Origin: a virus
Reading direction: 5' to 3' (one strand)
Length of the DNA: 64,000 nucleotides
IMG/VR virus record: IMGVR_UViG_3300017971_000272
Span: 1 to 64,000 of that record
In this document: positions 1 through 64,000 of the stretch, piece by piece
Layout: each line of letters starts with the position of its first letter
Position numbering within the stretch: the first letter of the stretch is position 1
Made by a program: the position numbers and the translations under genes
Notes under the pieces: generated by a model
The model's database searches: none
What the model saw: the letters and a program-made list of their open reading frames with translations, nothing else
Told to the model about the DNA's origin: nothing

Positions 1-1
1 C

Positions 2-427
2 CAGGATGAAAAGATATGGGATGATGTTCTTTGTTACGAATCATCTGCATATTATGAGGGTTATTATTTAAATCAAATTGAACTTGCTATATGGCTATAT
101 AAAAATAAAGGACATCGTAATAATCAAATAGTATTACAAATAGCCAAACCTACCGATATGTTATTACAAGATCCTCCTTGTTTAAGGCATATAGATACAC
201 GTATTCAGGATAATAAACTACACTTTATTATCTATTTTAGATCATGGGATCTATGGGCAGGAATGCCTGCCAATCTTGCAGGTATCGAAGCTCTACAACA
301 ATATATGGCAAATGAGATAGGGGTTCAGCAAGGAGAGTTCATTGTTGAATCTAAAGGACTTCATTTGTATGGATATGCAGAAGATTTGGCCCGATTAAGG
401 ACAATGAAAAATATCAGTAAGAATTAA
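2..427 (+). CDS. thyA: Thymidylate synthase, 5'-truncated by window edge
   Basis: Frame is open from base 2. Contains DPPCL (catalytic Cys), YFRSWDL, PANLAG and HLY motifs. Confidence 0.9.
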   Translation, partial: QDEKIWDDVLCYESSAYYEGYYLNQIELAIWLYKNKGHRNNQIVLQIAKPTDMLLQDPPCLRHIDTRIQDNKLHFIIYFRSWDLWAGMPANLAGIEALQQYMANEIGVQQGEFIVESKGLHLYGYAEDLARLRTMKNISKN

Positions 428-445
428 AAAAATTAATAAATAAGG

Positions 446-474
446 TTGACTTTATTTTTATTCTCCTGTATAAC
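446..474 (+). promoter_or_regulatory. Sigma70-type promoter, repeated cassette family
   Basis: TTGACT(446-451)-N17-TATAAC(469-474). Near-identical copies on the - strand at 57645-57673, 59146-59174 and 62951-62979. Confidence 0.85.
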
Positions 475-509
475 TGTACTTAACACTAACCAAACAAGGA
501 GATAAAACC

Positions 510-791
510 ATGCAAACCATCATAATTCCATCACCTTTACAGTCTTGGCCGCATAAAACTAACTATGAGTACAGAGCGTTATTAGAGGACCGGAGAGGCG
601 AGAAAATAATAACAATTCAGGTGCGTGATACTACCGATTCAGATGACAAATGGGAATATACTCCTGGGAGATGGTATCTTGATAGTTTACGGAAAAGCAT
701 CAAGGATATAGTTTTTATTGATTATGGATCGGAATGGGCTGTTTGCGGTATGCAGGAGGTCATGAGAATAGCAGAAAATATCGATATATAG
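510..791 (+). CDS. Hypothetical early protein
   Basis: AAGGAG SD. Has its own promoter and a downstream hairpin (GGGAC-CGAAAA-GTCCC, 803-818). Confidence 0.8.
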   Translation: MQTIIIPSPLQSWPHKTNYEYRALLEDRRGEKIITIQVRDTTDSDDKWEYTPGRWYLDSLRKSIKDIVFIDYGSEWAVCGMQEVMRIAENIDI

Positions 792-843
792 TAACATATA
801 CCGGGACCGAAAAGTCCCTATTAAATAATAAAGGTAGATTTTA

Positions 844-1497
844 ATGGAAAATAGATATCGTTCTTTACTTGCAAAAAGAGATCTGCTTAAAAAACAACTT
901 GCTCAAAAAACAACTCAACTTGAGCAAGTTGAAAAGGATCATAAAAATCATATCAAAGCAAGAGCTGTTATTACTGAACTGTTAGAAAACTCTCAGGATA
1001 AAATGAAAAAAAGAGTAGGGAGTTTAGTGACAAGCGCTATGTCCAGTGTTTTTAATCGTCCCTATAAATTCTCTTTAGAATTTATTCAAAAAAGAAACAA
1101 AGTAGAATGCGTGCCTGTTATAACAGAAAATGATATTATTAATGATGATATCAAATATGATATGGGAGGTGGAATTCTTCCTATTATTTCCTTTCCTCTT
1201 CGTATAGTTTTTAAAACTATACAGGCTAATCCTACAAGAGATGTTATTATATTAGATGAGCCAATAAAAGGTAGTCTTAGCGATCAGACATTGGATAAAA
1301 CAATATCAATGTTTAACGAGCTATCTAAAAAACTCGGAATACAATTAATCCTAATAACCCATTATAAAGAACTGTCCAATGTATGTGATAAGGTTTTTCA
1401 AATAACTCATGATGGAAATAAAAGCATTGTTGAAGGGGATAAAACTGATGCTAAATCAAATAAAAATATTACAAAAAGAACAAGAACCAGACATTAA
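844..1497 (+). CDS. SbcC/Rad50-like recombination ATPase, C-terminal half
   Basis: N-terminal coiled coil, signature-like MGGG, Walker B IILDEP, H-loop LILITH. No Walker A. Confidence 0.8.
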   Translation: MENRYRSLLAKRDLLKKQLAQKTTQLEQVEKDHKNHIKARAVITELLENSQDKMKKRVGSLVTSAMSSVFNRPYKFSLEFIQKRNKVECVPVITENDIINDDIKYDMGGGILPIISFPLRIVFKTIQANPTRDVIILDEPIKGSLSDQTLDKTISMFNELSKKLGIQLILITHYKELSNVCDKVFQITHDGNKSIVEGDKTDAKSNKNITKRTRTRH

Positions 1498-1774
1498 AGA
1501 CCGGATAGGATTTTTTATTGTTGATGAATATTTTATTCTTAACCAATCTTTAGTTTTAACAAAAATAATAGAAAACTTTATAATCACAAATGTACAACAT
1601 TTCCCTGCTTCCAAAAGACTTAAATATACAGCTATGTCTCTTTTGTTTGATAAAATAAAAAATAATGATCCAGTACCACAATATGAGATTATTATAACTA
1701 AACAAAATGATCCACAACATGATATTGTAGTATATGATCTAAAAGTAAATAAAATAAAGGAGGCGATTTCCTAA
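1448..1774 (+). CDS. Hypothetical protein
   Basis: ORF track 1409..1774. ATG at 1448 follows AAGGGG; start uncertain. Confidence 0.6.
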   Translation: MLNQIKILQKEQEPDIKDRIGFFIVDEYFILNQSLVLTKIIENFIITNVQHFPASKRLKYTAMSLLFDKIKNNDPVPQYEIIITKQNDPQHDIVVYDLKVNKIKEAIS

Positions 1775-1812
1775 TTAATTTTTAATCTTTCATTTATAAA
1801 GGGAGGGAACTA

Positions 1813-2007
1813 ATGGACCATAATTTTGATAATGTTATTAACAACTTGATCAGTAATGGATGGAGACTTGATGAGAGATCTCCTAATTTCAAATTACTTG
1901 AACCTCCTGATGGGGATCTTAGAAAACATTTTAAAATGAAATGGAAAGAAATCATATATAAGAATAAACCATTATTCATTCCCGATTTCGCTTTATTAGA
2001 AAACTAA
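1813..2007 (+). CDS. Hypothetical protein
   Basis: GGGAGG SD before the ATG. Confidence 0.65.
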   Translation: MDHNFDNVINNLISNGWRLDERSPNFKLLEPPDGDLRKHFKMKWKEIIYKNKPLFIPDFALLEN

Positions 2008-2021
2008 ATGGAGGATTATTT

Positions 2022-2216
2022 ATGCTTTATCTTTTTTTATTTATGATTGGATGGTTTTTTGCCATGTATATTTGTCAAATTTACTATAAAGAAATGTTTA
2101 AATTAACATTAGATAGATATCTTAATAAATATATTGAATTGCTTAAAAAGCTATCAGAAGAAAATGAATCTTTAAAAAAAGAAAATGAGTTTATTAAAAA
2201 CTCTTTAGATAATTAA
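2022..2216 (+). CDS. Small membrane-anchored coiled-coil protein
   Basis: GGAGG SD, hydrophobic N-terminus. Confidence 0.65.
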   Translation: MLYLFLFMIGWFFAMYICQIYYKEMFKLTLDRYLNKYIELLKKLSEENESLKKENEFIKNSLDN

Positions 2217-2455
2217 TCTGCTAATAAATTAGAATCTAAGTTTAACTACATGACTGCACTAAAAGGTAATTGGAATGGCATTGAATAAGTTTTTAGTCCT
2301 TAAATATAACACATATGAAGTCCTCCTTTTTCACTGGATTAAAATGTGAATTATGTTTTATACTACTAAAAAAGAAAATTTATTAAATAGATGCGTAGAT
2401 ACTTTCCAGGTTGCTTTTAGAGATTCTATTTTATTATTATTTAAAGGAGTCTTTT

Positions 2456-2644
2456 ATGTGGGATTTGGATAACTGGTACACTGGTGATTATAATATCTAT
2501 CAAAGTGATAGTAAGGATAATAAAAAAGAACAAAATGTTAATTGTTGGTGTGGTACTAAAGCAGTTAAAAAATGTAAACGATGTGATCAACCCCTTTGTA
2601 ATAATTACTTTTGTAAAATTGAACATAATTCTCAAAAACATTAA
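2456..2644 (+). CDS. Small Zn-finger-like protein
   Basis: AAGGAG SD before ATG 2456. CxC..CxxC..C..C..H pattern. Confidence 0.6.
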   Translation: MWDLDNWYTGDYNIYQSDSKDNKKEQNVNCWCGTKAVKKCKRCDQPLCNNYFCKIEHNSQKH

Positions 2645-2654
2645 GGAGCTATTG

Positions 2655-2939
2655 ATGAAAAAACAACCTATTCGATACTATTATGTCACATTTAGTTATA
2701 TTGCTTATCCTATTGGAAAAAGGGAAGATAAGCAATTACATATAACTGATATGGTATTACTTGATACATCTGAAGAAGAATTACAAAGGGGATTAGCAAG
2801 AATACATATAGCTCTCAAAGATAAACTAATGGAAATAGATCAATCTATACCAGCAAGTTATATAGTTAGAACTAAAAAACAGATACTAAGCCATATTGAA
2901 GATGAGAAAAGACTTTTAAAAAATATTAAAAGGAAATAA
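2655..2939 (+). CDS. Hypothetical protein
   Basis: AAGGAG SD about 2643-2648 favours a start near 2655 rather than 2484. Confidence 0.55.
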   Translation: MKKQPIRYYYVTFSYIAYPIGKREDKQLHITDMVLLDTSEEELQRGLARIHIALKDKLMEIDQSIPASYIVRTKKQILSHIEDEKRLLKNIKRK

Positions 2940-3022
2940 TATGTCTAATTTTAGATATTATATTTTGAAATGGTATAAAAGCAAATGGAATAAACGAACC
3001 CCTAAAAAAAGGAGGAACAAGA

Positions 3023-3376
3023 ATGGCAGATCCAAATAAAAAATTAAGTGTTAAATCTTACTTTGCTATGATCATTACTCTTGCTACAATCTGCAGTGGA
3101 ATATTTTTTATTGAAGATCGCTATGCTAAGGCTGAAGAAACCAACAAAAGTATATCTATGCTAAAGGCAGAAACCACTCAAACATTTACTCAGATAAGAA
3201 AAGATCTAAGAAAAGATGCTTTACAAGCAAGAAAACAAATCCTCTTAAACAGAAAATACCTTCTTAGATCTTACAAAAGAAAATATCCCAATGATCCTGA
3301 AATCGATAGGGATATTAAAGAAGTTAAAGAAGAGATCAGTATTGTAAATGAACTACTTGATAGAGAATCTTTATAA
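3023..3376 (+). CDS. Single-TM coiled-coil protein
   Basis: AGGAGG SD, one hydrophobic helix. Its stop abuts the stop of the convergent tail gene. Confidence 0.7.
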   Translation: MADPNKKLSVKSYFAMIITLATICSGIFFIEDRYAKAEETNKSISMLKAETTQTFTQIRKDLRKDALQARKQILLNRKYLLRSYKRKYPNDPEIDRDIKEVKEEISIVNELLDRESL

Positions 3377-3802
3377 TCACATTCCTGTAGCGTTTAAAAG
3401 TCTCAAACGTACCTGATACCAATCTTGAGTAGGGTCAGGTACGTTTATATAATCAGGTCTTAATACATGCGGTATAACCTCAACAGGCTCTCCTGATTCA
3501 TGATCAAATACCACATCTTTAGTAGTACCATCACACATTGTCAATGTCATAATATTTTGAGTGGCTCTATCTCTTAACTGAATCAATTTATCCACTTTAT
3601 CTTTTGATAACCAGCTACAATCAAGAATAATTGGCTGAGTGGCTGCTAAAGGGCTTATATTTTCTAAAGTAGCTGTTCCATCAAGAGCAAGTCTAACACT
3701 TTGAGGAACAGGAGTCCAGGCCCATTCATTTTCAAATATACAGTCCTCAGATAAATCAGTACTCAAGGGTATTACAGGATCTGATAAATTTGCCATACTC
3801 AT
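3377..3802 (-). CDS. Tail tip / minor tail protein
   Basis: Last gene of the tail operon. ENEWAWTPV..ALDG..QPIIL pattern recalls siphophage tail-tip proteins. AGGAGG SD. Confidence 0.65.
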   Translation of the reverse strand: MSMANLSDPVIPLSTDLSEDCIFENEWAWTPVPQSVRLALDGTATLENISPLAATQPIILDCSWLSKDKVDKLIQLRDRATQNIMTLTMCDGTTKDVVFDHESGEPVEVIPHVLRPDYINVPDPTQDWYQVRLRLLNATGM

Positions 3803-3814
3803 ATAAACACCTCC

Positions 3815-4045
3815 TTATACTATTACATCTGTACTTTGTGGCAATGATGGAGCTTGATTTTGTATTATTCCATCTAATATAAAACATTTATTTCCTACTG
3901 GAATATTTGATCCTATAACAGTATATTCTTGATCATATAAATCTTTAACTATGCTGTTATCTCCTGATATACTTAAAACAGTAGCTATCATTAAATCAGC
4001 TCTTTCAGATAGTCTTTTAAACTTAGTCCATACATTTGTTGACAT
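3815..4045 (-). CDS. Small tail-associated protein
   Basis: ATG 4045 (MSTNVWTKF) with AAGGAG SD, coupled to the upstream stop. Confidence 0.6.
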   Translation of the reverse strand: MSTNVWTKFKRLSERADLMIATVLSISGDNSIVKDLYDQEYTVIGSNIPVGNKCFILDGIIQNQAPSLPQSTDVIV

Positions 4046-5625
4046 TATGTCCAACTCCTTTCTACACTCACTATCTGTGTTACTTGTGGCAAAGATGCCT
4101 CTATGCTTACAGATGTTATCAAGCCTCTCCATACTTCAAATAAATCCTCTACTTGAACTATGTCTGTTGGAAACAATAATTTTGGTCTTACTGCTGATGA
4201 TTGAAGTGGCAATGGTAATCTCATTGTATAATTAGTTTTATTGTATCCATCTTGATCAAGGATGTTTCTGCCTTTTTCAGCATTGACTTGAGCTGTTGTT
4301 AATAAAGTTAACGATACACTTGGAGCTGGAATTGTCCAAGGTTCTCCATCTCTTTTTACATGGGTTATGTATCCAGCTTCTCTACCAGTGACAAACACAT
4401 TATCATATTTAGATTTTGGACTCCATTCAATATCTTGTCCAAATATAACTCCAGCAAGTATGTATTCATCTGGAGTTATGCTATCAAAGTTCTTTGGAGA
4501 TGTGGGATATCTATAATTAAATATCATTCTTTTTTCATATGTTTCAGATAATGGAAATCCACCTTTGGTCATCATAACTCCACCACTTGCTTTGACCACC
4601 TCACTACAGATATCTATAATGGTTTTATCCTTAACACTATAAATATCCCCTGGAATATTCCAATCAACAACATTCCAATCCTGGAACCATCCCTCAGCAT
4701 CTAATTCATAACCGGTTATTTGTTGAGCATTGATGCCAAGAGGATAAGAAGTGGAATCCCATGTTTTTGTTTGTAGTATAGCATATGGCTTTGCAAGGGA
4801 ACAGCTTGGGGATCTTCCTTGGATATTGTATGTTCCATTACCGTACTCGTAATTCTCTGATATTTGCTCTACCCAAAAATGCCAGTAGTATTCATTTATA
4901 TTCAATCTAACTTCTATAGGACCTTGACCTGTAGGTCTCGCGTATTCTGCATCAACTCTTGTATTACAAATAGCAGAAAAATTCCATGTCCAGGAATCTA
5001 TATCTGTACTAACACTTGCTGATAATATATTAATCTTTTGCCCATCACTTACTCTAATTAAAGTTACATCATTCTTTATCATGATAACACTCCCTGTTGC
5101 TATCCATGCGCTTTCACATCCTTGTGGAGTAGGACCTATAATTACTTTATCTTCATCATATTCAGCTTGGCAAATAACATCTATTACATTTCCTATGTTC
5201 CATCCACTTTCACAAAGTACATCAACAAATAAACCCCTACTCCAAGCACTTTGACAATTAACATCAACAAATAAGACCCTACTCCAAGCAGATTCACATT
5301 GCTTATCTATTGGAGTAGCTATATCCCATCCACTTTCACATAAAACATCGATTGATAAAGCTATCTCCCATGCTGATTCACATAATAAATCAACAGTAAG
5401 GGCTTTTGACCATGCACTGTTACATTGCTTATCTATTGGAATAGATCGTTCCCATGCTGATTCACATTGCTTATCTATTGGAATAGATCGTTCCCATGCT
5501 GATTCACATTGAACATCTTTAGCAACTGTTTTAGCCCAAGCACTTTCACAATCTGTGTCCAAAGATACTGAAGTACTCCAAGAACAAGAACAAGGCACAA
5601 TCATATTTGGATTTAATAAACTCAT
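4045..5625 (-). CDS. Tail tip/hub protein with N-terminal 15-aa CESAW repeats
   Basis: Position after the tape measure and large tail gene; about 11 CxSxW repeats. Confidence 0.7.
   Translation of the reverse strand: MSLLNPNMIVPCSCSWSTSVSLDTDCESAWAKTVAKDVQCESAWERSIPIDKQCESAWERSIPIDKQCNSAWSKALTVDLLCESAWEIALSIDVLCESGWDIATPIDKQCESAWSRVLFVDVNCQSAWSRGLFVDVLCESGWNIGNVIDVICQAEYDEDKVIIGPTPQGCESAWIATGSVIMIKNDVTLIRVSDGQKINILSASVSTDIDSWTWNFSAICNTRVDAEYARPTGQGPIEVRLNINEYYWHFWVEQISENYEYGNGTYNIQGRSPSCSLAKPYAILQTKTWDSTSYPLGINAQQITGYELDAEGWFQDWNVVDWNIPGDIYSVKDKTIIDICSEVVKASGGVMMTKGGFPLSETYEKRMIFNYRYPTSPKNFDSITPDEYILAGVIFGQDIEWSPKSKYDNVFVTGREAGYITHVKRDGEPWTIPAPSVSLTLLTTAQVNAEKGRNILDQDGYNKTNYTMRLPLPLQSSAVRPKLLFPTDIVQVEDLFEVWRGLITSVSIEASLPQVTQIVSVERSWT
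5095..5595 (-). repeat. 45-nt period coding tandem repeat (CESAWxxxxxxDxx)
   Basis: Near-identical adjacent units at about 5423-5510, degenerate units on both sides. Confidence 0.85.
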
Positions 5626-8600
5626 TAAGAAGCTACATCCCCTCTTATTTCAAATACAGAGCTATCATCTGTAGTATCTGATGCCCTTGCATTTATCACT
5701 CTTGCTATCCACAAAGGAGCACCTGCCTCAATGGTATTAAATCGTATAATATTTCCTACCTGCCATCCTATCCCCCATCCGGCATTGCTTAATGTGAAAT
5801 AAACAGCACCTGTATTTGGGTTAGTAATAGCTATATTAGCTCCACCATCTCCAACTGTTATTCCTGCCTGAACTACTCCTAAATGCTCATTATTCACAGA
5901 AACAACAAAGGTATCTGTATCAATAACAGATGTAATTTCTATAGCCCATTTACCATCCTCAGCACCATGATTAGTTACTATTACTGGATATGTTACATGG
6001 TCATAGGTTCCATCTGCTGGATTGCCTATCTGAGTATCACTATATGTTGATCCATCCCATGTTTGTTGTGTGAACCATGTATCATATGATGCCTGTAAAT
6101 CTCCTTTAACAATAGCGTTGCTAATTGTTGTATTAGCTGCTGAAAAAGAATTACTTAATTGATTAGCTATGATTATTCTATCATGATAAACAGATTGGAT
6201 AATAACTGCCTCTACATTTACTCCATCATTTAAAATAGCTAAATCATCTTTTTTGAAAGCAGGCACCATTCCATCTGGAGGAAATTTACCAGTATTTATT
6301 TGATCATAATCTATGGGATAAGTATATCCCCCATAAATATAATCTACTAAAAAGGAATCAACAGCTACAGAATCATTAAAAGATATTATAGCATATCCAT
6401 TTTCCTTATCAAGAAAACCATTACCATCACCAGTTAAAACACCACCTACTTCTTCTATTTGTATATCTGATAAATCAGTAGCTTTTTTTGCTTTTGCTAA
6501 AAAAGTATTTAAAACCAGATTATCTCCGGCAAGAACCACAGAAAAGTTTTTAGTTGTTCGAGGTATGGAAAAATATTCTGCAATAATGGATGAGATAACA
6601 TCTGTTCCATCTGTGCTTGTTAAATTGCCAGTTCCCAAAGTATAATTGAAATCTCCTGCTACATCCGGAAAACCTGACATATCTGTTACATTACTTGCTA
6701 CAAATGATCCATTAATGCCATAAGTGCCTGAAAAAGAAAATATACCATCCGGAGAATAAGCCCCACTTCTTACTCCAAGATCTATATTTGAATAGAATGG
6801 GCTAAATACTTGCTCAACAAGCCAAGTTTCACCATTATCATTTGTGTAAAGCACTATACCTACTTTAGCTGTAGTGGGATAATTATTTGCGCTCTTAACA
6901 GGCACTACAAAAGTTTTTTGACCGTTATTAAAAACAGGACCAAAATTTGCTGTAGTTACTGAACCCCAATCAGGTATACTATCTATAATTTTGGATAATA
7001 GAGTGCTCCAGGTTTTCCCACCATCAGTTGATCTTAAAACTTCATTATTAGTTGTGGTAAGCATCCATGTGTTATTAGATTTATTACAAGATACTCCTGT
7101 TATATCGCCTGTTATGCCTGTATTCTTAGCTGTGTAGGTTTGTCCATCAGAACTGTAATAAAGTATGGATGTGTTAAGAGTCCATACTATAATTACATCA
7201 TCTCCATTTTCATCAGTCCCCTCAGCAGCACCTCCAAGAGTATATCCGAATATTTGAGCACTTACAGTCCAGTTACTATAATCATCACTGTACATAACCT
7301 TATTTTCTCTTGAAACAAGAACTATCCTTCCATTTACTTGAGCAGCTCCTCTCACATCTGCCCATTCTCCTGCTACCCATCCCGATGCATTTTTCAAATC
7401 AATATGGGACCATACTCCAGCAGTACCATCTCTAACAATCACTCCCCATTCTTCTGTTGTTGATTGTGATGTGCCAAATACAAATTGTTTATCATTAACT
7501 GAATCATAGTACATGCCTCTTATCTGCTCTACCCAATAACCAAAACTCTGTCCATCTATCTGATCCCCTTTTTGAAGCACAACAACATAATCATATCCAT
7601 TACTACCTGAGTACACTCTTGGGGCCTTAGTGTACTGTCCTGGAACCTGAGTATCAGGCACAAAAAAAGTATCTTTGTGATAATAAGTTTTATAAAGATT
7701 ATATGTTCTATTATCATAATTGCTCCCTTGATCATCTCCAGGACCTATTATTGTCCGTTTATCCCATTGTAATACACCATTGCCATTATCTATTACATTA
7801 TAAGGGCCTCCACTTGTTAATGATACTTTCAACAATATAGATCCAGGATTAATACTGGACATTCCAAAATCAAGAGGTATAGGTAAATTACCTGGATTCC
7901 CGCATGGAATATTTTCTTGTTCAGTAAATCCTACTTCACTTTGATATTCATATATCAAATGTGTTCCTATATCAGGAGCATTATCTAAATTGATGGATAC
8001 CAAATCTGTATCAAGATCAATAGTACCTGTCCCATAACCATCAATAGTACCTGTTCCATCATCTTGCAGTTGTTCCCATTTATTATTCACTCTTACTTTT
8101 ATAACAAGAGTACCTACTTTTATAGGACCATATTCCATTATTTTATTATAATTAGTTTGTCCCTCAGAAACTAACAAACTATCACTATACCAAGGCTGTA
8201 AAATCCCATTAACATATTTATTCAGTTTATCTATCCAATAATTATCTATTACACTTGCTAATGGAAAAGGAGCATAGTCTTCAATCACAATATTATTTAA
8301 TATTGTAGGGATTAATCTTACCTTAGAGGTATCAACACGTAGTACAGTATCAAAAGGGGAAGCATCTTGTCCTAATTTAATATGACCATAACATTTCCAG
8401 CTTGGATTTATAGTAGTTTGATTTAAAGTTTTTCCAGCATCATGAGCATATTCTAATGTATCTGAAAAATAAATTGCCTTATAAATAATCCTATGTACTC
8501 TTCCTTCATTGTAAGTGATATCATCTATTATTGTCTCTACTTTATTGATCTGTCTAAATTCAGTTTTAACCCCATCAACAATAACAACTATATCTCCTAC

Positions 8601-9128
8601 ACTAACTGACAATGTGTTTATTTGCTCAGATACTATTTTCCATTGCTGTATAACATTCCCATCATAAGTCACAACAAACTCTTTGTATCTTTCTATCTCT
8701 GATGCTTTAAATATCATTTTCTCATCACCTGCATTAGTTGGATATGCAGATACAGCATCACCATAAGGAATTCCACTATCTATAGTATAAGATTCTAACA
8801 CTTCTTGCATACCACCAGCTCCACCTTTTATTTGGGCATTATCATCAGTGTTAAATAAAATAATGGAAACATTTTCATCATCTGGTGGTAACTTAACTAC
8901 AAAATGAGATCCACCATACACATCAGTATTGTCAGAATCTACTTTTATCCATACTTTTCTTAACTGAATACGACCATATAATCTATCTATGCGGGTAATA
9001 TTACCAAAAAGATTATTCATTGGAGAGGCACAATCAACAGTGGTATTCCCCATATATCCACCACTCTGATCTGTATCTGTCATATTCTCAGAATTGTACA
9101 GTTTAATATCATTTGAATCTATAGTCAT
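5625..9128 (-). CDS. Large tail structural protein with inserted BNR/beta-propeller region
   Basis: N-terminal DIKL..NNLFGNITRIDRLYGRIQLRKV and C-terminal RFNT..APLWIAR..IRGD conserved-looking ends. Asp-box motifs SxDGGxTW. Confidence 0.75.
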   Translation of the reverse strand: MTIDSNDIKLYNSENMTDTDQSGGYMGNTTVDCASPMNNLFGNITRIDRLYGRIQLRKVWIKVDSDNTDVYGGSHFVVKLPPDDENVSIILFNTDDNAQIKGGAGGMQEVLESYTIDSGIPYGDAVSAYPTNAGDEKMIFKASEIERYKEFVVTYDGNVIQQWKIVSEQINTLSVSVGDIVVIVDGVKTEFRQINKVETIIDDITYNEGRVHRIIYKAIYFSDTLEYAHDAGKTLNQTTINPSWKCYGHIKLGQDASPFDTVLRVDTSKVRLIPTILNNIVIEDYAPFPLASVIDNYWIDKLNKYVNGILQPWYSDSLLVSEGQTNYNKIMEYGPIKVGTLVIKVRVNNKWEQLQDDGTGTIDGYGTGTIDLDTDLVSINLDNAPDIGTHLIYEYQSEVGFTEQENIPCGNPGNLPIPLDFGMSSINPGSILLKVSLTSGGPYNVIDNGNGVLQWDKRTIIGPGDDQGSNYDNRTYNLYKTYYHKDTFFVPDTQVPGQYTKAPRVYSGSNGYDYVVVLQKGDQIDGQSFGYWVEQIRGMYYDSVNDKQFVFGTSQSTTEEWGVIVRDGTAGVWSHIDLKNASGWVAGEWADVRGAAQVNGRIVLVSRENKVMYSDDYSNWTVSAQIFGYTLGGAAEGTDENGDDVIIVWTLNTSILYYSSDGQTYTAKNTGITGDITGVSCNKSNNTWMLTTTNNEVLRSTDGGKTWSTLLSKIIDSIPDWGSVTTANFGPVFNNGQKTFVVPVKSANNYPTTAKVGIVLYTNDNGETWLVEQVFSPFYSNIDLGVRSGAYSPDGIFSFSGTYGINGSFVASNVTDMSGFPDVAGDFNYTLGTGNLTSTDGTDVISSIIAEYFSIPRTTKNFSVVLAGDNLVLNTFLAKAKKATDLSDIQIEEVGGVLTGDGNGFLDKENGYAIISFNDSVAVDSFLVDYIYGGYTYPIDYDQINTGKFPPDGMVPAFKKDDLAILNDGVNVEAVIIQSVYHDRIIIANQLSNSFSAANTTISNAIVKGDLQASYDTWFTQQTWDGSTYSDTQIGNPADGTYDHVTYPVIVTNHGAEDGKWAIEITSVIDTDTFVVSVNNEHLGVVQAGITVGDGGANIAITNPNTGAVYFTLSNAGWGIGWQVGNIIRFNTIEAGAPLWIARVINARASDTTDDSSVFEIRGDVAS

Positions 9129-9140
9129 AATTCCTCCCTG

Positions 9141-12100
9141 TTATATTGATGATGCTTGTGCTCTTTCCAATGCCTTAATCATGCTCAAAGCTTCTTGTTG
9201 CTGGAACATGCCTCTATAAGTTCCTTGACTACCTACCCTTAGATCTACAGCTATTTGCTTTAATGTATTGGTCACATTTCCACCTGATGCAAATCCTTTT
9301 GGAACTATACCACCTGTTGAGAATTTTTGTGGAGTATATCTTGAAAATAAATTCTTAACATCTGATCCACTTTTTACTTTATTCATAGATTCCATAAATC
9401 CAGGTAATGAAGTATCCATTACCCTTGTAGATACTGCATTAGTAACACGTTCACCAAATGTCAATAAAGCAGGGACTACATCCGATAAACCAAAACCGGG
9501 AACTTTAAAACCTTCACTTACTGTTGGACCTACAGGACCTCCCTCAGCTCTTCTTATAGATGTGGCAGTTCCTACCCCTCTTTGTGATGTTCCTCCTCTG
9601 GCAGTAGAAGCAGTTTTTGATGCATAACTTTCAATGGAATCTATATCTTCTTTAGTTCTTTTTACTATATCATCACTTGTATCAGCGAATTTTTGTTTGA
9701 ATATTTCATCTAAAGCAGTTAATTTATCTTGCTGTTGTTTAATGCCCTCATCCAAGGCTCCCATCATTCTTTGGTTATACATATTCATATCACTTGTGGC
9801 TAATTCAGCATATCTATTCATCAATGAGGCCATATAATTAGCGTATTTATTTGTTAACTGTTCAAGTGCCTTTTCTGCTACTGCTGTTTTAATATCTATT
9901 TCCATATCTTGATTAACAGTATCAGCAAGTAAATTAACCTTATCTACTAATAAAAGGATTTGTTGTTTGGATTCCTCCATAGCTTGCTGGTTTATTTCTT
10001 GTTGTTTCTTTAATCCTTCCATATACAGATCAAGGGCTTTTTCAGCATTGCTTCCAGCTTGTTTCATTTGATTAAGAGCTTGATCATTAGTTTCTTTTAT
10101 GATCTTATTCTGTTCAGTTTCATATGTTCTTAAAGCATCACCAGCTTTTTGACCATATTCATTTACTAAATCAATGGCTGTTTCAGTGGTTTCTTCCAAT
10201 GCTTGAACAGTATTGCCTTCAGCATCTTGGACATCTCTTGCAAGAGTCTCAGCAAGTTCTTGCGCTTTTAAATATAATTGGGAAGCAAGTTCGTATTCAC
10301 CTTTTAACTCTGCCTCTCTTGCTTTAGCTGCTATCTCTTCAGCCTGCCTTCTATCATCTCTCCACTTTTCAAGATCACTCATTAAACCTTGTTGTAATGA
10401 TCTTATCTTTTCATCAGTGGTTTCAGTTATGCCAAGTATTTGTTCAGACATATCAACATATGTCTGAACTAATTCAGATGCAAGACCTTGTGCCTTAATA
10501 AAATAATCCTTAGCCATCATGTATTGGCCTTCTTGCATCATTCTATTTGCTTCAGCATAAGCACTATCATATTGCATTCTTTTGTTTACTAAATCTTCTT
10601 GTCCACTAAGAATAGTAGCATTGGCTTCAGCTATGATATCTACTGTGTTTTGTGCTATAGATATCCTTTCCTCTTCAATTTCCTCCATTTCCTTAGCAAG
10701 ACGTTTCTGTTCTCCAAGTAACTTATCTATATTTTTAGATGCCTCATCATAATATTTTTCAATATCTTCCAGCATTGCTTCCAAGGTATCGGAATGTGCT
10801 CTACCTATTTTTTTACCATTAAAATACATGGTTTGTATAAGGGTGTCTACTTCACCTACCATATCAGCTACATTGCTACCAAGATCCTCAGAGACATTTT
10901 GGAATTCCTCACCTATATTAGTGGAGAAATTGCCTATCTTTTCAACTATACCAAGTAATTTATCACCAAAATCTTTAAATTCTTTTGTAGTGTCTTCAAT
11001 CCCTTTTTTAAAATCCATGACAGCCTTGCCAGCACCTTGAACACCTTTGCGGACAATTATCATGGTTCCACCTTTTTCTTTATCTGCTTCAGCACTTTTT
11101 TCAGTTGCTTTAGTGGCTTCAGATGTGGCCTTTGCTCCATCTTTCTTAGCTGCTGTTAATGCCTTTTCAGCAGCTATCTTTTTTTGAATAGCTGCTTTAT
11201 ATTCATCACTATCCCTACCGTACCTTATCTTAGCATCATTGGCTTCTTTTTGGGCTATCCTTACCTTATCATTTAAATAAGATTGTTCAGCAGCAGTCTT
11301 TCTCTTAACGGCTTCTAAATGGGATATTGTTCCTTGATTTTCCAGTTGTTCTATATAACCGATACTCTGTTCATGCATAGCATCTTTTTGCTGCAAATGC
11401 TGTTGTTCTTGTTCCTGCAATTGAGCTGCTGTTTCTTCTGCTTGAGCTATTCTTGCTTCATCCAATGAAGCTTGAGCCTCAAAAAGTTCTTCTTGGGCTT
11501 TTTTATATTGTTTAGTATCTTCTCCATACATTCCGGATATAGCTTGAAAATATTCCTTGGCTATATCCAATAGCTTTTTAGCTTTTTGCTCATTTACCCT
11601 AACTGCTTCTGATGCAGCTTTCTTTTCACTTTTAAGATTCTTGGCTTGTGCTAATTGTATAGATCTTACTTCTTTATCAAGCTGGTTTTCTATTTTTTTC
11701 TTTCTTACATCATAAGATTTAACAATAGCTTCTGTTTGTGCTTTAATAGAATTTTGAACAACTTTCTTCTGGAAGTCTGCAAGTTCAAGAGTTATTAATT
11801 TCTCTTTTTCTGCATTCTCCATTGAGCTATCTAAAATATTTTGTAAATTGGTCTGATGAGTTTGCAAGATAGCATTAAATCCTATTTTTGCATCTTCAGA
11901 CATCTTAAGGAAAGTTTGTTTATATTGAGATTTTAATTGTTCGGTTAATTGAGTGCTTGTATTGGATATATTTACCTTACCTTGAGTCCAATTGCTTTCA
12001 ATAAGCTGTATACCCTTAGCATGTGCTTGTGTGACATTTTCAACTTGTGCTGTCATTTCATCAGCATCTAATGTCTTTTTTAAAGCCTCTGCTGCCTTAT

Positions 12101-13880
12101 CTGCTGCTTCCTGTAATTTTTCCGCTGATTCAACAGCAGCAGCATCACTTTCTTTAGTAGCTTTTGTTTTGCTTTTCATGGAAACAATTGTTCGGTTTAA
12201 TATATCTTGCTCCCTATTTAAAGCACTTAATCTTTTTTCAAGTTTAGAAGTATCTAATCCTAAAAACTGTCTTGCAGCTATGCTTAATTCATAATACCCT
12301 TTACTAACCATCAACACCATGTCATGAATAGCTGCAAATGTTAGCTGGACTCTTTCCCCTACCGATTGAGTTCCATTTTCAAATAACTTTAATTCATTTA
12401 TAATTAAACCAAGAGATATCCCCGCTATAGCAGCTCCAATAACTCCAAGAGCTATGTTAAATTTGGAGACAGCAGCAGTGCTAAGGGTTAATTGACTGGT
12501 AAATCCTTTTAATAATCCTATTGCTGCTGTCATGGACCCACCAAACATATTCATAGCCACACCAGCAGCTCCAAGAGCCAATGTGAAAGCTCCTATACCT
12601 AAAACAATGGCATCAAGTATAGGAGCTATAGGACCAAGTGATTTATGAAAATCTGTTAATAGATTTATCACTTTAGCAACTGAATTTAACATATCTGCCA
12701 TTGCTGGTTCAAGACCACTGACAATTGTCTGTACAAATCCATCAACAGCACTCATTAATCTTCTAAATGCACCTCCAAGAGTTTCCTCCATTCTATCAGA
12801 TATACCTTTTGTAGTGATATCTGTTTCATGCATTTTTTCAATCATTTTTTCAAGCGCTTCACTTCCTTGACTAATAAGAGCAAGCATTCCAGGTCCAGCT
12901 CTAAGACCAAATACCTCCATAGCTTCAGCAGTTGTGATTCCTGATTTTTCTAACTGCTTTATGATATCAACATAGCTTTTCATTTTACCATCTGAATTAG
13001 TTATCTCGATGGTTGTTTGGCCTATTCTTTTACCTAACTGATCAAGCACTTCTTGGGCTTTTTTGGTAGGACTTAGCAGCCTTGTCATGGAACCTCTTAA
13101 AGCTGTACCTCCCATTTCCCCTTTATAACCAGCATTGGCAAGCTGTCCAAGAACAGCAGTAACTTCTTCAAAATCAAACCCAGCACTTTTAGCAACTGGT
13201 CCCGCATAAGCAAAAGCTGTTCCAAGCTCTTCCAGATTGGTATTAGCAGATGTAAAACCTCTTACAAGCACATCATTAACCCTGGACATATCCTCTACTT
13301 GTAAACCATAGCCCGACATAATATTAGTAGTGATATCTGCTGCACGTCCAAGATCCATAGCTCCAGCAGAAGCAAGTTGTAAAACACCGGGCAGGGCTTG
13401 AATGGAATCTTTTACCTCAAATCCTGCCATTGACATAAATTGCAAACCTTCAGCAGCTTGGGAAGCTGTATATCTTGTTTCCCTGCCCATCTTTTGAGCA
13501 ATTTCTGTCATATCCGCCATTTGCTGTTGAGTGGCATTAGAAACAGATCCAGCTTTAGCCATAGTATCACTAAATTGCGCTATGCTTTTAACTCCCATAG
13601 CAAAAGGTGCTACCATAGCTCCACCAATAGCTGTTAATGCTATTCCTGCTTCACCTACCGATTTAGTTAGTTTTTTAAATCCCTGATCAATGTTTTTAAG
13701 CTTATTCCCTTTCTTGGAAACATTATCAAGTTCTTTACCTAACTTATCAGTACTTTTAGCTGCCTGATCAGCAGACTTATCAACAGTCTTCAGGGATGTT
13801 GCTATTTTTTTAATCCCTGCACTGGTTTTATCTACTAACTCAAATAATATTCGTACACTTTTTTCAACTGTATCAGCCAT
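9141..13880 (-). CDS. Tape measure protein (TP901-like core)
   Basis: 1579 aa, Ala-rich helical. TRYTASQAAEG..MAG, NTNLEELG, GEMGGTALR motifs. Follows the tail chaperones. Confidence 0.95.
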   Translation of the reverse strand: MADTVEKSVRILFELVDKTSAGIKKIATSLKTVDKSADQAAKSTDKLGKELDNVSKKGNKLKNIDQGFKKLTKSVGEAGIALTAIGGAMVAPFAMGVKSIAQFSDTMAKAGSVSNATQQQMADMTEIAQKMGRETRYTASQAAEGLQFMSMAGFEVKDSIQALPGVLQLASAGAMDLGRAADITTNIMSGYGLQVEDMSRVNDVLVRGFTSANTNLEELGTAFAYAGPVAKSAGFDFEEVTAVLGQLANAGYKGEMGGTALRGSMTRLLSPTKKAQEVLDQLGKRIGQTTIEITNSDGKMKSYVDIIKQLEKSGITTAEAMEVFGLRAGPGMLALISQGSEALEKMIEKMHETDITTKGISDRMEETLGGAFRRLMSAVDGFVQTIVSGLEPAMADMLNSVAKVINLLTDFHKSLGPIAPILDAIVLGIGAFTLALGAAGVAMNMFGGSMTAAIGLLKGFTSQLTLSTAAVSKFNIALGVIGAAIAGISLGLIINELKLFENGTQSVGERVQLTFAAIHDMVLMVSKGYYELSIAARQFLGLDTSKLEKRLSALNREQDILNRTIVSMKSKTKATKESDAAAVESAEKLQEAADKAAEALKKTLDADEMTAQVENVTQAHAKGIQLIESNWTQGKVNISNTSTQLTEQLKSQYKQTFLKMSEDAKIGFNAILQTHQTNLQNILDSSMENAEKEKLITLELADFQKKVVQNSIKAQTEAIVKSYDVRKKKIENQLDKEVRSIQLAQAKNLKSEKKAASEAVRVNEQKAKKLLDIAKEYFQAISGMYGEDTKQYKKAQEELFEAQASLDEARIAQAEETAAQLQEQEQQHLQQKDAMHEQSIGYIEQLENQGTISHLEAVKRKTAAEQSYLNDKVRIAQKEANDAKIRYGRDSDEYKAAIQKKIAAEKALTAAKKDGAKATSEATKATEKSAEADKEKGGTMIIVRKGVQGAGKAVMDFKKGIEDTTKEFKDFGDKLLGIVEKIGNFSTNIGEEFQNVSEDLGSNVADMVGEVDTLIQTMYFNGKKIGRAHSDTLEAMLEDIEKYYDEASKNIDKLLGEQKRLAKEMEEIEEERISIAQNTVDIIAEANATILSGQEDLVNKRMQYDSAYAEANRMMQEGQYMMAKDYFIKAQGLASELVQTYVDMSEQILGITETTDEKIRSLQQGLMSDLEKWRDDRRQAEEIAAKAREAELKGEYELASQLYLKAQELAETLARDVQDAEGNTVQALEETTETAIDLVNEYGQKAGDALRTYETEQNKIIKETNDQALNQMKQAGSNAEKALDLYMEGLKKQQEINQQAMEESKQQILLLVDKVNLLADTVNQDMEIDIKTAVAEKALEQLTNKYANYMASLMNRYAELATSDMNMYNQRMMGALDEGIKQQQDKLTALDEIFKQKFADTSDDIVKRTKEDIDSIESYASKTASTARGGTSQRGVGTATSIRRAEGGPVGPTVSEGFKVPGFGLSDVVPALLTFGERVTNAVSTRVMDTSLPGFMESMNKVKSGSDVKNLFSRYTPQKFSTGGIVPKGFASGGNVTNTLKQIAVDLRVGSQGTYRGMFQQQEALSMIKALERAQASSI

Positions 13881-14260
13881 TATTTAAGTCCTTTCATTGT
13901 TCTTGCTAATCTTTCCCAATCCCGGTTTGCTTCCTCTGGTGTTACTATTACTTTTTTCTTTTTACTTGGAGATGTCATGCTATTAATTTGTTTGTTTAGA
14001 TCTTCATATTTTAAATGATTAGCCATCCAAGCAAGTTTAGTTTCTTGTAGTTTTTCTTCATTTTTATCTGATTGCTCGTCATTAATGGCTTTCAAAAATA
14101 CTCCAATCTCTCCTAATGTATATTTTTTTATATCAATCCATCTATGACCATTCTGCACTAAGGTTTGGAAGGCTCTTCCAATTTCGTTTCCTCTTCTTTC
14201 TCTGTACTTGGCCCTTGGATCAGATTCACTATTTGATCCTTCAGGCTTACGAAGTTTTTT
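13880..14260 (-). CDS. Tail assembly chaperone, -1 frameshift extension (gpGT-like T part)
   Basis: -1 frame relative to 14158..14679, entered at the slippery site 14254-14260. Confidence 0.75.
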   Translation of the reverse strand, partial: KKLRKPEGSNSESDPRAKYRERRGNEIGRAFQTLVQNGHRWIDIKKYTLGEIGVFLKAINDEQSDKNEEKLQETKLAWMANHLKYEDLNKQINSMTSPSKKKKVIVTPEEANRDWERLARTMKGLK

Positions 14261-14679
14261 TCCAAACCCTTTTGACTTTGTATGTTCACTTCTAAACATT
14301 TACTAAATAATTCTGAAGCTATTTTAGGAGGCATTTTTCTTATACTGTCTTCAGTAATTCCCGACATATCACTAATTACTGAAATAGCATGATCAGAAAT
14401 GAAATTCCCTATTCTTGGAAGGATTAAAATGATTTGATTTATGATTTGGCTTTGACTTTGGCCTGATGTGGTGTTCATATCATTTTGAAGTTCTTGAAAA
14501 AGAACTTCTCTCCACTCCTCCATTAATGTTCCAAATCTTTTTATAACAGATGCAAAATCTTCTAACCCAAGAGGTTTAATATTGATGGTTGTTTTTCCTA
14601 TTGTATAATCTTCACCTGGAAGCAGTAAATCCCAATCTTCATTAGACAAGTCAATTTTAGTGGTTTTTTCTTCGTTCAT
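14158..14679 (-). CDS. Tail assembly chaperone (gpG-like)
   Basis: Lies between tail tube and tape measure, AGGGAG SD. Confidence 0.8.
   Translation of the reverse strand: MNEEKTTKIDLSNEDWDLLLPGEDYTIGKTTINIKPLGLEDFASVIKRFGTLMEEWREVLFQELQNDMNTTSGQSQSQIINQIILILPRIGNFISDHAISVISDMSGITEDSIRKMPPKIASELFSKCLEVNIQSQKGLEKNFVSLKDQIVNLIQGPSTEKEEETKLEEPSKP
14254..14260 (-). promoter_or_regulatory. -1 ribosomal frameshift heptamer A-AAA-AAC
   Basis: In-frame GAA AAA AAC. A -1 slip reads KKLRKPEGS.. into ORF 13880..14299. Confidence 0.75.
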
Positions 14680-14684
14680 TTTTT

Positions 14685-14779
14685 CTCCCTGATTAAAGCT
14701 TCCCTGTTTAAAAAAAGGGCAGGAAGACGGAAACAGGGAGTGTAAACGTCTTATCGGCCATATGAACCTATCCTGCCCT
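14685..14779 (-). promoter_or_regulatory. Structured intergenic RNA element / terminator with anti-SD loop
   Basis: AGGGCAGGA/TCCTGCCCT outer stem, AAGACG/CGTCTT inner stem, U-tract. Loop CUCCCUGUUU is complementary to 14701-14709 and to the SD at 14685-14691. Confidence 0.65.
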
Positions 14780-14798
14780 AAACTGTTAATTATTCTTA

Positions 14799-15848
14799 TT
14801 AAAGAATAATGACTTTACCATAAGGTTCAGTAGGATGATTAGTTTCATCCTTTAGAATCTCATAAGTGAATTCCATCATTTGCCAATCATCACCAATCCA
14901 AGATAAATCTCCACTTGGAGCTAAATCAGCTCTCCAAATAACAAGCTCTTTATTAGCTCCAACAGGATTATCAGATACGAATCTAAGTTTTCCTTCAATC
15001 TGTGTTTCTTCAAACATATTTAATGTTTGATAAGTAACAGCAGCTCTATGATACCTAATAGTAATATTAGCATCTGCTGTATCAATAGCTCCTCCCTCAA
15101 CTATATAAATCCTTCCAGTTGAACTATCTATTTTGTAATCATCATTTAATGTATAGATAGTTGTTGGAGTATCTGTATCATATACCAAAATATTGGTAGT
15201 ATCAAAAGCAGCTACAGTACCTGTCAATGCTGAAAAATCACAATCAGCACTCCAGATGCCATCAGTAATAACATCCCCATCAACTAATGCTTCATCATTA
15301 GCATCAGTATTAACAACATAAAGAATACCTGTTGTTGATGTTATTTGTGTAACAGCTATTACTTGATTATCTTTAGTACCAGAAGCCCCCACATAAATGC
15401 TATCTCCTGGAGATGGGACACCTCCTGCTAAATTATCATAAGGAACCCTGAGACAGCCAATTGATCTTGATCCTATTTCATGATACCTGTTACCTGCTAC
15501 TCCAGCATTAGCAAGTGCCTTTACTAAACTTTGCAGATTATTTCCTACTGCTGTTTGTGTCACTGAAGTTGGATCAGTCATGAATGTTAAAGCCAAATTA
15601 TCTCCATTAGGCTCATCTAATGTGATTGCGCCTGCTGGTGTAATTTGTAACACTACAGTTTTATCCTTTGACTTCAAACCTGATCTACTATTAAAATGAT
15701 CAAGTTTTTCTGTAGCAATGTTTACCGTAAAATTCGGACAGTTCCCAAGATCACGTTCACCTTCATAAGAGCCATCTGGCATTTTCTTATCGAAGAAAAG
15801 CTTACCGCGTCCAAGGGAATAATTATTAGGATTTGGAGCATTTGACAT
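14799..15848 (-). CDS. Major tail tube protein
   Basis: YSLGRGKLFF..ERDLGNCP..EKLDHFNSRSG and EGKLRFVSDNPVG..LAPSGDL..GDDWQ, with a central insertion. Confidence 0.85.
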   Translation of the reverse strand: MSNAPNPNNYSLGRGKLFFDKKMPDGSYEGERDLGNCPNFTVNIATEKLDHFNSRSGLKSKDKTVVLQITPAGAITLDEPNGDNLALTFMTDPTSVTQTAVGNNLQSLVKALANAGVAGNRYHEIGSRSIGCLRVPYDNLAGGVPSPGDSIYVGASGTKDNQVIAVTQITSTTGILYVVNTDANDEALVDGDVITDGIWSADCDFSALTGTVAAFDTTNILVYDTDTPTTIYTLNDDYKIDSSTGRIYIVEGGAIDTADANITIRYHRAAVTYQTLNMFEETQIEGKLRFVSDNPVGANKELVIWRADLAPSGDLSWIGDDWQMMEFTYEILKDETNHPTEPYGKVIIL

Positions 15849-15860
15849 TATTTTCCTCCT

Positions 15861-16283
15861 TTACTTAAGTGTATCATCTTCATACGTCATTTTAAAAATT
15901 ACCTGCATACCCAGGACCCCTGGGATTCCTTGGTTGAACGGACCTATGGTTTGGCTCTCCTTAAACATTACACCTTGTAATAAAGTAGGGCCTCCATCAA
16001 AAGCATGTAGTATAACCTCCTTGCGTAATTCCTTAACCTTTACACTGGACATCTCCCAAACCTCCACAATAATATCTAATGATCGGATTAAAGGATATCC
16101 AGTATAAGTCCTGCTTACTTCTTTTATTATGTTATCTTCGCCTTCTTGTATAAGAAGACAGGGCATGTGCTTTTCAGTAACTTGAAAATCTATATTTCTT
16201 TTAAATAACTTTAATCCCATTAAAGTAAAAATAGGTTTTAACCTATTTTCCAATGCTTCTATTCCAAGTTCTCTGTTTTCCAT
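15861..16283 (-). CDS. Tail terminator
   Basis: Synteny between the HK97 gp10-like gene and tail tube; PCLLIQEG motif. Confidence 0.6.
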   Translation of the reverse strand: MENRELGIEALENRLKPIFTLMGLKLFKRNIDFQVTEKHMPCLLIQEGEDNIIKEVSRTYTGYPLIRSLDIIVEVWEMSSVKVKELRKEVILHAFDGGPTLLQGVMFKESQTIGPFNQGIPGVLGMQVIFKMTYEDDTLK

Positions 16284-16717
16284 TATTTTATAACCTTATC
16301 AACTATATCTGCTAATGTTGTCATAAATTTATCTATACTTTTATCATCCACAACCTTATTAACCACACCTCCTACTGCTTGGGATGAATATATTTTACCT
16401 TCAGAAAGAACAGTTTTAGGTCCAGGAGATTTCCAAGGTCTTTTTCCTGGAGTAGATCCCACTTCAATAGGAACAGCATAAGGAAGGGAATTGTTTATTT
16501 CCCCTTGATATGAATCTGATGTTTGTTTAAAATCCAATTGCCATGCAGCTCTTAAGGCTCCCTTATCTACCGGAGTATTTCTTTGTATATCAGTATGAGC
16601 ATCTATTACAAATTTAGTCACAACAGATTTTGACATGCTTCTTAACTTTGGAATAATAGATCTTTCTAACTCTCTTCTAAATTTTTTAACTTCTTTGGTA
16701 TCTATTATTTTGCTCAT
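16283..16717 (-). CDS. HK97 gp10-like neck/tail component
   Basis: TPVDKGALRAAW and NSLPYAVPIEVG motifs. Confidence 0.85.
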   Translation of the reverse strand: MSKIIDTKEVKKFRRELERSIIPKLRSMSKSVVTKFVIDAHTDIQRNTPVDKGALRAAWQLDFKQTSDSYQGEINNSLPYAVPIEVGSTPGKRPWKSPGPKTVLSEGKIYSSQAVGGVVNKVVDDKSIDKFMTTLADIVDKVIK

Positions 16718-17103
16718 CCGTTAAATACCTTTTTACAGATTAATATCCACATAGCATCAGCAGGTAATAATTGAGGATGCACTACGTACCATACCTCTCC
16801 ATTGTTTCTTGTTATCTTAGCCTTATTAGCTACTTCAAATGTAACTTGTTCAGCAGGTACATAAAACACTGTATCACCTGCCCTTATATTTTGTTCCTCT
16901 GATGTTATTCTTTCAGACATTCTTTGAGTTAGAGTACCTTTGATACATTGTAAATCATATGTTTGTACAGTCTCTGTTATTTCAAATGTAACAGGGTCCT
17001 GATGTTGAGTAGGTTCAGTAGTATAAGTTACTCTTTCAGCCACATCTCCAAAAGCTGTGACAATTGTAGTAGCTGCTTTTTGAAAGGTTTCCATCAATCC
17101 CAT
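16714..17103 (-). CDS. Head closure / head-tail joining protein
   Basis: Synteny; IRAGD motif; ATGA overlap with the next gene. Confidence 0.65.
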   Translation of the reverse strand: MGLMETFQKAATTIVTAFGDVAERVTYTTEPTQHQDPVTFEITETVQTYDLQCIKGTLTQRMSERITSEEQNIRAGDTVFYVPAEQVTFEVANKAKITRNNGEVWYVVHPQLLPADAMWILICKKVFNG

Positions 17104-17610
17104 TTATTTACCTCCTCTTACTACTGAATTATCATAAGCAGACAATGTTCCATAGTCACTTAACATCTGTGCCACATATTCCGGGATTACATTTGGACGA
17201 TCAAGCCTGTCTACTTCCATTTCAAGTACATCAGCTTTTATCCGTTTGATTCCTAAAGTATCGGGTTCAGCAGTTCTATCAGATTTTAAAAGCCACTTAG
17301 CAAATTCAGATGTGGCATTAACCAGAAACTGAGGAATGCTACTATCATCTATTTTTACATTATCCTGATTATACCATTGTGTTCTTGGAACTTTTAGAGA
17401 TTGTGTATCTGAGGCTATTTTACCATCCCAATCCATTTGCTCATCTATAATCCTTGTGGCTGATATCAGTGCTCTTTTCTTGTTTGTGTCTGTAGCATTA
17501 TCCCAATCAGATATATACAAACAAGTATTCATATAGGCATTGGCTTGATCTAAAGTTGCATAGCTATTAGCATCAGATGCTCCTGGAGTGGCTATAATTT
17601 CTACAGACAT
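17104..17610 (-). CDS. Head-tail adaptor (DnaT-like ssDNA-binding family)
   Basis: ANSYATLDQANAY, ALISATRIID, QSLKVPR and IPQFLVNATSEFA motifs. Confidence 0.8.
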   Translation of the reverse strand: MSVEIIATPGASDANSYATLDQANAYMNTCLYISDWDNATDTNKKRALISATRIIDEQMDWDGKIASDTQSLKVPRTQWYNQDNVKIDDSSIPQFLVNATSEFAKWLLKSDRTAEPDTLGIKRIKADVLEMEVDRLDRPNVIPEYVAQMLSDYGTLSAYDNSVVRGGK

Positions 17611-17612
17611 TT

Positions 17613-17960
17613 TTACCCTCTTATGATATCTTGGTTAATAGTAAATGTCTCATCACTTAAATCTATCTCATAATGTAATTCAGCACCCCATTCAAGCTGT
17701 AGAGCCATATAATAATCACCTGTATTCTGATCAGTATCTGTAGGATTTAAAACTATACTGACATATCCTAAACTGGGATCATTTATAGTTATTCCATTTC
17801 CTACTGATTTAGATATTATAGCAGAGGAGTCGGGGTCAGTTTTATTTTGCTTTACCATAAACAAAATAGATGTAGCTGAAGTCAGATTATCTAATAATTC
17901 CTTATTACCATCTCTAACAGCTATAGTCAATACAACTGAATTTCCTTTTTTTATTATCAT
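17613..17960 (-). CDS. BppU-N-like virion protein
   Basis: IKKGNS..G.VSIVL.P.DT..GDYY pattern. Confidence 0.55.
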   Translation of the reverse strand: MIIKKGNSVVLTIAVRDGNKELLDNLTSATSILFMVKQNKTDPDSSAIISKSVGNGITINDPSLGYVSIVLNPTDTDQNTGDYYMALQLEWGAELHYEIDLSDETFTINQDIIRG

Positions 17961-18139
17961 AATTCCTCTTCTTTTTCTATCACTCCATTTAATTGATATT
18001 GAATCTCTACCGTTCCATTTAGTTCGTTAATCTGTTGTATTTCCCCTTGCAATGGATACTCTATTATCACGGATTCAATAGGTCCGATACTTTTTACCTT
18101 GGACTGAATGCCTTTAGTCATTATCCCTATACTTGCCAT
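17957..18139 (-). CDS. Small virion-region protein
   Basis: Translationally coupled on both sides. Confidence 0.6.
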   Translation of the reverse strand: MASIGIMTKGIQSKVKSIGPIESVIIEYPLQGEIQQINELNGTVEIQYQLNGVIEKEEEL

Positions 18140-19953
18140 TATTGCCTCACTGTTCTATAGGATTGCATAACACCTGCAAGTTCAGTAGCTGATACAGTGA
18201 ATTCCTCTATTACATCATTATCAGTTCCTACACTTGCAGGATTAGAATATATTCTAATCCTTGCTGAAGTCACTACTTCATTACTATATACTATTTGATC
18301 AATAGACATGTTTTCATATAAAGATACTACAGTTGGAACCATTGTAGTATTAACTATATTACTATCATAAAACACAGATAAATAATTAGGTTGATATCCA
18401 TCTTTATCTATAATCACAGAATAAGAAGGAACTTGATAGGGAAAAGTATAATCAAATGGAGAATTAACAGTTTTCCATCCCGTACCATCTCCAGGATTAA
18501 ATTGTATCTGAGGTAAATGATTTCCCCTTCTATCCATCACATTAAAAGTAACTTGATGAGCTGAAACAGTCACTGTTAAACTATCTTCGCTTGTAGCTCC
18601 TTCATTATCTTCAACCTGTAATCTCGTAGTGATAACACCAATATTACTATACAAATAAGTAAATGCCTGTACAGCCTCTAATAATGTAGCATATCCATTA
18701 ATAGGAATCTCAGTCCATATATCTACTTCGCCATCAACCTTATATCTTGCTACATCAACTGTACCATCAGGATCATTAAAAGAAGCATCTGAAAATGGAG
18801 ATATTGTGCCATGATCAAGTGTATTTTTATTACTGCCAGCATCCACTATAGGACTTAAATTAGATGTGTAAAGTATCTGTATTTCATCCAGTTGAATAGC
18901 TTGATTCCCATTACTAATAAAGAAAGTTTTAACCCATATATCTCCTACTGGAAAAAGATCTATGTTGATGTTTACTGTATTCTCATTGTTATAATTAGCT
19001 CCAGCAGAAACCCAAGCAGATCCATCAAAATACAACCAATCAGATCCATTGGAAGATAGTTGAAATCCTAAACTCCCTTCCAATACACCTGTTGTAACAG
19101 TGAAGCCATCCCATACATTAACTGTTCCTGATTCACCTGTAGTTTTATAAATGCTTGGCTCATCGTCACTGTAAAAGCTTTGTTCTGTTCCATTTCCAGC
19201 ATTATATAAGTGAGCTATTTCATTTGTTGTCAATACTCTATCATATATAACTAATTCATCTATTTCTCCTCCCCAATGATTAGTTACATTATTTCTTGAT
19301 CCAATAGAGCACGAATTAGAAACTAACATACTTTGTGTTAAATTATCATTATCAACAGTAACATCTCTCACAGTACCATCTACTGTAAAAACAATACCAC
19401 TTGCTAATGAACTCCCATCATAAGTAACAACAGCATGATGCCAATTACCATCTCTAAATGTTTCATTTGTTGTTACAGATACAACATTGCCGGATAACCC
19501 ACCTGCTAAATATAATCGCAATGCTGCACTTTTCATATCAAAGATCCATCCTTGAGCAGCTCCTATAGTATTAACTTTACTAATCAAAGTCATAGGTGTT
19601 TGTATTGTAGAGGATTTAAACCATATAGATATAGAAAAGGACTGATCTCTTTCAAAATTACAAATATTACCAAGATCAACTCTTTCATTTTGTGCTCTTA
19701 CAAAAGATAAACAATTGTTTAATTTACCAGTAATCCAATTGGAATCATCCATGTTTTGAGTTGTTCCATTCCTATTATTACCTGAATCATCTGGAACAGT
19801 ACTGCCAGAACTCTCATTAAAATGATAACGAGCATAGCAGTTTCTAAGATCCTCTATCAGGGAGGCAAATCCACCAGAAACTTCTATTTGATTATTGTCA
19901 AAATTATAGTTACCTGGAACATCAAAAGGTATCGAAAAAACCGCCATGCTCAA
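18139..19953 (-). CDS. LamG/ConA-like plus PKD/Ig-like virion protein
   Basis: YHFNE..DDSGNNRNG, FSISIWF, WHHAVVTYDG, GEIDELVIYDRVLT (LamG). PIVDAG..DPDG..LQVEDNEGA (PKD-like). Confidence 0.8.
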   Translation of the reverse strand: MSMAVFSIPFDVPGNYNFDNNQIEVSGGFASLIEDLRNCYARYHFNESSGSTVPDDSGNNRNGTTQNMDDSNWITGKLNNCLSFVRAQNERVDLGNICNFERDQSFSISIWFKSSTIQTPMTLISKVNTIGAAQGWIFDMKSAALRLYLAGGLSGNVVSVTTNETFRDGNWHHAVVTYDGSSLASGIVFTVDGTVRDVTVDNDNLTQSMLVSNSCSIGSRNNVTNHWGGEIDELVIYDRVLTTNEIAHLYNAGNGTEQSFYSDDEPSIYKTTGESGTVNVWDGFTVTTGVLEGSLGFQLSSNGSDWLYFDGSAWVSAGANYNNENTVNINIDLFPVGDIWVKTFFISNGNQAIQLDEIQILYTSNLSPIVDAGSNKNTLDHGTISPFSDASFNDPDGTVDVARYKVDGEVDIWTEIPINGYATLLEAVQAFTYLYSNIGVITTRLQVEDNEGATSEDSLTVTVSAHQVTFNVMDRRGNHLPQIQFNPGDGTGWKTVNSPFDYTFPYQVPSYSVIIDKDGYQPNYLSVFYDSNIVNTTMVPTVVSLYENMSIDQIVYSNEVVTSARIRIYSNPASVGTDNDVIEEFTVSATELAGVMQSYRTVRQ

Positions 19954-19958
19954 ACTCC

Positions 19959-20417
19959 TTATTTGTTACCTGTTATCCATGATAAATATTTGCTCTTTTT
20001 ACCAGATTTTTCAGCGCTCCGACCAACAGCGTATACACTACATACGCTTGTCCATGCCCACCAAAATTCTTCAGGCAAAACAAGCTGTGGTGTTTTTTCA
20101 GATGTATAAAATGTTAAGATTGGAAAAAGAACGTGTACTAAGAAAATGAAAAATAAACCAGCATACACAATGCTTGGTCTTGCTCGTTTAGTGTAATCAT
20201 CTCCTTGTTGTAATTCAGCAACAATGATTTCTTTTTGTGCTGTTACTATTGTTGCTTCTCTTTGAGACAGCATTTTTTCAAGTTCAGCAGTAACTCTTAA
20301 CTTTTCCTCTGGACTTGCTGCTTTAGGCCAAAATCTATCCATAATGGAATCAGCAAAGTCCTTTACACTTGAAATAGTCTGCCCAATGCCTGAAAAATCT
20401 TTAATATCAAGAGCCAT
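19959..20417 (-). CDS. Holin (3TM/GTA-type)
   Basis: IIVAELQ..TKRARP, hydrophobic helices, YAVGRSAEK; near the endolysin. Confidence 0.8.
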   Translation of the reverse strand: MALDIKDFSGIGQTISSVKDFADSIMDRFWPKAASPEEKLRVTAELEKMLSQREATIVTAQKEIIVAELQQGDDYTKRARPSIVYAGLFFIFLVHVLFPILTFYTSEKTPQLVLPEEFWWAWTSVCSVYAVGRSAEKSGKKSKYLSWITGNK

Positions 20418-20422
20418 AGTTG

Positions 20423-20692
20423 TTAATCCTTTTTTTCTATATCTTCTTTCTTTTCATCGATTTCTTCTTCTTTCTTTTCATCGTCTTTTTTTTCTTCTTT
20501 TTTTTCATTGGCATCATAAATTACCTTATCCGTTAATCCAAATTCATTCATAGATTCTTTAGCGGCATTATAGGCAATATCAAGTGTTTCACCTGCTGTT
20601 AGTTCCTTATCTTCCATAGCCACTTGAATTTCACTCATTACAGGCATTAATACTTGCATTACTTTTCCAACTACTTCAAACGTGTTCATCAT
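20423..20692 (-). CDS. Hypothetical protein with charged tail
   Basis: GGGAG SD; in the lysis cluster. Confidence 0.6.
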   Translation of the reverse strand: MMNTFEVVGKVMQVLMPVMSEIQVAMEDKELTAGETLDIAYNAAKESMNEFGLTDKVIYDANEKKEEKKDDEKKEEEIDEKKEDIEKKD

Positions 20693-20867
20693 TGTCTCCC
20701 TTCTTTTTAAATTTGTTTTCTAATAGTTCACCAATTAACTTCTTTAACTGTGCAAAAGCATCATTACCTTCCTCTTCCTCAATAACATACTTAGCATCAG
20801 CCATTTCCATTACTATATATCCATTTTCTGCTTTAGATATGGACATTGTTAAATTTATATTTTCCAT
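20676..20867 (-). CDS. Hypothetical protein
   Basis: ISKAENGYIV motif typical of small phage proteins. Confidence 0.6.
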   Translation of the reverse strand: MENINLTMSISKAENGYIVMEMADAKYVIEEEEGNDAFAQLKKLIGELLENKFKKKGDNDEHV

Positions 20868-20876
20868 GTTACTATC

Positions 20877-21287
20877 CTATCCATTTCTTAACATGTCTGC
20901 TATTCTTTCATAGCGTCTTGGCAAATCCCTTGCTGCTTTGGAATCAAGACATTCATTTGCAGCACTGATCCAGTCATTATTATGGATAGCAGCAATTAAT
21001 TTTTTAAATCCTCTAAATCTAACAGGACCTAAATTAAATCTCATGTTAATTAATGCATGTTTACATTTTTTTGGAAAAATATCATATTCTACAAAAATAA
21101 CTTTTAAATCCTTCTCACATTCCACGATATCATTTTGTAGAAGCATCATAGCTTCTTTTTTGCTGATCCCTTTTCCATCACTATCAATATTGCGCCCAAT
21201 CCCTATAGTTAGTTTACCTGCTGGACATTTATACGCTTTTAATCTTAATCCCTCATCCTTAATCAATTCTTGTATAATTTCTTCCAT
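20877..21287 (-). CDS. Endolysin, T4-lysozyme-like (GH24)
   Basis: DEGLRLKAYKC..GKLTIGIGRN, LINMRFNLG, AANECLDSK. Confidence 0.92.
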   Translation of the reverse strand: MEEIIQELIKDEGLRLKAYKCPAGKLTIGIGRNIDSDGKGISKKEAMMLLQNDIVECEKDLKVIFVEYDIFPKKCKHALINMRFNLGPVRFRGFKKLIAAIHNNDWISAANECLDSKAARDLPRRYERIADMLRNG

Positions 21288-21304
21288 CAGATAAACCTCC
21301 TTTA

Positions 21305-21670
21305 TTATCTTAATTGACCTTGTTGTTTAGCAAGATCATTAATATAATTAGTTACTATTTTAGATTGAACAATAACTCTTACTCCACAACTTGGGCAATA
21401 ATGCATGTTGTGCATTATTGGTTGCTGACAATTCAAACATATAAAACAATGACCGGAAAAAGATATTGCATGTGGTGATATAATATGCTGATCAGTTAAT
21501 AACATAGAATTTTGATAACCTCCTACATTATTGTTATTCTGTTCAGGAACTATATCATGGATTGGACAAAGTGTATTTCTATACTCATCATTGCAATTAC
21601 ACAAATCATCCTCATGTGTATCAGAGTTATCCACTTTAGATTGATGTCGTTTTGGAGTTACTTTATCCAT
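21305..21670 (-). CDS. Zn-ribbon protein
   Basis: CxC..CPIH and CLNC..YCPSCG. Confidence 0.65.
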   Translation of the reverse strand: MDKVTPKRHQSKVDNSDTHEDDLCNCNDEYRNTLCPIHDIVPEQNNNNVGGYQNSMLLTDQHIISPHAISFSGHCFICLNCQQPIMHNMHYCPSCGVRVIVQSKIVTNYINDLAKQQGQLR

Positions 21671-21690
21671 ATTAATTCCTTTATCTGTTC

Positions 21691-21719
21691 AGAGAGATCC
21701 TGATTATCAGGATCTCTCT
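21691..21719. terminator. Perfect 14-bp inverted repeat, probable terminator
   Basis: AGAGAGATCCTGAT-T-ATCAGGATCTCTCT. A second hairpin lies at 21793-21835. Confidence 0.7.
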
Positions 21720-21839
21720 TATTTGCTTCATTAATAAAAATTCTTATTCAGATTCCACTTACTATGGGGAAAAGTTAATTGTTTTAATATTAGCAGAGTC
21801 AGTAAAGATAAATAAGTTAATTTCACTGACTCTGCATAT

Positions 21840-23213
21840 TTACTCACTATTAACAGTTTCCTCAGAATCAGTTTCATCAGTTGTTGTATCTGCGACAACC
21901 GGAGGAGGTTCACATGGACCCTCAGTATCTCCATGAGCTAAGTGAATAGCAGCCTCTTCAGGGGATACAGTTATGGTTTCAGGTGTTCCAGAAGCATTAC
22001 AACATACATCTACAGTTTCCGGTTCACATGCTCCTAATGTATCACCATGAGAAACGTGAATATCTGCTACAGCAGGATCACATTGAATGGTTTCACCATT
22101 ACAGCATACTTCTACTTGTTCACAAGGACCCAAGGTATCACCATGATTATAATGTCCCGGTAAAGCGGAGCATGGAACTTCGAGAGTTTGTCCATTATGG
22201 CAAATCTCAATTTTTTCATCTCCGCCATTTCCTCCACCAGTATCATTATCTCCACAATTGTTAGTACAGTTAACAGTTACATTTACACCATCATCAGTAG
22301 AGCCTCCGTGACATCCGTGACGTCTACCGTTTCCGTTCCCATTATCGCCGTGATTATGGGAGTTTTGGGAACGTCCGCCGTTTCAAGGATGATGGGGATG
22401 ACAAGGACGACAACAGCCCGTAGTACATCCACAAGCTACCTGAGTTTTAAGAGCCGTCAACTCTGCATTAGCAGCATTCAATTGACGTTCAATGTTTCTA
22501 CTCTCAACAGCCTTGATTTCAGCAAGGATCTGTGATTTATCTTCACAAGCTTGACGTTCAACAGCAGCAAACTTCAAATTGTTTCCTGCTTCAAGAGCCA
22601 AGATTTGTTTTTGAGTTTCACAACAACATTCTTGATTTCTAAGCTGTGCCTCAAGATTAAGAACTTTATTGTCACAGCAGCAATCAGCAAGTTGTTGACG
22701 AATATCAGCATTATCACGCAAAGCATTAATTTGCTGTGCATCCAGTTTATCAGCAGTTCTCAATTCTGCACGAAATTGACCATCACGAAGATCAGTGAAT
22801 TGGCGATCTCTGGTAGCATTTTCAAAAGCTTGGAGAGTGCCAATATTTCCAGCTTGGATCATATCACGAGTACAGTCTGCTTGATTTTCAATCTGTTGTG
22901 CATTACGATTCAAGCGAACAGCATTAGCAGAAGGAGAAGCCCAAGGACCAAATCCTCCACCTCCCCAACCACCTCCCCAAGCACCTCCACCACCTCCATA
23001 ACCATAACCACCACGTCCATAACCTCCAGCAAGAAGCCCACCAACAGCAATTTCAGTTGCATTTAAACTTGAAGTATTATCCATTTGATTACCTCCCGAT
23101 TGATTATTATAATTCGAATTATTAGGATTATTAGGATTAGTATAAGCTTTTGGACTAATGGGAGGATTATTCATCCCATGTCCATGATTCATCTTATCAT
23201 TTGTAGTAGCCAT
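21840..23213 (-). CDS. Gly/Cys/His-rich coiled-coil protein with in-frame UGA (22383-22385) and three C-terminal HGDTxGxC repeats
   Basis: ORFs 22383..23213 and 21840..22133 share a frame and 22382-22134 is stop-free. Second start at 23084 has a GGGAGG SD. Readthrough itself is inferred. Confidence 0.6.
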
Positions 23214-23318
23214 TTTCAGTTCAACTCCAATAATCGGTTTATGGTAAAGTACTTTAATCAGTATACCGACATTTGTTTTTTATTTGTCCATTGGTATCAC
23301 CTCCTTTCCTATACAATT

Positions 23319-23870
23319 TTATATCATGTTTTTAATGCTGGATATATAAGGAGTGGCTTGTGTAGCCAAATATGATTCTCCCAATTCTTCAATTAAACTA
23401 TCAACTTTATCAAAATACTCAAAATGACGTTGTTCATCCTTTAACAACTTTTCAAATATTTCAGCAGAAATAGAATCCATATTCTCTCTGCATGTTACTA
23501 AATATTCATTATAACTTTCTATGGCTTTCTTTTCTACTTCAGCATCAAACTCAAATATACAGCATGGTTTTTCATGTTTTTCTATTCTATCAAAATCATA
23601 AAAATCTGTTGGTTCACATAGTAGATTTTTAATTCTGTTAGCTATCATATCAGCGTGATGCATTTCCTCTATAGCTATTTCCTTAACTTGTTCAGCAAGT
23701 TTACTATATCCAATAAATTCTAATTGAGTATGATGTTTTAAATATTGATTAATGGAATATAATTCTTTACTACGTGCTAAATTTAAAACATGCACTACAG
23801 GATCTATCAAGCAGCTTTCCTCCCTGCCTTCTTCCTGATCTTCTATTTTTTCATTTTCCATATCATTCAT
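23319..23870 (-). CDS. bfr: Bacterioferritin / ferritin-like diiron protein
   Basis: E..SINQY..H, AIEEMHHA..IANRI..L, EKKAIESYN, LKDEQRH ferroxidase ligands, G.SYLA C-terminus. Confidence 0.85.
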   Translation of the reverse strand: MNDMENEKIEDQEEGREESCLIDPVVHVLNLARSKELYSINQYLKHHTQLEFIGYSKLAEQVKEIAIEEMHHADMIANRIKNLLCEPTDFYDFDRIEKHEKPCCIFEFDAEVEKKAIESYNEYLVTCRENMDSISAEIFEKLLKDEQRHFEYFDKVDSLIEELGESYLATQATPYISSIKNMI

Positions 23871-23894
23871 TTGAAAGGCTCCTTTTCTTGTAAC

Positions 23895-24251
23895 TCATCT
23901 CAACAAAGCACCCACAGCTACTTCAGTTGCTCCTATAGAAGCGCTCTCATCATATCCTGAATTATCATGAGTTCTATAATGATGATGGGTGTCATTATCT
24001 TCAAAAGCCTTTTCAAGTACAAAATTAAATGGATGATCCGCCATTTCCATAGCTGAATTCCAATTTAATATTTGCACCGCTCTTTCCATAATCTTTCTTT
24101 GTCCATCAAGAATATTCCATACATCTCTGTATGTAATATTTTCATGGGTACTTAAATGTTTAACATATTCTCTTGCCATATACTCCACATCATGATATCC
24201 AAGTTTTCTTGGATTCATTATCCATTCTTGTAAAACAGTATCACAGCTCAT
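23895..24251 (-). CDS. Hypothetical His-rich protein ending ATEVAVGALLR
   Basis: AAGGAG SD. C-terminal peptide shared with the 23213 protein. Confidence 0.7.
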   Translation of the reverse strand: MSCDTVLQEWIMNPRKLGYHDVEYMAREYVKHLSTHENITYRDVWNILDGQRKIMERAVQILNWNSAMEMADHPFNFVLEKAFEDNDTHHHYRTHDNSGYDESASIGATEVAVGALLR

Positions 24252-24274
24252 AACATTCTCCTTTCCATTTCAGG

Positions 24275-24841
24275 TTACTGATGATCATCTGTAAATCGCT
24301 CTCCGTGTCTAACAAGTATATTATCATCTTTATCTGCTGCTTTAACCAGAACAGTTATCTCAGTATACAAATCTATCAACTTTTCAGGTCCATCTTTTGG
24401 AAAAACTAAATGCATGAATATATTATTTTCTGCCAATACTTTTAATACGATATTTTTAACAGCTACACAAAAATAAGTATTAACATTTTTTATTCTCATA
24501 AAATTAAAAGTGATTCTTGGGTTTTCTGATTTTCTTTGTTTATCTATTATGTCAAGCATATGTTTAGTTAATTCTTCAGTATCTTGACATAAACATATAT
24601 CATCAAAATTACATGATACTGAGATTTCCCAAGGTGCTTTCCCATTCAATACCTTATCTAAATCACTTGTTGGTAATTTCTCTTTCTGTGTCTTTTTTAT
24701 TATATCAGGAATTTTTTTAAAAAAATAATTAACAATAAAAAACACAAAAATAACAATTATACTCTGTACAATACCTAAAAATGATCCCCCATCTTTACCA
24801 GAGAAAATCTTAAATATCGATAAAAATTGGGTGAATTCCAT
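24275..24841 (-). CDS. Membrane-anchored protein with possible STAS-like C-terminal domain
   Basis: One TM helix; ITFNFMRIKNVNT resembles the STAS beta-loop (judged by eye). Confidence 0.5.
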   Translation of the reverse strand: MEFTQFLSIFKIFSGKDGGSFLGIVQSIIVIFVFFIVNYFFKKIPDIIKKTQKEKLPTSDLDKVLNGKAPWEISVSCNFDDICLCQDTEELTKHMLDIIDKQRKSENPRITFNFMRIKNVNTYFCVAVKNIVLKVLAENNIFMHLVFPKDGPEKLIDLYTEITVLVKAADKDDNILVRHGERFTDDHQ

Positions 24842-24849
24842 ATTAAATC

Positions 24850-25776
24850 CTAACCGTCGTTACTGCTACGTTTTTTAATTCTATATTTCAACTTTCTGCT
24901 GTAATAACCAATTGATCGCTTCATGTAGTGTCTGTACTTAATAAATATAGAAAATAATCCAGAAAATAATATTGTTATTAATACTAAAGAAAATAATTTT
25001 AATGTCATTTGGATGATTGAATTTGCATACTGTTTCTGATTGTCCTTTATATTTTCTGCTCTATAAAATAAACATAAATATCCCCATTGTTTGTTATTAA
25101 TTTTAATAGGCGAATAAGCTACATAATAAGGTTCTGAAGACATGCTATCTGTGTACTGAAAATATCTGTTTCTATTATGTGTTATCTCACCAATAAGTCT
25201 AAATTGAAAAGTTAATCTACGAGTTACTTTTATTTGCTGATCCCCTTCTATCGTATAAGATAAAGGACTATCCTGTTTAGTGATAAGCCAAGGAAGATGG
25301 CCATCTTCCCTTAAAATATAAAGACCATGAATATGTTTTTGTTTAATAGATATATCCATAAATCGTTTAACAAGTCTATCCAAAATTACATTATCTACAT
25401 AACTAATGGAATGTCTGTTTAGATCATAATTACGTAATAAGGATAAATCATTATATGGATATTGCTGAAACAAAGTATAATAATCAGTGCTATCTGCTTT
25501 TCTATATCTACTATCAAACATATTTACAAAAGTATATCTGCTGGAAAAAGCCCATTGGGTAAGATAGGAACTTTGAGTATCTGCTTGTGCTTTTTTTGAC
25601 TGGTGATACATTTGTAACATATTATTCTCATGTATAGTAAAAGCCGGAATACTCATTATAAATAAAAGAATAAGTAAATATAAAAATATTCTGTTATGTT
25701 CATAAAATTCTAATGCTACATAAGATAGTTTTTTTAAGAAACTATCTTTATATTTTTTATTATCTGCTATATCCAT
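24850..25776 (-). CDS. Two-TM protein with extracytoplasmic sensor-like (Cache/PAS-like) domain
   Basis: Two TM helices flanking about 210 aa; YYVAYSPIK..WGYLCL resembles the end of a Cache domain; short basic tail. Confidence 0.55.
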   Translation of the reverse strand: MDIADNKKYKDSFLKKLSYVALEFYEHNRIFLYLLILLFIMSIPAFTIHENNMLQMYHQSKKAQADTQSSYLTQWAFSSRYTFVNMFDSRYRKADSTDYYTLFQQYPYNDLSLLRNYDLNRHSISYVDNVILDRLVKRFMDISIKQKHIHGLYILREDGHLPWLITKQDSPLSYTIEGDQQIKVTRRLTFQFRLIGEITHNRNRYFQYTDSMSSEPYYVAYSPIKINNKQWGYLCLFYRAENIKDNQKQYANSIIQMTLKLFSLVLITILFSGLFSIFIKYRHYMKRSIGYYSRKLKYRIKKRSSNDG

Positions 25777-25777
25777 T

Positions 25778-26047
25778 TTAATAATATTCTTTAACTTCCC
25801 AACTTACATAATGGGTGAAAGATTTATCGCTGTTTTCAAATATCACTGTCAATGTTTGTGGATCAGTTAAACTTAAAAAACATCTTCCTCTATCTGATTT
25901 ACTTTGAGGAGGATCGCATATTGTGCCAAGTAATCTAACACTTGCTTTATTGCCAACATTATTTATAGTGACAGTGATTGTTTTCTTATTTGTCGCTATA
26001 ACAGTGCCTCTTTGAACACTTTTAATTCCACTATTCCTATAGGTCAT
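25778..26047 (-). CDS. Tail/fibre-associated small protein
   Basis: IKSVQRG..VTI..V..VSWEVKEYY pattern seen in phage fibre-tip domains. Confidence 0.6.
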   Translation of the reverse strand: MTYRNSGIKSVQRGTVIATNKKTITVTINNVGNKASVRLLGTICDPPQSKSDRGRCFLSLTDPQTLTVIFENSDKSFTHYVSWEVKEYY

Positions 26048-26444
26048 AATTAAACACTATATCAGCCTCTTGTTGGGTAATGATATTGCTTCCAAGCAAA
26101 TAACCGATACCTTGTGTTATTAAAGGATCTTTAACATCTATTTCTGTAGCCATATTATATTGCATCATAAAGTTTTCTACCATCACATCTGTTTTAGCAG
26201 CAGCAAGAAGTTTAACTTGGCTATCTATACTGAACATATTCCAAAATTCTAACTTAGATACTATAACAGAAGAATCATTTTGTACGGGGATAAAAGTAGA
26301 GGTCTCTCTATCATATTTAGTCCCAATCAGTTCCAAATTATAAGTATCTATATGAAGAATATTGTCCCCTTCAAGTTTATCTGGATTCTCTGTTATTGCT
26401 TTCACAATATCATCTTCATCTAATTGCACATGATAATATGGCAT
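26037..26444 (-). CDS. Fibre assembly chaperone-like protein, paralog A
   Basis: VSKLEFWNMF..EIDVKDPL..G..YL shared with the neighbour. Confidence 0.65.
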   Translation of the reverse strand: MPYYHVQLDEDDIVKAITENPDKLEGDNILHIDTYNLELIGTKYDRETSTFIPVQNDSSVIVSKLEFWNMFSIDSQVKLLAAAKTDVMVENFMMQYNMATEIDVKDPLITQGIGYLLGSNIITQQEADIVFNYDL

Positions 26445-26676
26445 TATATGCCCTCCATTTGTAAAACATTATTTGCTTCTTCCTCTGTAATTATACCGTT
26501 ATCTCTTAAATAGGTGATACCTTGTGTTATTAAAGGATCTTTAACATCTATTTCTGTAGCCATATTATATTGCATCATAAAGTTTTCTACCATCACATCT
26601 GTTTTAGCTGCGTCTAATACATTGACTTGACTTTGGGTAGAAAACATATTCCAAAATTCTAACTTAGATACTATAA
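26106..26676. repeat. Direct repeat, 410-bp offset
   Basis: 26106-26198 = 26516-26608 (93 bp) and 26233-26266 = 26643-26676 (34 bp). Confidence 0.9.
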
Positions 26677-26761
26677 TTGAAATATCTGCTATGTCCTGTT
26701 GAATAGTAACTTCTTCTTCACTTTCTAAACCTGATTCATTAAAAATTCTTATTTTAGTCAT
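26444..26761 (-). CDS. Fibre assembly chaperone-like protein, paralog B
   Basis: C-terminal domain near-identical to paralog A. Confidence 0.65.
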   Translation of the reverse strand: MTKIRIFNESGLESEEEVTIQQDIADISIIVSKLEFWNMFSTQSQVNVLDAAKTDVMVENFMMQYNMATEIDVKDPLITQGITYLRDNGIITEEEANNVLQMEGI

Positions 26762-26762
26762 T

Positions 26763-27374
26763 TTAACCTCTTAAATATATAACTGGATAATTTGGGCCTA
26801 AAATAGCTGGTGTTGCTGTAGCTGGTAAAGATGTATTTATTTCTCCGAATGCATCTAAAAGCGAATAATAAGCAGAAGATACAGCTCTAAGAGATGATAA
26901 ACCATTATTATATAAAATAGAATGTGAACTGGATGTATATGTAGCTGATGTTGTTGCTCCATATATAATAACTACTGTTGACGAAAGACGACATGCTAAC
27001 CAGTACAGTGTTCCTTTAGTTAATTGCTGTGATATTGTAGATATATTTAATGCTGCTGTTGCTCCTACTGTTATTTGTGGAGCAGACAATAAACGTGTTC
27101 CAGGTAAGTTATTTGATGCATTATTATATATCCCTACATCTATTGTTACTCCTTCATAACTTGTATTAGTATTAGCTATTACTATTCCTGTAAATATATG
27201 TGTTATTATTGGAATAAAAGGCACATAATAAATATAACCTGCTGTGATTTGTGTTCCTGCTGCAACTCTTGCAGGTATTATTGAAGGAGGATAAAACAGA
27301 TTAGATTGATAACCATTAAATTCTAAAGGCTGTTTATAATAGGAATCAAAATTTTTATCTTTCAAATAAGTCAT
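26763..27374 (-). CDS. Virion fibre/beta-sandwich protein
   Basis: IYYVPF..VGIY..PGTRL..LTKGTLYWLA pattern, Thr/Ala-rich. Confidence 0.6.
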   Translation of the reverse strand: MTYLKDKNFDSYYKQPLEFNGYQSNLFYPPSIIPARVAAGTQITAGYIYYVPFIPIITHIFTGIVIANTNTSYEGVTIDVGIYNNASNNLPGTRLLSAPQITVGATAALNISTISQQLTKGTLYWLACRLSSTVVIIYGATTSATYTSSSHSILYNNGLSSLRAVSSAYYSLLDAFGEINTSLPATATPAILGPNYPVIYLRG

Positions 27375-27387
27375 GAAACAGTCCTTT

Positions 27388-27873
27388 CTATAAAATTAAC
27401 CATTTCGTTCCAGTTGGAAAAATTGTATAGTTTTCATCAGGCCCTACTGTTATAGAGGTTTCCCCATCTATTTCTTCTGATGAATTGCCATCAATAGTTA
27501 TATTGCCTGAACTCGTGTTTTTAATATCATAATTTTTCTTTGCTGCTGTAGATACAGCATGTAAAGTAATAGTGACTCCGGATGCTGTTACTTCTATCAC
27601 ATCATTAGAATCTGAAATAGTTTGATTGGAGGAATAAGAATTATAGGCTCTTGAGGGAACATCTCCACCACCACCTAAATCTGCCCATGCTCCATTTTGG
27701 TATCCTCTGAAAGTATGGGATGTGGAGTTGTAATACCACATCCCATTTCTCGGATTACCTGTACCATTACTATTACTGTCCCATTTATTGCCTCTAATAA
27801 AAGTTAGGCAAGCAGCATCATTAGCATTTTCGCCACAATAATTATGTTGTCGGTACGGTAAAGTTAAAGACAT
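27388..27873 (-). CDS. Fibre/decoration protein
   Basis: N-terminus paralogous to 27887..28918; C-terminal TITL..IKN..NITIDG..E.IDG..W module. Confidence 0.7.
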   Translation of the reverse strand: MSLTLPYRQHNYCGENANDAACLTFIRGNKWDSNSNGTGNPRNGMWYYNSTSHTFRGYQNGAWADLGGGGDVPSRAYNSYSSNQTISDSNDVIEVTASGVTITLHAVSTAAKKNYDIKNTSSGNITIDGNSSEEIDGETSITVGPDENYTIFPTGTKWLIL

Positions 27874-27886
27874 TGCTATCTCCTGT

Positions 27887-28918
27887 TTACATTACAACCC
27901 ATCCACTATTAGTTCCATCTATATTATAATACCCTATATCGTTAGTTGTATCGAAACAGAAATCTCCAATAGCTCCCGAAACCACACCATTTGGATTTCC
28001 TGCATTTGTGGACCTGCCTGATGGATTTCTTGTGTTTAATTCTGTTAATGCTGTCTCTACATCAGTAGCGTTATTTAAGTTGGTCTTACTATCTGTACCA
28101 ACTAATGAAGCGCCCTCACTACCACCTGTAGTACTTCCTATTTCACTTTCTGTGTAATATCTATCATCATGGGTATGTAAAGCAGTATCACCACCACCAG
28201 TCAATCCTGTAGATTGGGCAGATGTTAAATGATAATACTCATTAGTAGTTCCACCTTGCAATCCTGATGTAGCGTTATGCTCTGTTGATGCTGCCCATTC
28301 TCCCCATGAAGCGCCATCGAACACATAAAATTTATTATCGGTTTCATTACGTGTTGTGGTTCCTTCATCTGGAACAGTTTCAACCCATGATGTGCCATTC
28401 CATTCATAAATATAATTATCTGTCCATCCATTTGCTGTAGCTGTAGAAATATATCTATCGCCTACAGAGGGTCCAGGAGGAGTGCTTGCAGTTGGATCAT
28501 AAAAATCAATTACTGATTCTTGCCAATCTTTTCCTTGATCCACATATTCTTTTGTTGCTGCATCTGTGGCATTTGTTGGATAAGCTACATTGGTCAATGC
28601 AAATCCACCCATTGACTGATCACCAGTGAAATCCCTTGTTCCATCTACAAGAGTATATTGTAAATGGTTATCATCTAAATCTCTATCTGTAAGATTATTA
28701 TGAACAAGAGTTCCTTGAGTGAGTTGTGTCCATGATCCATTAGCATATACTTTTAAAACATTCAATGTGGTATCATAAAACAACATACCATTTTGAGGAT
28801 CACCAGTACCATCATTAGTACTATCCCACTTGTTAGCCTGAATAAAAGTCAATGCTGCTGATTCAGTTGCTATCTCACCTAAATAATGATGTTGCCGATA
28901 CGGAGCTGTTAAAGCCAT
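27887..28918 (-). CDS. Fibre/decoration protein
   Basis: TNVAYPT.ATDAATKEYVD, WQESV..GDRYI..WNGTSW (DUF2793-like), HTHDDRYYTE metal-binding fibre motif. Confidence 0.75.
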   Translation of the reverse strand: MALTAPYRQHHYLGEIATESAALTFIQANKWDSTNDGTGDPQNGMLFYDTTLNVLKVYANGSWTQLTQGTLVHNNLTDRDLDDNHLQYTLVDGTRDFTGDQSMGGFALTNVAYPTNATDAATKEYVDQGKDWQESVIDFYDPTASTPPGPSVGDRYISTATANGWTDNYIYEWNGTSWVETVPDEGTTTRNETDNKFYVFDGASWGEWAASTEHNATSGLQGGTTNEYYHLTSAQSTGLTGGGDTALHTHDDRYYTESEIGSTTGGSEGASLVGTDSKTNLNNATDVETALTELNTRNPSGRSTNAGNPNGVVSGAIGDFCFDTTNDIGYYNIDGTNSGWVVM

Positions 28919-28943
28919 TAGTTTTCTCCTTTTTAATAATTAA

Positions 28944-30479
28944 TTAAATAACAAACCACGAGTTCTGACCTGCTAACCTGCATTTATAAAAAATTCCATT
29001 TTCTGTGTCTAAATAAGTCTGATTTTCTATACCTGCAACAATACCATTAGGATTACCAGCTCCACTCAAATCATCAGGTACATAAGGTTCTGCATTCTCC
29101 AAACTGCCTATTACCGTTATTGCATTATCTTCAATGCTTTGTCTTGTTACTGCATCAACAAACATATTACTGATAGTAAGGGTTCCTCCATCAACAGTAC
29201 AATTATAAAAACCTTTTGGAGGATAATAATTTACTTGGGATGCAGTTATACCACCTTGTATTTGGCATTCAATAAATCTTCCAACTCCAGTAGCTGTAAT
29301 TAATCCATCAAATTCTGTTGATCTTGCTATGTTTATATTTACATTTGGAAGATTAAAAGATCTATCAAAGAAACATTTTTCTATTTGTATATTATGAACT
29401 GATCCAAGCTCACTGGCATTAGCAAGTACATCTCCCTGAACCTTAACACCACATAGATAGGTTTCATGAGAAGTGGTATTTCCATCTTCATGATTAAAAT
29501 TTAAATCTCCAGAAATAATCATGTTACCTGTACCATATGCTGCATGAGTACTGGATGTTTCCCCGCTTACTCCTTTGATATTAAAGGCAGGTCTTGAAGG
29601 GGCTTCTGCTGGTTCACCTGTAGCTGTGTTATTTACTGTCACACTTCTTGGAATAGTAGAATTGTAGATATCTGAAGCACCATCACCTATAATCACTGTT
29701 CCATAGCATAAAAATGTTATCATTCTTTGTTTAGGAATAATCACATTTTCATCATATTGTCCTGCTTTGATATGTATAGTTATTTTTTGACGTGCATCAG
29801 CGCTATCTACAGGAGGTCCTATGGCGTTTAAACAATCCTGAATGCTTGAGTATGGATTATAAAAAGAACCATCAGGATTAGCCACTACAGCTTCAAAATT
29901 AACGAAATAATCCTTTGTTCCAAAATATGGCTCATCATTCTCTACAATATAGCCATCATTACTTGATAAATCTGAATTAGTTAATACCTGTTCTTCTTTG
30001 TTTGCTGGATCATATACGGCTTTTGTCATATCTCCAGCACCACCACCTGATGTGACATTAACCCATACAGCAGCACCAGTTGTATTATCCGCTAAGATAT
30101 AAACAATATCAGTATCAGTATTAACCCATACAGTACCAATCAATAAATTAACACCAATACCTCCAGTATTCACAGCATCATCATTTACTCCTGGATCTCT
30201 ATTTGTTGAGATCCTTTGAGCCATATTGGTATGATTACCTGTGCCATAAACACCAGCATCTAAATTAGTTAATCCAAGATGATCAGATGTCCCTGTACCA
30301 CCTTGAGCTATATTAACCCATCTTGCGTTCCCTGGAGTATTATTTACTAAACAATACGGAATTTCTGTTACTTCATCTACCCAAATAGATCCTAATTGAT
30401 ATCCGGAATCCTCACTTCCTGGAGAACCCTCCCTTTGTATAGTAGGATCGCTTATTATTGGTGGAAAGATTGAAGTCAT
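28944..30479 (-). CDS. Fibre/decoration protein with beta-helix-like region
   Basis: Two P..DD..G..GS.WV..Y....T.G.A.W modules; DGSFYNPYSSIQD..IHIKAGQYDENV (pectin-lyase-like start). Confidence 0.7.
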   Translation of the reverse strand: MTSIFPPIISDPTIQREGSPGSEDSGYQLGSIWVDEVTEIPYCLVNNTPGNARWVNIAQGGTGTSDHLGLTNLDAGVYGTGNHTNMAQRISTNRDPGVNDDAVNTGGIGVNLLIGTVWVNTDTDIVYILADNTTGAAVWVNVTSGGGAGDMTKAVYDPANKEEQVLTNSDLSSNDGYIVENDEPYFGTKDYFVNFEAVVANPDGSFYNPYSSIQDCLNAIGPPVDSADARQKITIHIKAGQYDENVIIPKQRMITFLCYGTVIIGDGASDIYNSTIPRSVTVNNTATGEPAEAPSRPAFNIKGVSGETSSTHAAYGTGNMIISGDLNFNHEDGNTTSHETYLCGVKVQGDVLANASELGSVHNIQIEKCFFDRSFNLPNVNINIARSTEFDGLITATGVGRFIECQIQGGITASQVNYYPPKGFYNCTVDGGTLTISNMFVDAVTRQSIEDNAITVIGSLENAEPYVPDDLSGAGNPNGIVAGIENQTYLDTENGIFYKCRLAGQNSWFVI

Positions 30480-30488
30480 GATATTCTC

Positions 30489-30788
30489 CTACATTGATAA
30501 GACCATATTAACAGAGCCACCAGCATAATTTTCAACAACAGCTCTTACATATGAAAAATTAATATAAAGCCCTTCACATATATTGGAGGTCCATTTACCT
30601 CCACTAACCTTACACCATTGAGCTTCTGATGGATCACCATCAGTTATGGTCCCTTCAAGAACTACAGTTGTGCCTCCTTGTAATCCCCATATTTGCATTG
30701 GTATAGGAGCATTTCGTGTTCTGTTTATCTTTATAGGTTCCCCTGTTATATTTTCAGTAACATCTTTTAATAATGTTTCTATATTCAT
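30489..30788 (-). CDS. Small virion beta-sandwich protein
   Basis: Q..G..GGTTVVLEG..W..F.YVRA pattern. Confidence 0.6.
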   Translation of the reverse strand: MNIETLLKDVTENITGEPIKINRTRNAPIPMQIWGLQGGTTVVLEGTITDGDPSEAQWCKVSGGKWTSNICEGLYINFSYVRAVVENYAGGSVNMVLSM

Positions 30789-30812
30789 CTAATTAATCCC
30801 TTAATGCAGTGT

Positions 30813-30974
30813 TTATTTTTTATTGCTCTGTCTTTTTATGGCATGTCCTTGAATAGCAGCCTTCTTCTTTGCTTTTTTTCTCGAACTATCGCTGCCAGTT
30901 TTGTAATAGTATTTCTTTCCTGAACCCCATCTATAAAATGATCCTTTACTGTCTTTTCCTCTTCTGACTGGCAT
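30813..30974 (-). CDS. Small basic protein
   Basis: Likely start MPVRRGKD after AGAGGA; YRWGSGKKYYY..A..QG.AI. Confidence 0.6.
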   Translation of the reverse strand: MPVRRGKDSKGSFYRWGSGKKYYYKTGSDSSRKKAKKKAAIQGHAIKRQSNKK

Positions 30975-31139
30975 CTGCAAATTTCCTCTAATTTTTGTAT
31001 GATAAAAGCGATCCAAAAAGCTATTCCCCATGAAAACAAGAAGCTGCTCAATGACATTAATAATATACAAGCAAATAATTTTTTCTTTATTTCTTTTAAA
31101 GAGAACAAATTAATCACCTCATTATTAAATATTGATAGA

Positions 31140-31373
31140 TTATCGCTTCTTGATATTAACTTTTCTTTTCATTCCTTTAATATTTATAGATGGAAATTTT
31201 TTATGTACTGCTTTTCTTACTTTTGCTTTTTCTGATGATGTGCCAAATTGAGCTACTCTTGCTAAGGCATTACGAGCATGGGATATATCTTGAATTGGGT
31301 ATTTGCGTTGTTTAGGAAGTGCGAAAGAACTTGACTTCATCCTTTTTCGTTTGTTGTATCTTAAGACAGCCAT
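31140..31373 (-). CDS. Small basic protein (DUF6582-like)
   Basis: FALPKQRKYPIQDISHARNALAR; AAGGAG SD. Confidence 0.7.
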   Translation of the reverse strand: MAVLRYNKRKRMKSSSFALPKQRKYPIQDISHARNALARVAQFGTSSEKAKVRKAVHKKFPSINIKGMKRKVNIKKR

Positions 31374-31564
31374 TCTTCATCTCCTTCAAAAGCATAACAT
31401 TCGTAGTCAAGGGCAGAGTATAATTCACTATGTATATCAGCAATTAAAAATTCAACATCATTAAAGTACTTAGAAGGAAAATAAATAAGGGGGATGTTTT
31501 TATCTTTTTTATTAAGTAATCTATAAACATGCATAAATCCCCCTATTACAATGTGATTATTATA

Positions 31565-31780
31565 TCATTGTTTTTTAGCTCTTTTTTGCCTTACAGGTCT
31601 TTTAGGTACGGGTTCCTGAATCACTACTGTATCTTCTTCAACTTCATCTTCATTATCTTCTTCAACTTCATCTTCATCAGTAATATGTAAAGTTACTAAT
31701 CCCGCATCAAGTTGTTCCCTTGCGTCTATAGGATGCAATAATATTTTTTTCTTTGTTTTTTTATCTAACACAGCTATCAT
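31565..31780 (-). CDS. Hypothetical protein downstream of capsid genes
   Basis: GGAGG SD; HPIDARE motif. Confidence 0.65.
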   Translation of the reverse strand: MIAVLDKKTKKKILLHPIDAREQLDAGLVTLHITDEDEVEEDNEDEVEEDTVVIQEPVPKRPVRQKRAKKQ

Positions 31781-31802
31781 TGGTTTCCTCCATTAATATT
31801 AC

Positions 31803-31826
31803 ATAGGGGGAAAGAATCCCCCTATA
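31803..31826 (-). terminator. Hairpin after the capsid/cement genes
   Basis: ATAGGGGGA..TCCCCCTAT inverted repeat. Confidence 0.65.
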
Positions 31827-31837
31827 TCGTTATTTTC

Positions 31838-32269
31838 TTATTTGCTAAGATATATCAGATTATTGATACCTGTTGCTACTGTACCAGCAACAACAGTATA
31901 AGCTCTAAGATACCTGTAAGTAGTATCATTAAGAAAATTATTAAATGGAAGATTATATATGCCCACACCTACATCAGCATCACCAACAAGCTGAGTAGCA
32001 TCCCCCATTTCAAAGGCCACAATATCAACAATATCATTGCCTGTAAATCCTTCAGTATTGGTTCCTTGAAGTTTTACAGTATATTTCTCATCACCAGTAT
32101 CAACTTCACAGGCTTGGCAATTAATAACCATAACCCCTTCTGTGAAACCTCCACCAGTATCAAATTCCTTTGCTGAACCATCTACTTTTCCAGCACCACT
32201 TGATGTGATAAGACCTTCATTATTTAACAGTCCTTCGACATCATATATCTTTTGTCTGTTACCCATCAT
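31838..32269 (-). CDS. Capsid cement/decoration protein (Bbp16-like)
   Basis: Directly after the major capsid gene; beta-rich with YRYLRAY.V.G. Confidence 0.7.
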   Translation of the reverse strand: MMGNRQKIYDVEGLLNNEGLITSSGAGKVDGSAKEFDTGGGFTEGVMVINCQACEVDTGDEKYTVKLQGTNTEGFTGNDIVDIVAFEMGDATQLVGDADVGVGIYNLPFNNFLNDTTYRYLRAYTVVAGTVATGINNLIYLSK

Positions 32270-32337
32270 GATTATATGTCCTCCTGATGTATTTAAATTT
32301 TTAAATTTTTAAATATGAATAATATTATGAATAAAAA

Positions 32338-33279
32338 CTATTTAACTACTTCAGCGTTCTTGATGCCCCAAAGTCGTGCAGCAGCACGATAACGCATAAT
32401 AGCAAGGGTAAAGTACCATTTAATTCTGGTACGATATACAGGTGAATTCGGGATTTCGCCGAGATCTTTTACTTGCATATCCCCATTCTGTAGACCAACT
32501 ACACCATTTTCAGTGAAAGACACACAGTAAATGGAGGATGATGCAGCAGAACCACCTCCAGGTTGAGTCTCAGTAAATGGCATAATATCACTGTAGTTTT
32601 CATCCTTATCAGCTATAAGAATTGGAAGATCATTGTATTTGGTTATTTGTCTTCCAAATGCATCAGTATCATAGGTAATATAACCACCTACATCTGTGTT
32701 TCTTGCAGCAGCAGTGATACGTCTACGTAAAGTTTTATTCATAACAAGATGTGTGGGGTCTTCTACGGAGTCAATAAGCTCATCAAGTTTAATTAAAGAT
32801 AAGGCATCTCCACCTGATGAACTGCCAGCAGGAATGATAGTAGGCATAGCAGTATCATTACATCTAACTTGCAGACCATCAAATTCCTTTGGATCACTGC
32901 TAACATCTCCCTTAATGATCTTTTTTGTCATTTTAAGAGACAATGCTTTAATCTGTAGTTCTTCCTGATCAGACCGGATATCACCTCCACCAGTCTCAAC
33001 AAGAAAATCATCTACATCAAGTTCACCACCTGAAGCAGTTAAACTCTCAGTGATCTTACTGAACTGACCTGTTCCTCTTGGAAGAGGCTCATTGATTCCA
33101 CGAAATCCCACATTAGGCAGGACTTTCTCTCTAAGGAAGGTGATGGCATTCCCATCAATATTCTTAATGGGAATAGACATCATGATATCAGAATTTCTTG
33201 CGTACAATTCCATTACAGCGGACTCGACTTGCATGTCTCGTCCCAATGCCATTTTTGACATTTCAACTAATGTTAACAT
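32338..33279 (-). CDS. Major capsid protein (HK97 fold)
   Basis: LPNVGFRGINE, GGELDVD, GD..DPKEFDGLQVR, SSIYCV, YRTRIKWY..AAARL.GI; AGGAGG SD. Confidence 0.9.
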   Translation of the reverse strand: MLTLVEMSKMALGRDMQVESAVMELYARNSDIMMSIPIKNIDGNAITFLREKVLPNVGFRGINEPLPRGTGQFSKITESLTASGGELDVDDFLVETGGGDIRSDQEELQIKALSLKMTKKIIKGDVSSDPKEFDGLQVRCNDTAMPTIIPAGSSSGGDALSLIKLDELIDSVEDPTHLVMNKTLRRRITAAARNTDVGGYITYDTDAFGRQITKYNDLPILIADKDENYSDIMPFTETQPGGGSAASSSIYCVSFTENGVVGLQNGDMQVKDLGEIPNSPVYRTRIKWYFTLAIMRYRAAARLWGIKNAEVVK

Positions 33280-33399
33280 TATAAAACCTCCTATTGATGT
33301 TTTAAGTTTAAGTTATTAATTATAAATTATCAATTAATAGCTCACCGAGCTTAGTCCGCCCTACACCGCAAGGAGGTATCTTATACTACTGGATGTTAA

Positions 33400-34176
33400 C
33401 TATTTACTTTTTGCTGCCCTTGCTCTCCTAATGCGTTCACCTGGAGATAATTTACCCCATTCTACTTTTTCGCCTTTACCATGAGATCGGTTCCCCTCAG
33501 ATCCAGATCCTTCAGATGGTGTGAAAAAATATGGTTTTTCATGAGGTAAATTAGATGCCCATTCCTCAATGGATAAAGGAGATGCTCCATCTTTGCCCGG
33601 AATCACATGCCCGTTTGCATCCAAAGCAACTGGTTTCATATCCTCATTCATTGTGAATACTGTTGAACCATATCTAATGACATCGTCCATTGCACCTTGA
33701 GCAACATTAGCAACAGCTAACACATGCTTTTGTACTTGGTTATCTATTCTTTCCCTTGCTAATTCATTTGTCAGTTTACCTATACTACTATCTCTTTCAG
33801 ATACAGATTCCTGAAATGCTTTAATTTGATTATCGTAATCGCCACGCATCCGTTCAGTACGTGATGCTACTAATTCATCAATAGCATTATCATCATACAT
33901 CTTATTTTCGTTAAATAGTTTTTCTTTGGAAAGCAGTTCTTTGTATTTTTCAGGATCAATATTTTTGATCTTTTCAAGAGACATTTTCAAATTGTCTCTT
34001 TCTTTCATGATCTCTATATTGTTATTCCTAAACTCCTTAACCTTTTCCTGCATTGATTGTAGTTCAGGCAATCCTTGAACTTGTAAATAATACTTTCCGT
34101 CTTCATCATTTTTCTTGTAACTGGATTGAATCGCCTCCGGCAATTCTTCGATTGTGTCTAAAACTAATTTAAGCAT
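33400..34176 (-). CDS. Capsid scaffolding protein
   Basis: LKL..IEELPE..Y..DGKYYLQV.G start, coiled coil, GSGSEG tail; upstream of the capsid gene. Confidence 0.85.
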   Translation of the reverse strand: MLKLVLDTIEELPEAIQSSYKKNDEDGKYYLQVQGLPELQSMQEKVKEFRNNNIEIMKERDNLKMSLEKIKNIDPEKYKELLSKEKLFNENKMYDDNAIDELVASRTERMRGDYDNQIKAFQESVSERDSSIGKLTNELARERIDNQVQKHVLAVANVAQGAMDDVIRYGSTVFTMNEDMKPVALDANGHVIPGKDGASPLSIEEWASNLPHEKPYFFTPSEGSGSEGNRSHGKGEKVEWGKLSPGERIRRARAAKSK

Positions 34177-34286
34177 AAAATAGAACCTCCGGTTCTTTTT
34201 AATAAGGTGTGATAAGTTAAAAATATCTCTATTATTTATTGGTTAAGTGATACATTATAAAAAGTCAATAATTTTCTAAGGAGGCT

Positions 34287-34463
34287 TTAAAATAACAAAG
34301 ATAAATTGCATTTTTCTATGTCCTCCTCTCTGTTTTTTATTATTTGATTAATTACTGTAATAGCCTTTTCATATCTACTGATATCATGTTTTATTTTTAC
34401 ATACTGAACTAATATATGAGCATCTTCAATACTTCTTTTATCAAATACACTTAAATCTGTCAT
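34287..34463 (-). CDS. 58-aa hypothetical protein (below ORF-track cut-off)
   Basis: ATGA overlap with the MuF stop; open to TAA at 34287. Confidence 0.45.
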   Translation of the reverse strand: MTDLSVFDKRSIEDAHILVQYVKIKHDISRYEKAITVINQIIKNREEDIEKCNLSLLF

Positions 34464-36802
34464 ACTAAACCTTTTGCTTTATTATATAGTTCTGGAAATG
34501 CTGATTTTAAAACATATCTTCCATAACGATCTTTAACTACAGCGCCATTCTTAATCATCTTATCTAATGTGGGTTTAAATGTCTTATCTTTAATATTCCA
34601 AGATGCCTTTTTAATCTGATTTTCTGTGAGAGGTTTATTTGCTAATTCTATTTGTAATCTATTACTCTGTGCTTGTGCAAGAAACTTTTTATTATTCATC
34701 TCAACTAATGTTAATGGTCTTCCATCCTGTTTTATCATTTGAGATGTGCTTATCTTATTTTGCTTCCATAATTTATATCTACCTGGACCAAGTATTTCAA
34801 TCTGCTTTGATTTGGGTAAACTCTGTAACCATTTATCAGTTGTTTCAAATCGCTTGGTATCTAATTTAGTTTCTTTACCTTTTAACTGATCAAGCTTTCT
34901 CCCATACTTTCTCTCCAATCCAGCATCAGCAACTAATTGTTCATATGATTTAGTAATGGGAACTTTTATAGTACGACAATTATGAACTATACAATTCTCT
35001 GCAATATAAGTTTCATCTTCATCAACAGCAAGATTATATACTTGAATTTCCTTAACTTTTTTCTCTTCAATTGATAATATCTTAGAAACTTTCCAACAAG
35101 AAGGAGGATCAATATGGATAAAAGATTTCTTAAAGATCTTATTACGAAAGAACATTTTGATAGAGGAAAATCTATCCGAGAAATAGCCAGAAACCTCTCT
35201 GTTTCTCCTGATAAAATCTACTATTATTGTAAAAAATTTGGAATCAAATACCGATCTCAAAGAGAAGCTTCGAGTATTGCTCTGACTAAAACAAGAGCCA
35301 CAACTCCCCATCCAAGACTTGGCAAAACTAAAGAAACTTGTTCCGTTATCGCATCCCACAGCAAAAGAATGTCTGAAAATAATCCTTCTCAAAGAAAACA
35401 CATTAGAGAAAAAATGTCCAAATCGTTGAGTGAACATCTTAGAAATAATCCCACTAAATACGAAAATAAAATTATTGAATTTCTTGGAGATTATAGAAAT
35501 TATATCTTTCAATATCCCATTGGCATATACATTGCTGATTTTGCCTTTCCAAAACATAAAATTATTCTGGAAATTGATGGGAAAAGTCATATGAATCGGA
35601 ATCGAAAAAGACGTGATATCATAAGAGACAGGAGCCTCATCGATCTCGAATGGATAATCATTAGGTATCTTGAGCCTAAAAAGGGTAGAATCTTTCATGC
35701 TAAAAGAATCTTTCGTATACTGGAATACTTTATCCCCGACTTGAACATCTCCAAACGTCTTCCAGCCCCTAAAAAATGTGAGTATGGGGTGCTCATACGT
35801 TCCGCTCAATATCCTACCGGAATCCGTGTTAAAAATCCTGATCATCTTGTTTCTTATGGTTTTTGACATAGTAGAATAGACATATTTAAATTGACCAGTA
35901 TGCGTTAAAACTCTATCTCCGACTTTAACATCTTCTATTGGTATTTCTCCTTTACTGGTCAATATTTTAGTACCCTTAACCAATGCATTCCAATGGAATG
36001 GAGGACCTCCTGCTACTGGATATGGAATATTATGTCCTATAGGTTGATAATCTAATGTGTATTTACGGCCATGAAGACCTTGACATAATCTTGTTGTGCG
36101 TCTATCAAGAATAGCTACTATCTCCCATCCATTAAATATATCTTGATGTTCTTTGTATACTTGATCATTAGCTTGATTACTAACAGTCAATACAGATGTT
36201 CTAACAAGGGCTTCAGCTTGTCTTCTTGGGATATCTAATATACCTGGACGTCCTTTAGTTCCTTTGATTCTTGTAATGAGTTCTCCAACTGTTTCCCTCT
36301 GAATAATTCCTATTTGCATTTCTCTTGTTGCTTCTTGGAACATTCTCTTAACTGCATCACTGGTATTATCTTTTTGCTTTTTCCACCAATCCTTTACAAG
36401 TCCACCATCTATCAGAGTATTGTTAACAACAGAGTTCAATAAATTTTTAGATATCTTAACTGAAAATACATCCATCACAGTTGTATTTAATAAAGCTGCT
36501 GTGCGTTGATAATTATAATCAGCTATATCTTTTAAAGAGCTATTAGTTTCTTTACTGATTTCTTTATAGTGTTCACTTAATATTCTATCAACTTCTATCT
36601 GTAGTTTTTCAAGTCGTTGTTTTTTATACCGTGATGCTTTTGGAGCTGTTGGATCTATCCTTGCTGTTTTATCTATGATATCTTTTTCAGCATCTTTTAA
36701 TAGATCATAAACCTTTCTATTTAAATTAGCAGCAAGCCTTTCATTGATTATATGTTTAATCAATAACTCATCAGCCAATGTGACATTTACATTTATACTC
36801 AT
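34460..36802 (-). CDS. Head morphogenesis protein (MuF/SPP1 gp7) containing an intein
   Basis: AEALVRT, AILDRRTT..C..LHG, and PPFHWN|CRT split by a Hint domain; follows the portal. Confidence 0.9.
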   Translation of the reverse strand: MSINVNVTLADELLIKHIINERLAANLNRKVYDLLKDAEKDIIDKTARIDPTAPKASRYKKQRLEKLQIEVDRILSEHYKEISKETNSSLKDIADYNYQRTAALLNTTVMDVFSVKISKNLLNSVVNNTLIDGGLVKDWWKKQKDNTSDAVKRMFQEATREMQIGIIQRETVGELITRIKGTKGRPGILDIPRRQAEALVRTSVLTVSNQANDQVYKEHQDIFNGWEIVAILDRRTTRLCQGLHGRKYTLDYQPIGHNIPYPVAGGPPFHWNALVKGTKILTSKGEIPIEDVKVGDRVLTHTGQFKYVYSTMSKTIRNKMIRIFNTDSGRILSGTYEHPILTFFRGWKTFGDVQVGDKVFQYTKDSFSMKDSTLFRLKIPNDYPFEIDEAPVSYDITSFSIPIHMTFPINFQNNFMFWKGKISNVYANGILKDIISIISKKFNNFIFVFSGIISKMFTQRFGHFFSNVFSLRRIIFRHSFAVGCDNGTSFFSFAKSWMGSCGSCFSQSNTRSFSLRSVFDSKFFTIIVDFIRRNREVSGYFSDRFSSIKMFFRNKIFKKSFIHIDPPSCWKVSKILSIEEKKVKEIQVYNLAVDEDETYIAENCIVHNCRTIKVPITKSYEQLVADAGLERKYGRKLDQLKGKETKLDTKRFETTDKWLQSLPKSKQIEILGPGRYKLWKQNKISTSQMIKQDGRPLTLVEMNNKKFLAQAQSNRLQIELANKPLTENQIKKASWNIKDKTFKPTLDKMIKNGAVVKDRYGRYVLKSAFPELYNKAKGLV
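34979..35986 (-). mobile_element. Intein, 336 aa (residues 273-608), Ala1, ends His-Asn, +1 Cys
   Basis: ALVKGTKILT..PIEDVKVGDRVLTH, block B GTYEHP, block F/G VYNLAVDEDETYIAENCIVHN|C. Confidence 0.92.
35114..35866 (+). CDS. Vsr/DUF559-like endonuclease nested antisense in the intein
   Basis: AAGGAGG SD at 35101-35107. N-terminal HTH (KSIREIARNLSVS), NUMOD3-like (NNPS..IREKMSKSL), nuclease motifs PTKYE..FQYPIG.YIADF..ILEIDG.SH..D..RD..L..W.IIR. Confidence 0.85.
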   Translation: MDKRFLKDLITKEHFDRGKSIREIARNLSVSPDKIYYYCKKFGIKYRSQREASSIALTKTRATTPHPRLGKTKETCSVIASHSKRMSENNPSQRKHIREKMSKSLSEHLRNNPTKYENKIIEFLGDYRNYIFQYPIGIYIADFAFPKHKIILEIDGKSHMNRNRKRRDIIRDRSLIDLEWIIIRYLEPKKGRIFHAKRIFRILEYFIPDLNISKRLPAPKKCEYGVLIRSAQYPTGIRVKNPDHLVSYGF

Positions 36803-38277
36803 TATTCTTCCTCATTAAGAATATCTTCAGGAACATCTTCCTCATCAGGCAATATAGTTTCTTCCTGTTCTTTAAATCTTGTATCAGCATCACTTTCTAT
36901 CAGTTCTTTCTCTTCTTCAATTGTGCGGTTATCTGGAAGCACTTCACCTTCTTTAAGTGAATATAGGAAAGTATCTTGACTTATCTCACCTGCCTGTAAT
37001 GTTTTTAATAATTCTGATATCATTTGAGGACTCATAGACTTATCAATAAAATCAGAGTTCATTTCCACAGAGGCTTGTTGATCTTTTATCATTAACCAAT
37101 TAGAACAATATTCAAGCACTTTTACCATTCCTTGGCTTATGCTCTGTGTGATATCTACTAATGTAGCTGTTTCTCCGCTTGTTCTTATTTTTAATGTCTC
37201 TGCTGCTTCTGCTGCTTTCTTTTGTTCTTCAAGGAGCCTTGCTCCTAATACAGCCATTTTCCTTTCCATGTTTTCCATCTCATTGGAGATGGCTCCCATA
37301 CCTTGACCTGTAAACTCGAGCATTCCTACCTTAGCATTACTATCTTTATTTCTAATTGATTTTCCAGGACCAACAGCTATCTTTTTACCTTCTTGGAAAC
37401 CTAAAAGATAAATAGTAGGTAATGCACAGTAATGAAGACCACTTCTATAATCTACATCAGTTCGCCAGTGAGCTATATTTAGAAACATAAGATCAAGCAA
37501 TGGAGGCTTATCAACATTCATTGTATTAGCATTAGGACCAAAACAAACAAATGGGATATAATTTAGTCTTTTTCCATTAATATTAGGATATGCTGTTAAC
37601 TTTCCAGGAACAACATCTACACGAACCCAAGCCTCTTCACTACTGCCTGTTTTGCTATCTAAAACAATTAGTTTCTTTTCCCATAGTTGTGTTACAAGAT
37701 ATCCATGTTCATCAAGATATAACTGTCTTACCCTCTCAACAGGTTCAAAACTATAAAGAGCATCATTACTTGGAATATATGCTGTTTCTTTTAATGTTAA
37801 ATAGGTAAGTTTAAGTTGACCATCAATTATACTTGTATTCCAATTTAATATCGATAAAGCATCATATTCAGAAAGAAATGGCATTTTAGTTTCTTGTGAA
37901 TAATCACAATATATACCATATCTACCATAAGCTAAAAGATTATATACAGTGTTTCTTATAACTGCATCAAATGTAAGTCCTTGCTGTGTAGACTGTTGGA
38001 GAAAAGGATTCATGCGTTCAGATACTTCTATAATCGGAGGCTTCCTCATTATAGCACCAGTAAAACCAGATACTGTTCTTGAAGTAGCACCATAAAAAGA
38101 ACCTCTACTGATATAAGTGAAATATTCTTCATCTTTTTGATCATCTAATTTAGGAACAAACCTTGTCCCCTTACTTTTCATTACTCGTTCGCCATCTATG
38201 ACATATGTCATATCTAACCAATCATCTTCTCTATCTTGATACTCATTATGGACATTATCCATAGTTAAATTTTCCAT
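36802..38277 (-). CDS. Portal protein (DUF4055-type)
   Basis: Y..RGSFY.ATSRT..G, LAYGRYG, YIPFV, KPPLLDL..LNIAHW..DYR..LH, MAVLGARL. Confidence 0.9.
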   Translation of the reverse strand: MENLTMDNVHNEYQDREDDWLDMTYVIDGERVMKSKGTRFVPKLDDQKDEEYFTYISRGSFYGATSRTVSGFTGAIMRKPPIIEVSERMNPFLQQSTQQGLTFDAVIRNTVYNLLAYGRYGIYCDYSQETKMPFLSEYDALSILNWNTSIIDGQLKLTYLTLKETAYIPSNDALYSFEPVERVRQLYLDEHGYLVTQLWEKKLIVLDSKTGSSEEAWVRVDVVPGKLTAYPNINGKRLNYIPFVCFGPNANTMNVDKPPLLDLMFLNIAHWRTDVDYRSGLHYCALPTIYLLGFQEGKKIAVGPGKSIRNKDSNAKVGMLEFTGQGMGAISNEMENMERKMAVLGARLLEEQKKAAEAAETLKIRTSGETATLVDITQSISQGMVKVLEYCSNWLMIKDQQASVEMNSDFIDKSMSPQMISELLKTLQAGEISQDTFLYSLKEGEVLPDNRTIEEEKELIESDADTRFKEQEETILPDEEDVPEDILNEEE

Positions 38278-38300
38278 GAATCCCTTTCTCCTCTTATTTT

Positions 38301-38690
38301 TTAATCTTCATTGCTTATTGTGATAGTAACTCTGCCAGATGGAACACTAATGATTACATCTGGTGTATTATCTAATGGAATGTTAGGTGGTACTACATAA
38401 GTAACCATATTAGATTTTAAACCTGCCCCATCACTATTATATGCAGCAACTCTAAAATCATATGATACTCCATATTGAAGGTTTAAATCAGTATTCAATG
38501 GATACTTAACTACATTATCTATTTTCTTGCTGTAATTATCTTCATGACCTGTTCTTGTATAATAAATGATATATCCTATTATACTTTCTTGATTGCTTTC
38601 AGGAGGGTCCCAACAGAGATAAGCTGTAGCATTAGCATCATTCAGAAATAGAGCAACTACAAGAGCATTCACAATCATCAGCTTTTTCAT
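38301..38690 (-). CDS. Secreted fibronectin type III domain protein
   Basis: Signal peptide; WDPP..GYIIYY..LQYGVSYDFRVAAYNSDG.GLKSN. Confidence 0.8.
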   Translation of the reverse strand: MKKLMIVNALVVALFLNDANATAYLCWDPPESNQESIIGYIIYYTRTGHEDNYSKKIDNVVKYPLNTDLNLQYGVSYDFRVAAYNSDGAGLKSNMVTYVVPPNIPLDNTPDVIISVPSGRVTITISNED

Positions 38691-38927
38691 TATCTTTTCC
38701 TTTCTCTTTGCATTTACAATCAGTACATTTACATTTCTTTTTCGGCATCAACATTTCTTTTAATTGATTTAGTTTGTTCATCTCCTTTTGTGGCAACTGA
38801 AAAAATCCCACTTTGTCCTCCTTTAAATTTAGTAGCAGCAGTGTAAATAAAATCCATCTTCCTTTCCAGTACATTTAGTTTATGCATAATATCATCTGCA
38901 TCAATACTCCGGCCATTATCCACTGTA

Positions 38928-39842
38928 TTACCTCCATACTCTCTTATATCGTTCGAAGTTCCATTTATTCAAAAACAACTCAGCAGCCTTTCTTCCAGAA
39001 TTGTACAGCATACATATTCTATCAGGTTTAATATCAAATTCAGTTGTGCCTACATCATATGTATCTATTTCTATTGTTCTTGCCCAATCATTGGACCCAA
39101 TATCTTTATCGATAGATGCCTCAAACATTGTATTTAATATAGCCAATCCAAAGGTTACAGGACCATCTATTTGATTAGGCTTACCATTACCATTACCAAC
39201 AAGCCTAAAACCAAATGTCGGCCATCTTGGAGATTGTGGAGAATCAAATAACCATACTGGATAATTGCTTGCTATTGCTCCATCAACTATATAGTTATCA
39301 TTTATAATGACAGGTTCAAAGAAATAGGGAATAGACATGGACATTCTTACAGCCTTAGCAACTGATAATTTATCAGGTTGTATTCCATAATAAACACTAT
39401 CTTGTGGCAATATCACTCTTCTTTGTGCTGTTATATCAGTTGCTATGCACTGGAATCTGTAATCCTCCCCATTCTTTAAATCAGCAAATGTATGTATTCC
39501 CTTATCTGCTAACTTATCTTTTATCCATTGCTCAAAGAACTCTCCTTCATATATCCCCTTATCAAATACTAAACTAACAAATGGTCCTATCAATGGGAGC
39601 TTATCCATAGTAGACTTATCTCTGAACTCATCATATGGTATGTTACAGATTATATCACTGAGTTCTTTGCCTGAATATCCAGATGCTAAAAGAGATGCTA
39701 TGATAGCTCCAGCAGAAGTGCCAGCTACATTATTAAAATAATATCCCCTGCTTTCCAGATAATGAACAGCACCAGTAAAAGCTATTCCTCTAACTCCACC
39801 ACCTTCAAATACAGCATCACATTTTTTATTTTGGATTTTCAT
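38928..39842 (-). CDS. Patatin-like phospholipase
   Basis: EGGGVRG, GTSAG nucleophile, AVRMSMSIPYFFEP, VDGA catalytic Asp. Confidence 0.92.
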   Translation of the reverse strand: MKIQNKKCDAVFEGGGVRGIAFTGAVHYLESRGYYFNNVAGTSAGAIIASLLASGYSGKELSDIICNIPYDEFRDKSTMDKLPLIGPFVSLVFDKGIYEGEFFEQWIKDKLADKGIHTFADLKNGEDYRFQCIATDITAQRRVILPQDSVYYGIQPDKLSVAKAVRMSMSIPYFFEPVIINDNYIVDGAIASNYPVWLFDSPQSPRWPTFGFRLVGNGNGKPNQIDGPVTFGLAILNTMFEASIDKDIGSNDWARTIEIDTYDVGTTEFDIKPDRICMLYNSGRKAAELFLNKWNFERYKRVWR

Positions 39843-39856
39843 ATCACACCTAACTT

Positions 39857-40162
39857 TTAATCTATTTCAATATATTTTCTACCATCAGATAATAGCAGAG
39901 TGTTTAAAGCAATATATGGATCTTCAAAATCATTATCACATTTTAATTTTATAATAGTATCATCAGATAAATCTTTTATGTACTCTTTTAATTGCTTAAT
40001 GCACTTAATCTTAGTAGGTGTGATTGCCTTGTTATCTATACTCTGTACAGCATTACACATGAGATTCATCATATCTTTTGGATCTTTGATACCTGTAGCT
40101 ACCATTTTTATATTCCTCATTGTTTGTATTTTGATGTTAAGGGATCTTTTGTATTTTTTCAA
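39857..40162 (-). CDS. Hypothetical protein
   Basis: ORF co-oriented with neighbours. Confidence 0.5.
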   Translation of the reverse strand: MKKYKRSLNIKIQTMRNIKMVATGIKDPKDMMNLMCNAVQSIDNKAITPTKIKCIKQLKEYIKDLSDDTIIKLKCDNDFEDPYIALNTLLLSDGRKYIEID

Positions 40163-40373
40163 TTAATAAATTATTTGTCTTTTCTTATTATGTCAAAGTA
40201 ACTAAAAAAGTCTTTTAATCTTAGCTCTAATAGCTCCATAAAAAATATCATATGATTTAGTTTTATTTTAGTGCCTTTCTTTATAAGAATATCTTCTTTG
40301 ATGATGATATATAGTAATTGATCATTTTGTTTTTTCATATTCAGTCCAGTAGTTGAGATCAGGTTGAGGTATA

Positions 40374-40727
40374 TTAATCATCTATATCTACAAAATTACT
40401 ATGTACAGTTCCACATTCACAACATACATATCCTTCCTCTGTCATGTATCCAACAAAAGCTCCACAATTACATCTATATATTATATCTCCTGCTTTTGGA
40501 AGAAATGGATATGTAAAAAATCCTTTATATGATTTACATTCGGGACATTCAAATATTAATGGATACTCTATATCTCTATTTGGATCTTCAATAAATACTG
40601 AGGCAGTCCATTTATGTTGACAATGTTGACAATGTACTTCACCAATCACATTCTTACTACTTTTGTAATCTTCAATGTATCTTACATTATTAGGTTCCAT
40701 ACACTTTTTGCTCATAACTATCCTCAC
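40374..40727 (-). CDS. Double Zn-ribbon protein
   Basis: CQHC..ECPEC..CNCG..CCECG. Confidence 0.65.
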   Translation of the reverse strand: MRIVMSKKCMEPNNVRYIEDYKSSKNVIGEVHCQHCQHKWTASVFIEDPNRDIEYPLIFECPECKSYKGFFTYPFLPKAGDIIYRCNCGAFVGYMTEEGYVCCECGTVHSNFVDIDD

Positions 40728-42036
40728 TTACAATTGGGAATTCTTCATGACAGTAATATCCAATAGCATCAGTTAAATGTGTTAATTCTAAATCTGACTT
40801 ATCAATTTCACCTGCTGATCCCTCAAGTACTTTAACACCTTCAAAGTCCTTCACTGTTCTTGGGGCCTTTGTTGGATCAATTAACAATCTAACTGTCTTA
40901 TCTAAAGAACATAATCTTGAATTCAATGCATTCACTCTATCTCTTACAGGAGGATTGCCTGGACTTACATTTAGTCTAAATCTGTTGAATCCAAAACGTG
41001 ATCCTAATTTCTGATGTATTAAATCCCAATCAGATCCAAGAACACTTGCTGATCCACCATGTCCTCCTGTAGCATCACCATAAGCATATATTTTACCCTG
41101 ATGCCCTCCCCAATCTTGAATAATCCTATCGCATACAAGTAATGTATTACTATGCTTTGGAATATACACTTCTCCTATCACACAAGTAATAGAATCATTA
41201 TAACTATCCTCCATTGGGAACTCTTGACATATTATAGCTACTCCTGGAGATACATTAAAGTCAAAACAAAGTATCAAATCCCCATTAGGATCATAATCAA
41301 CTCTTTCTAAGTTATATCTTTCATCATAAGCATGATATAGTCTGCCAGCAAATAAAACAAAAGAACCCTCCATTTCTTGCTGATAAATTAATGGATCTAA
41401 AGTATGTTTATAATGTTTTATTTGTTCTTCTGATAATATTTCGGAAGATTTCCAAGTGAATCTTCCCCATAAATTTAATGGATCACTTTCTGCAGCTTTC
41501 CATAAATCATAATAATGATTTCTTCCTTCAGGGACCCCTATGAAATCACAAGTGCCATTCCTATCAGCTAATGCTGGCATTACATGCTCTTGCCATACCT
41601 TAGACTTCATATTAGCGTATTCATCAAGCACTATATGATCCCAAGGGGACCCTTCTATGCGTTGAGGTTTATCCATACCATGTAGCCATATCTCAGGCCC
41701 ATGTAATAGCTTTATAAACAAAGCCTGTTCAGATATTTTTTTTATTAGTTTGGGATTAATGATTTGTTTTAAATCATCCCAATAAATACGTTTCACTTGA
41801 TCTCTTGTTGGAGCGCATATGCCAACTTTATAATCAAGTACTCTTCTTCCTGCCTTACTAATACCTCTAATGGCTTTTAATACAGCTTTCCTTTTACCTG
41901 CCAGCTCAGTTTTTCCTGATCTTCTTCCTGAGGGAATTATGTTAAATCTATAAGGAGAGGTCCAGTATTCCGCCTGTACTGGATGATGCCTTAATGGATA
42001 CATTCTTTCAGTCACAATATCTGAACCTAACATCAT
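40690..42036 (-). CDS. terL: Terminase large subunit
   Basis: Walker A SGRRSGKT, Walker B IVLDE, G.PEGRNHYY, nuclease DFNVSP and THLTDAIGY. Confidence 0.93.
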   Translation of the reverse strand: MMLGSDIVTERMYPLRHHPVQAEYWTSPYRFNIIPSGRRSGKTELAGKRKAVLKAIRGISKAGRRVLDYKVGICAPTRDQVKRIYWDDLKQIINPKLIKKISEQALFIKLLHGPEIWLHGMDKPQRIEGSPWDHIVLDEYANMKSKVWQEHVMPALADRNGTCDFIGVPEGRNHYYDLWKAAESDPLNLWGRFTWKSSEILSEEQIKHYKHTLDPLIYQQEMEGSFVLFAGRLYHAYDERYNLERVDYDPNGDLILCFDFNVSPGVAIICQEFPMEDSYNDSITCVIGEVYIPKHSNTLLVCDRIIQDWGGHQGKIYAYGDATGGHGGSASVLGSDWDLIHQKLGSRFGFNRFRLNVSPGNPPVRDRVNALNSRLCSLDKTVRLLIDPTKAPRTVKDFEGVKVLEGSAGEIDKSDLELTHLTDAIGYYCHEEFPIVSEDSYEQKVYGT

Positions 42037-42039
42037 ATA

Positions 42040-42645
42040 TTATCTATTCTCCTTATTCACTGCCTCTGTGTTAAAATAAAATAACATAGTATCCTTATCT
42101 TCCATCTCACCTGTTTCTACATTCTGTGTTTGCATTATTTGATTTTCAAATAACAATATGTTTTCTTGAGATAGTTCTTTTAAACAATGAGCTACTATAC
42201 CATCATTGGAATGATGCTCTATTACTTGCTTTACATTATCTTCTGTCAGTTTAACAGTTGGATTACCTTTGAATAAAGATGTTATTCTTTTCTTAGTATC
42301 ATCTATTTTTACATTCCTTTTAAATTCTTCTACCTGCTGCATGTTGTTTTGGAATCTGTCTTGTTTGTCTTGTTGATCGTTATTATCTTGATTAGATTGT
42401 TGTGGCTGCTGTGGAGTTTGATTTTGGGATAGCATAGCATCAAACTGATCCTGCACTGTTTTTTTATACATATCTAATCTATATTGCTGTAACTTTTCAT
42501 TAGCTATCAGTATCTCATTAGATATTTCATTTGCTCTAACTGATAGATCCGTCATGGACATAGATCTATTATTTCTATTCTTATACAGTTCTTTTAACTT
42601 ATTTACCTGTTCTCTTATATAGTCCATTTGTTTTTCCTTTGTCAC
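42040..42645 (-). CDS. Gln/Asn-rich coiled-coil hypothetical protein
   Basis: Long ORF coupled to terL. Confidence 0.65.
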   Translation of the reverse strand: MTKEKQMDYIREQVNKLKELYKNRNNRSMSMTDLSVRANEISNEILIANEKLQQYRLDMYKKTVQDQFDAMLSQNQTPQQPQQSNQDNNDQQDKQDRFQNNMQQVEEFKRNVKIDDTKKRITSLFKGNPTVKLTEDNVKQVIEHHSNDGIVAHCLKELSQENILLFENQIMQTQNVETGEMEDKDTMLFYFNTEAVNKENR

Positions 42646-44644
42646 TCATTATTGGTTACAGTTGTTTCATATGTGCTACATTCTCCATCTAAGTTAACAG
42701 TAACTTGTTTAAACTGGCATGTTCCCGAATAGGAATCATTAAATCTACAGTCGCGTGCTTTACATATTAATATAGTTCTTGTAGTGACAGCATTTATCTG
42801 ATTCTTCCATATATAATCTGACAATGTTTTTCTCCTTGGATTAGTTAATATATTACTAATGATCATGGGATATATGATCATTAGTATTCTCATTAAAGGT
42901 TTCTTCTATCATTTCTTGCACACATTGATCACATATATCAGGTCTTCCATAATAAGTGGTATATGCTACAGTTTTTTCTTTCTTACAAAGCAAACACATA
43001 ATAGTTGAAACCATTTTCATAATTCTAATCCTTATTATTTATTTCATCAGCTATACTATTTATTAAAGTATCTCTGTCTACTACTGTTAATTCATTCTTA
43101 TGTAGCTCTCTCTTAATGCCAGTTTTAATATGAGTAACTCTAATACCAGTAATTCTATTATGATCTCCAGTAACTTTAACATCGAATTCACCTATGGGTA
43201 ATTTTGTAAATCTCATATCAGCTTCAGCTCCTTTTCAGATGTAAGTGTGATAATAATAAGTTTACATGGTCTGTTCTTTAAAAAACTGATTCACCTCCTT
43301 ATCTATTTCCTTTATCATTTTATAACAGGTTTCTTGAAATGTACCTACTATCAGTTCACATTTAATAATGCCAGTTGGGATATGAACAATCTCAACTGCA
43401 TGATTCATTATTTGCTTATCATAATATTTTTCAATTACTAAATCCCTTCTTCCTTCCACTGTATATTTTTTATTTTTTCTTAATACGTTCATGTCCCATC
43501 TCCATGTTATAAGAATATACTGTTTTCTTAAACATGGAGATAGCTGCTTTGATATCTTTTAATGGGAAACTCAAAGCATACAACTTATCTCCATGTTTAT
43601 TTATAATAACACCTTCAGGAATTTTTATCTGTGTACGGGTAATCTTATTAGTAAACCATCTTGGCCTTTTCTCTATATGAACATATTGATTAGCTATACC
43701 AGTGTAGATTCTATCAGGAAAGGAGATCATAATAATTTCAGTGTTAATCTTAAAATCAACTATTTCTTTTTTACCAAGTATCTGATCTATTAATTTAGAT
43801 AACATATTGACCTATAGTCTCTGTGTTTATAATATTAACTTTAACATCAAGAACATTACCTATGACTTGAGAAATATAACAATCATCGCATACAAATAGC
43901 CATCCTATCAATTGCCCTGCATTGTTTCTAACAGGCACTTGTCTTGCTGTTTCATTTGATCCACATTGGAAACAGGTAATGGATAATGTGTTTCCTTTGC
44001 TTGGGGATATTATATTTGTACACATATGTAATTCCTTATTTACTATGATATGCTATAAAGTTTTCTTTAAGTTGTTTGTAATCTTTTTCAAACAACATAT
44101 AATCACTGTACTTGATCTGCATTAAACCTATCCCACTTTCTATAATTATAGTATGCTCTGTATCTTTTCCCATCCTTTTATATAGGGACATCTCAACAGC
44201 CTGTATATTGCTATATGGGATATTTGTAATGATAGTTTGCTGAGTGTCCCAATCAGTGATTATCTTTTCAATGCAGACATATGATGCATGATGACTTTGT
44301 ATTTGGGTAAGTATGCTAAAAGAAGGACGAGTGCATCCAGTTACAAAACTTTTAAACTCTTCCCATAATCCCATATCATACCTCTTCTTCATTGTTTATT
44401 GTTTTGGAAACATTATTCCTCTACCATGGAGTTCTTGTACTAAATGATGATATGCTTTAAATAAGATGTTAAGAGCAAATTTAATATCTGTGCCTGTATC
44501 AAGATAAACAAATACATCAGCATATATCTGCACTTTCTTGTATTGATGATTATCATCATCAATACAACATACAAAAGTATCTCCTGATTCAGTTCTATAT
44601 TTACCATCTAATGGACCACCTAAAACTAAATAAACATCTTCCAT
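42642..44644 (-). other. Cluster of small hypothetical ORFs (42642-42893, 43025-43216, 43262-43492, 43470-43805, 43795-44025, 44036-44392, 44396-44644)
   Basis: Tightly packed co-oriented ORFs. Two carry a peptide-release-factor-like I.VTHI.TGI motif, two are Cys-rich. Confidence 0.6.
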
Positions 44645-45115
44645 TTAAAACTCCCATTGTGTTATCTTAAGATATTCTAAATTCAAATAACTTTTATAGG
44701 CTTTGTCTGTTAATAACTTAACAGACAACTCATCTGGATATTCATCAATGTACATTATCTTTCTTGGATGACAATTAACTAACATCTTGGCACATATGAA
44801 ACATGGCTGTGTAGATATGTAGAAATCACATCCTTTTAGATTAACACCACTTGTAGCTGCTTGAATAATCACATTCTGTTCTGCATGTAATGCCATACAT
44901 ACTTCATGCTGTTGTCCAGATGGGATATTGTTCTTTTCTCTGTAACATTCTATACAATGATCAATTCCGGATGGTGGTCCATTATATCCTGTTGCAAGTA
45001 TCCTGTTATCTCTTACAGCTAATGCAGCTATATGTCTTCTTAAACAAGTTGATCTATTGGATACCTGATTAAGAATGTTAAAAAAATAAGTGTCCCATGA
45101 TTGCCTATTCATCAT
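44645..45115 (-). CDS. dCMP deaminase
   Basis: RSTCLRR..ATGYNG.P, LHAEQN, PCFIC. Confidence 0.92.
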   Translation of the reverse strand: MMNRQSWDTYFFNILNQVSNRSTCLRRHIAALAVRDNRILATGYNGPPSGIDHCIECYREKNNIPSGQQHEVCMALHAEQNVIIQAATSGVNLKGCDFYISTQPCFICAKMLVNCHPRKIMYIDEYPDELSVKLLTDKAYKSYLNLEYLKITQWEF

Positions 45116-45554
45116 TGTTATCCTTCACATCAATAATGTTAAGTATCTTATCTATCATCATCTCAAGTATCCCAATTACAGTTAATATCTCTACCCTGTC
45201 TATTCCATAGGGTTCAATAATATCTCCTGTAACTGTACTGTTTAAAATCTCCTTAGCCATAGATAGCTTGATCTGATTCCCTACCTTTATATATTCATCA
45301 CCATTCATAATTAATCCTTATTCATCTATATAATCTTCTGTGTTATGAAATTGTAAATGGGGATCATTTTCATTTATATTATATACAACAATAACTGTTC
45401 CTGAATAATCTGTGTACTCTTGATTAATTATTAAATCATCTGGAAGGTTTTTGATAACTTCTTTTAGTTCTCCAATTGTTTTTGCAATAACTGGAAAGTC
45501 TGGTTCTTTAACATTATAAAACTTTTTTGGAATAACTTTTTTATCCATTATCAT
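45105..45554 (-). other. Two small hypothetical ORFs (45105-45308, 45318-45554)
   Basis: Co-oriented with SD-like sequences. Confidence 0.55.
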
Positions 45555-45772
45555 CTCCCTGTTTTCTTGTGTTGATTATATACTTAACTTTAATCACTAT
45601 TGGATGAGCATGTCCTAAACATCCCGTTATTGGTTGTATATCATGAGTATCAATAAATGTTCCTACATACTTTTCATTATGATCACATAACCAGTCTTTT
45701 CTTATAAGTGATATACGATCAAAGTTATTATCTACTATTATAACTTTATCATCTTCATATAGTATCTTCACT

Positions 45773-46483
45773 TTAATCTCCAACTGCCTTATCATCATTA
45801 TAATCTTCTGGATGCAATGGAACACTATTAAATAACTGTTCTGCTTGATCACGTATCATCATAGCTGTGTTCTGTATATCCTCTTCACTACTCTTATATG
45901 TTTCCTTGAATCTCATTAACTCTATGATTAGTTCTAAAGCCTTTAGTTTATCCCATGTTCTTAGTTTTTTAAGAAAGAAACTATTCATCTTAATATCTTT
46001 CTCTTCACCTGTTACTGGATCTTTATTCTTAGGATTAAAGTTGAACTCAACTACTGATATAGCTTTAGCAGTGATATCATCAAGCTCCCACAGATTCTTA
46101 ATGTGATTATCAAAATTAAACAGATTACGTACATCGAAATCAACAATGGCTTTTAGATGCTCTATAACCCACTCAAATGTGATATCTCCTTTCTCTTGAT
46201 ATCTCTTAATCCGCTTATTCTCTTGCTGTTGTAATCTATACTGTACATTAGGCATATTATGCACATGATGAGCCTGTATCCTTCCAGCAACATCTCTGGA
46301 CTTACCACCAGCATTTAAATAGGCTTCATACTGACTACAATTAGGATGAGCAAGCTTATACTGTACATATCCTTTCTGTAGTTTAGTTAAAGGTTTCAAA
46401 TGAGGTTCACAATTAGGTTCACCTTTCTTCCGACTTTTTTTTGCTAATTTCTGTTCTTTGAATTTTGTTCGTTTTCTAACCAA
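45773..46483 (-). CDS. terS: Terminase small subunit
   Basis: LTKLQ..Y..AY..AG HTH, V...LKAI..D.R.LF, KLRTWDKLKALEL; TTG start. Confidence 0.8.
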   Translation of the reverse strand: MVRKRTKFKEQKLAKKSRKKGEPNCEPHLKPLTKLQKGYVQYKLAHPNCSQYEAYLNAGGKSRDVAGRIQAHHVHNMPNVQYRLQQQENKRIKRYQEKGDITFEWVIEHLKAIVDFDVRNLFNFDNHIKNLWELDDITAKAISVVEFNFNPKNKDPVTGEEKDIKMNSFFLKKLRTWDKLKALELIIELMRFKETYKSSEEDIQNTAMMIRDQAEQLFNSVPLHPEDYNDDKAVGD

Positions 46484-46644
46484 TTTTCTAACCTTTCTTT
46501 TAGGATTTTTAATCTCAGGTTAAGGTTATTTCATTGGAAAGTCAATTATTGTATTAATACCTAATATCCCTTAATGCTTTTTATTAATATGAAACAGGTA
46601 ATACTAATAATATACCATAATGATTTTTATCAATATAATTCACA

Positions 46645-46865
46645 TAAAAAAAGGGATAATGATGGTCGTTTAAATCATTATCCCTTTTGACGCCTACTTG
46701 TAATACCTTCTGTGTATCCTGCAAAATATGGTATGTATGTTAAATTATAAATTATAGGATCTTTTATTTTATGATCCGCATATGTGATCCTCCTTATTTT
46801 TGAAGTTAGTTTTTTATCTTATTATCCTTGCTTATGATAGTGAGAAAGAACTCCTCACTTATTTA
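46645..46865 (-). ncRNA. Candidate stand-alone small RNA (about 220 nt)
   Basis: Promoter TTGACT(46895-46900)-N18-TAAAAT(46871-46876) with TGn; ends in a 15-bp hairpin plus U-tract; no substantial ORF; seven GGA motifs. Confidence 0.5.
46646..46688 (-). terminator. Rho-independent terminator
   Basis: AAAAGGGATAATGAT / ATCATTATCCCTTTT stem followed by a U run. Confidence 0.85.
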
Positions 46866-46912
46866 ACTGTATTTTACCATTTTAAATAGTGGTAAGTCAA
46901 TTGTTTTATCAT

Positions 46913-48182
46913 TTATTTTTTATAATATGGACTTTCTGGATCTTTATCTAAAAAACGAACATGATCTGCTAAACAGATATCTACTTTTCCATTAGGCCAT
47001 TCAAAAATAGCAATACTATAAATACCATTCACATATTCATGTTCTTCATAATCTAAGCCCCATTCATGGAAAATAGCTACTACATCTATTTCGACAAATT
47101 CCATTTTATCTTTGTTCCATTTCTTTACTTTAATTGGACGTCCATAATTTGGATTAGGTTTATGCATGTCTATAGTATCCTTCCTATCAATGGGGTTTGT
47201 TATTATCTTACTTTGATAAATCTTCCTTTACACCAGTTATTTTTAAACCATTAACAGATGTTGTTATTTTAGTGTCTGGATATACAAACAAAATACGATC
47301 AATTACAACCTTAAGATAATTATGTTCATTGGATAATTCTGATTTCAATGTAACATTATCTTCATGTATAGTTATTTTCATTGTTCCTCTATTGTGTATG
47401 TTACTGAATGATATAAATCCAGCTCTACATTAAAAACAGATGTTAAATGATTAACAACATAATTAGGATTATCCTGTAACCATTGGTTAGTTTTGTTTTC
47501 AAGATCTTCAAGCGATGAGCCATTAAATATTTTTATTCTTTGTTTGTTTCGTTTTTTACTGCTGTGAAGGAGCCAATATTTAAAATGTGCTTTAGTTATG
47601 GCTTCGCCGCATTCTCCCCATTGTCCAATATAGCAAGGAGTGAATGGATGCATTTTAAATATACCGCCTTTATAGCCTTCCATTTTAACATCTACACATG
47701 ATTTTGCATGTTCAAGCATGTCTGATATCTTGGCTTCAGGTAGTGGTTTAAATGCTAAATTATCATAACTTCCTCTATCACTATGTCCTGAACCAAATCC
47801 ATCCTTTACGATCATTTCAGGATCTTGTTTTTCTAACCAATCAATTAAATATTCCAGTGTTACTTTTGATATCATTTCAGTAATCCTCCATACATGATAC
47901 ATCAAAGATTATGTTAATTTATTAAATTGGATACTTTTTACCCTGCATGTTTTTCTTATAATATCTATTTGCGGATCTTGCATGTTCACGTTCCCAAACA
48001 CAATGAGGTATGTTTTTTGCCGGAAGATTTGGTTTTTTAAGTTTTACTGGATTATTATTACCCTCAAATGCAAAACGTTCTCCTGTTGACAGATATCCCT
48101 TACATACCTTTCTAACGAATCCACTTGAATAAAATCCTCTTGAACCTATTTTATAAAGATCTTGCAGCCATATTTTAAACAT
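46913..48182 (-). other. Hypothetical ORFs 46913-47167, 47378-47905, 47922-48182
   Basis: Co-oriented. 47378 has the common phage HSDRGSY..LAF..EGYKGG.F.M motif. Confidence 0.6.
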
Positions 48183-48583
48183 TATTCCTCCAATTCCAAG
48201 ATATTTACTAATATCTCTAATTCTTTAATGAGTTCTTCTGGATCATTTTGTAATGTTTTTATTTTTTCTTTTTTCCTATATATCTGTATAGCCTGTTTCA
48301 TTAAATTCATTATGTCTTTGATTTGATTATGTTTATTAGAATGCTTGCATGGTTTATCACTTTGTAAATTAGCGTTTTTTAAATCAGTATCTTCTAAATC
48401 AGTATCTTCTAAATCAGTATCTTCTAAATCAGCATTTTGTAGAATAGCTTCTTTTAGAATAGCTTCTCGTAAATCAAAACCTTCTAAATCAATTTGTTTA
48501 CCTTCTTTAAAATCACTATCTAACCATAATTTATGATTTTTGAGTTTTTCTTGTAATTCGGATTCTGTTATTTTTGTTTTCAT
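48182..48583 (-). CDS. Pentapeptide-repeat protein
   Basis: HKLWL then (A/T)DLxx repeats; exact 15-nt tandem units at 48381-48425. Confidence 0.8.
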   Translation of the reverse strand: MKTKITESELQEKLKNHKLWLDSDFKEGKQIDLEGFDLREAILKEAILQNADLEDTDLEDTDLEDTDLKNANLQSDKPCKHSNKHNQIKDIMNLMKQAIQIYRKKEKIKTLQNDPEELIKELEILVNILELEE

Positions 48584-48594
48584 GATGTTCCTTC

Positions 48595-49281
48595 TTAAAA
48601 TATATCATCAGGAGATTTAGTATCTTCTTTTAATTCTATATATTTGTGTATTTGGATATTTATAATAACATTTAGTTTATCTTTTACACACCAATCAATA
48701 AGCACAGCAGGATCAAATATCCCATGCATGGGAGATAAGGCGAATTGGCACTTGCATCCATGACTTTTTAACTGACTAATGGCCTCTACAGCTTTTAAAT
48801 AATCCTTCTTACTTCCTATGATAAACTTAATGATATCTTGGGGCCTGCTATACAATGGATTATCATGATTAATGTTATTCCATTTATATGTCTTGGTAGT
48901 ATCAAATAATTTATAATCTATGATGAAACTATCAACCCAATTCATATAATTATAAACAGGACGTGTTCCATTAGTCTCAATACTAATATCGTAATGACGA
49001 TTCTTCAAATATTTTAAAAAATCATACATATCTTCTTTGGGTTGAAGCAAAGGTTCTCCACCCGTTATAGTAACTTTTTTAATTCCTTTTTTGGCTACTT
49101 CGTTATATAGTTCCTTGGATGTGAATTCGGAGTATTCTTTATTGGCATATTTAGTATCACAATATTCACATTCTTTTTCTAAATTACATCCAAAGAACCT
49201 AACAAAAGTAGTTACTCGTCCCTGATGAAAACTATTAACTTCACCATCTATGCTTGAAAAAATACTATGTACTTTAAACAT
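48595..49281 (-). CDS. queE: 7-carboxy-7-deazaguanine synthase (radical SAM)
   Basis: IFSSIDGE..FVRFFGC..C..CDT, TITGGEPLLQ, IETNGT, QIHKYI. Confidence 0.88.
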   Translation of the reverse strand: MFKVHSIFSSIDGEVNSFHQGRVTTFVRFFGCNLEKECEYCDTKYANKEYSEFTSKELYNEVAKKGIKKVTITGGEPLLQPKEDMYDFLKYLKNRHYDISIETNGTRPVYNYMNWVDSFIIDYKLFDTTKTYKWNNINHDNPLYSRPQDIIKFIIGSKKDYLKAVEAISQLKSHGCKCQFALSPMHGIFDPAVLIDWCVKDKLNVIINIQIHKYIELKEDTKSPDDIF

Positions 49282-49484
49282 TTCCTATCTCCATTATTAG
49301 AATTCAAATACAACTACATCATTGTTTGTATCACATATTTTACATTTTATATTATGTATTATCTTATTATCTGACTGTATGGGATTTAATTGATTATTAT
49401 AAAAACGACCACTTACTAATGTATTACATTTTGAACATCTATAAGTTATTTTTAAATATATAACATTAGTCATGTTATTCATCC

Positions 49485-50162
49485 TTAAAATATATTTATT
49501 TCACTGATTATCTCACATAATTGGTTTTTAGTTAATTCAGCATAGCTATTAGGTGTTTCATATATTCGAACAAAAGATATCCCTTTTATATCCCCATCAA
49601 ACATAAGGGCTTTCCAGATCCATATAAGAAGATTTTCGGCTGTTGGGTTATATAAAAAATCATTCACATTGCCGTGATCTAATACATCAATTACATAAGT
49701 ATTGATAATTTTTTTTAGTTCCTTAAAATCTACCACCATACCTGTTTTTGGATCTATTCTGTTTTCAATACCAATCTGAACTTTCCATTCATGTCCATGC
49801 CATTTAGCACAGTTGCCATCATAATCTGGCAATCTATGACATGCTGCAAATGATAATTCCCTTACAACTGTTACATATGGACGTAACGATTGCTTCTGTT
49901 GATCCATGTCTTTAATGCATCGCTGACATAAAGGAATCATATTGGATGGCAGGAAGTTTTTGTTATTTTTATCTAAAAAATAAGGATAATTGTACTCATT
50001 ATCACATTTATAACAACAGGGTATGGAACGATCAAATTGTGTTGCATAATCATGTAGTTGACGATAAAACTTATCATAACTAAAACTTACATTGTTTTTC
50101 TGTACAGGGTTATTATCATTTCTTTTGAAAACCTCTATATCCTGTTCTAAGCTTTTTATCAT
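49485..50162 (-). CDS. queD: 6-carboxytetrahydropterin synthase with N-terminal Cys-rich extension
   Basis: FAACHRL..C...HGH, GMVVDF, LDH..N, PTAEN, YETP. Confidence 0.88.
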   Translation of the reverse strand: MIKSLEQDIEVFKRNDNNPVQKNNVSFSYDKFYRQLHDYATQFDRSIPCCYKCDNEYNYPYFLDKNNKNFLPSNMIPLCQRCIKDMDQQKQSLRPYVTVVRELSFAACHRLPDYDGNCAKWHGHEWKVQIGIENRIDPKTGMVVDFKELKKIINTYVIDVLDHGNVNDFLYNPTAENLLIWIWKALMFDGDIKGISFVRIYETPNSYAELTKNQLCEIISEINIF

Positions 50163-50179
50163 AATATAGCTCCTTTTTT

Positions 50180-50226
50180 GGGTTGATTAAATAGCATTAT
50201 ACATAAAATATATATTTAATCAACCC
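50180..50226 (-). promoter_or_regulatory. Promoter embedded in a 14-bp inverted repeat upstream of queD
   Basis: TTGATT-N16-TATAAT; GGGTTGATTAAATA (50180-50193) / TATTTAATCAACCC (50213-50226). Confidence 0.6.
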
Positions 50227-50249
50227 TATTTTTTAATTTTTTTAATTTT

Positions 50250-50579
50250 TTATTTAGTACGTTTCCTTGAAGGTTTTTTTAAAAACTTATCTAATTGTCT
50301 GGGAGTGCTTGCTCTTAAATCCGGAAATATTTTTTTCAATTCTAAATCAATATAGGTTTTTAAATTATTTATTTCCACTAATATATCTTGCAGGGATGTT
50401 ATATTGGATCTTCCAATATGTTTCCATATAGACCAATTTAAAGCCTCATTCAGTGTAGCATAATAGCCTAACACTTTTTGATATATGTCTTTTTTATTTT
50501 CAATTTTCTCATACAGAATAAATTGAGTACTATCACTTTTAAGATATAAATTTTTACCGATCTGGATATTAATAGGCAT
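50250..50579 (-). CDS. Hypothetical protein (DUF5405-like)
   Basis: SD..QFILYE..GYYATL.EAL; AGGGAG SD. Confidence 0.65.
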   Translation of the reverse strand: MPINIQIGKNLYLKSDSTQFILYEKIENKKDIYQKVLGYYATLNEALNWSIWKHIGRSNITSLQDILVEINNLKTYIDLELKKIFPDLRASTPRQLDKFLKKPSRKRTK

Positions 50580-50809
50580 AATTTTCTCCCTGTTTTAAGG
50601 TTTAAATTAATGGTAAAATGGCGCTTGAAACTTTATAGTGTACGTATCATTAAAAGATAAACTGATAATATATAGTGAGGTATGGGTTAAAATAATAAGC
50701 CTAATGTGCGCTAAATGAGAAGGCCAAATTTAAATTTAGATATATCTAAACACTGCTAAATAAATATATACAGTAATTTTAGAAATAAATCAACCCTGTT
50801 TTTTAATTT

Positions 50810-52369
50810 TTACCATGAAGATATAATAGCTCTGGATAAAGCAGGGCATTGCAATACCTTGATCATCTTCTTTTCGCTGGAATTATTGAACCTGGAAGCT
50901 ATTTTATTAATACGCATAATGCCTTTTTCTTTTTCTGGTTCAGTTTGGTTCAATCCAAAAAAAGAAGTGCCATAAGCTAATTTATTTTTGCTTTCTGAGA
51001 AATTACCTTTTTTAATCTGTTTAGCATCATAGCTCTTAGCATCTGCTTGGGTAGCTGTAATAACAGCTCCGTCTATCTCAAAAGACAAGGCTCTTAGATC
51101 TTTCCATATTTCTATCTGTTGTTCCCTAATACTAAGCCCTCTACCCTCATATCCTAAAATATCAGCATAATCTATTAACACTAAATCAGGTCTGAATTTC
51201 TTGCGTTCTTGTAAATCAAATAAATGATTTCTTATTTTTCTTATAGTTAATTCTCCAGTAATATAGGTTTTACTTTCAAATATTCCTAATTTTTTTCTTT
51301 TTTTCTTGATAGCTTTGATCATTTCTTTTTCAGAATATAATTTTATATACTGTTTTTTATACCATACAGTGCCTTTAAACACTTTTTTATTTTTACATGA
51401 TGTGCACGGGACATGCTTGGTATATTTATCTGCCTTACCATAAACAGTAGAGCTGTCCAAGTCCTGGATTTCAGTTTCAGTCATGTTTTTAAATATAACT
51501 TTATTTTTTGGACGATCTGATTTTTTACAACTGCCATTTTGATTCATAATACAATCCAAAACCGGATAATATACAGTTTCACTTTGCTCTTCATTGAGCA
51601 CAGCTTTAGTTAGATATGTCCATAGCTTAATATTAAGCTCTCCCTTTGTCATATCTCCAGCTTGATAAAAAATAACATTCTTTTTCTGATTTATTGCCTT
51701 GGCTGCTATATCAAGCATTAATGTTGTTTTGCCTCTTTTTTCAGGTCCCATGAAACATACTAATGCTTTTCTATATATTTCATTGCCTATAAATTTATTT
51801 AGCTTGGAACTCATTTTGATGATGGGCTTTCTGTTTGCTTGTTCAATTGTTTCTTTAATCTTATCTTCAATATCAAGTGGTCTATAGGATAATTCATCAT
51901 CCCGTTCAATGAATCGGTATTCTTTTATTAATTTTTCAGCATCTTCATGATCATTATCTTGCAGGCTTTCTTTAATCTGCATGGATAAGTTGTCCATACT
52001 TATTTTTTTAAAATATTTAAATGTCTCATCTACTAAATAATCAACAGCAGGTAGCTTTTGTTTTTGATATTCTTCATCAATGCTATGTAGTATCTCTGTT
52101 AAATGCTCTTTTCTATCTTCTTGTATTTTGATGTTCTTCATTATTTCATTATCAAACAAAGTACGAAAACTTTCAGATCCTGGAACCTGATTATATTTTC
52201 TGAAATAACGCAAACACATTTTGGCTAATAATCGGCTATCTTTATCCACTAAATATTCAGATCTGTATTTTGATTCAATCTTACTGGAATATTCTTTGGA
52301 CATAATAAAACCAGTTATAATTTTTCTTTCCATATCATTTGAGAAATAATCATCAACGTAATCAATCAT
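50810..52369 (-). CDS. Replicative DnaB-like helicase
   Basis: Walker A GPEKRGKT, LVLIDYADIL, TATQ, FSE; Cys-rich insertion. Confidence 0.85.
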   Translation of the reverse strand: MIDYVDDYFSNDMERKIITGFIMSKEYSSKIESKYRSEYLVDKDSRLLAKMCLRYFRKYNQVPGSESFRTLFDNEIMKNIKIQEDRKEHLTEILHSIDEEYQKQKLPAVDYLVDETFKYFKKISMDNLSMQIKESLQDNDHEDAEKLIKEYRFIERDDELSYRPLDIEDKIKETIEQANRKPIIKMSSKLNKFIGNEIYRKALVCFMGPEKRGKTTLMLDIAAKAINQKKNVIFYQAGDMTKGELNIKLWTYLTKAVLNEEQSETVYYPVLDCIMNQNGSCKKSDRPKNKVIFKNMTETEIQDLDSSTVYGKADKYTKHVPCTSCKNKKVFKGTVWYKKQYIKLYSEKEMIKAIKKKRKKLGIFESKTYITGELTIRKIRNHLFDLQERKKFRPDLVLIDYADILGYEGRGLSIREQQIEIWKDLRALSFEIDGAVITATQADAKSYDAKQIKKGNFSESKNKLAYGTSFFGLNQTEPEKEKGIMRINKIASRFNNSSEKKMIKVLQCPALSRAIISSW

Positions 52370-53841
52370 TGTTTTCTCCTTTCATTAAAATTCCATCCGA
52401 TATCTTCTTCACAATGACTGATAAAACGGTTAAATGGATGACCTGGATTATCTGATTTTACATTAAATGTGTTTATATTTATTTTCATAATGTCATTCTT
52501 TTCCATCCATTCAACATAATCTTTTACAAAACGATACACAGATCCATTAAAATAACCCCTTACTTCACATCGCTCAAATGCCTCTTCAAACATATCTTTC
52601 TCTTCAATGGGATCAATGCCCATAGTTTGCCTACATGGGATGGTCTTCCAGTAATCAAGGATTGGAATAGTGGTTTTTTGTATTAACTGCCTTTTTCCCC
52701 CATTACTGTAAAATTTTGCATCTGTATTGTTAAAGGCAGTTAATATTAAATCAGTTATTTTGGGATTTGGATCATCTTTGAAGTTGGATAATTGACCTTT
52801 GATAATCATATTATAACTATTTAAGAAGGGAGATGGGATACCATATTTTTTATTTTGAACAAGAAATGTTGATAGAGAACGCCAATGTTTAATTTTTGGG
52901 TTATTTCTAATTTCTCTATATGATTTTTTAATAACCCTATCAATTTCCCGATATCTCCATTTTTTATTGGATATTTTTTTATCTAAATCTAATGTATCAA
53001 TGGCATATTTATTTAATTTATATTTTTTAATATATGTGCCATCCATCAAACTCAAAAGAATGGACAAACTATCTTTGTATGTTTTTTTATCTTCCCTATG
53101 TTTACATAGGCCATAAATATCTCCCCAATCATGGATAATCTTTTTAGCCTTATCTAAATTATAAGCTTCTTTGTCTTTAATCTTTTTTACATTGGAAGAT
53201 TGTTTTTTATTAAATTTAGTTCTTACTCTTTTAATTCCATTTAAAGAATTAAAAGTAAGACTAGATTGATTCGAAGAATCAATATGATCATGAATATGAT
53301 CATGAAGTTTATTAATCTTATTTTTATTATCTTTATCTAGAGATTCCTGAAGTTCAGGAGACTTGATTCCTGAACATAAGGAATCAAGTTGCCTTGTTTT
53401 TAACCAACTACTGATTTTATTGAATATATTGTCCAAATCTTCATCATCTAAGTAAATTCCTTCCATATTATCAATAATATATCCTATATTTGTCATGTTA
53501 AATCTATAGTAGTTTCTTGCTGGATTTCCTTTCAGTTTTATATCTATCAAATTTAGTTCTTTTAATTTTTTTATGATTTTTGACTGTGTGTTTTTTGATA
53601 TGGGAAGTTCTTTTTGTATATTTGATAATGTAAAATAAAAGAATTTCTCTTTGTCCAATTGTCCCTTTTGTTTAAAATAATTTTGCTTTGATAACATATA
53701 TCCTATCCACATAGCAGTTTCTATCCCGAGAAACTTTAAAATATTAGGATTAACATTCCAATGACCAAAATTAAAATAATCAATGGCTCCTTGTGCTGCT
53801 AATGCCTGTTCGTTACTTTGAGTTATATGAATATAGGACAT
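52366..53841 (-). CDS. Putative replication initiator (N-terminal wHTH)
   Basis: FFY.T...I..EL.IS...Q..II.KL..L..I...KG.PARNYY; upstream of the helicase. Confidence 0.65.
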   Translation of the reverse strand: MSYIHITQSNEQALAAQGAIDYFNFGHWNVNPNILKFLGIETAMWIGYMLSKQNYFKQKGQLDKEKFFYFTLSNIQKELPISKNTQSKIIKKLKELNLIDIKLKGNPARNYYRFNMTNIGYIIDNMEGIYLDDEDLDNIFNKISSWLKTRQLDSLCSGIKSPELQESLDKDNKNKINKLHDHIHDHIDSSNQSSLTFNSLNGIKRVRTKFNKKQSSNVKKIKDKEAYNLDKAKKIIHDWGDIYGLCKHREDKKTYKDSLSILLSLMDGTYIKKYKLNKYAIDTLDLDKKISNKKWRYREIDRVIKKSYREIRNNPKIKHWRSLSTFLVQNKKYGIPSPFLNSYNMIIKGQLSNFKDDPNPKITDLILTAFNNTDAKFYSNGGKRQLIQKTTIPILDYWKTIPCRQTMGIDPIEEKDMFEEAFERCEVRGYFNGSVYRFVKDYVEWMEKNDIMKININTFNVKSDNPGHPFNRFISHCEEDIGWNFNERRKQ

Positions 53842-53873
53842 GATAATCTCCCTTATTAAATATACTATTCAGA

Positions 53874-54242
53874 TCAATTATAAATACAATATTGTCCAAG
53901 AATATCAAAATTAAGCCTGTAGTAGTTTCTTGCTGGATATCCCTTAAATATCACCTCAATTATTTGTAGATTTTGTAGTTTTTTGATTATGTTTGATTGC
54001 TTTGAAAGGCTAAAACCAATTATTTCTTTCATGAGTTTTTTACTAATATGAAAAAAACCATCTTTATCAGTTTTATGGATATGTATTCTATGAGACATAT
54101 CATAAACATAAGCTATCCATATTGCACATTCTATACCTATATTACGTATAAGACTTATGCGTATATTTAAATCATCTACATTGCATAAATGATAATATGT
54201 TGGATTGATATTATCAGGAACTACAGCTCTTGATCTTTCCAT
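53874..54242 (-). CDS. Stand-alone wHTH paralog of the initiator N-terminus
   Basis: GIECAIWI..DGFF..KQSNIIKKL..KGYPARNYYRLN. Confidence 0.7.
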   Translation of the reverse strand: MERSRAVVPDNINPTYYHLCNVDDLNIRISLIRNIGIECAIWIAYVYDMSHRIHIHKTDKDGFFHISKKLMKEIIGFSLSKQSNIIKKLQNLQIIEVIFKGYPARNYYRLNFDILGQYCIYN

Positions 54243-54317
54243 ATCACGGATTCTCCCTGTTTTTATTTCGACAATCTAAGGTACTCTATGGACAGTTTTT
54301 GATACTATAAAATAAAA

Positions 54318-54532
54318 AGGTCATATTTAAAATGTGGAGTAATTGAGTATCTGATAGCAAGGAATTAAATGCTCTGTGTGAGCTGGCAGGTGCTAAGGGA
54401 TACTAAATTATTTTGGGAATAATATGATTAATTACTCCACATTTTAAATATGACCTAAGTTTTTTTAAATTCCCTATAATCTACAGTTCACAAATAAAAT
54501 AATATTAATTCCTTAAATTCATATTATTCCCA
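54318..54532. repeat. Interleaved inverted repeats (structured leader or origin)
   Basis: 27 bp 54318-54344/54430-54456; 14 bp 54414-54427/54519-54532; 10 bp 54359-54368/54505-54514. Confidence 0.85.
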
Positions 54533-54718
54533 TCTGCAATGGTATACAATTTAATAATAAAAATCAAGTATTTTTATTATTTGTAAAATCAGGTATTAAT
54601 TATTTAACAGTTACTATCTTGTATTGTGAATATTTCTCTGCAAATTGGACATCTCACATCAAAAGACCATTGTATTGTATCATAGCAATCTAATGAATAT
54701 ATAGACTGTGTTTTATGA

Positions 54719-55216
54719 TTATTTGTTATTATCTTCATAAAGCATATTATTATGATCTATAAAAGCTGTTAATGCAGTTCTAATTGATTGGAATAATGCA
54801 GTTCTAATCGGTTTGTTTTGTGTTTTAAATTTCAATTCCTCTGAATTATCTATCATCATTTTTAATAATTGAGTAGCTTCTTTCCATGCTGAATATAATT
54901 TCTTGTTATCAAATCCAATAATATTTAATATTCGATTATGTTTATTTTTTACATAGAAAGAAAAGTGATCTGGACAACCTCCGTCATAGTTATCTATAAA
55001 ACCTGTCCCATAAAGATCTTTTATTTCCATTAAGAATTGAATCTCTTTTTTACTGTCAGCATAATATAATATATCAATATCTTTTTTATCTTTATTATCT
55101 TTACAAAAAACAGTTGATCCGGTTAATGTTCCTTTTTTACGTAATCTTTTATATATGTCTGTTGGGATAGGTTTTTTTGATTTGAGATCATTGCTGATCT
55201 CATTCATGTCTATCAT
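54719..55216 (-). CDS. Possible nucleotidyltransferase-fold protein
   Basis: LTGS..DIDILY motif. Confidence 0.5.
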   Translation of the reverse strand: MIDMNEISNDLKSKKPIPTDIYKRLRKKGTLTGSTVFCKDNKDKKDIDILYYADSKKEIQFLMEIKDLYGTGFIDNYDGGCPDHFSFYVKNKHNRILNIIGFDNKKLYSAWKEATQLLKMMIDNSEELKFKTQNKPIRTALFQSIRTALTAFIDHNNMLYEDNNK

Positions 55217-55243
55217 AATATACTCCTTATCTTTTAGAATAAT

Positions 55244-55558
55244 TTATAATCCTAAAATCTTAATTTCTTCATCTGTTAATTTTGCCATTGCTTTTTTTCT
55301 AACAGCAGCTTCATGATCATATTTTGATTCATGCAATTCACATTCAACAACTTGCCATCCAGCATCATACCATTCTTTATTTTTTTGAAAAGTATAATGT
55401 GTTTCTTTTAAATTAACTTCAATTCCCATGATGCCCTGTTGATTGTTGGTGTATGCAATGGCATGATCTTTTTTAGCAAAGATTTTATCTACCACATAAC
55501 CGCCTTTTCCTTCTGTCATGTCTGTTGTTTTTTGCACTACATATACATATTTAATCAT
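55244..55558 (-). CDS. Hypothetical protein
   Basis: AGGAG SD; DMTEGKG and AMAKLTDEEIKILGL motifs. Confidence 0.7.
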   Translation of the reverse strand: MIKYVYVVQKTTDMTEGKGGYVVDKIFAKKDHAIAYTNNQQGIMGIEVNLKETHYTFQKNKEWYDAGWQVVECELHESKYDHEAAVRKKAMAKLTDEEIKILGL

Positions 55559-55570
55559 TGTTTTATCTCC

Positions 55571-55966
55571 TTAAATCATTTCTTTTAAGTTTTGAACAAT
55601 ATGCAAAGCTAATGTCATATAATCTTTAATTTGCTGTTTATTTGGGACAGGATCATTTACATTACTTAAGGAATGGATAGTTTGAAGAGTATCACAGAAT
55701 GAACATGATCCATATGATATTTTTACATACCAATATTTTGCAGGTGTTTGTTCTTTCGATGCAATAATGAATACTATTGTGCCTTCATATTCCCCATCAT
55801 CAATAATATGGATTTTATCTGGATCAGGTTCTTCACGTTCATCATCTGTTATTGCTTCAATAACAACTTTAACCAGTTGTTGATAATCTTCCATATGTTT
55901 TTTAGAAAATTCCTTTTTCAGTGCATTTCTTTTGTTATCAAATCTTTTAATAAAATATTTAATCAT
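55571..55966 (-). CDS. Hypothetical phage protein
   Basis: IDDGEYEGT..YGSCSFCDTL. Confidence 0.7.
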   Translation of the reverse strand: MIKYFIKRFDNKRNALKKEFSKKHMEDYQQLVKVVIEAITDDEREEPDPDKIHIIDDGEYEGTIVFIIASKEQTPAKYWYVKISYGSCSFCDTLQTIHSLSNVNDPVPNKQQIKDYMTLALHIVQNLKEMI

Positions 55967-55970
55967 TGTT

Positions 55971-56861
55971 TTATCTCCCTATTAGTTTATTCATCAATGA
56001 CTGTGCCTTATTTTTTGGCATTTCTCCTGGATCTTTATATCCTTTAAGTTTGATCATTTTAACATTTTTGCCTGTAAGCAGTAATGAATTTTTCATTTGT
56101 TTCGCTTTTTTTTGTCCTGGAGCATCTGTATCATATAAGATGTATATATTATCGAACTCAGTCATTAATCTTAGCTGAGAATAGGAATACTGAACTCCAA
56201 ATGTGGCTACTGCACCTGGACCTAACATCCATACATCAGCAGCTCCTTCAACTACTACTATTGTATCTCCAGGTACTTTATCATAACCATATAATACCTT
56301 TCTATGATCAATAATTTCATTATCTTTGCTTGCTGCTTTATATTTTAACGGGGATTTATTAGTGGAATCCCTCGATATAAAGGAAATTAGTTCGTTCTTG
56401 TAATAAATTGGAATAATGATTCTGTGCTTATATGGTCCTATTGGTCCACTTGATTTAACTTCCCACTTGATTTGTATTTCAGTCGGATCATAACCTCTTT
56501 TTGCTAAATAACGTTTATCGCGATCATTTAAAGGGATTGTTGTGGGCATTTTACAATGGTTTGTGCCTTGTTTTTTTATAGGACTATAGGTTGATCTTGC
56601 CTTACCTTTAAACTCCTTAAAGATGGCCTCTGATTGACTCCAGGATAAACCAGATAATTCTTTTATTACCTTAACTGGATGATGGCTTCCACATCTGTAA
56701 CAATTGAAATATCCTTTTTGTAGATTAAATCCTAAATGATATCCTGGATTACCTGTACAAAATGGGCAGGGAGCTTGTATCCATCCATTACGGCAATGTT
56801 TATGTCCCTCACTTACATATTCTATATTATATTCATTGTAAAATTCATTAGCATCAAACAT
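55971..56861 (-). CDS. DNA primase (Zn finger + TOPRIM)
   Basis: CPFC..CYRC, YLAKRG, RIIIP, VVEG.ADV, YDTD.PG, KDPG. Confidence 0.9.
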   Translation of the reverse strand: MFDANEFYNEYNIEYVSEGHKHCRNGWIQAPCPFCTGNPGYHLGFNLQKGYFNCYRCGSHHPVKVIKELSGLSWSQSEAIFKEFKGKARSTYSPIKKQGTNHCKMPTTIPLNDRDKRYLAKRGYDPTEIQIKWEVKSSGPIGPYKHRIIIPIYYKNELISFISRDSTNKSPLKYKAASKDNEIIDHRKVLYGYDKVPGDTIVVVEGAADVWMLGPGAVATFGVQYSYSQLRLMTEFDNIYILYDTDAPGQKKAKQMKNSLLLTGKNVKMIKLKGYKDPGEMPKNKAQSLMNKLIGR

Positions 56862-56863
56862 TT

Positions 56864-57918
56864 TTATTTATCCTTAATAAAAATATTCCATTCCTTGTTA
56901 GTTATTCCTGATATTAAAAACTCTCTATCATCTATTGATAGATGAGGCACTGCATTTTGTATTAATACTGATTCTTCTTTCCATGATGTATATTGTTGCT
57001 CTGTTATTTTAATATTTTTAGTTGTGATATTTCCAGTAATATCACTGCTGCAAGTAACATCTGCTGTACCATTTTTTTTAAATTTGATATTTTTAATCAT
57101 TTAGAATCTCCTTTTATGAAGAATCTTTCAATTATAATCACAATTGCTGATAATATACACACATCTATTGCCAATATTATTTCAAAGATAAAGTTCATAT
57201 TAGGTATCTCCTCTTAAACGTTCCTTTGCTAAATCAATGATAGCAGAAAATGGAATACTATTTGTTGTGCTATCATCCACTATGATATAGTTTTTACGAG
57301 TAAAGTTTAGGATTAAATCAAGAGTTGCTACAGCTAATTTTGGTTCTAATGATTCTATTTTTTCAATTTGATATCTTTTTATTGACATGAACTTCTCCCT
57401 GTTTATTTTAATATTTTATATGGATAACCTCCTTTTCTTCAAAATAATATTAGCAGTTTATTTAGAAACAATTATACAGTTCAATAAATTCAGCACTAAC
57501 ATAACCAATAGCATCTCCAAATTGGCATTTATATGCATTTTGTTTCTTGTCATAATCAATAACAAATACTATTTTGTTGATGCCTTTAATCAGTGCTGTC
57601 ATGTTTTTATCTCCCTGTTTGATTATTTGTTACTCTTGATTACAGTTATACAGAAGATTAAAAATAAAGTCAACCCTATTTATTAAATTTAATATTTATT
57701 TTATTATTTTTTAAATTATCATCAAACCATTTTTCAACCGGACATTTGCAATAATCACCTTTGCAAATTTCAGCAGCATCATGTTGTTTAATCATACTAC
57801 ATACTAAAATATCAAATCTTATATTTGGATCTGTGCCTGATGGGAATTCTTCAAAGAATGGGCATTGGGGATGTTTCTTTGTCCCTCTGAAAACATCACT
57901 TCTAAACGTGATTTTCAT
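56864..57918 (-). other. Small early hypothetical ORFs (56864-57100, 57200-57388, short ORF from 57602, 57676-57918)
   Basis: SD-preceded; 56864 has the IQNA.P.LS.DDREFL.SG motif. Confidence 0.6.
57629..57677 (-). promoter_or_regulatory. Promoter cassette copy
   Basis: 49 bp identical to 59130-59178; TTGACT-N17-TATAAC. Confidence 0.88.
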
Positions 57919-58114
57919 GGAATAAAACCTCCAGTTAAATTAAAAAGATAAATCGCTAAATATTGTAGTTAAAAAATTAAAAAGATAAACGGAAAGATAA
58001 TTAGATATACTGTAAATATTAAAAACAAAAACAAAAACTGCTGCAACTGCTATAAACGTAAAAATCTTATTCATAGGCTTCCTTACTTTTTCATTTTATT
58101 TATTCAATCAATAC

Positions 58115-58468
58115 CTATTTAAAAATCATGTTACTAATAATACGTTGTTTACAAGCATTACATCTGCTCATTAGATCGTTAATATTATATATAAGATCTG
58201 CTTCAGCCTCAAGATATTCACTTGGAAGATATGATACATCAGGTTGTTGAAATGGAGATTTATGATTCAAGTCCCTATTTTCCATTTCAACAACTAACTG
58301 ATCATGTCGTTCTTGCATTTTTAGAGGCATAATTTGCACTATTGGGAACATTCGTTTGTCGATACGATACTTTTTTATAAAAATATGACGATGTTTATGT
58401 ATTTCTCCATGTTCCCCAAGTAAATGTTTTTTACAAAGTAATTTAGGATCTAACATCCACATGCGCAT
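58115..58468 (-). CDS. Pyrimidine dimer DNA glycosylase / endonuclease V family
   Basis: MRMW..P..LC.KHLLGEH.E.H..RHD.LV.EM..R..H.SP. Confidence 0.8.
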   Translation of the reverse strand: MRMWMLDPKLLCKKHLLGEHGEIHKHRHIFIKKYRIDKRMFPIVQIMPLKMQERHDQLVVEMENRDLNHKSPFQQPDVSYLPSEYLEAEADLIYNINDLMSRCNACKQRIISNMIFK

Positions 58469-58779
58469 ATTATATTTTCTCCTTTATTAAATACAAATAA
58501 TCAGTTCTTCTTCAACTGTTATTGTTTTTTCTGTTTCTGACATTTCGGTATGAAGACCAAAATTATCATAAGAACCTAAGTATATGAAAACGCCATTATC
58601 AAATTCATAAACTTGTCCATATACATCATCAAAGTGATATTTCATGATAATGTCTCCCTGTTTTTATAAATAATTTAAATAGTTTTATTATTCCAATGAG
58701 CAAATCTCCATAAATGAGGTCTGAATCTCCAAATATAATTTAACAGTTAAATTGGCAAATCCTCATAAATGGTTTTATA

Positions 58780-59109
58780 CTAACCATTTATTAAAATTGA
58801 CAATGGATCGAAATTTTCAGGTGTTTCAATTACGGTTTCAGTGTTTTCAGCCATAAGCTTATCAATGTTTTTTTGGATTGCATTAATAAGTTTTTTATTT
58901 TCTTCAATACGACATTCAAGATTCCAGATTAATTGACTTTTGCGAGTATGAAAACCGTATTCAATTTTAATTTGTTGGGCTTTAGTTTTCTTAACTCTTT
59001 TGATTTCGGTTTTGATATTGTCATTATGTTCTTTAAGTTCGCTAATTCTGATTTCTTTATTCATAATTTCGATTGCGGTTTCTGCATCAACAAATTCTAA
59101 AGTTTTCAT
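58780..59109 (-). CDS. Coiled-coil early protein
   Basis: Directly downstream of a promoter cassette with AGGGAG SD. Confidence 0.75.
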   Translation of the reverse strand: MKTLEFVDAETAIEIMNKEIRISELKEHNDNIKTEIKRVKKTKAQQIKIEYGFHTRKSQLIWNLECRIEENKKLINAIQKNIDKLMAENTETVIETPENFDPLSILING

Positions 59110-59129
59110 ATTTTTTATCTCCCTGTTTG

Positions 59130-59178
59130 GTTACTCTTGATTACAGTTATACAGAAGATTAAAAATAAAGTCAACCCT
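59130..59178 (-). promoter_or_regulatory. Promoter cassette copy
   Basis: TTGACT(59169-59174)-N17-TATAAC(59146-59151). Confidence 0.88.
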
Positions 59179-59190
59179 GTTTATTAATTT

Positions 59191-61125
59191 TTATTCATAT
59201 TTTTTCAATAAAATATTTAACATTTCAAATTCACTAAAATCATCCCCATCTAAAATCTTATTAATCACTTTTTCTTTTTCTTGTAATAGATGCATGATAT
59301 CTTCTTCAATAGTGTTTTTAGCTATCAAATACCAAACATTCACAGCATTCTTTTGTCCGATACGATGACACCGATCAGCAGCTTGAGAATGTAAAGAAGG
59401 TGTCCATCCGAGTTCAAGGAACACAACATTACTTGCAGCAGTTAAAGTGATGCCCACACCAGCAGCTTTGATATTGCCCACAAAAATCTTTATATTTGAA
59501 TCATTTTGGAATGTATCTACTATTTGTTGACGTTTATTAGCCTGTACACTTCCATCAATTTTAACCGCCTTATGGCCATATCTTTTCATTAATTCATTAA
59601 TAACATGCTTATGTGTAGCAAATACTACAAGCTTCTCGTCTGATCCCTCTAAGAAGTCATCAATCCATTGGATACATTGTTTCAGCTTGCCATTAACAGC
59701 TACTTGTTTCAATGCCTCAATTCTTGAAAGAGTTTGTGCGTTTTGTGCCTTAGATGCTGCTTTACTGCCTTTAGTTTCTCTTACCCATTCAATAAAATCT
59801 GTTTCAGCTCTGCTATATTCCTTCATATTGTTCAGTTCTAAAGGCAGTAGAGTCTTTATTTTATCCGGTAGATCTGTAAGCACCTCTTCTTTTTTACGTC
59901 TTAGCATGATTGTATTGGTTAATAAGTCATGTAATTCTTCATGATTTGAAGAGCCATTATAATTCCAGCTAAAACCATCAAATTTTAAATCACAAAACTT
60001 CTTTCCATATTGTGTTTTAGATTTAAATGTTTCGGGATCGAGTATTTGCAACATATTAAATATTTCAATTGGTCTGTTTTCAATTGGAGTACCAGATAAT
60101 CCAATTACATGATCTATCTTTTTACATACGTTTTTAACTGCTTTTGTTCTTATAGCTTTTGAATTTTTTATCATATGAACTTCATCAGCTACTACAGCTT
60201 TTAATTTTACCTTTTTTAATTCCTTTAGCCATGCATTCAAAATATCGTAATTAATAATATAAATATCTTTTTTTGGAAGATCATACGTCTTTTTACCATT
60301 AATAATGTGTATAGATTTATCTCCGGTAGTTATTTTAAATTCTTTTTCCCAATTATATTTTACAGATGCAGGACATATGATCAATGCAGGTCTAATTTCA
60401 GGATGTAGATGCAAGTAACTGATTGATTGGATACTTTTTCCCAAACCCATATCATCCGCAATCAAGGCTCTGCCATTTTTAAGATTTAAAAAAGAAACAC
60501 CTTGTTTTTGAAACTTGAAAGGCTCCCTTAATAATCCAGGAACCTTAGTTTCTGGAAGTTCGTTTTGATTAATCTTATTTCTTTTTAGCCATTTCTTAAC
60601 TTTTGGATGTAGTTTGAAATCTAATTCTTTCAGTTTTTCAATGTTAGCTACTGTACAATTAGATATCCATCTTGGCTTAGGTTCTTTTTCAAACTTTCTA
60701 TCTATTAAATGTTCTTTGATATCGGATACTGTTTCATAGCAGAATGGGAAAGTGATGATGAGTTGATTATCCATCAATTTAACATACTTTCCAGAGCTAT
60801 CATAAAATTTAGTTCTTTTTCTTTTAACTTTAGGAGTTGGATTATTATTTGGCATAGGATCAATCTTAAGAGCTATTAATTGATTTTTATATTTTTTAAT
60901 AGCCTTTCTAACTGTTTCTATCTGTTTATGTGATAATCTATTATACCGTAAATAGAATTCACTAATGCTGGATAAAATAGCAGCATCAACAGCATTAAAT
61001 CCTTTGCCATTTTGATAATGAGTGCTTTTACCATGCTGTTCATCTATTTCTTGTTGGCTGTAAATAGCCAACAAAGCACCTATCAAAAATTCATCATCTG
61101 TTTTTATTCTGTCAACAATATCCAT
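59191..61125 (-). CDS. SNF2-family (SMARCAL1/HARP-like) helicase
   Basis: ADDMGLGKS, ICPASV..NW, DEVH, LSGTPIENRP, GVGITLT, QAADRCHRIGQ. Confidence 0.93.
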   Translation of the reverse strand: MDIVDRIKTDDEFLIGALLAIYSQQEIDEQHGKSTHYQNGKGFNAVDAAILSSISEFYLRYNRLSHKQIETVRKAIKKYKNQLIALKIDPMPNNNPTPKVKRKRTKFYDSSGKYVKLMDNQLIITFPFCYETVSDIKEHLIDRKFEKEPKPRWISNCTVANIEKLKELDFKLHPKVKKWLKRNKINQNELPETKVPGLLREPFKFQKQGVSFLNLKNGRALIADDMGLGKSIQSISYLHLHPEIRPALIICPASVKYNWEKEFKITTGDKSIHIINGKKTYDLPKKDIYIINYDILNAWLKELKKVKLKAVVADEVHMIKNSKAIRTKAVKNVCKKIDHVIGLSGTPIENRPIEIFNMLQILDPETFKSKTQYGKKFCDLKFDGFSWNYNGSSNHEELHDLLTNTIMLRRKKEEVLTDLPDKIKTLLPLELNNMKEYSRAETDFIEWVRETKGSKAASKAQNAQTLSRIEALKQVAVNGKLKQCIQWIDDFLEGSDEKLVVFATHKHVINELMKRYGHKAVKIDGSVQANKRQQIVDTFQNDSNIKIFVGNIKAAGVGITLTAASNVVFLELGWTPSLHSQAADRCHRIGQKNAVNVWYLIAKNTIEEDIMHLLQEKEKVINKILDGDDFSEFEMLNILLKKYE

Positions 61126-61473
61126 TTGTCCTTTCCTATCCCTATAAAGATATTGAAAAATGTTAAAAATTTTAAATTAAGTTTAATACTTTATTAATGT
61201 TAAGAGCTAAAAATAAGTTATCTGTGATTATAACAGACACATGGCTTCCTGAAATACAAAAATCCTCCACATATAAACAGTCCTTGTTAATACAACTGGA
61301 AAAATCAGATAGGAATTCTTTAATATTTGTTTCAAATTTAGTTACTGGATATTCCAATCTTACTCTTTTTCTTTTTTCATTGTTTTGTTTTAGTTTTAAA
61401 TATCTATAAGCTCTATCTTTATTAATTAACATTTTGATCACCTAACCAATTTATTCACTTTTCCATTAAGGGT

Positions 61474-61677
61474 TTATTTTTTAAATTTTTTAAGAATGTC
61501 TATATATGTCTCTTCTGTGGTTAAATACTTTCTAACAGCATTGTTTATAATTTTAGAACGATTCTTATGGCCTATGTAATTTGATGTAATGTATTCCAAT
61601 TGTTTTTTTAAATCATTATCTATCATAAAATTAATCTGACTCTTAGTAATTCCTTTTGGTCTTCCCGGTTTTGCCAT
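61474..61677 (-). CDS. Small DNA-binding regulator (GRP + ribbon-helix-helix-like)
   Basis: PGRPKG, INFMID.DL, NRSKIINNAV; GGAGG SD. Confidence 0.65.
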   Translation of the reverse strand: MAKPGRPKGITKSQINFMIDNDLKKQLEYITSNYIGHKNRSKIINNAVRKYLTTEETYIDILKKFKK

Positions 61678-61858
61678 TAATTAGCCTCCTTTTTCTTACA
61701 TATTTTTTCATATGTGTGTTGAAATGGGGTATACTCTTTGCCTCCAAATATTAAATGTAATTCTTCATTAGTAAGCCAATTGTATTGATGAGATCGCATT
61801 TTTTGAACTCCTCTTTTTGATTTCTTTCTTCTTCTTTTGTTCATTTTGAGATCTCCTT

Positions 61859-62047
61859 TTATTTAGTACGGGTTCTGATAGTTCTTTTACCCGTTGTTTT
61901 TCTTTTGGTTTCCTCTTTTTTAGCTTGATTGCAATACTGATCACAAACTCCACATGATTTATACATTCTTCGATATCTGCATTGTTTCAAGTTAATAGCA
62001 GTACTAAATTGTGAACATTTAAATATGTGTTTTTTGATATCAGCCAT
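61859..62047 (-). CDS. Small Cys-rich basic protein
   Basis: C..C..CxxC.Q; ends RTIRTRTK. Confidence 0.6.
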   Translation of the reverse strand: MADIKKHIFKCSQFSTAINLKQCRYRRMYKSCGVCDQYCNQAKKEETKRKTTGKRTIRTRTK

Positions 62048-62049
62048 TT

Positions 62050-62622
62050 TTATTCGCCTTTCAGATCCTTTATTAGATTAATCTTTTCACTGTCTGAAAA
62101 GATGCCTTGCTCCTTTTGTTCCTCATAATATATTGTTTTAGCCAATCCTCCAGAGTATTGATTGTTGATACGATTCCCTTCCATGCTATAACAGTCACTA
62201 AATGGGAACTCTTCATTGTCCTCATCATATTGATAATAACAACCTGATATGCTATCGGTAGATTCATGATAATCAAACATATAGAATCTATCATATGGAC
62301 CTGCTTCATCCAGCAATAAATATTGCTGGTAATCATCATCCCATCTAAGCATAACAAGCTCCCCTTCTATATCATTACCAACTAAATGTCCATTATCAAA
62401 AGTGCCAAATGTATAGGATCGAGTATTCACATATCCATCAACATGATAAATAAATACCCATTTGCCTATAAATTTATCTAAGTCTGAATTATAGGTTTGG
62501 TTTTGATGACTGCTTTGATTGCTTATTACTTGCTGCTTGTTTTCATTTTTCTTTTCAACATTGCTTCCACATCCATAAATTAATACCGCCATAGTTAAAG
62601 TTAAAATAATAGATCTTTTCAT
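62050..62622 (-). CDS. Lipoprotein
   Basis: Signal peptide II with IYGC lipobox; AGGAGG SD. Confidence 0.75.
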   Translation of the reverse strand: MKRSIILTLTMAVLIYGCGSNVEKKNENKQQVISNQSSHQNQTYNSDLDKFIGKWVFIYHVDGYVNTRSYTFGTFDNGHLVGNDIEGELVMLRWDDDYQQYLLLDEAGPYDRFYMFDYHESTDSISGCYYQYDEDNEEFPFSDCYSMEGNRINNQYSGGLAKTIYYEEQKEQGIFSDSEKINLIKDLKGE

Positions 62623-62637
62623 GATTACTTCCTCCTT

Positions 62638-62916
62638 TTATGATACTTGGTTGTAATATTGGTTCATGCGTTTTGCATGGACTTTGTCAAAATATTCTTC
62701 ATCATATAACCAGTTAAATACGTTTTGTGCAAATTGGGAATTGATATCTTCTTTGGAAAATGAAGCTATTACCTTGCCTCTTCTGGAAATATTACGAAGT
62801 TTAACAGAATTATCTTGAAAACAAAGAACTCTTCTTTTACCATCAACTTTGAATGCAAATTCTTTATTATCAGAAAAAACTTTTTTAATGGCTTTTTTAA
62901 ATTCATTTAAGTTCAT
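62638..62916 (-). CDS. Hypothetical early protein
   Basis: Start re-placed at ATG 62916 (AAGGAG SD) below the promoter at 62951-62979. Confidence 0.7.
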   Translation of the reverse strand: MNLNEFKKAIKKVFSDNKEFAFKVDGKRRVLCFQDNSVKLRNISRRGKVIASFSKEDINSQFAQNVFNWLYDEEYFDKVHAKRMNQYYNQVS

Positions 62917-62950
62917 ATTTGTCTCCTTTGTTTGGTTAATCTTAAGTACA

Positions 62951-62979
62951 GTTATACAGGAAAATATAAATAAAGTCAA
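62951..62979 (-). promoter_or_regulatory. Promoter cassette copy (leftward arm)
   Basis: TTGACT-N17-TATAAC. Confidence 0.85.
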
Positions 62980-63094
62980 CCCTCTTTATTAAATTTTTAA
63001 TGTTTTTTTAAAAATTATTTTATTTAGCACAGTCTATGTTTTTTATATCCTCTATATACAAATCAATTTATTTTTAATTTTATTAATTTTATGC

Positions 63095-63123
63095 TTGATT
63101 ATTACATTTTTTTAATTTATGAT
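63095..63123 (+). promoter_or_regulatory. Divergent rightward promoter
   Basis: TTGATT-N17-TATGAT. Confidence 0.55.
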
Positions 63124-63185
63124 GTTTTTCAAGTCATAAAAATTGACTCAAACCTATATAAATCAATACACAAGGAGAACAAAAA

Positions 63186-63989
63186 ATGAGTAAAGACACC
63201 AAAAAAAAGGCTAAAACCACATCTAAAAAGAAATCATCAGCAGCAACTAAAAAATCTACGGGCAAAAAAACATTAACTAAAAAAACCACAAAGAAAAAAA
63301 CAGGTTTTTCTTTGGGAGATTACATGGATGTTATTTATGAAATGAATGATGTCTTCGGTTTGAATCCTCCCATTCCAGATCAGGATAATGAAAAAGATGC
63401 CATTGAAGAGATTAAATCATCTGCTGAATTGATGGAAAGTGATGATATATCTAAATTTACAGAGAAAGCAATAAAAACTTTGAAGCATTTGGAAATTGAT
63501 CTTCCTGAAGCTGAAGAAGAATCTGAAGAAGAAGCTGACGATGATAATCAAGATGTAGATGATGATTCCTCAGATGATTCCTCAGATGATTCCTCAGATG
63601 ATTCCTCAGATGATTCCTCAGATGATGACGACGATGATGATGATGACGAAGAGAAAGAAGATAAAAAAACAAAAGCTAAAAAAGCTACTAAAAAATCTAA
63701 AGATAAAAAGGAAGATAAAAAAGCTTCTACAAAAGATAAAGATAAAACAAATGAAAAGAAGCCCAAAACTAAAAAGGGACCAAGCCCATACGGTTTAACT
63801 GTGGAAATCATGTGTAAAAAACCAGATATGGACACAGATGATTTGAAAAAACAACTTGAAAAAGCAGGTATAGACACTGCTGAATCTAAAGCTGCTATAG
63901 GCACAGGTATTACAACTGTACGTCGTTTAATTTCCATGCTTAGTGCTAATGGGCATACCAAAAAGAAATGGAATTTTTCTAAAAAATAG
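63186..63989 (+). CDS. Lys-rich/acidic low-complexity protein, possibly nucleoid-associated
   Basis: AAGGAG SD; alternating K-rich and D/E/S tracts; (GATGATTCCTCA)x5 at 63561-63620. Confidence 0.75.
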   Translation: MSKDTKKKAKTTSKKKSSAATKKSTGKKTLTKKTTKKKTGFSLGDYMDVIYEMNDVFGLNPPIPDQDNEKDAIEEIKSSAELMESDDISKFTEKAIKTLKHLEIDLPEAEEESEEEADDDNQDVDDDSSDDSSDDSSDDSSDDSSDDDDDDDDDEEKEDKKTKAKKATKKSKDKKEDKKASTKDKDKTNEKKPKTKKGPSPYGLTVEIMCKKPDMDTDDLKKQLEKAGIDTAESKAAIGTGITTVRRLISMLSANGHTKKKWNFSKK

Positions 63990-64000
63990 GAGAATCACTT

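Follow-up and report, generated by a model that had tools for sequence, protein, structure and literature searches.

Programmed stop-codon readthrough is textbook knowledge for single-stranded RNA phages as well as for RNA viruses of plants and animals. Among the closest described systems is the coat/A1 gene of phage Q-beta (Qubevirus/Allolevivirus), where one gene with a UGA stop codon gives a major short protein and a minor form that is extended at its C-terminus by an extra domain; a few percent of the ribosomes read this UGA with tRNA-Trp, and no elaborate RNA signal is needed. In bacterial selenoprotein genes such as fdhF of E. coli an in-frame UGA is likewise conserved among homologs and followed by a continuing frame. 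There, the bacterial SECIS element is obligatory for selenocysteine (Sec) insertion, and Sec positions normally lie in conserved motifs for which Cys homologs exist. Stop-codon-recoded phages also read a stop codon as sense: they reassign TAG or TGA in late genes, exhibit many in-frame stops and usually carry suppressor tRNAs. For tailed dsDNA phages, frameshifting is the known way of adding C-terminal domains. Ig-like C-terminal domains are appended to structural proteins by programmed +1 or -1 frameshifting in T3, A2, A118 and PSA (Fraser et al. 2006, reviewed in PMC5009743); for such domains the review describes in-frame decoding as a further route.

In the literature searched, no paper on programmed readthrough in a tailed dsDNA phage was found. 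The locus described here belongs to an IMG/VR phage record of 73.8 kb (32% GC, estimated completeness 88%); its first 64 kb, in which the locus is located, form the stretch of DNA referred to as the window. Terminase, portal, major head protein and major tail protein genes of the tailed-phage type are present in the record, and the gene of interest, ORF1, lies in a late operon between the head and tail genes, beside a ferritin-like gene, an endolysin and a holin. ORF1 ends with a TGA, behind which the frame stays open for 180 codons (22382..21843, minus strand) up to a TAA. This extension comprises a linker, three copies of a Cys-rich repeat of about 32-38 residues with the pattern [IV]C[HC]..G.T..V....A..H..HGDT.G.C, and an acidic tail (Table 1). 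The coordinates of the TGA and of the 180 same-frame codons with their three repeats, as given in an initial annotation of this DNA, were confirmed. The same is true for its statement that no in-frame ATG, GTG or TTG precedes the TTG of the ORF track: this TTG is the first such codon behind the TGA, none being found across 83 codons, and because it is situated inside repeat 1 the repeat region has no conventional start. Ahead of the domain only two ATT codons occur, at extension codons 58 and 60. At the stop-trinucleotide frequency of the window (0.077), a stop-free run of 83 codons has a chance of about 0.001 and one of 180 codons a chance of about 6e-7. The TGA is the assembled consensus at approximately 18x depth with no variant in Logan contigs from two run records, apparently a single data set and possibly the source of this DNA, so that the reads give no independent support for the TGA. 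Gene callers systematically miss or truncate extensions of this kind, and here the domain was annotated from the TTG inside repeat 1.

Table 1. Positions of the features discussed, in the window and, for the last four rows, in the respective related locus.
Feature	Position	Strand	Remarks
121-aa Cys-rich zinc-ribbon-like protein	21305..21670	(-)	downstream neighbour of ORF1
Acidic Thr/Glu/Asp tail and final TAA	21840..21911	(-)	TAA at 21842-21840
Domain repeat 3	21912..22025	(-)	..VCCNASGTPETITVSPEEAAIHLAHGDTEGPC
Domain repeat 2	22026..22121	(-)	EQVEVCCNGETIQCDPAVADIHVSHGDTLGAC
Domain repeat 1	22122..22217	(-)	EKIEICHNGQTLEVPCSALPGHYNHGDTLGPC; contains the ORF-track TTG, 22133
Extension linker	22218..22382	(-)	55 codons, rich in Gly/Asn/His/Cys, stop-free, without ATG/GTG/TTG
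Hairpin of the initial annotation	22334..22373	(-)	8-bp stem CGUUCCCA/UGGGAACG (22373-22366 with 22341-22334), 24-nt loop
In-frame TGA, proposed recoding site	22383..22385	(-)	context CAU CCU UGA AAC (Pro-UGA-A)
ORF1 (short form)	22386..23213 (with TGA: 22383..23213)	(-)	276 aa from first ATG; C-terminal end ..GCTTGCCRPCHPHHP
Probable true start ATG (M44)	23082..23084	(-)	GGAGG at 23096-23092, 7 nt upstream
Ferritin-like gene (PF00210)	23319-23870	(-)	own AAAGGAG and ATG
118-aa gene	23895-24251	(-)	TGA 23897-23895, in frame with the ferritin-like gene 8 codons on
L008 domain gene, separate	4248-4535		clear ribosome-binding site and ATG
L014 domain gene, separate	3027-3317		clear ribosome-binding site and ATG
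L025 domain gene	about 2491-2860		after collagen-like G-X-Y repeats; +1 frame; ATG 7 nt past the TGA of the family gene
L027 (IMGVR_UViG_3300017963_000436) heptamer C CCC CCU	2375-2381		in register, two codons before the TAG stop of the family ORF

The ORF1 protein, which would carry the extension, consists of an N-terminal peptide ..SSLNATEIAVGGLLAGG, a Gly-rich linker, a long helix with CCC motifs and a Cys/His/Pro tail, CRPCHPHHP. Its family comprises 260 representative clusters at 50% identity, and almost all members are 170-250 aa long and end where ORF1 ends. In the alignment, M44 of ORF1 is nearly invariant among 145 family members; several relatives begin exactly at its equivalent, and the proteins of loci L003 and L006 start with MGDSSLNATEIAVGS behind a ribosome-binding site of their own. 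Judged from these alignments and from the GGAGG 7 nt upstream of it, the ATG at M44 is probably the true start in place of the annotated 23213, which would result in a short form of 233 aa and a long form of 414 aa. In the AlphaFold2 model of the carrier (145 sequences), a single uninterrupted helix spans residues 94-260 (pLDDT >95); ahead of it lie a short helix, formed by the peptide ATEIAVGGLLA, and a Gly-rich disordered stretch. The long helix, with some 167 residues, probably assembles into a coiled coil and would then make a rod of around 25 nm. Family searches of both protein parts (Pfam, PHROGs, NCBIfam) gave nothing above cut-off, and neither a PDB sequence search nor Foldseek against PDB and BFVD returned a useful match. 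A tblastn search against 50,697 GenBank phages yielded nothing useful and a prophage/host search of genome contigs no match. Opposite ORF1, long antisense ORFs run from 22164 to 23066 on the plus strand, the longest comprising 300 codons when TGA is counted as sense. They were rejected as a gene and attributed to the biased composition of ORF1, the same effect being seen in a complete 61-kb relative (G001).

For comparison, 20 distinct loci of the family were collected as DNA from metagenome and IMG/VR contigs. In half of them an in-frame Cys-rich domain follows the family ORF, namely in the window, L003, L004, L005, L007, L011, L012, L016, L017 and L030, with L004 counted once (L028 and L029 are the identical gene from two samples). 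The protein identity among these ten loci is only 30-50%. Their junction stop is TGA in 10/10 cases, compared with one TGA, five TAA and four TAG among the ten loci that lack an in-frame domain; the one-sided Fisher test for 10/10 versus 1/10 gives p = 6e-5, and since the ten loci are not phylogenetically independent such p-values are to be read as upper-bound impressions. As background, 94 long ORFs of nine of these records remain when the family genes are set aside, and 13 of them (14%) terminate in TGA. The residues around the junction differ (HHP*NGG, PRP*NNG, PRV*PSD, HRG*EGG, SSS*TEP, HHH*GCS, CPS*NGG, HGG*VMW, HHG*SDP and GH*LTC), as do the flanking codons in every locus. Between the TGA and the domain lie linkers of 10-99 codons, all of them stop-free and devoid of a consistent ribosome-binding site and start; true gene starts in the same loci show both clearly. 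The base following UGA is U in none of the ten sites, and the Pro-UGA-A of the window is a weakly terminating kind of context in E. coli. Database searches revealed no sense-codon fusion of the family protein to the Cys-rich domain, which indicates selection to keep the stop, i.e. both forms. Longer proteins in the family are limited to P0081 and P0129, in which the extension is of another, low-complexity kind. The initial annotation had named a sense codon in all homologs, together with the lack of a conserved hairpin, as the finding that would speak against recoding; what the homologs unveiled is a TGA kept in ten loci.

Sequence conservation, the modelled fold and related bacterial repeats show the Cys-rich domain itself to be real and under selection. 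An alignment of 13 domain sequences exhibits invariant Cys, Gly, Gly and Cys columns. AlphaFold2 modelling of the homologous L017 domain (pLDDT 82) gave a confident fold in which the conserved Cys pair frames a beta-hairpin and a helix, so the model suggests a small disulfide-type fold of roughly 35 residues; Foldseek found no match for this fold in PDB or BFVD. Weakly related repeats (E 2e-10 to 4e-3) were detected in seven short bacterial proteins, most of which have a hydrophobic N-terminus. Furthermore, the domain is encoded in other arrangements within the family (Table 1). In L008 and L014 it forms a separate gene whose product has an additional N-terminal module, CCEIPVCLKF..EEFKE.M.ELFSE, absent from the in-frame versions. 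In L025 a TGA precedes an out-of-frame domain gene. In L027 the domain lies in the -1 frame, and a slip at the heptamer, a candidate site of programmed -1 frameshifting by sequence, would join ..CPP to SVGPDTVTICH... The domain of L010 (4576-5046) is likewise in the -1 frame, with a 67-nt overlap and no canonical slippery heptamer. The separate-gene and -1-frame versions indicate that rod protein and domain are functionally linked and that lineages differ in the route by which they are brought together. These varied routes match the pattern published for accessory domains, which phage proteins acquire by whichever kind of recoding suits (PMC5009743).

As the TGA and the in-frame domain are kept in ten diverged loci, some ribosomes most likely read through. 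We consider programmed (leaky) UGA readthrough, giving a major short and a minor long form, to be the probable explanation of the sequence pattern, and the recoding site to be well supported by it. We infer that readthrough occurs, and equally its efficiency and the inserted residue. According to this explanation, most ribosomes would stop at the UGA and release the short protein, and a minority would decode it with a near-cognate tRNA of the host and continue for 180 codons; in bacteria the near-cognate tRNA at UGA is normally tRNA-Trp, as for the A1 protein of Q-beta. Thereby the flexible linker and the three domain copies would be appended to the C-terminal end of the rod, and readthrough at a stop would result in a fixed short:long ratio from a single gene. 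Near-cognate decoding of a weak UGA is the simplest fit to the Pro-UGA-A context and to the lack of U after the stop. The rod may be a virion or cell-surface fibre that displays the domain; in such a fibre or stalk the short form would predominate, and at its tip a few subunits would bear an extracellular-type binding or metal-binding domain. The proposal of the initial annotation that an extended product is made alongside the short form is thus strongly supported by the ten diverged loci. The start at 23213 is probably to be corrected to 23084.

The phage uses the standard genetic code. Of the 114 crudely called genes of this genome 16 have TGA as their stop, as do about 29% of the genes of G001, which has a good coding density under table 11. 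No tRNA was detected in this record (88% complete) or in the complete G001, and a further relative, G002, carries tRNA-Thr only. Tandem backup stops behind TGA stops did not differ from those of TAA genes. Since no suppressor tRNA is present and TGA is an ordinary, frequent stop in G001, the recoding must be done by the normal machinery of the host. Apart from the ORF1 site, a single TGA joins two genes in frame only once, between the 118-aa gene and the ferritin-like gene. This junction would be a second possible readthrough fusion; it is probably a coincidence, since AAAGGAG and an ATG provide the ferritin-like gene with a start of its own.

The 8-bp stem, which was pointed out in the initial annotation as starting 10 nt past the UGA, is indeed present. 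Its folding energy hardly stands out from dinucleotide shuffles (z = -0.38, 71 nt) and lies at z = -1.9 relative to codon shuffles (60 nt), 3% of which fold equally well. For the 60 nt behind the UGA in nine loci, codon shuffles gave z-values of -1.9, -1.3, -0.8, -2.4, +0.2, -3.3, +1.9, 0.0 and -0.2, which together amount to a mild tendency to structure (combined z about -2.6). In L007, L012, L016 and L017 (+0.2, +1.9, 0.0 and -0.2, respectively) the fold is no better than that of the shuffles. A hairpin 10-13 nt past the UGA is found in about half of the loci (window, L003, L005, L011). RNAalifold found no consensus pair among the loci, and Rfam, SECIS included, yielded nothing at E <= 10 near the UGAs of the window and eight relatives. 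A stimulatory signal at the UGA that is shared among the loci was not found, and the hairpin of the window is at most a local, non-conserved stimulator.

Other readings of the junction have to be weighed against readthrough. The extension could be a second, separate product that initiates by itself at a non-canonical or Shine-Dalgarno-less start, or by termination-reinitiation, the UGA being an ordinary stop. The independent domain genes of L008, L014 and L025 fit this, and possible starts can be pointed out in several in-frame loci: AGGAAGG, 5 nt and ATG just ahead of the domain in L003, GGAG, 8 nt and ATT in the window, Shine-Dalgarno-like strings ahead of non-canonical codons in L011 and L012, and an ATG two codons past the TGA in L016. 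Independent genes, however, have no reason to lie in the same frame in 10/10 loci and behind TGA in 10/10, the window offers no ATG, GTG or TTG for 83 codons, and there would be no explanation for linkers that run stop-free for 46-99 codons ahead of the candidate starts. The truly separate versions, moreover, have strong ribosome-binding sites and the extra N-terminal module. Initiation at the ATT of KIEI, which the initial annotation had named, leaves both the 57 stop-free codons ahead of it and the joint frame and TGA pattern unaccounted for, and on balance we regard two separate products as unlikely, though with some chance; single members such as L003 may nevertheless initiate internally. 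Nor does a host with UGA as a sense codon or with strong suppression of it, so that the long form is the main or only product, agree with the data as a whole. Such a host could use code 4 or 25, a suppressor tRNA or a weak RF2, which would suit the 32% GC genome and the Gly-rich linker (as expected were UGA read as Gly); in addition, Trp stands exactly at the junction in P0009 (..PHPWHPAGNGNG..) and P0081 (..HHGGRWKCD; ..HHGGRWKCDSEP..). As both come from short AT-rich contigs, this Trp may stand for a genuine TGG or for a TGA to which a metagenome gene caller applied table 4. The ordinary use of TGA as a stop in this genome and in G001, the table 11 coding density and the lack of a phage suppressor tRNA speak against such a host, as does the fact that no other gene is interrupted by TGA, where recoded hosts would have frequent in-frame TGA; we therefore hold this reading to be very unlikely. 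A decaying gene or an assembly error, in which a nonsense mutation split a once continuous gene, would be conceivable for a single phage population whose two run records look like one data set. Yet the TGA recurs in ten diverged loci and, for L028/L029, in two samples, the extension domains keep all invariant residues, and the depth of about 18x (from the same apparently single data set) shows no variant, so that decay or error is, from the sequences compared, effectively refuted. Stop-hopping was rejected as well, since no matching take-off and landing codons were seen by eye.

One reading raised in the initial annotation was that the UGA may encode Sec. It would then be decoded by SelB and tRNA-Sec of the host via a downstream SECIS, and the gene would belong to a phage selenoprotein family. 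It would account for a conserved stop that is specifically UGA and for its Cys/His-rich surroundings; the hairpins 10-13 nt past the UGA in about half of the loci agree with it, as does the hairpin of L005, whose 7-nt loop is rich in G and lies at a distance resembling that of a SECIS. Organisms that use Sec are, furthermore, common in marine sediment and seawater, the habitats sampled. The SECIS is nevertheless obligatory, and in four of the nine loci the shuffles reach folds just as good. With neither a consensus pair by RNAalifold nor an Rfam SECIS match in the window or the eight relatives, the expected SECIS and covarying hairpin did not appear. Instead of a conserved redox motif, a variable linker of low complexity between domains surrounds the UGA, its flanks vary, database searches yielded no homolog with Cys at the UGA position, and the phages lack tRNA-Sec. 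What is left to this reading are lineage-specific SECIS hairpins too diverse to align, and we judge both this variant and Sec at the site in general to be highly improbable. If true, this would be the first family of selenoproteins in phages, and its Sec would lie within a metal-binding linker of Cys and His next to a ferritin-like gene; no paper on a phage selenoprotein was found in the literature searched.

Leaky readthrough of the UGA would place the locus close to coat/A1 of Q-beta in its layout of one gene, a UGA stop and an extra C-terminal domain on a minor form. In contrast to Q-beta, a single-stranded RNA phage whose carrier is the capsid protein, the present case concerns a tailed dsDNA phage and a helical rod and is known from sequence alone. 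With the Ig-like domains it would share a promiscuous small domain that is appended to some copies by recoding at the 3' end of a gene, and related phages that use in-frame, shifted or separate routes. It differs from them in that the proposed route is stop readthrough and the domain a Cys-framed beta-hairpin plus helix; also, the phage proteins there are structural, and the carrier here may be so. Unlike fdhF-type genes, neither the hairpin nor a motif at the UGA is conserved, Cys homologs are missing, and the UGA separates domains instead of lying in an active site. Compared to stop-codon-recoded phages, there is one site per genome and no suppressor tRNA.

A UGA at a domain boundary is thus kept across deep divergence in a whole family (260 clusters at 50% identity), and together with the sister routes (-1 frame, separate gene) it makes a clean natural system for studying how a short:long ratio comes to be fixed and for what reason it is retained. 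Both the domain and the rod-like carrier are uncharacterised proteins, and since the domain is also present in bacterial proteins, a function found for it would reach beyond phages.

Some observations were made on neighbouring genes. The 121-aa zinc-ribbon-like protein downstream of ORF1 gave no family match; its homologs are encoded directly downstream of the family gene in L005, L008, L011, L012, L014, L016 and L017. In the flank of L003, positions 5844-5969 and 6631-6699 (minus strand) gave sub-threshold Rfam group I intron matches of 25 and 34 bits (E 0.02 and 5e-5, respectively). Finally, the C-terminal end ..GATEVAVGALLR of the 118-aa protein resembles the stretch ..NATEIAVGGLLAGG right after M44 of ORF1, and the two may represent a shared docking, targeting or cleavage peptide.

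What the first reader, a model, noticed from the sequence alone, without database searches (positions are those of the whole stretch)
34979..35986. Intein whose endonuclease is encoded on the opposite strand, fully dual-coding
Seen: a 336-aa Hint domain splits the MuF motif PPFHWN|CRT. Where an in-frame homing endonuclease normally sits, the intein frame reads as Phe/Ser/Ile-rich text with no recognisable domain but has no stop. The + strand there encodes a 250-aa HTH + NUMOD3-like + Vsr/DUF559-like nuclease (35114..35866) with a perfect AAGGAGG SD and a weak possible promoter (TTAACT 35052-N17-TAATAT 35075). The frames are codon-aligned (35114-34979 = 45 codons), so the nuclease cannot use TTA, CTA or TCA. 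Its roughly 17 Leu codons avoid TTA in a genome where TTA is common, which points to selection to keep both frames open. Its last ~50 codons overlap the intein N-terminal splicing region including block B. Established: intein endonucleases are normally in-frame parts of the spliced protein. Inference: a composite mobile element in which the endonuclease is expressed independently of the late head gene while the intein excises the antisense-derived filler. I do not know of this architecture being described.
Basis: partly seen in the sequence, partly recalled or inferred. Interest (0 to 1): 0.92.

Follow-up and report, generated by a model that had tools for sequence, protein, structure and literature searches.

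The report
Intein with antisense homing-endonuclease gene
A self-splicing protein insert (intein) in a marine phage head-assembly gene carries its DNA-cutting "homing" enzyme as a separate gene on the opposite strand, codon against codon; this is real and under selection, but a 2025 preprint already described the layout in other phages.

Summary
The 780-aa MuF/gp7 head-morphogenesis ORF (34460..36802, -) holds a 336-aa Ala1 intein (34979..35986) at PPFHWN|CRT. Only residues 1-93 and 296-336 fold as a Hint domain. The 202 residues between them are structureless filler.

On the + strand, in exact codon register, lies a 250-aa HTH plus Vsr/DUF559 (EDxHD-type) nuclease gene (35114..35866) with a perfect Shine-Dalgarno sequence.

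About 20 diverged phage loci (about 30% identity), including three cultured Vibrio phages, have the same layout. In all of them the nuclease has no TTA, CTA or TCA codon (P about 1e-8 per AT-rich locus). Unconstrained relatives have 11-13 such codons.

Codon-position conservation shows one selected frame per segment. The nuclease's last ~55 codons are a by-product of Hint block B.

The architecture is not new. Anti-sense VSR-like endonucleases in full inteins, with minor capsid genes among the host proteins listed, are described in bioRxiv 10.1101/2025.01.02.630785. This scan has also met the same family on other genomes.

New here are two clades of split derivatives, each with a "bridge ORF" that keeps the MuF strand translated across the antisense nuclease gene. 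Splicing, expression and cleavage remain untested.

The parts
34460..36802 (-). MuF / SPP1 gp7-type head-morphogenesis precursor ORF, 780 aa, uninterrupted
   Evidence: ORF list. PHROG 241 scores 2e-72 and Pfam Phage_Mu_F is above its cut-off.
35987..36802 (-). N-extein, 272 aa, ending PPFHWN
   Evidence: Alignment A1. Intein-less MuF genes read PPFHVR|CRTT (L038, L039) and PLHFN|CRS (L077, L086).
34979..35986 (-). Intein, 336 aa: Ala1 ... VHN, followed by Cys+1 (34976..34978)
   Evidence: Pfam Hint_2 at 2e-8 and Intein_splicing. Alignments A1 and A4. Boundaries are shared by 15 homologues.
35708..35986 (-). Hint N-lobe, intein residues 1-93 (block A; block B T63..H66 at 35789..35800)
   Evidence: AF2 pLDDT 88-96 for residues 1-90. 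The Hint frame is the selected frame above about 35696.
35102..35707 (-). Filler, intein residues 94-295: antisense translation of the nuclease gene, stop-free but with no predicted structure
   Evidence: AF2 pLDDT below 50 for residues 94-295. MuF-frame BLOSUM score is about 0, and the wobble position is that of the + frame.
34979..35101 (-). Hint C-lobe, intein residues 296-336 (blocks F and G, VYNLAV...IVHN)
   Evidence: AF2 pLDDT 90-95. The Hint frame is selected below about 35057.
34460..34978 (-). C-extein, 172 aa plus stop, starting CRT
35114..35866 (+). Homing-endonuclease gene, 250 aa, codon-aligned antisense to the intein, with no TTA, CTA or TCA codon
   Evidence: AF2 model has mean pLDDT 86. 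Profile E-values of 1e-40 to 1e-73 in about 20 loci.
35101..35107 (+). Shine-Dalgarno AAGGAGG, 6 nt before the nuclease ATG
   Evidence: An SD of at least 5/6 at 4-9 nt spacing is present in 9 of 17 homologous loci.
35159..35233 (+). N-terminal helix-turn-helix region (nuclease residues 16-40)
   Evidence: Weak Pfam HTH_38/HTH_28 hits at 0.0025-0.007, below cut-off. Helices appear in the AF2 model. The G-K-S-L-R-x-I-E-R motif is conserved in A2.
35420..35671 (+). Vsr/DUF559 (EDxHD-type) catalytic domain, residues 103-186. E153 at 35570..35572, D155 at 35576..35578, H159 at 35588..35590.
   Evidence: Pfam DUF559 at 1e-10. PDB profile hits 3HRL at 2e-13 and 3R3P (I-Bth0305I) at 9e-4. Foldseek top matches are 3r3p and 3hrl, probability 0.97. 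E153 is invariant; D155 and H159 are nearly invariant.
35696..35866 (+). C-terminal tail of the nuclease ORF, antisense to Hint block B. Probably a by-product rather than a selected part of the nuclease.
   Evidence: Here the wobble position switches to that of the Hint frame. Relatives of 200-220 aa end at profile position about 195-208 and lack the tail.

Best explanation
This is a mobile intein of the non-canonical type whose homing endonuclease is a separate gene on the antisense strand.

A 134-residue Hint splicing domain (N-lobe 93 aa, C-lobe 41 aa) sits in the conserved PPxHxN|CR(S/T) motif of the phage MuF/gp7 head-morphogenesis protein. The loop between the lobes, where canonical inteins hold an in-frame endonuclease, is 202 codons long. 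Its reverse complement, on the same triplets, encodes a 250-aa HTH plus Vsr/EDxHD-family nuclease.

Inferred steps:
- The late MuF mRNA is translated straight through the structureless filler.
- The intein then splices out. Because it has Ala1, Cys+1 and no class-3 WCT motif, splicing is probably class-2-like, with direct attack by Cys+1. This restores MuF.
- The nuclease is translated from its own Shine-Dalgarno sequence on an antisense transcript.
- It cuts intein-less MuF alleles of co-infecting phages near the HWN|CRT-coding site.
- Recombinational repair then copies the intein and nuclease gene into the cut allele.

Because MuF is needed, any TTA, CTA or TCA codon in the nuclease gene (a stop in the MuF frame) is removed by selection.

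Shown here: the ORFs, domain identities, codon register, conservation, codon avoidance, and which frame is selected in each segment.
Inferred: splicing, antisense expression, cleavage specificity and homing.
For: 1. Domain identities: Hint and MuF in the - frame, DUF559 in the + frame. PDB profile hits are 3HRL at 2e-13 and I-Bth0305I (3R3P) at 9e-4. The AF2 model (pLDDT 86) has I-Bth0305I, 3HRL and Vsr among its top Foldseek matches. E153, D155 and H159 are conserved.

2. Recurrence: three Vibrio phages (MG592631, MG592457, MG592630) and about 17 IMG/VR loci carry a nuclease homologue (about 30% identity, 0 stops) antisense inside an uninterrupted MuF-intein ORF, always in codon register.

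3. Codon avoidance: 0 forbidden codons in 17 of 17 contiguous loci. P is 1e-7 to 1e-10 each in 12 low- or mid-GC loci.

4. Natural controls: relatives without an overlapping intein frame (L083, L094) have 11-13 stops in that register. Split forms have 5-22.

5. Frame-specific selection: the wobble position follows the nuclease frame at 35117..~35680 and the Hint frame outside that range. AF2 folds intein residues 1-93 and 296-336 with pLDDT above 90 and leaves 94-295 below 50.

6. Insertion site: intein-less MuF genes read PPFHxx|CR or PLHFN|CRS.

7. Translation signal: an SD is present before the nuclease start in 9 of 17 loci.

8. Literature: the same architecture is described for actinobacteriophages. 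I-Bth0305I is a biochemically proven homing endonuclease with an N-terminal HTH/NUMOD region and a C-terminal Vsr domain.
Against: - There is no experimental or expression evidence for this element.
- No credible sigma-70 promoter lies upstream of the nuclease.
- Ala1 removes the usual N-terminal nucleophile, so splicing depends on a less common mechanism that cannot be tested here.
- In the split relatives the MuF strand is still kept translatable across the nuclease gene by bridge ORFs in another frame. Part of the pressure for an open frame may therefore be continuous translation rather than covalent continuity of the intein.
- Intein-less close relatives of this particular phage were not found, so ongoing homing is not shown for this lineage.
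Confidence: 0.8

Rival explanations
1. The open MuF-strand frame is kept mainly for uninterrupted translation across the antisense gene, not because the intein must be one polypeptide. Possible reasons are translational coupling of the downstream part, avoidance of Rho-type polarity in the late operon, or protection from sense-antisense RNA pairing. On this view the window's intein could even work partly from an internal start.
For: - In 12 of 13 split loci a bridge ORF in another frame starts at the N-fragment stop and ends -19 to +18 nt from the IntC ATG.
- Synonymous shuffles rarely leave that register open: 0-64 of 3000, with one case at 269.
- Two free-standing antisense nuclease genes just downstream of intein-less MuF (L077, L086) are covered by 201-240-codon ORFs on the MuF strand.
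- In split clade 1 the N-fragment still reads through the antisense of the whole Vsr domain, P 7e-4 to 2e-12.
- The window's filler holds an in-frame ATG, antisense to the conserved His codon CAT.
Against: - In contiguous forms the open frame is always the intein's own register, 17 of 17. Covalent continuity explains this most simply.
- The gap region that fills with stops in split clade 1 is stop-free in all contiguous forms.
- No expression data exist.
Confidence: 0.1
2. The nuclease no longer serves homing. It has been kept for another role, for example cutting competitor phage genomes or acting as a DNA-binding regulator, and the intein is now vertically inherited.
For: - The nuclease is under purifying selection in lineages that have diverged to about 30% identity.
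- The preprint reports that several VSR-like-HEN inteins show vertical-looking inheritance.
- No intein-less close relative of the window phage was found.
Against: - The catalytic residues and the HTH + Vsr layout match the proven homing enzyme I-Bth0305I.
- The intein occupies the same site in very different MuF exteins (25-30% identity), and intein-less MuF genes exist. This patchy pattern is typical of homing.
Confidence: 0.07
3. The intein is splicing-dead and the 336-residue insert stays in mature MuF as a tolerated loop, like the ShiLan-type insertion with a hidden HNH gene.
For: - Ala1 lacks the canonical nucleophile.
- Elements without splicing domains but with hidden out-of-frame nucleases exist (PMC11855218).
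Against: - Block B T..H, the terminal HN and Cys+1 are invariant or nearly so across 15 homologues. Some homologues have Cys1 or Ser1.
- The Hint lobes are under strong purifying selection and fold confidently.
Confidence: 0.03

Closest known systems
Non-canonical inteins with an anti-sense VSR-like homing endonuclease in actinobacteriophages (Gosselin, Arsenault and Gogarten, bioRxiv 10.1101/2025.01.02.630785)
   Same: - A full, unsplit intein.
- The endonuclease slot, read in the intein frame, gives no recognisable structure.
- A VSR-like nuclease ORF lies on the antisense strand.
- Host proteins listed include the minor capsid protein (IPR006528, the MuF/gp7 family).
- The proposed origin is invasion of an intein by a free-standing endonuclease gene.
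   Different: - The window is an uncultivated marine phage at 32% GC, and its relatives include Vibrio phages, not actinophages.
- The preprint text I read does not treat codon register, TTA/CTA/TCA avoidance or per-frame selection.
[quoted passage not shown] Here the ORF runs ~53 codons into the Hint N-lobe.
- It names split relics as something still to be looked for. They are found here.
- I could not check whether its minor-capsid cases use the same insertion site or are sequence relatives.
Ssp DnaX and Chloroflexus SpoVR-like inteins with a LAGLIDADG endonuclease outside the intein frame (Gorbalenya 1998; Gogarten 2002; Phillips et al. bioRxiv 10.64898/2026.09.14.751524)
   Same: The endonuclease is encoded in a frame other than the intein's. 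The intein frame stays open. Selection acts on the endonuclease frame within the overlap.
   Different: The nuclease family is different (LAGLIDADG) and the host genes are cellular. The 2025 preprint calls the arrangement anti-sense, while the 2026 preprint describes a +2 frame on the same strand.
EDxHD / Vsr-like homing endonucleases, prototype I-Bth0305I (Taylor et al. 2011, PMC3239194)
   Same: An N-terminal HTH/NUMOD-type DNA-binding region plus a C-terminal Vsr-fold catalytic domain with conserved E, D and H residues. The family is associated with phage mobile elements.
   Different: I-Bth0305I sits in a group I intron of recA. Sequence similarity is distant (profile E 9e-4). The closest solved relative by sequence is the DUF559 protein 3HRL.
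'Fractured genes': split inteins with a free-standing Vsr-like or GIY-YIG endonuclease gene between the halves (Dassa et al. 2009, PMC2677866)
   Same: The same nuclease superfamily lies between intein halves in marine phage-like DNA. In that work the endonuclease's 3' end overlaps the downstream IntC gene by 6-69 bp, which suggests coupling.
   Different: There the endonuclease gene, as I read the text, lies on the same strand as the broken gene: its 3' end overlaps the start of its downstream gene. The window's intein is unbroken and its nuclease is antisense. The split relatives found here (L059-L065, L075-L085) differ in having the nuclease antisense and a separate bridge ORF.

Membership tests
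Intein (Hint-domain protein-splicing element) | Hint fold with blocks A, B, F and G, a terminal His-Asn, and a nucleophile at +1 | tested here: met
   Pfam Hint_2 at 2e-8, above its cut-off. T63..H66, VHN and Cys+1 are conserved. AF2 gives the lobes pLDDT above 90.
Intein (Hint-domain protein-splicing element) | In-frame insertion at a conserved site of a host protein that also exists without the insert | tested here: met
   The insertion site is PPxHxN|CR(S/T). Intein-less MuF genes are L038, L039, L077 and L086.
Intein (Hint-domain protein-splicing element) | Protein-splicing activity | not testable with these tools
   Needs expression and detection of the spliced product.
Class 1 intein | Cys, Ser or Thr at intein position 1 | tested here: not met
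   The window has Ala1 in register with block A. Homologues L005 and P0003 have Cys1 and L017 has Ser1.
Class 3 intein | WCT motif (Trp B:12, Cys F:4, Thr G:5) | tested here: not met
   By my reading of the block positions (criteria from my knowledge of Tori et al. 2010): block B reads HPI, block F reads VYNLAV, and block G reads IVHN. There is no Trp, Cys or Thr at the motif positions.
Class 2 (KlbA-type) intein | Ala1 with Cys+1 attacking the N-terminal junction directly | tested here: inconclusive
   The sequence prerequisites (Ala1, Cys+1, no WCT) are met. The mechanism cannot be tested, and no sequence kinship to KlbA was examined.
EDxHD / Vsr-like homing endonuclease | Vsr-fold catalytic domain with conserved E, D and H residues | tested here: met
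   DUF559 at 1e-10. 3HRL at 2e-13 and 3R3P at 9e-4. Foldseek 3r3p and 3hrl at probability 0.97, TM 0.60-0.65 on the target. E153, D155 and H159 are conserved.
EDxHD / Vsr-like homing endonuclease | N-terminal NUMOD/HTH DNA-binding region | tested here: inconclusive
   HTH profiles hit only below cut-off, at 0.0025-0.01. There is no NUMOD profile hit. The helical N-terminal half is modelled confidently.
EDxHD / Vsr-like homing endonuclease | Site-specific cleavage of the element-free allele | not testable with these tools
   Needs a biochemical assay.
Non-canonical intein with anti-sense VSR-like HEN (Gosselin et al. 2025) | Unsplit intein; VSR-like ORF on the antisense strand of the endonuclease slot; the in-frame translation of that slot is structureless | tested here: met
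   compared with the description.
Fractured gene / naturally split intein (Dassa et al. 2009) | Host gene broken into two ORFs, each carrying an intein half | tested here: not met
   The window ORF is uninterrupted. The feature is met by relatives L059-L065 and L075-L085.

The most novel reading that the evidence does not exclude
What selection preserves is uninterrupted translation of the late-operon strand across an antisense homing-endonuclease gene. The contiguous intein is one solution, with the cover frame being the intein's own frame. The split relatives, and free-standing antisense nucleases next to intein-less MuF, use another: a separate 'bridge' or cover ORF in a different register, joined by overlapping stop/start codons to the ORFs on either side. 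Such cover ORFs may travel with the nuclease cassette and may be what lets it sit antisense inside essential operons. I found no description of this.
Probability: 0.35. Interest if true: 0.75.

Novelty: new member of a known kind. Interest (0 to 1): 0.5.

Why it matters
The case shows that one stretch of DNA can be held open in two antiparallel frames for hundreds of codons by a simple selective logic. An essential head protein must be read through its parasite's gene, and this leaves a measurable signature: the parasite's gene never uses TTA, CTA or TCA.

Gene callers miss the nuclease. The three GenBank Vibrio phage records annotate only a 'hint domain' or 'coil containing' protein there. 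Such elements are therefore under-counted.

Three states occur in one family: contiguous, split with a partial bridge, and split with a full bridge. Together they form a natural series for studying how inteins become split and how antisense genes are tolerated in phage late operons. Cultured Vibrio phages carrying the element make experiments feasible.

Tried and rejected
The context of database proteins P0003-P0014 and of the 83 strong nuclease clusters could not be read. IMG/VR loci were used instead.
- blastn of the MuF gene against INPHARED phages found nothing.
- The first related-loci run, with the single nuclease protein, gave only two weak loci.
- Alignment A2 was too diverse for pattern search. 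Sub-alignments A3 and A5 worked.
- The promoter scan found no site upstream of the nuclease and no excess over shuffles. No terminator was found.
- Sequencing runs: no RNA holder is listed. Only two metagenome DNA runs hold the stretch, and they may be the source.
- NUMOD3 was not detected by Pfam.
- Foldseek E-values for the whole 250-aa model are weak (0.06-0.09) because only the ~100-residue domain matches. The family assignment rests on the profile hits.
- Chance, or a mere 'filter on arrival', as the cause of the open frame was rejected. Nuclease GC equals genome GC, unconstrained relatives carry 11-13 stops in that register, and split forms gain stops only where no MuF-strand ORF in that register covers them.
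- Recoding of stops in the split forms was rejected. TAA, TAG and TGA all occur.
- Programmed frameshifting through the bridge ORFs was judged unlikely, because the frame relations differ between loci.
- Complex prediction was not run. Split-intein halves would pass by likeness to solved structures.
Full report
**Observation.** The window holds a 780-aa ORF on the - strand (34460..36802), between the portal gene and the scaffold gene. PHROG 241 'head morphogenesis' matches it at 2e-72 in two stretches, and Pfam finds Phage_Mu_F (residues 171-272) and Hint_2. The 336 residues at 34979..35986 interrupt PPFHWN|CRT. They begin with Ala, in register with intein block A, and end in VHN followed by Cys. 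On the + strand, 35114..35866 is a 250-aa ORF preceded by AAGGAGG 6 nt upstream. Pfam places DUF559 at its residues 103-186 (1e-10, above the cut-off). HTH families hit the N-terminus only weakly, and NUMOD3 is not hit. The two frames share the same triplets. The + ORF has 17 Leu and 19 Ser codons and none is TTA, CTA or TCA, whereas 24 of 44 Leu codons in the MuF exteins are TTA. The chance of this is about 8e-7 from overall codon frequency, or 8e-9 given the protein's own Leu/Ser content and flanking usage. The proposed promoter is not supported.

**Recurrence.** tblastn of the + ORF against GenBank phages hits three Nahant-collection Vibrio phages at about 31% identity. Each hit is antisense inside an uninterrupted 697-707-aa CDS annotated only as 'hint domain protein' or 'coil containing protein', at the same PPxHxN|CRS site. 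A search with the intein region found ten more full-length MuF-intein proteins at about 30% identity (alignment A1). IMG/VR loci were fetched with A1 and scanned in six frames with a nuclease profile. About 17 further loci carry an intact nuclease homologue (profile E 1e-28 to 1e-73, no stops) on the strand opposite to MuF, always in codon register. The MuF frame is open for about 400-1077 codons; the two shortest spans are cut by a contig end. In the 17 contiguous loci that could be tabulated, none has a forbidden codon. In 12 low- or mid-GC loci the per-locus probability is 1e-7 to 1e-10.

**Which frame is selected where.** I built a codon alignment of 16 loci. From 35117 to about 35680 the least conserved codon position is the third position of the + frame. 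There the nuclease translation scores BLOSUM 1-2.7 and the MuF-frame translation about 0. Below about 35057 and above about 35696 the pattern reverses, and the Hint frame is the selected one. AlphaFold2 agrees. Intein residues 1-93 and 296-336 fold with pLDDT above 90, while residues 94-295 stay below 50. The nuclease model is confident, with mean pLDDT 86. So both frames are open over all 753 nt, but each segment has only one frame under amino-acid selection. The last ~55 nuclease codons, which include a conserved YRV-type motif, mirror Hint block B. Relatives of 200-220 aa end right after the Vsr domain.

**Identity of the nuclease.** A profile of 16 homologues (A2) hits the DUF559 structure 3HRL at 2e-13 and the catalytic domain of the homing endonuclease I-Bth0305I (3R3P) at 9e-4. 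Those two and Vsr are among the best structural matches of the model. E153 is invariant, and D155 and H159 are nearly so. I-Bth0305I is the prototype of the EDxHD family. It has an N-terminal HTH/NUMOD region and a C-terminal Vsr domain (PMC3239194), which is the layout seen here.

**Controls.** Relatives of the nuclease that are not overlapped by an intein frame have 11-13 stops in the codon-aligned antisense register and 9-15 in the other two (L083, L094). A clade of six diverged loci (L059 = L018, L060-L062, L064, L065) has the MuF gene split. The N-fragment is the N-extein, the Hint N-lobe and about 90 aa of filler. The C-fragment starts at a conserved ATG 56-58 aa before VHN|CRS (57-59 by the count). 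The antisense nuclease there has 5-13 forbidden codons giving TAA, TAG and TGA alike. On a nuclease tree this clade is nested, with 99/97 support, among contiguous forms, so the split state is derived and arose once or twice. Stop avoidance therefore reflects continuing selection, not only a filter at insertion.

**Literature.** The arrangement is described. [quoted passage not shown] The host proteins listed for the non-canonical types include the minor capsid protein (IPR006528). They note that the in-frame translation gives no recognisable structure, and they propose invasion of an intein by a free-standing endonuclease gene. They cite Gorbalenya 1998 and Gogarten 2002 for earlier anti-sense LAGLIDADG cases. 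A 2026 preprint analyses the cyanobacterial dnaX intein with an out-of-frame endonuclease and shows frame-specific selection. Dassa et al. 2009 described Vsr-like endonuclease genes, co-oriented as I read the text, between split-intein halves. This scan has also reported the same MuF-intein and antisense-nuclease family on several other genomes. The window is therefore a new member of a known kind, here in an uncultivated marine phage with 32% GC. Two metagenome runs hold the stretch, one labelled sediment and one seawater, and either may be its source.

**What goes beyond the literature I read.**
1. The quantified codon signature and the per-segment selection map.
2. The split derivatives with an antisense nuclease, which the 2025 preprint names as something still to be sought.
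3. Bridge ORFs. In all six loci of split clade 1 a 91-119-codon ORF lies in another frame. It starts at or overlaps the N-fragment stop (for example GTGA). In the four loci measured by script it ends 4-5 nt past the IntC ATG; in L064 I read an overlapping ATGA from the coordinates; L065 has a like-placed ORF whose junction I did not measure. In a second split clade, with nucleases of 182-218 aa (one ORF is called at 261 aa) (A5), six of seven loci have a 183-232-codon ORF on the MuF strand. It covers the whole nuclease gene in a non-aligned register and ends -19 to +18 nt from a 37-42-aa IntC start. Synonymous shuffles leave that register open in 0-64 of 3000 trials, with one locus at 269. Two free-standing antisense nucleases just after intein-less MuF genes (L077, L086) have the same kind of cover ORF, while L083 and L094 do not.
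4. In split clade 1 the N-fragment still reads, stop-free, through the antisense of the whole Vsr domain (P 7e-4 to 2e-12 per locus).

Taken together, these points suggest that continuous translation of the MuF strand over the antisense gene is itself under selection. I rate this a hypothesis (0.35), not a result.

**Mechanism and limits.** The most likely account is a mobile intein whose endonuclease is expressed separately from the antisense strand. Splicing is probably class-2-like, because the intein has Ala1 and Cys+1 and lacks the class-3 motif; homologues with Cys1 or Ser1 exist. Splicing, antisense transcription, cleavage and homing are all inferred.

Noticed in passing
L059 (=L018) 2282..3082 region; L060-L062, L064, L065: A clade of six diverged loci in which the MuF intein is split and the Vsr nuclease gene lies antisense between and over the halves. 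MuF-frame stops (TAA, TAG and TGA) occur only opposite the HTH/linker half of the nuclease. The N-fragment still reads stop-free through the antisense of the Vsr domain.
   Followed up: partly
L059-L065; L075, L078, L080, L081, L084, L085; L077, L086: Bridge or cover ORFs on the MuF strand, in a frame different from the intein's. They begin at the upstream ORF's stop and end within about 20 nt of the next ORF's start, so the strand stays translated across the antisense nuclease gene. They are rare in synonymous shuffles, and absent in L083, L094 and the decayed L076.
   Followed up: partly
L077 and L086 (MuF-orientation coordinates about 2..2000): Intein-less MuF genes (…PLHFN|CRS…) followed immediately by a free-standing antisense nuclease of the same superfamily. 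This may be the free-standing stage of the element.
   Followed up: no
P0022 (517 aa); L045 838..3108 (+): Inteins with an in-frame DUF559/Vsr domain (Pfam DUF559 at 1.5e-7 and 6e-13 inside Intein_splicing). The 2025 preprint mentions no in-frame VSR-like intein endonucleases.
   Followed up: partly
L001 2992..3729, L002 2965..3705, L003 (GenBank MG592631, MG592630, MG592457): The antisense nuclease gene is not annotated in the three cultured Vibrio phage records. The host CDS is labelled only 'hint domain protein', 'hedgehog/hint domain protein' or 'coil containing protein'.
   Followed up: yes
Intein position 1 in A1 and A4 (window 35984..35986): Position 1 is Ala in most homologues, but Cys in L005 and P0003 and Ser in L017. 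The family therefore switches between a canonical and a nucleophile-less N-terminus at the same insertion site.
   Followed up: partly
L046 1501..1980 and downstream: A different gene whose Hint N-lobe ends in a stop and is followed on the same strand by an HNH-like ORF. It looks like a co-oriented fractured gene.
   Followed up: no
window 35123..35125 region (filler 'KMFF', antisense to nuclease K-E-H-F): The conserved His codon of the nuclease N-terminus is CAT in the window, giving an in-frame ATG in the filler. A neighbouring conserved His codon (the H of K-H-G-K-S-L-R) supplies the IntC start in split clade 1. Contiguous forms use CAT or CAC about equally.
   Followed up: partly
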